A stretch of DNA of 10,358 nt, from positions 4,799 to 15,156 of the forward strand of contig JBNKNM010000129.1 of the NCBI GenBank assembly GCA_050293845.1. The letters are read 5' to 3'. The notes under the pieces were generated by a model. That model saw only the letters and a program-made list of their open reading frames with translations. It was not told the origin of the DNA and did no database searches. Positions 1 to 10,358 of this stretch are shown piece after piece. Source of the stretch: Pseudobacteriovorax sp. (GTDB lineage: Bacteria; Bdellovibrionota_B; Oligoflexia; Oligoflexales; Oligoflexaceae). Positions within the stretch are counted from its first letter, which is position 1. Each line of letters begins with the position of its first letter. A program made the translations under genes and the position numbers.

Positions 1-1
1 G

Positions 2-190
2 ATAAAGCAAAGGTATTACCCTATGCGAGGATTTGGAGAATTTCATTCTGCAGCAATGATCTGCAGAGGCTTCGAAGAAATTAGGAATTTCTTCTTACCG
101 AAGTATAAAAACTCCTTCTCACTTAAAGAAAGACGTAGGATACTTGCGTCTAAATTGTTCAGTTTCAAAAAAATGATCGCTGTTTTTTAG
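2..190 (+). CDS. IS6-family transposase, C-terminal part (truncated by window start; not in ORF track)
   Basis: Frame 2 reads IKQRYYPMRGFGEFHSAAMICRGFEEIRNFF...VF* (TAG 188-190), matching the IS6-family segment after the catalytic Glu (DHRxIKxRxxPMxGFxSFxSA). An IS6-type IR follows. Confidence 0.85.
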   Translation: MKQRYYPMRGFGEFHSAAMICRGFEEIRNFFLPKYKNSFSLKERRRILASKLFSFKKMIAVF

Positions 191-232
191 GAACTGAGAA
201 GTGCGCTTCTTTTTGTCTTTAATTCAAGAACG

Positions 233-247
233 AAAATTGACAGAACC
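233..247 (-). repeat. IS6-family right terminal inverted repeat (partner outside window)
   Basis: Minus strand reads GGTTCTGTCAATTTT, 42 bp downstream of the transposase stop. Confidence 0.75.
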
Positions 248-260
248 TTTTTATTTGGCA

Positions 261-281
261 TATCATACGTGACCGGGATTT
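261..281 (+). repeat. IS4 terminal inverted repeat (downstream of transposase)
   Basis: TATCATACGTGACCGGGATTT is the exact reverse complement of 1662-1682. Confidence 0.95.
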
Positions 282-1679
282 CTTAAGTGTCTAGAATCTC
301 AATAGCCTAGAAGGCATGCTATGGTGGAGTTTCTCTTTTTTCGATTGGGATCGAAAACAAATTCTAAAAGTATCTTAAGCTTTAACTGGAGGTTCGCGAT
401 CCATGAATTGGTTATCCTCCTTCCAATTTTTAACCCTTCTAGTATTGCTTGCGCTCCTTCGCTGAAGGCCTTTGCTGATTTTAAGATTGATGTTGTCTTG
501 GAATAATCCTTACCATTCATGAGGTTAAGAGTCTCAGCTTCCGATCTGATTATGACTGAGAACATGTAGTTAATGAGGGCTATCAATGCAAACGATTCGA
601 CCGCATTTTTATTCAATGTTGGCATCCGATCAAAATTTAAAGTTGACTTCATCGCTTTGAAACTAAGTTCTACCTGCCAGCGTAAACGATACAGATTGGC
701 AACAATGCCACGAGGAGCGTCAATGTTGGTAAGATACCAATGGTAGGATTTTGACTTTTTGTTCCAGAAGCCAAGTACCCGAAATTCCATTTCATTTTTC
801 CCAATAAAGGCAGTAGCAAAGACTTCTACTATCGAGCCTCGCTTTCGATTGATTGGGATACTCAAAAGATCTTTACCAATAGCTGATTTCCCTATACCGT
901 AGACAACTTTGGATATGGTTAATTTTGCGTTTCCTTTCACACGGGTGAGAAAGTAGGATTGCTGATTGGATATTTTTTGCATAAGAATCGTAACCAGTAT
1001 CCAAGGTCGAAGATATACAAGCAGTCTTGTTGAATATCTGGGAACCGTTTACTGTCATGTGTCGAGCCAGGAGTAAGGTCAAACCAACTGATGCTGCCGG
1101 TTACCAAGTTAATGGCCATATGGAGCTTAGCTGCCGACTCCATAAAGGTTCCTTTAAAAACATCACTTAGGCCATCCCAGAGCGTAACCATGGAACTATC
1201 AACTCCAATGATTTTGTTTACGCCAAGTTTAACCGCTATTTCGGATGCCACTAAATTTGAGTCATTCGAAATCGTTGAATTGATAAGAATCTCAAGGGCC
1301 AACTTTAAATGCTTGTCCAAGCTTGTTGTGCCAATTCGTTCGTTAAACGCACTAGCACCGATAGAAAGGCCAAGGAATTGACAGACAGATAAGCGGATTT
1401 CAGAAAGGGAAAAGTTACCTTTTGCTTGGGCTACAGCCTGAAGAAGGCCAATTACAAAGTCGCTGTCTTGAATTTTAGCGCGCTTGTCAGATGAATTGAG
1501 TTTAGTTTGCAATTTTGACTTGAAGGAACGCAGAGAATCAACGAGCATGAGCATGGAGAGCATCCTATTTTCTATTTTTGGGACAAAGGTGGTACTTTTC
1601 CCTGGATCATAGGATGTGATCCACAACATTTAAAGATTATAGTCAGTTATCTAGGATTTAAAAATCCCGGTCACGTATG
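264..1679 (-). mobile_element. IS4-family insertion sequence, ~1.42 kb (ends could extend to 261/1682)
   Basis: Perfect 21-bp inverted repeat at 261-281 and 1662-1682 enclosing a DDE transposase. Ends are placed at the CAT within the IR because IS231/ISH8-type IS4 elements begin with CAT. Confidence 0.9.
299..1554 (-). pseudogene. IS4-family DDE transposase split by a single -1 frameshift near 973-995
   Basis: ORF 937-1629 has GVDSS (first Asp), KLH and FDLGY (second Asp). ORF 299-982 has YFLTRVK, YLTN and the IS4 Y-2-R-3-E-6-K signature YRLRWQVELSFKAMK. Joined length is ~418 aa from ATG 1554, which follows AGGA; ATGs at 1563 and 1629 are alternative starts. Confidence 0.88.
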
Positions 1680-1682
1680 ATA
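1662..1682 (-). repeat. IS4 terminal inverted repeat (upstream of transposase)
   Basis: AAATCCCGGTCACGTATGATA is the exact reverse complement of 261-281. Confidence 0.95.
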
Positions 1683-1991
1683 GAGGACTTTTCGGATTAA
1701 GGCTGAATAGTGACTGTCAATCTTGCTAGAGTCGGAAATAGATTTGATGTCTTCGCTGCCATTACCTGTAGGAGTAGAAGATTCTGGGAGGTTGTGGTCA
1801 CCACGGTCTTTTCTAAGATCCGCATTGTTGTGCCATTCTAAAATTCCCTCTACAAGATCAATACAATTCTTCCCGTCAACAACCTTAATAGATTTGTTGA
1901 GACGTGTGCGCTTTTCAATAGCTCTTGAGATAGTTGCCCGATTAACGTGTACGAGTTTTGCAAACTCAGATTGAGAAACAACCGACTTCAT
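1671..1991 (-). pseudogene. Phage terminase small subunit (lambda Nu1-like winged-HTH protein), 3'-truncated by the IS4 element
   Basis: N-terminal HTH SQSEFAKLVHVNRATISRAI, a wing ending IDL...EW, a flexible linker, then the start of a helix (HYSALIRKVLY), as in Nu1-like proteins. The last codons (H-T-stop) come from the IS4 IR. AAAGAG lies 5 nt before the ATG. Confidence 0.62.
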
Positions 1992-2379
1992 TTTTACTCT
2001 TTCATTTTGACATTGTGCTATGCAACACCCGACATTGATCAGGTTATTGAGAAATAGCGGATCTCGACTTTGCAGCCATTGATACTCAAGGATTTCAAAT
2101 TAACGTATTTGAGACTTTTGATTGGATGGAATTATTTTTTTGCCAAAAAAACTAAATCATTAAAACGGCAAAACCTCTGTAAATAGAGTCTATTACTCAG
2201 CTAGCAATTTGTTGATGATGAATGACACCTTGGCAATAGACACCAAGTATCACGTCACATTTAATGAGTTTTGCTATGCCACTATATTTATATTCATAAT
2301 AACGATGAGTTATAGTCAAACTCTTAGCGAAAGAAATATGCCAACTAATACATTTTATTTTTAAACTTCTGCTCGAAGT

Positions 2380-2476
2380 GGGCAACACGCGCAACAAATT
2401 TAAATCCGCATTTTATCCAACTATATTAGATAGTTAGATATCATAAAAACTGATTTAATCATGCTACTTGTTGCCC
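2380..2476. repeat. Nested imperfect inverted repeat centred at ~2427-2429
   Basis: GGGCAACA 2380-2387 / TGTTGCCC 2469-2476; TTAAATC 2400-2406 / GATTTAA 2452-2458; TATCCAACTAT 2414-2424 / ATAGTTAGATA 2430-2440 (10 of 11 match). Confidence 0.7.
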
Positions 2477-2513
2477 CAAAATATTTTTAAAAATCGAGGG
2501 AGAGATCGAAGTT

Positions 2514-2551
2514 GGGCATCCACCCATCGGGGAAATGCTCTGGAAGGACCC
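2514..2551 (-). other. Putative lambda-type cos packaging site (cosQ- and cosN-like)
   Basis: Minus strand has GGGTCCTTCC (2551-2542; lambda cosQ is GGGTCCT). 19 nt after the heptamer comes the partly symmetric 12-mer GGGTGGATGCCC (2525-2514), then an AT-rich tract. Orientation points toward the Nu1-like gene. Confidence 0.5.
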
Positions 2552-2735
2552 AAAAACCTTACCAATAAAGGGATTTAGCTGTCAATAGTATTTTTGAAAT
2601 GCTTATCAAAGAAAAAAATTACTCGTTTTGAGAAGCATGCCTCCTAATGCCTCTCGACTGACTTGGCTCACTGTAGTAACTCGTGCGTTCATTAGACGCT
2701 ATTACTCTTTCAAATCAACGAGGCGGTTAGTATAA

Positions 2736-2798
2736 ATGGTTAAGTATTTGTTTAAATTCAGTTTATTTCTTTTGCTACTGCAAAATTTTGCATGGGCT
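2736..2798 (+). other. Sec/SPase I signal peptide (21 aa)
   Basis: MVKYLFKFSLFLLLLQNFAWA|QF: basic n-region, hydrophobic core, A-W-A cleavage motif. Confidence 0.85.
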
Positions 2799-5700
2799 CA
2801 GTTTAATCCTGGAGTCAACCTTAAGGAGAATTTTAAGGTCAATACACAAGGCGCATCAACCTACACAATCCCTATAACGATCCCTGATGGCATTAGGTCA
2901 GAGGAAATGAAGCCGGAATTGGCCTTTGTCTACAACAGTCAATCCGGCAAAAATTATCTAGGGAAGGGCTGGTCACTCAGTGGCTTAATGGAAGTTAGCC
3001 GATGTAATAAAACCTTTGCTCAAGATGGTAATAAACAATATTCTTCGCTTTTTTCATCTAGATTTGGAAAGTTTTGCTTTAACGGCCAACGACTAAATCC
3101 TGTTCTTAATGATCAATGGGAAGAGAATGCTCTATTCAAAACCGAAATAGCAACGGACCTAACCTTTAAATCCCAAGGGGAATGTGGCACTGAAAGTCCT
3201 TGCTCATTTATAGCGACTAATCGAAAAACGGGCGTCAAAATGGAATTTGGCAGCTCTCTTAACTCAAGGATATACTTTGAAGGTCGCAGTGATAAAGCAT
3301 TCCTTTGGGCACTAACTAAAGTTTATGATAAAAACGGCAATTACTGGAGTGTCGAATATGATAGACATCCAAATGCATTCTACCCAATGAAAATACAATA
3401 CTCTCAGAATGATGCTCTTACACAGATAGATCGCGAGATTACTTTTGAATATGAAAATCGAAATGATTATCACCCAAAGTATATTTCTACACTTGCAGGT
3501 GGAATCAAATTAGAAAGACGTAAGCGATTGAAAAGAGTTAATATATCTGTCGATGGTGAGCAGTTAAAAAGCTACGTCTTAAATTACGGCTACTCAAATA
3601 CGACTCATGCGAGTTTAATCAATTCGATCGATGAGTGTGCTCTAAATGAATGCCGAGAAATTGCAAGCTTTACATATCATCAGCCAGGCAACGGTTTTAC
3701 AGACAACCAGTTCAATCTTCCAGGTAAAATCTTTTTTAACGACAAAGATTCATCGAAATTTAAAGTCGAAGGTACCTTAGAAGATTTTAATGGTGACGGC
3801 ATCTTAGATTACGCCAATGGAACTTGCTATGACAATGGCTCTTGTAACGACAAACAGGTTCATTTAGGCACGGGAAAAGGATTTATACGCTCTAACTTTA
3901 AATTAATATCAAAAACCAATTACAATGAATTTAATGGTTGGAGAGCGAAGCTTGAATCTGTTTTTACTGACTTCAATGGTGATGGTCTTATAGATTTTAC
4001 CAAGGGCACTTGTTGGGTTGGTTCTCACTGCGAGCATCGCGTTCATCTTAATAATGGTGAGGGTTTTAATAGCAATCCATCCTTTAATCTTTGGGGAAAG
4101 CTCTATTTGAACGAGACTGGTGGCTGGAACTATAGAACAGAAGGGATCTTGCGGGACTTCAATGGTGATGGCCTTCTCGATTATTCTCCCGCATTTTGTA
4201 GAACAAATGGAAGTTGTAGTATAAGGGTATATCATGGAACAAAAAACGGCTTTATCGATACTGGCTATAACCTACCAGAAAAGGTATTTCAAGTAGATGA
4301 AACTGGAAGATGGGGAGGAAGACAAGACGCGATCCTAGAAGATTTTAATGGGGATGGTTTGGTAGACTTTGCACGTGCGTCTTCAGCTTCAGACCGAAGC
4401 ATATGGCTCAGTACTGGAAATGGCTTTAGAAAAGCTGACTACAAGCTACCTAAACATCAAATTTATAGTTTTTATGGTTCAACAGATAATTTTAAGTCGA
4501 AGTTAGAAGGAATATTTGCCGATTTTAATGGAGATGGCCTTGTAGATTTTAGTCGAGCAACTTGTTGGGACGAAGGCAACTGTGATCTTGATATTTATCA
4601 CAACACAGGAAAAGGCTTTGTAAATTCAGGATATAGACTCCCAGGGCATATTTTAAAAAACGAATCACGAGGATGGCGAGTCATAAAGGAAGGTCTTTTG
4701 GCCGATTTTAATGGCGATGGTTTGCTTGACTTTGCTAGTGGATTATGTGATCGGAGCGAGCAATGCGATAAACAAATATACTTCGGAACGGGGAGGGGTT
4801 TTGTATCTGCAGGAGAGAACTTTCCTAGTTCCAGCTACTTTCTACCAGGAAAAGCATTTCATCTTATGAATACCTGGGAGATTAAAACCGAGGCTGTATT
4901 TGCTGATTTTAACGGCGATGGTGCAATAGACTATACTAGGGGAACTCATTGGAATAGCGGACGAAAAGATTACGGTATTAAGTTGAATAAGGCGATTAAT
5001 CCCGACGCTTTAATTGCCATTAAATCTGGTCTAAACTCAGAAGTTAAAATTGAATATAAGCCAATGACTAATGGAGAAATCTATACTAAGGGAAAATCAG
5101 GATCCTATCCCAACGTGGATGTTCAAACTCCTAGGTTTCTAGTGTCAAAATACACACTTTCAGATGGTATTGACAGTAACTATAATTTTCGCTTCAAATA
5201 TGAAGCGGCAAAAGTAAACCGACAAGGTCGTGGTTGGTTAGGTTTTGCAAAATTAGTCGAAATAAATGAAGAGGCAAGAATAAAAAGCACTCGATATTTT
5301 CATCAAAATTTTCCACTACAAGGTCGCATTTCTCGCATTGAGATATCTGATCTCAACAATAATTTGATGAAACGATCTCGATACACTTATGATTATATTG
5401 AGAAAATAGGAGAACGTAAGAAATATTATATTGTTAATATTACACAGATTGATGATGATCTTTACTTGGATGGTAGGTATAACTATACCCTCAGAAAAAA
5501 GTTCAATTATGATGGTTCTGGTAGACTAACGTCTCAATTGAATCTAGGTGATCTTAACAAGGTAGGAGACGAAGTCTATGAGTGTTACCGCTATCAAACC
5601 GGAAGCTTTTTAGCCAGCTACAAAAAAATCACAAAAAACATAGAAAGCTGCAGTCGTCAATCGATTTCTTCGTTTAATGGGACGTCTGATTTAAACCTTA

Positions 5701-8700
5701 CAAAGTTTGATTGGGATAACTTCAAGCTGAAGAGTAAAAAAATATTCGATGATACAATCGGTAGTTTTGTCGGATCGACTTACGAATATTCAGATACTAC
5801 AGGGTCCTTAGTTGCATTAACCAATCAGCTCGGTGCTACAACTAACATAGAGTACATTGGCGATTGGACCGTTAAAAAAATCTATCCATCTATCAAGAAT
5901 GGCAGCCGGCTGGAAGCAAAAAGCCAATATAACAAGTTTGGCAGCATTGAATCGACACTCGATTTTAATCATAATGAGTTGCGGTATGATTACGATAGTT
6001 TTGGACGTATCAAAGGGATTAGGGGGAACTCTACGATTGATGGTAGCGATATCCAACTTGTGGATATTAGCTATTCCTACTGCAAAAATCGGGACGATTG
6101 TCAGTCAGGATTTGTAATTGAAAAGCGAAGCCGAAATAATTGGTATGAAGATAGTGTTGCCAATTGGAACTGGAGCCGTGAATATTATGATGGCTTGGGT
6201 CGCCTTTATTTGACTCGCTGGCAGTCTGGTGATAATGGTGAGAAAATTTCAGAAAAAAGAGTTATTTTTGATCGGCAAGGTCGCGTCTTCAAGGAATCTA
6301 TACCATATTTTCAAGGGGAGACTCCCCAGTGGGTCACGCGCACCTATAAACGCCATAATGCACCGGAATCTACTATTGGTCCCATGGGAGGGATAACGGC
6401 CTACTGCTACGCCCTCGGCGACCAGGACTTTGCTTTTTCCGATATTTGCCAAGATCCAGATTTAGATGACGATCAAAATGCTGGTAGACCAGGTCAAGAT
6501 GAAGTCGACTATTACCAGGAACTGATCGACAAAATTGAAACATCAGCAAATAATGGACCAAGCCTCACGGATGGCAATCGCCAGATGTTAGTCAAAATGT
6601 CTGATCCTCAATTGAGAAATGATGGAAATTCTACGATTGTTTCCATGCGTCAGATTTTAAATTCAGCGGGGCTACCAACTCAAATTATAGATGCAGCCGA
6701 TAACACAGTATCAAAAGTTTATAATGAATTTGGACAATTGATCAAAACTACTGATGCTAAAGGGGTACAAACGAGGTTTACATACAACACACTTGGACAA
6801 GTCGTACAAGTTGTGGATAACTCCCGAGGCACGCAAATTTTCAAATATGATAGTCTCGGTCGTTTACAGTGGTCCAAGAATGACAGGAATATTATAACAG
6901 AATATTACTATGACAACCTCAACAGGGTTGTTGCCAAAGAAACATCCCAAGATCAATCAAATGCCAATATCGTTATTTTCAACTATGATGAAACAACCTA
7001 TAGTAATGGACTTGGTCGACTAACTTCCACTGAATGGGATGAAGGACCAAGAAAATACAAAAAGGTTTGGGCCTACGATAATTTTGGTCGTGCCATTAGT
7101 ACCATCCAAGTTGTATCAGAAGGCACAAGTTCGGAATCTTTTGCAACCCAAGTATCCTACCTACCTAATGGGCAAGTAGAAAACATTACCTATCCCGATG
7201 GCTCTAAGGTTCACTATAGTTACAATGGTAGTTCCTTACTAGCAAATGTGAAGTTGCAAGAATCAGATAATCAGAACGAATTTAAAGAGGTCGTGAGCTA
7301 CAGTAATTACAATGCCAGTGGTCAAGCGGAATCCATCCAATTTGGTAATGGAGTTGTGAGTAGAAAGGAATTTGATGTTTTAGGTCGACTGACTAGCGCA
7401 TCAACCACCCTTCCTAGTGGTAATGTAGCTGACAGTGCCATCTATCATTGGAATAAAGCCGGTAAACTCTACAGTATAGATAGCATGGTGGGTGCATTTG
7501 GCGATCAGGACTTTTTCTACAACCAGCTCGGTCAATTGATCAAGGCTACTGGATCATACGGTACCAAAGAGTACCAGTACGACGAAAGTGGCAATGCTGT
7601 TAAATTAGGTGCCCTAAGGTTTACTTACCAAGAAAATAAAAAACATCTCCTTAAAAGTATTGTTGATCAAAATGGTCAAGAACTAGGAAGCTATTATTAC
7701 GATGAAGTGGGTAACTTGCTAGAACAGCCTATTATCGTCGATGGTCAGGTCAATACTACTAATAAAAAGTACTTTACTTATAATTTAGAGAATCGCTTAG
7801 AAAGCGTCGCCATTGGCCCATCACGATCTGAGGCTAGTATTGTATCGTCCTTTACCTATGATCCATTAGGTCGCAGGATACGAAAAGTAGAAAGTGATGG
7901 TCTGGTTACGCGATACATTACCAATGCATATGAAGTTACTGAGCTTAGCGATGGTAAAACACTCCATACGAAAAACATCGCTGGGTCCGGTGGTATTGTT
8001 GCGGCTACCACCAAGGTTTATACCAAGACCACTGAGGCAGCAGCCTTCCAAAAAAACAGTCGTAGTGTGAAACTAGCCTCACTCAACTATTCAGCGTTTA
8101 ATGGCGCCTTAGAAGGATTATCCTCCATTGCAGGACAATTTTCTGCATCGTTGGGAACACTTTTCCCTAAAATTGTGTTAGCTCTACTCGCTTTGCTAAT
8201 GAGTTTATCACTTGTGTCCATTTACAGGCTACGATCACCAAATTATCGCTTTGCCACAGCTGCGTTGATTTATGGTTTAGTTTTTACCCTAATAACGACC
8301 AGTGGACCTAGCTCCTTAATGGCTGCGATGACTGCGGGTGAACATGGTATGGGCGTACCCCAAGGCATGCGCTTCTTCCATCAAAATCATCAAATGAGCA
8401 GCAATGTTGTCAGTAATGAAGCAGGGAAAGAGGTGGCAAGGGTTGCCTATGAGCCCTTTGGCCTGGTCAATACCAAAGAGAGCACCGGCGAAGATAGTTT
8501 TAGGCAAAAATATACTGGCAAAGAGCTTGATAGCAAAACCGGCCTTTACTACTTCGGTTCCCGATACTACGATCCCGTAATGGGCCGCTTCTTAACTCCA
8601 GATCCTGCTTGGCAATACGATAGCCCTTATATTATGGGAGCTAACGATCCCTTAAGCGGGACGGACCCCGATGGAGAGTTTTTTATTGGCCTTTCAATAT

Positions 8701-10037
8701 TTATAGGAGCCTTAGTTGGTTCATACTTTGGTGGAGTTGCGGCAAATGGTGGCAACTATAATCCAGCAGAGTGGGACTGGAAGTCAGGTAAAACTTGGGC
8801 CGGTCTAATCGTGGGCGGATTAATCGGTGGAGCGAGCGCAGGAGTAGGTGCGGCTCTAACAAGTTCGGGGGCTGGTCTAGGTACCGTCGTAGCAGCCGAA
8901 GCTGGGATGGGTTTCGCTGATGGTATCATCATGGGAGCGATTGAAGGGCAAGAAGGTACGGACCTGTTAATGAATGGCCTTATAGGGGCTGCCATGGGAG
9001 GGGTGGCCGGAGGACTATTTGAGGGGGCCGGTCGCTTGTTCTCAAGATTTAAAGGCTCTGGCAAGTCGGTTGGGAGTAAGATTTCGAAAGGTTGCCCAAC
9101 CAGTTTTGAAGAGGGAACTTTATTAGCCTCTCAAGACGGCCAGAAGGAAATTCAAGATCTTGAAATCGGCGACCAAGTTTGGTCATTTAATGAAAATTCA
9201 GGAAGCTTTGAATTAAAGGAAGTGACCCAACTATTTACCAGAATTGCTAATGATCGTATGGAACTAGTGGTTGATGATGAAACCATTTCCACAACAGCCA
9301 ACCATCCATTCTACGTCGAACGATTGCATGTGGATCTAGAACAGGGAACGATGTCCGTAACTCGGGTTTGGATTGAAGCAAAAGACCTTAAGATTGGCGA
9401 TCAGATTCTGACAAAAGATAGTAAGCTTGCTACCGTTAACGACAAGAAAATTATTACCGAAGAAGGTCGAGTTTACAACCTTGAAGTCGAGGGGAATCAG
9501 AATTATTTTGTGGGTACGGATGAGGTGTTGGTCCATAATTGTGATAGATTTCCAGATGATGTCGTAAAAATTATAGAAGCAGGTACTACTCTTTACCATT
9601 ATACTGATCAAAAAGGTGCAGAAGCGATTTCTACGTCACAAATGATTCTCCCATCTAAAGGAAAAGGAAGAGCCCATCACGGCGATGGCGTTTACTTTAC
9701 CAAACTAGAACCTGGAACGGGAGAAAAAGAGTTATTTAAACATCTATTCACAACCACAGGGAAACTTACAAAATTTCAGAAATATTTTTACCGCAAACGC
9801 CTCACTCACTATGTAAAGGTAAAAGTAAAACATAATGTACAAGTTGAAGAGCACTCCAATTTGAAATTTGGAAAAAATAAGAAAGAGCGGACTAATGCGC
9901 CAATGCGGGCTAATATATATGTGGTTCAAACACGAGATTCAATGCATAGGAATTTTTTTGATGAATGGGAAATCAAAGGGGATGTTCCGGACCTTCCACA
10001 TTATTGGAATGCAGCAATCGAAAATTTACATTTTTGA
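2736..10037 (+). CDS. Secreted Rhs polymorphic toxin, 2433 aa (SpvB/TcB-like, FG-GAP repeats, YD/RHS, Hint, Tox-ART-HYD1-like ADP-ribosyltransferase)
   Basis: Uninterrupted ORF with GAGG upstream (2720-2723). Contains a signal peptide, YTIPI..P....[9 protein letters not shown]..G...LGKGWSL, 7x DFNGDG, RGWLGF, many YDxxGR repeats, the RHS core [26 protein letters not shown], DPDG, Hint blocks and LYHYT...GDGVYFT. Confidence 0.96.
   Translation: [2433 protein letters not shown]
3693..4988 (+). repeat. Seven FG-GAP/VCBS-like repeats of ~61 aa (predicted beta-propeller)
   Basis: DFNGDGxxD starts at nt 3783, 3969, 4155, 4341, 4521, 4704 and 4905 (spacing 62, 62, 62, 60, 61, 67 aa), linked by recurring TGxGF...LPG segments. 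Confidence 0.92.
8367..8678 (+). other. RHS repeat-associated core (aspartic autoprotease) ending in PxxxxDPDGE
   Basis: YEPFG, [44 protein letters not shown] (DPDG at 8664-8675). Confidence 0.93.
9102..9539 (+). other. Polymorphic-toxin-type Hint (bacterial intein-like) domain, 146 aa
   Basis: Block A SFEEGTLL...[12 protein letters not shown]; block B [18 protein letters not shown]; block F [14 protein letters not shown]; terminal VHN|C. Confidence 0.93.
9540..10034 (+). other. C-terminal toxin domain, Tox-ART-HYD1-like ADP-ribosyltransferase (165 aa)
   Basis: LYHYT..KG..AI..S..I.PS......[9 protein letters not shown].P, then THYV and R.NIYV, matching my recollection of the HYD1 ART family pattern. 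Confidence 0.8.
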
Positions 10038-10091
10038 TTGTTTTTCATAGCTAATTATTTTTGGTAGTTTTTCTGAGGTGTTGTGCTTTAT

Positions 10092-10119
10092 TTGATGACG
10101 ATTTTTTAGATGTTATAAT
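10092..10119 (+). promoter_or_regulatory. Putative sigma70 promoter (extended -10) for the IS91-family transposase
   Basis: TTGATG (10092-10097), 16-bp spacer, and TGtTATAAT (10111-10119) with a perfect -10 and TG extension. Confidence 0.6.
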
Positions 10120-10125
10120 GATAGT

Positions 10126-10358
10126 ATGAATAAGAGCCGCACACATGAAAACAGTAATAAATTCACAGAAATCATTGCCGATAATTGGGAAAGATTTAAA
10201 GCCGAGTATCCTTCTTTTGACAACCATCATGTAAATAAGCAAGTCGATAAGACATTAAAATGTGCCGATCCTCAGTACGGGTTCAAGCAGTACATGTGTC
10301 TTAGCTGCGGTCAGGAAAGCAAAGTAGTTGCTCACTCGTGTAAATCCAAGTTTTGTCT
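10126..10358 (+). CDS. IS91-family (rolling-circle) transposase, N-terminal zinc-binding domain (runs off window; not in ORF track)
   Basis: MNKSRTHENSNKFTEIIADNWERFK...KCADPQYGFKQYMCLSCGQESKVVAHSCKSKFC matches the IS91 zinc-binding pattern C.DP..GF..Y.C..CG....V..SCKSRFC. Confidence 0.88.
   Translation, partial: MNKSRTHENSNKFTEIIADNWERFKAEYPSFDNHHVNKQVDKTLKCADPQYGFKQYMCLSCGQESKVVAHSCKSKFC

Follow-up and report, generated by a model that had tools for sequence, protein, structure and literature searches.

A predicted membrane hairpin and internal signal peptide at the shell/core junction of a TcB/TcC-type Rhs toxin

The Rhs toxin investigated here carries a module between the last strand of its shell and the start of its core, which comprises a linker, a strongly hydrophobic helix, a basic loop and a segment resembling a signal peptide. 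Our preferred reading, to which we assign a probability of about 0.6, is that helix 1 acts as a stop-transfer anchor, with helix 2 as an internal Sec signal that is cut by signal peptidase I (SPase I) in this protein and handled by the lipoprotein pathway in other lineages. The product would be a two-chain, membrane-tethered cage. The window, which is the whole stretch of DNA analyzed, has 10,358 nucleotides and derives from Pseudobacteriovorax sp. (contig JBNKNM010000129.1, positions 4,799 to 15,156). Its features are collected in the table.

Features of the toxin gene and of the insert at the shell/core junction (positions in the window)
Feature	Position (nt)	Strand	Basis
Whole gene, TcB/TcC-type (BC-fusion) Rhs polymorphic toxin, 2433 aa	2736..10037	+	Single ORF
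N-terminal Sec-type signal peptide, MVKYLFKFSLFLLLLQNFAWA followed by Q	2736..2798	+	Translation reading
SpvB N-terminal domain	2844..3002	+	PF03534, E 1.8e-07, 31.1 bits (cut-off 22)
Seven D[FVY]NGDG FG-GAP/integrin-like propeller repeats	3783..4925	+	PF13517, E 5e-16, 59.5 bits; motifs aa 350-724
TcdB toxin middle/N-terminal region	4869..5306	+	PF12256, E 1.3e-10, 41.4 bits
RHS/YD-repeat shell, last strand ending GGIVAATTK	6153..8015	+	PF05593, E 3.8e-23; TIGR01643, E 4.1e-14
Insert part 1, linker, aa 1761-1812	8016..8171	+	AF2 low-confidence helix aa 1764-1779, coil after
Insert part 2, helix 1, IVLALLALLMSLSLVSIY, predicted stop-transfer transmembrane anchor, aa 1813-1830	8172..8225	+	KD19, AF2
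Insert part 3, basic loop RLRSPNYR, aa 1831-1838, net +3, predicted cytoplasmic	8226..8249	+	Charge count
Insert part 4, predicted internal signal peptide	8250..8324	+	Family-aligned site
AMTAGEHGMGVPQG, predicted new N-terminus of the core chain (AMTAGEHG)	8325..8366	+	G.GVP..G shared with insert-free relatives
Rhs-associated core	8367..8678	+	TIGR03696, E 4.2e-18, 65.6 bits (cut-off 32.5), aa 1905-1980
Post-core Gly/Ala-rich hydrophobic pre-toxin module, FFIGLSIFIGALVGSYFGG ... NPAEWDWKSGKTW ..., glycine-zipper-like helices	8679..9035	+	Hydropathy
PT-HINT autoproteolytic pre-toxin domain	9126..9539	+	PF07591, E 6.2e-18, 65.8 bits (cut-off 27.7), aa 2131-2268
Tox-ART-HYD1 ADP-ribosyltransferase toxin domain, predicted from Pfam match	9591..9851	+	PF15633, E 8.3e-10, 39.6 bits (cut-off 25), aa 2286-2372

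As judged from its translation, the gene encodes a Sec-exported toxin cage of the TcB/TcC type. Searches with Pfam and NCBIfam gave the domain order SpvB, FG-GAP propeller, RHS shell, Rhs core, PT-HINT and ART-HYD1. The N-terminal leader has a Lys in its n-region, a hydrophobic core (KD10 = 2.27 by the hydropathy script) and A-W-A preceding the Gln. The core contains PLSGTDPDG (aa 1972-1980, nt 8649-8675), which corresponds to the PxxxxDxxG motif of putative autoproteolysis; according to the accessible part of PMC7861908, this motif is kept in TcC and is required for cleavage. The intein C-terminal region model TIGR01443 also matched within the PT-HINT domain (26.4 bits, cut-off 15.6). Two segments of the post-core module reach KD19 values of 1.83 and 1.71, and a Pfam search of this module gave no match. 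Comparison with the ESM Atlas placed it only in unnamed clusters at 0.90, with recognition under the threshold, and DUF637, PT-TG and PT-VENN scored only 0.80-0.84, which provides no usable identification. Transposase fragments are present on both sides of the toxin gene. No obvious candidate for an immunity gene was found beside it at the locus. TcA (PF18276, PF03538) had zero matches in the 96.4%-complete genome of this organism, and 14 control genomes were equally silent.

An AF2 model of aa 1100-1990 had a mean pLDDT of 80.8, with an all-beta shell region in which pLDDT was mostly >90. In this model, the region adopts a predicted beta-cocoon fold. A Foldseek search with the model matched Tse15 (8uy4_A, E 1.1e-33), TcdB2-TccC3 (6h6e_F, E 1.9e-33, TMq 0.66) and TcC (4igl_B, TMt 0.70), and further matches included the teneurins 6fb3_A and 6vhh_A and Tse5 (8cp6_B). 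Between two confident beta regions, AF2 places a helix-turn-helix (aa 1809-1831 and 1835-1854, pLDDT ~70), the first helix of which covers helix 1 of the insert.

The insert follows the last shell strand GGIVAATTK (aa 1752-1760, nt 7989-8015) and precedes the core start MRFFHQNH (aa 1878-1885, nt 8367-8390). All strings and coordinates given for it by the sequence-only reading proved correct when they were read again from the translation. That reading had described an insertion of ~117 aa. The insertion is present, but it is shorter and comprises ~103 aa (1761-1863), up to the predicted cleavage site, because the last 14 of the 117 residues align with the G.GVP..G stretch of insert-free relatives. 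Insert-free relatives have roughly 9-25 hydrophilic residues at this position, in agreement with the earlier remark that a short linker is normal here. The linker of the insert contains a weak family motif, [LM][YF]Dxx[ST]xxG, which was found in 46 of 130 inserts and in at most 4 in shuffles; the corresponding stretch of the window protein is LNYSAFNG. Helix 1 is the top 19-residue hydrophobicity window of the entire 2433-aa protein (Kyte-Doolittle mean 2.34).

The basic loop doubles as the predicted n-region of the second signal. It is followed by an h-region of 17 residues, FATAALIYGLVFTLITT (aa 1839-1855, nt 8250-8300), and by a c-region, SGPSSLMA. Within SGPSSLMAA (aa 1856-1864), the predicted SPase I cut falls after A1863, between nt 8324 and 8325, with Leu at -3 and Ala at -1. 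Residues 1831-1863 thus have the positive n-region, the h-region and the small -3/-1 residues of a Sec type I signal, as read from the sequence. However, they are not N-terminal. Because the segment begins at residue 1831 of 2433, we regard it as one that probably works like an internal signal peptide and not as an ordinary member of the type. The insert of the window protein contains no lipobox and no Cys. The transmembrane and signal-peptide calls are predictions from scripted Kyte-Doolittle hydropathy and motif counts.

A profile of 15 carriers (A1) was searched against 1.84 billion representatives, and 150 proteins were among the matches listed. In an hmmalign alignment of 157 proteins, a full insert (80-171 aa, median 123) was present in 130. 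The linker, the transmembrane-grade helix, the basic loop and the signal-peptide-like segment occur at the same junction in these 130 relatives, and the alignment of homologs thereby bears out the pattern expected from the single sequence. All 130 inserts have a segment with KD19 of at least 1.6 at the junction (median 2.33), and when a stricter cut is applied, 118 resolve into two distinct hydrophobic segments. The median net charge of the loop is +4, with +2 or more in 107 of the 118, and its median length is 17 (range 2-54). The comparison thus establishes the architecture of the module and its charge bias at the level of sequence, and it supports the earlier assignment of helix 1 as a stop-transfer anchor and of the basic loop to the cytoplasm.

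Comparison relatives mostly lack such a segment: in 96 of 100, the 130 aa preceding the core contain nothing hydrophobic of this kind (median KD19 0.55). This set consists of P0019-P0122 minus P0038, P0059, P0072 and P0086, and P0017 is in neither set. It contains four carriers with divergent inserts (P0028, P0056, P0065 and P0074), whereas P0059, P0072 and P0086 are insert-free and yet outside the counts. The named carriers include Oligoflexus, Myxococcota, cyanobacteria, Pirellulales and Leptospira, and at least five phyla are represented among the named records. Judged from these sequences, the junction module is not a chance arrangement.

An N-terminal leader was recognized in 46 of 57 carriers and in 13 of 24 non-carriers (Fisher p = 0.027, kinship ignored), which is a weak association; before the four hidden carriers were reassigned, the counts were 42/53 and 17/28 (p = 0.11). 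That most carriers have a leader is in keeping with the preferred reading, and some of the 11 carriers without a clear one resemble proteins with miscalled starts. The close insert-free relatives P0184, P0224 and P0238 have signal peptides and non-hydrophobic post-core regions. Therefore, the insert is not simply a feature that exported Rhs proteins have.

The end of the insert was investigated in a position table of the 54 aligned sequences whose ends fall on a P-G-x-N anchor. Of these, 45 have Ala at the aligned -1 position, and 51 have a small or aliphatic residue at -3 (A29, V7, T5, L4, S4, I1 and G1). Positions -4 and -5 are most often occupied by Pro, and +2 is mainly Leu (36) or Met (10). 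The loose pattern [AVSTLIGC]-x-A was found near the insert end in 83 of 88 non-lipobox inserts and in 41.7% of windows drawn at random from these proteins; because it is so common by chance, it is the position-fixed table that carries weight. The cut proposed earlier, between SGPSSLMA and the following Ala, coincides exactly with the aligned site of the family.

In 42 of the 130 relatives (curated classes), a lipobox replaces the SPase I-type site at the homologous place, with examples such as LAAC (followed by SG), FTAC (followed by SG) and LSAC (followed by G). Lipobox carriers include Myxococcaceae and Polyangiaceae MAGs. Among the 40 members of a first-pass class, the lipobox Cys follows an uncharged run with a median of 14 residues (IQR 14-16), the last charged residue before the Cys is Arg in 39, and the residue after the Cys is Ser in 16, Gly in 9, Asn in 4 and Lys once. 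On a quick flank tree built from only 149 flanking columns, in which 58 of 127 inner branches are unresolved, the two ending types need 7 changes with the curated classes, of which at least 5 are forced by starred branches, in comparison with ~35 for shuffled labels; the classes from an automatic classifier gave 11 changes. The fixed -3/-1 pattern and the repeated interchange with a lipobox, both of which are established by comparison of the sequences, support the earlier suggestion that helix 2 is a second, SPase I-cleavable signal.

According to the preferred reading, the ~103-aa module would occupy the turn that joins the final strand of the shell to the first one of the Rhs core. The N-terminal signal would begin export, and ~1790 shell residues would enter the periplasm. 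Helix 1 would then halt the transfer and remain in the inner membrane, leaving the basic loop in the cytoplasm. As an internal signal, helix 2 would bring the chain back to the Sec translocon for export of the core, the pre-toxin module, the HINT domain and the ART toxin. Signal peptidase I would cleave after A1863. The shell chain would retain a C-terminal helical hairpin as its inner-membrane tether, while the core-toxin chain, beginning with AMTAGEHG, would complete the cage by strand complementation. In the lipobox lineages, the core-toxin chain would be lipidated at the same site. Membrane insertion, cleavage, the chains staying together, the tether and any release step are what we infer from the comparison. 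The earlier proposal of two pieces, with the cage tethered until it is released, follows logically from the combination of an anchor and a second signal and is putative to the same degree. Among the points against the preferred reading is that the transmembrane-grade, Gly/Ala-rich post-core helices should also interact with the Sec translocon.

The same topology would result if helix 2 were an uncleaved, reverse signal-anchor, so that a single-chain cage would be pinned to the inner membrane by the hairpin. The hydropathy and the charge bias fit this arrangement equally well, and the site of the window protein is among the weaker ones of the family, since its -3 residue is Leu (4/54) and 25 uncharged residues lie between R1838 and the putative cut (family median 21). 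Because of these two properties, the segment of the window protein could be an uncleaved signal-anchor. Its h-region of 17 residues also fits, since long h-regions tend to evade signal peptidase. A difference in length between signal peptides and signal-anchors is described in the accessible part of PMC2120157. However, an uncleaved anchor has no need of a fixed Ala, a small -3 residue or Pro at -4/-5, nor of a repeated swap to a lipobox with a Gly/Ser-rich tether in 42 of 130 relatives by at least five switches. A lipobox makes sense only if the segment is processed, which counts against an uncleaved anchor, and we consider this arrangement unlikely. It is less probable still that the helices function away from the membrane of the producer, either packed within or along the cage, where they would chaperone the post-core helices of the same chain, or inserted into the target membrane after delivery. 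The insert does strongly co-occur with a transmembrane-grade post-core segment (121/129 carriers versus 41/99 comparison relatives; about 124/133 versus 38/95 after reassignment of the four carriers), and the three insert-free relatives with signal peptides lack a hydrophobic post-core region. Hydrophobic cargo is known from Rhs cages, and Tse5, the C-terminus of which is pore-forming, is among the fold matches. This co-occurrence, however, ignores kinship and has exceptions both ways, as P0259 has the module without the insert and P0074 has the insert without the module. Moreover, packing in the lumen requires neither a basic loop, nor a fixed A-x-A, nor a lipobox preceded by an Arg n-region and 14 uncharged residues.

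With its n-, h- and c-regions, the second segment resembles a full N-terminal signal peptide, and several short database proteins begin in or near the loop. These observations would fit a fusion scar, in which an anchor-bearing shell gene and a signal-peptide-bearing core-toxin gene are now read through, or separate expression of the core-toxin part from an internal start. However, the frame is unbroken in the window and in five further loci (L009, L010, L011, L015 and L020), the loop of the window protein has no Met, and conservation in 130 cluster representatives argues for a function in the fused state. Ten short proteins starting near the loop or the second helix gave no evidence of a naturally split gene, a result that holds for those other than P0248 (3-Mb contig) and P0208 (7 contigs). 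Several of the short proteins lie on contigs that barely exceed the gene, such as P0225 (496 aa, 1556 nt) and P0217 (558 aa, 1796 nt). P0170, on a 6.4-Mb contig (locus G225:C7, L097), was rejected as a split gene because it is a decayed remnant, with a stop before the linker, a frameshift in the loop, ~1300 N-terminal residues missing and a hisF-like gene upstream. We consider a scar or an internal start very improbable as the explanation of the module, while a fusion origin as such would not contradict the preferred reading.

Rhs/Tc cages are regarded as soluble capsules that fold around the toxin in the cytoplasm and exit by a T6SS, by lysis or through a TcA injector, and many SpvB-Rhs fusions bear signal peptides. 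Cleavage at an internal signal peptide is characteristic of viral polyproteins, whereas bacterial cases are very rare. In the literature searched, which included the accessible parts of PMC7861908, PMC3482391 and PMC5562445, we found no description of this insert at the shell/core junction and no combination of Rhs with an internal signal peptide. A conserved stop-transfer helix and an apparently processed signal at this seam would imply Sec threading in two legs, a nick by signal peptidase or LspA, and retention at the membrane. Since a single site occurs both in an SPase I and in a lipobox version, the family offers a natural experiment. A wider device can be imagined, though we think it distinctly doubtful. 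The shell would be pinned by its C-terminal hairpin opposite the propeller gate, with the exit facing outward, and the core-toxin chain would be either free (SPase I) or lipidated and passed to Lol. In myxobacteria, the core with its toxin could then reach kin as an outer-membrane lipoprotein by way of outer membrane exchange, and there the post-core module would take the toxin across the recipient inner membrane and PT-HINT would release it. If true, this would represent an unrecognized route of Rhs secretion and assembly, with signal peptidase acting as an assembly step.

In the classical case, BC cocoons are soluble particles that fold in the cytoplasm. The protein resembles the TcB-TcC cocoon and the "TcdB/TcaC-type" toxins, as outlined in the accessible part of Zhang et al. 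2012 (PMC3482391), in having SpvB, an FG-GAP/integrin-like propeller, the TcdB mid-N region, an RHS shell, a core with PxxxxDxxG and a variable C-terminal toxin, and its model matches the folds of TcdB2-TccC3 and TcC. Unlike in TcB-TcC, the shell/core junction is interrupted here by a predicted membrane hairpin and internal signal peptide; the accessible parts of PMC3482391 and PMC7861908 make no mention of an internal transmembrane or signal element in TcB-TcC. The prePAAR T6SS Rhs effectors (10.1101/2020.10.28.356139; PMC7773334) likewise combine an Rhs cage with transmembrane helices. According to the accessible part of that work, the helices of these effectors lie at the N-terminus, where Eag chaperones shield them, and have been implicated in crossing of the target membrane. 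In the present protein, by contrast, the helices lie between the shell and the core and are accompanied by a basic loop, a peptidase or lipobox site and a Sec leader, and Pfam detected no PAAR domain in the window protein.

In the lipobox lineages, the core-toxin chain would be a lipoprotein bearing a polymorphic toxin, as is SitA. The accessible part of PMC5562445 describes SitA proteins as myxobacterial lipoprotein polymorphic toxins delivered by outer membrane exchange, and it gives a rule by which the absence of Lys at +2 leads to outer-membrane sorting. By this rule, the residues found at +2 in the lipobox lineages, mostly Ser, Gly or Asn and Lys only once, suggest sorting to the outer membrane. 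Transfer of this Rhs family by outer membrane exchange is pure conjecture. Unlike these lineages, SitA lacks an Rhs cage and carries its lipoprotein signal, an ordinary one, at the N-terminus, and the window protein itself differs from SitA in being of the SPase I type, with no lipobox.

In teneurins, as predicted here, a YD/Rhs shell is tied to the membrane by a helix, and to our knowledge they have no second signal and no cut at the shell/core junction. The teneurin anchor, as far as the accessible sources describe it, is instead a single N-terminal type II helix far from that junction. We know of no toxin cage, and of very few bacterial proteins, made via a cleaved internal signal. One of the latter is the FbcH cytochrome b/c1 precursor of Bradyrhizobium, in which a stop-transfer helix and a re-initiating, cleaved signal lead to two mature proteins. 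The glycoprotein precursors of flavi-, pesti- and bunyaviruses, in the accessible parts of their descriptions, show the same order of a stop-transfer helix and then a re-initiating signal, with cleavage giving two proteins. The module in the present family differs from these viral/ER and respiratory-chain precursors in that its two products are predicted to re-form one fold.

The window contains a single long ORF (2736-10037, plus strand), which encodes the 2433-aa Rhs toxin (the window protein). Its Rhs-associated core contains PLSGTDPDG, which fits the PxxxxDxxG autoproteolysis motif. An AF2 model of aa 1100-1990, based on 46 homologues, had a mean pLDDT of 80.8, and the shell was mostly above 90. 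The model matched the structures of TcdB2-TccC3 (6h6e_F, E 1.9e-33, TMq 0.66) and TcC (4igl_B, TMt 0.70), as well as T6SS Rhs cages. These fold matches and the domain order (see the table) thus identify the window protein as a signal-peptide-bearing Rhs polymorphic toxin of the TcB/TcC (BC-fusion) type; all of the sequence and fold criteria tested agreed with the Rhs family and this class. Such an architecture corresponds, in Zhang et al. 2012 (PMC3482391), to the 'TcdB/TcaC' export class. A search of the window's own genome for TcA gave no match, and the control genomes were equally silent. No immunity-like ORF was seen after the ART toxin in the window. The 106-aa ORF upstream has a sub-threshold match to an Xre-like antitoxin HTH (E 0.0013, 19.4 bits against a cut-off of 25.8).

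Features of the window, of its Rhs toxin and of one decayed related locus
Feature	Position	Remark
N-terminal Sec-type leader		MVKYLFKFSLFLLLLQNFAWA, predicted cut before Q; first element of the window protein
SpvB domain	aa 37-89
FG-GAP repeats	aa 350-724	seven, D[FVY]NGDG
TcdB mid-N region	aa 712-857
RHS repeats		between TcdB mid-N region and Rhs-associated core
Rhs-associated core	aa 1905-1980	TIGR03696
Post-core module	window 8679-9035, aa 1982-2100	Gly/Ala-rich, hydrophobic; directly after the autoproteolysis motif of the Rhs core
PT-HINT	aa 2131-2268
Tox-ART-HYD1	aa 2286-2372
DDE_Tnp_1 transposase fragments, two	window 299-982 (-), 937-1629 (-)	upstream of the toxin gene
106-aa ORF	window 1671-1991 (-)	between the transposase fragments and the toxin gene
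IS91-type transposase start (Zn_Tnp_IS91)	window 10126-10356 (+)	89 nt downstream of the toxin gene
L097	G225:C7:3386500-3399300, nt 8466-11295	decayed copy of an insert-bearing Rhs gene

The sequence-only reading had described an insertion of ~117 aa with two hydrophobic stretches between the shell and the core. Its strings and coordinates were all correct on re-check, and the insertion is indeed located at this junction, but its size is ~103 aa (1761-1863). The alignment places AMTAGEHGMGVPQG outside it, because insert-free relatives also have a G.GVP..G stretch there. Helix 1 (aa 1813-1830) has the highest 19-residue hydropathy in the window protein (Kyte-Doolittle 2.34). It is followed by the loop RLRSPNYR with a net charge of +3, helix 2 (aa 1839-1855), SGPSSLMA, the putative cut and Ala, and the insertion proper stops exactly at the putative cleavage site. 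The AF2 model has helices at aa 1809-1831 and 1835-1854 (pLDDT ~70), which are preceded by a low-confidence linker of ~50 residues and flanked by confident beta regions. At window positions 8001-9000, where the Ala/Gly/Leu-rich insert and post-core module are encoded, the G+C content is 0.48, up from 0.36-0.41 in the rest of the window; codon composition probably accounts for the rise.

A first search with aa 1690-1990 listed 120 proteins, and BLASTP and MAFFT located an insert at the same junction in 15 of the 119 non-self proteins. In other relatives, including the Myxococcus-type P0019-P0022, the flanks are joined directly. A profile of the 15 carriers gave 349,667 matches (E <= 0.001), mostly via the Rhs core, among 1.84 billion cluster representatives. 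The best 150 of these matches provided 141 new proteins, which were aligned with the window protein and the 15 carriers. Conservation of the TM-basic-TM-cleavage pattern had been named in the sequence-only reading as a check, and it was borne out: 130 of the 157 aligned proteins have the full insert (80-171 aa, median 123), and the remaining 27 are truncated at the N-terminus, align only in part or have no insert. Every one of the 130 inserts has a segment with a mean Kyte-Doolittle hydropathy over 19 residues (KD19) of at least 1.6 (median 2.33). A comparison set of 100 relatives from the first search had initially been taken as insert-free; in 96 of them, the 130 residues preceding the core contain no segment of this kind (median 0.55). 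The remaining four (P0028, P0056, P0065 and P0074) carry a helix-basic loop-helix insert of their own at this junction, divergent in sequence, which suggests that the module predates the profile family or extends beyond it. These divergent inserts end in SLPGC/G (P0056 and P0074; the slash marks the predicted cut) and SALA/A (P0065).

Three independent features, namely charge, cleavage pattern and lipobox replacement, indicate that the second helix is a signal peptide. The inter-helix loop has a median net charge of +4 (at least +2 in 107 of the 118 scorable inserts), while that of the 15 residues ahead of helix 1 is +1. The positive-inside rule therefore predicts a cytoplasmic loop, as the sequence-only reading had proposed, with both flanks periplasmic. 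This predicted topology agrees with the N-terminal leaders. The cleavage pattern was tabulated for the 54 inserts ending on a P-G-x-N anchor, with -1 set seven residues before the anchor end. Ala occupies -1 in 45 of them, the -3 position is A29/V7/T5/L4/S4/I1/G1, and Pro is commonest at -4 and -5. The predicted site is followed by A/D/E/N and then L36/M10. As judged from the alignment, this is a classical P-x-A-x-A/ c-region. The loose motif [AVSTLIGC]-x-A occurs near the end of 83 of the 88 non-lipobox inserts, compared with 41.7% of random windows.

The other 42 of the 130 inserts have a lipobox at the homologous place (e.g., LAAC/SG, FTAC/SG and LSAC/G), followed by a Gly/Ser-rich stretch of ~15-30 residues and a conserved G.P.G..YYH. 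In the first-pass lipobox class, the final charged residue is Arg in 39 of 40 inserts, and the Cys is preceded by a median of 14 uncharged residues (IQR 14-16). A quick maximum-likelihood tree was built from 149 flanking columns only, and many of its forks are poorly resolved. SPase I-type and lipobox-type endings change 7 times on this tree, compared with ~35 times with shuffled labels, and at least five changes are forced by branches with SH-aLRT >= 95. Repeated swapping of two kinds of signal-peptide ending at a single position would be difficult to account for if the export/processing machinery did not read the segment. The second helix lacks the 'N-terminal' location that defines type I signal peptides; it is predicted to be an internal signal that works like one. 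The architecture, charge bias, motif statistics and ending switches can all be read from the sequences themselves. The closest named relatives, P0004 and L009 (Oligoflexus), have a conserved Cys at the cleavage position (QPSC/SS and QPGC/SS). This site, homologous to aa 1856-1864 of the window protein, differs from a canonical lipobox (Gln at -3, Pro at -2), and the two proteins may be substrates of either SPase I or SPase II.

From the architecture, charge bias, motif statistics and ending switches, we infer that the segment enters the membrane and is cut, that the two chains stay together, and any later release. The N-terminal signal would start Sec export, and the shell would enter the periplasm until helix 1 halts transfer, leaving the basic loop in the cytoplasm. 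Helix 2 would then restart export, taking the core, pre-toxin module, HINT and toxin across, and SPase I would cut after A1863; in lineages with a lipobox, the Cys would instead be processed by Lgt and LspA. The shell chain would retain its C-terminal hairpin as an inner-membrane tether, and the core-toxin chain, starting 14 residues ahead of its first beta strand, would complete the cage. A membrane-embedded hairpin would require the junction to face the outside of the cage, which is a firm prediction. The cut proposed in the sequence-only reading, SGPSSLMA/A, falls in the same register as the family site (S-L-M-A/A-M-T-A-G-E-H, Leu at -3, Ala at -1). It is among the weaker sites, with that Leu and with 25 uncharged residues before the cut compared with a median of 21; therefore, helix 2 acting as an uncleaved signal-anchor is a live rival to internal cleavage for the window protein.

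Leaders are also present in close insert-free relatives; therefore, the insert is not needed for export alone. Among carriers with an SpvB start, 11 of 57 have no clear leader, and some of these resemble miscalled starts. The excess of leaders in carriers over non-carriers (46/57 vs 13/24, p = 0.027, uncorrected) is weak. A Gly/Ala-rich post-core module with KD19 of at least 1.6 tracks the insert (121/129 carriers vs 41/99 comparison relatives, a count that ignores kinship and still includes the four hidden carriers in the comparison set). In the window protein, it consists of FFIGLSIFIGALVGSYFGG, NPAEWDWKSGKTW and glycine-zipper-like helices, in this order, and has no Pfam match. The module has a conserved NPA.WDW.SGKTW stretch, and its helix count varies from 0 to 7, so no single topology follows from it. 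In the proposed course, these helices would have to get through Sec without arrest. Atlas leads for it are weak (PT-TG, PT-VENN and DUF637 at 0.80-0.84). Two motifs recur in the inserts. The linker ahead of helix 1 (window 8016-8171 and its homologues) has [LM][YF]Dxx[ST]xxG in 46 of 130 inserts (<=4 in shuffles), and a helix with HP at its end often follows, as judged by eye. Ahead of helix 2, 32 of 130 inserts have a basic-Pro motif, [RK]x[HN]P (e.g., ARRHP; <=8 in shuffles).

According to the names in database records, the carriers include Oligoflexus tunisiensis (P0004, 43% identical over the region), an Oligoflexus MAG (L009), a Myxococcota MAG (L010), the cyanobacterium Symploca (L011), Leptospira (P0056 and P0074) and a Pirellulales MAG (L020) with a divergent version ending in VYA/G. 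Lipobox carriers are found in Myxococcaceae (L015), Polyangiaceae (P0215) and 'delta proteobacterium' (L013) MAGs. In L013 (nt 2975-5731), the open frame through the insert begins only at nt 2975 (919 aa), which implies a stop ahead of it; the cause may be an interrupted gene or an assembly error. A close match to the core-proximal part was found in 9 of 301 genomes of the cyanobacterial carrier's order, and the module is present in only 3 of 131 genomes of the window's own phylum, including the window's genome. This patchy pattern is as expected for a mobile polymorphic toxin. Other Rhs genes in the window's genome match the core only, and the one paralog inspected has no hydrophobic junction. 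A two-gene form was sought and none was found; the sole resolved candidate on a long contig is a decayed remnant. This locus, L097, has a hisF-like gene upstream, then an Rhs-repeat fragment, a stop, the linker and helix 1 in one frame, and a frameshift within the basic loop. Beyond it, a 435-aa ORF covers the signal peptide, core and Gly-zipper part and is listed separately in databases as P0170. P0170 was rejected as a split gene because its locus is decayed (stop, frameshift, N-terminal ~1300 aa missing).

No account of an internal signal peptide, a stop-transfer helix or a lipobox within an Rhs/TcC shell turned up in the literature searched. The known TM elements of Rhs proteins, those of the prePAAR effectors, lie at the N-terminus and are directed at the target membrane, whereas those of the window protein are internal, at the shell/core junction. 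Teneurins have a single N-terminal anchor. The closest mechanistic analogues are the signal-peptidase-processed polyproteins of enveloped viruses, together with the Bradyrhizobium FbcH precursor.
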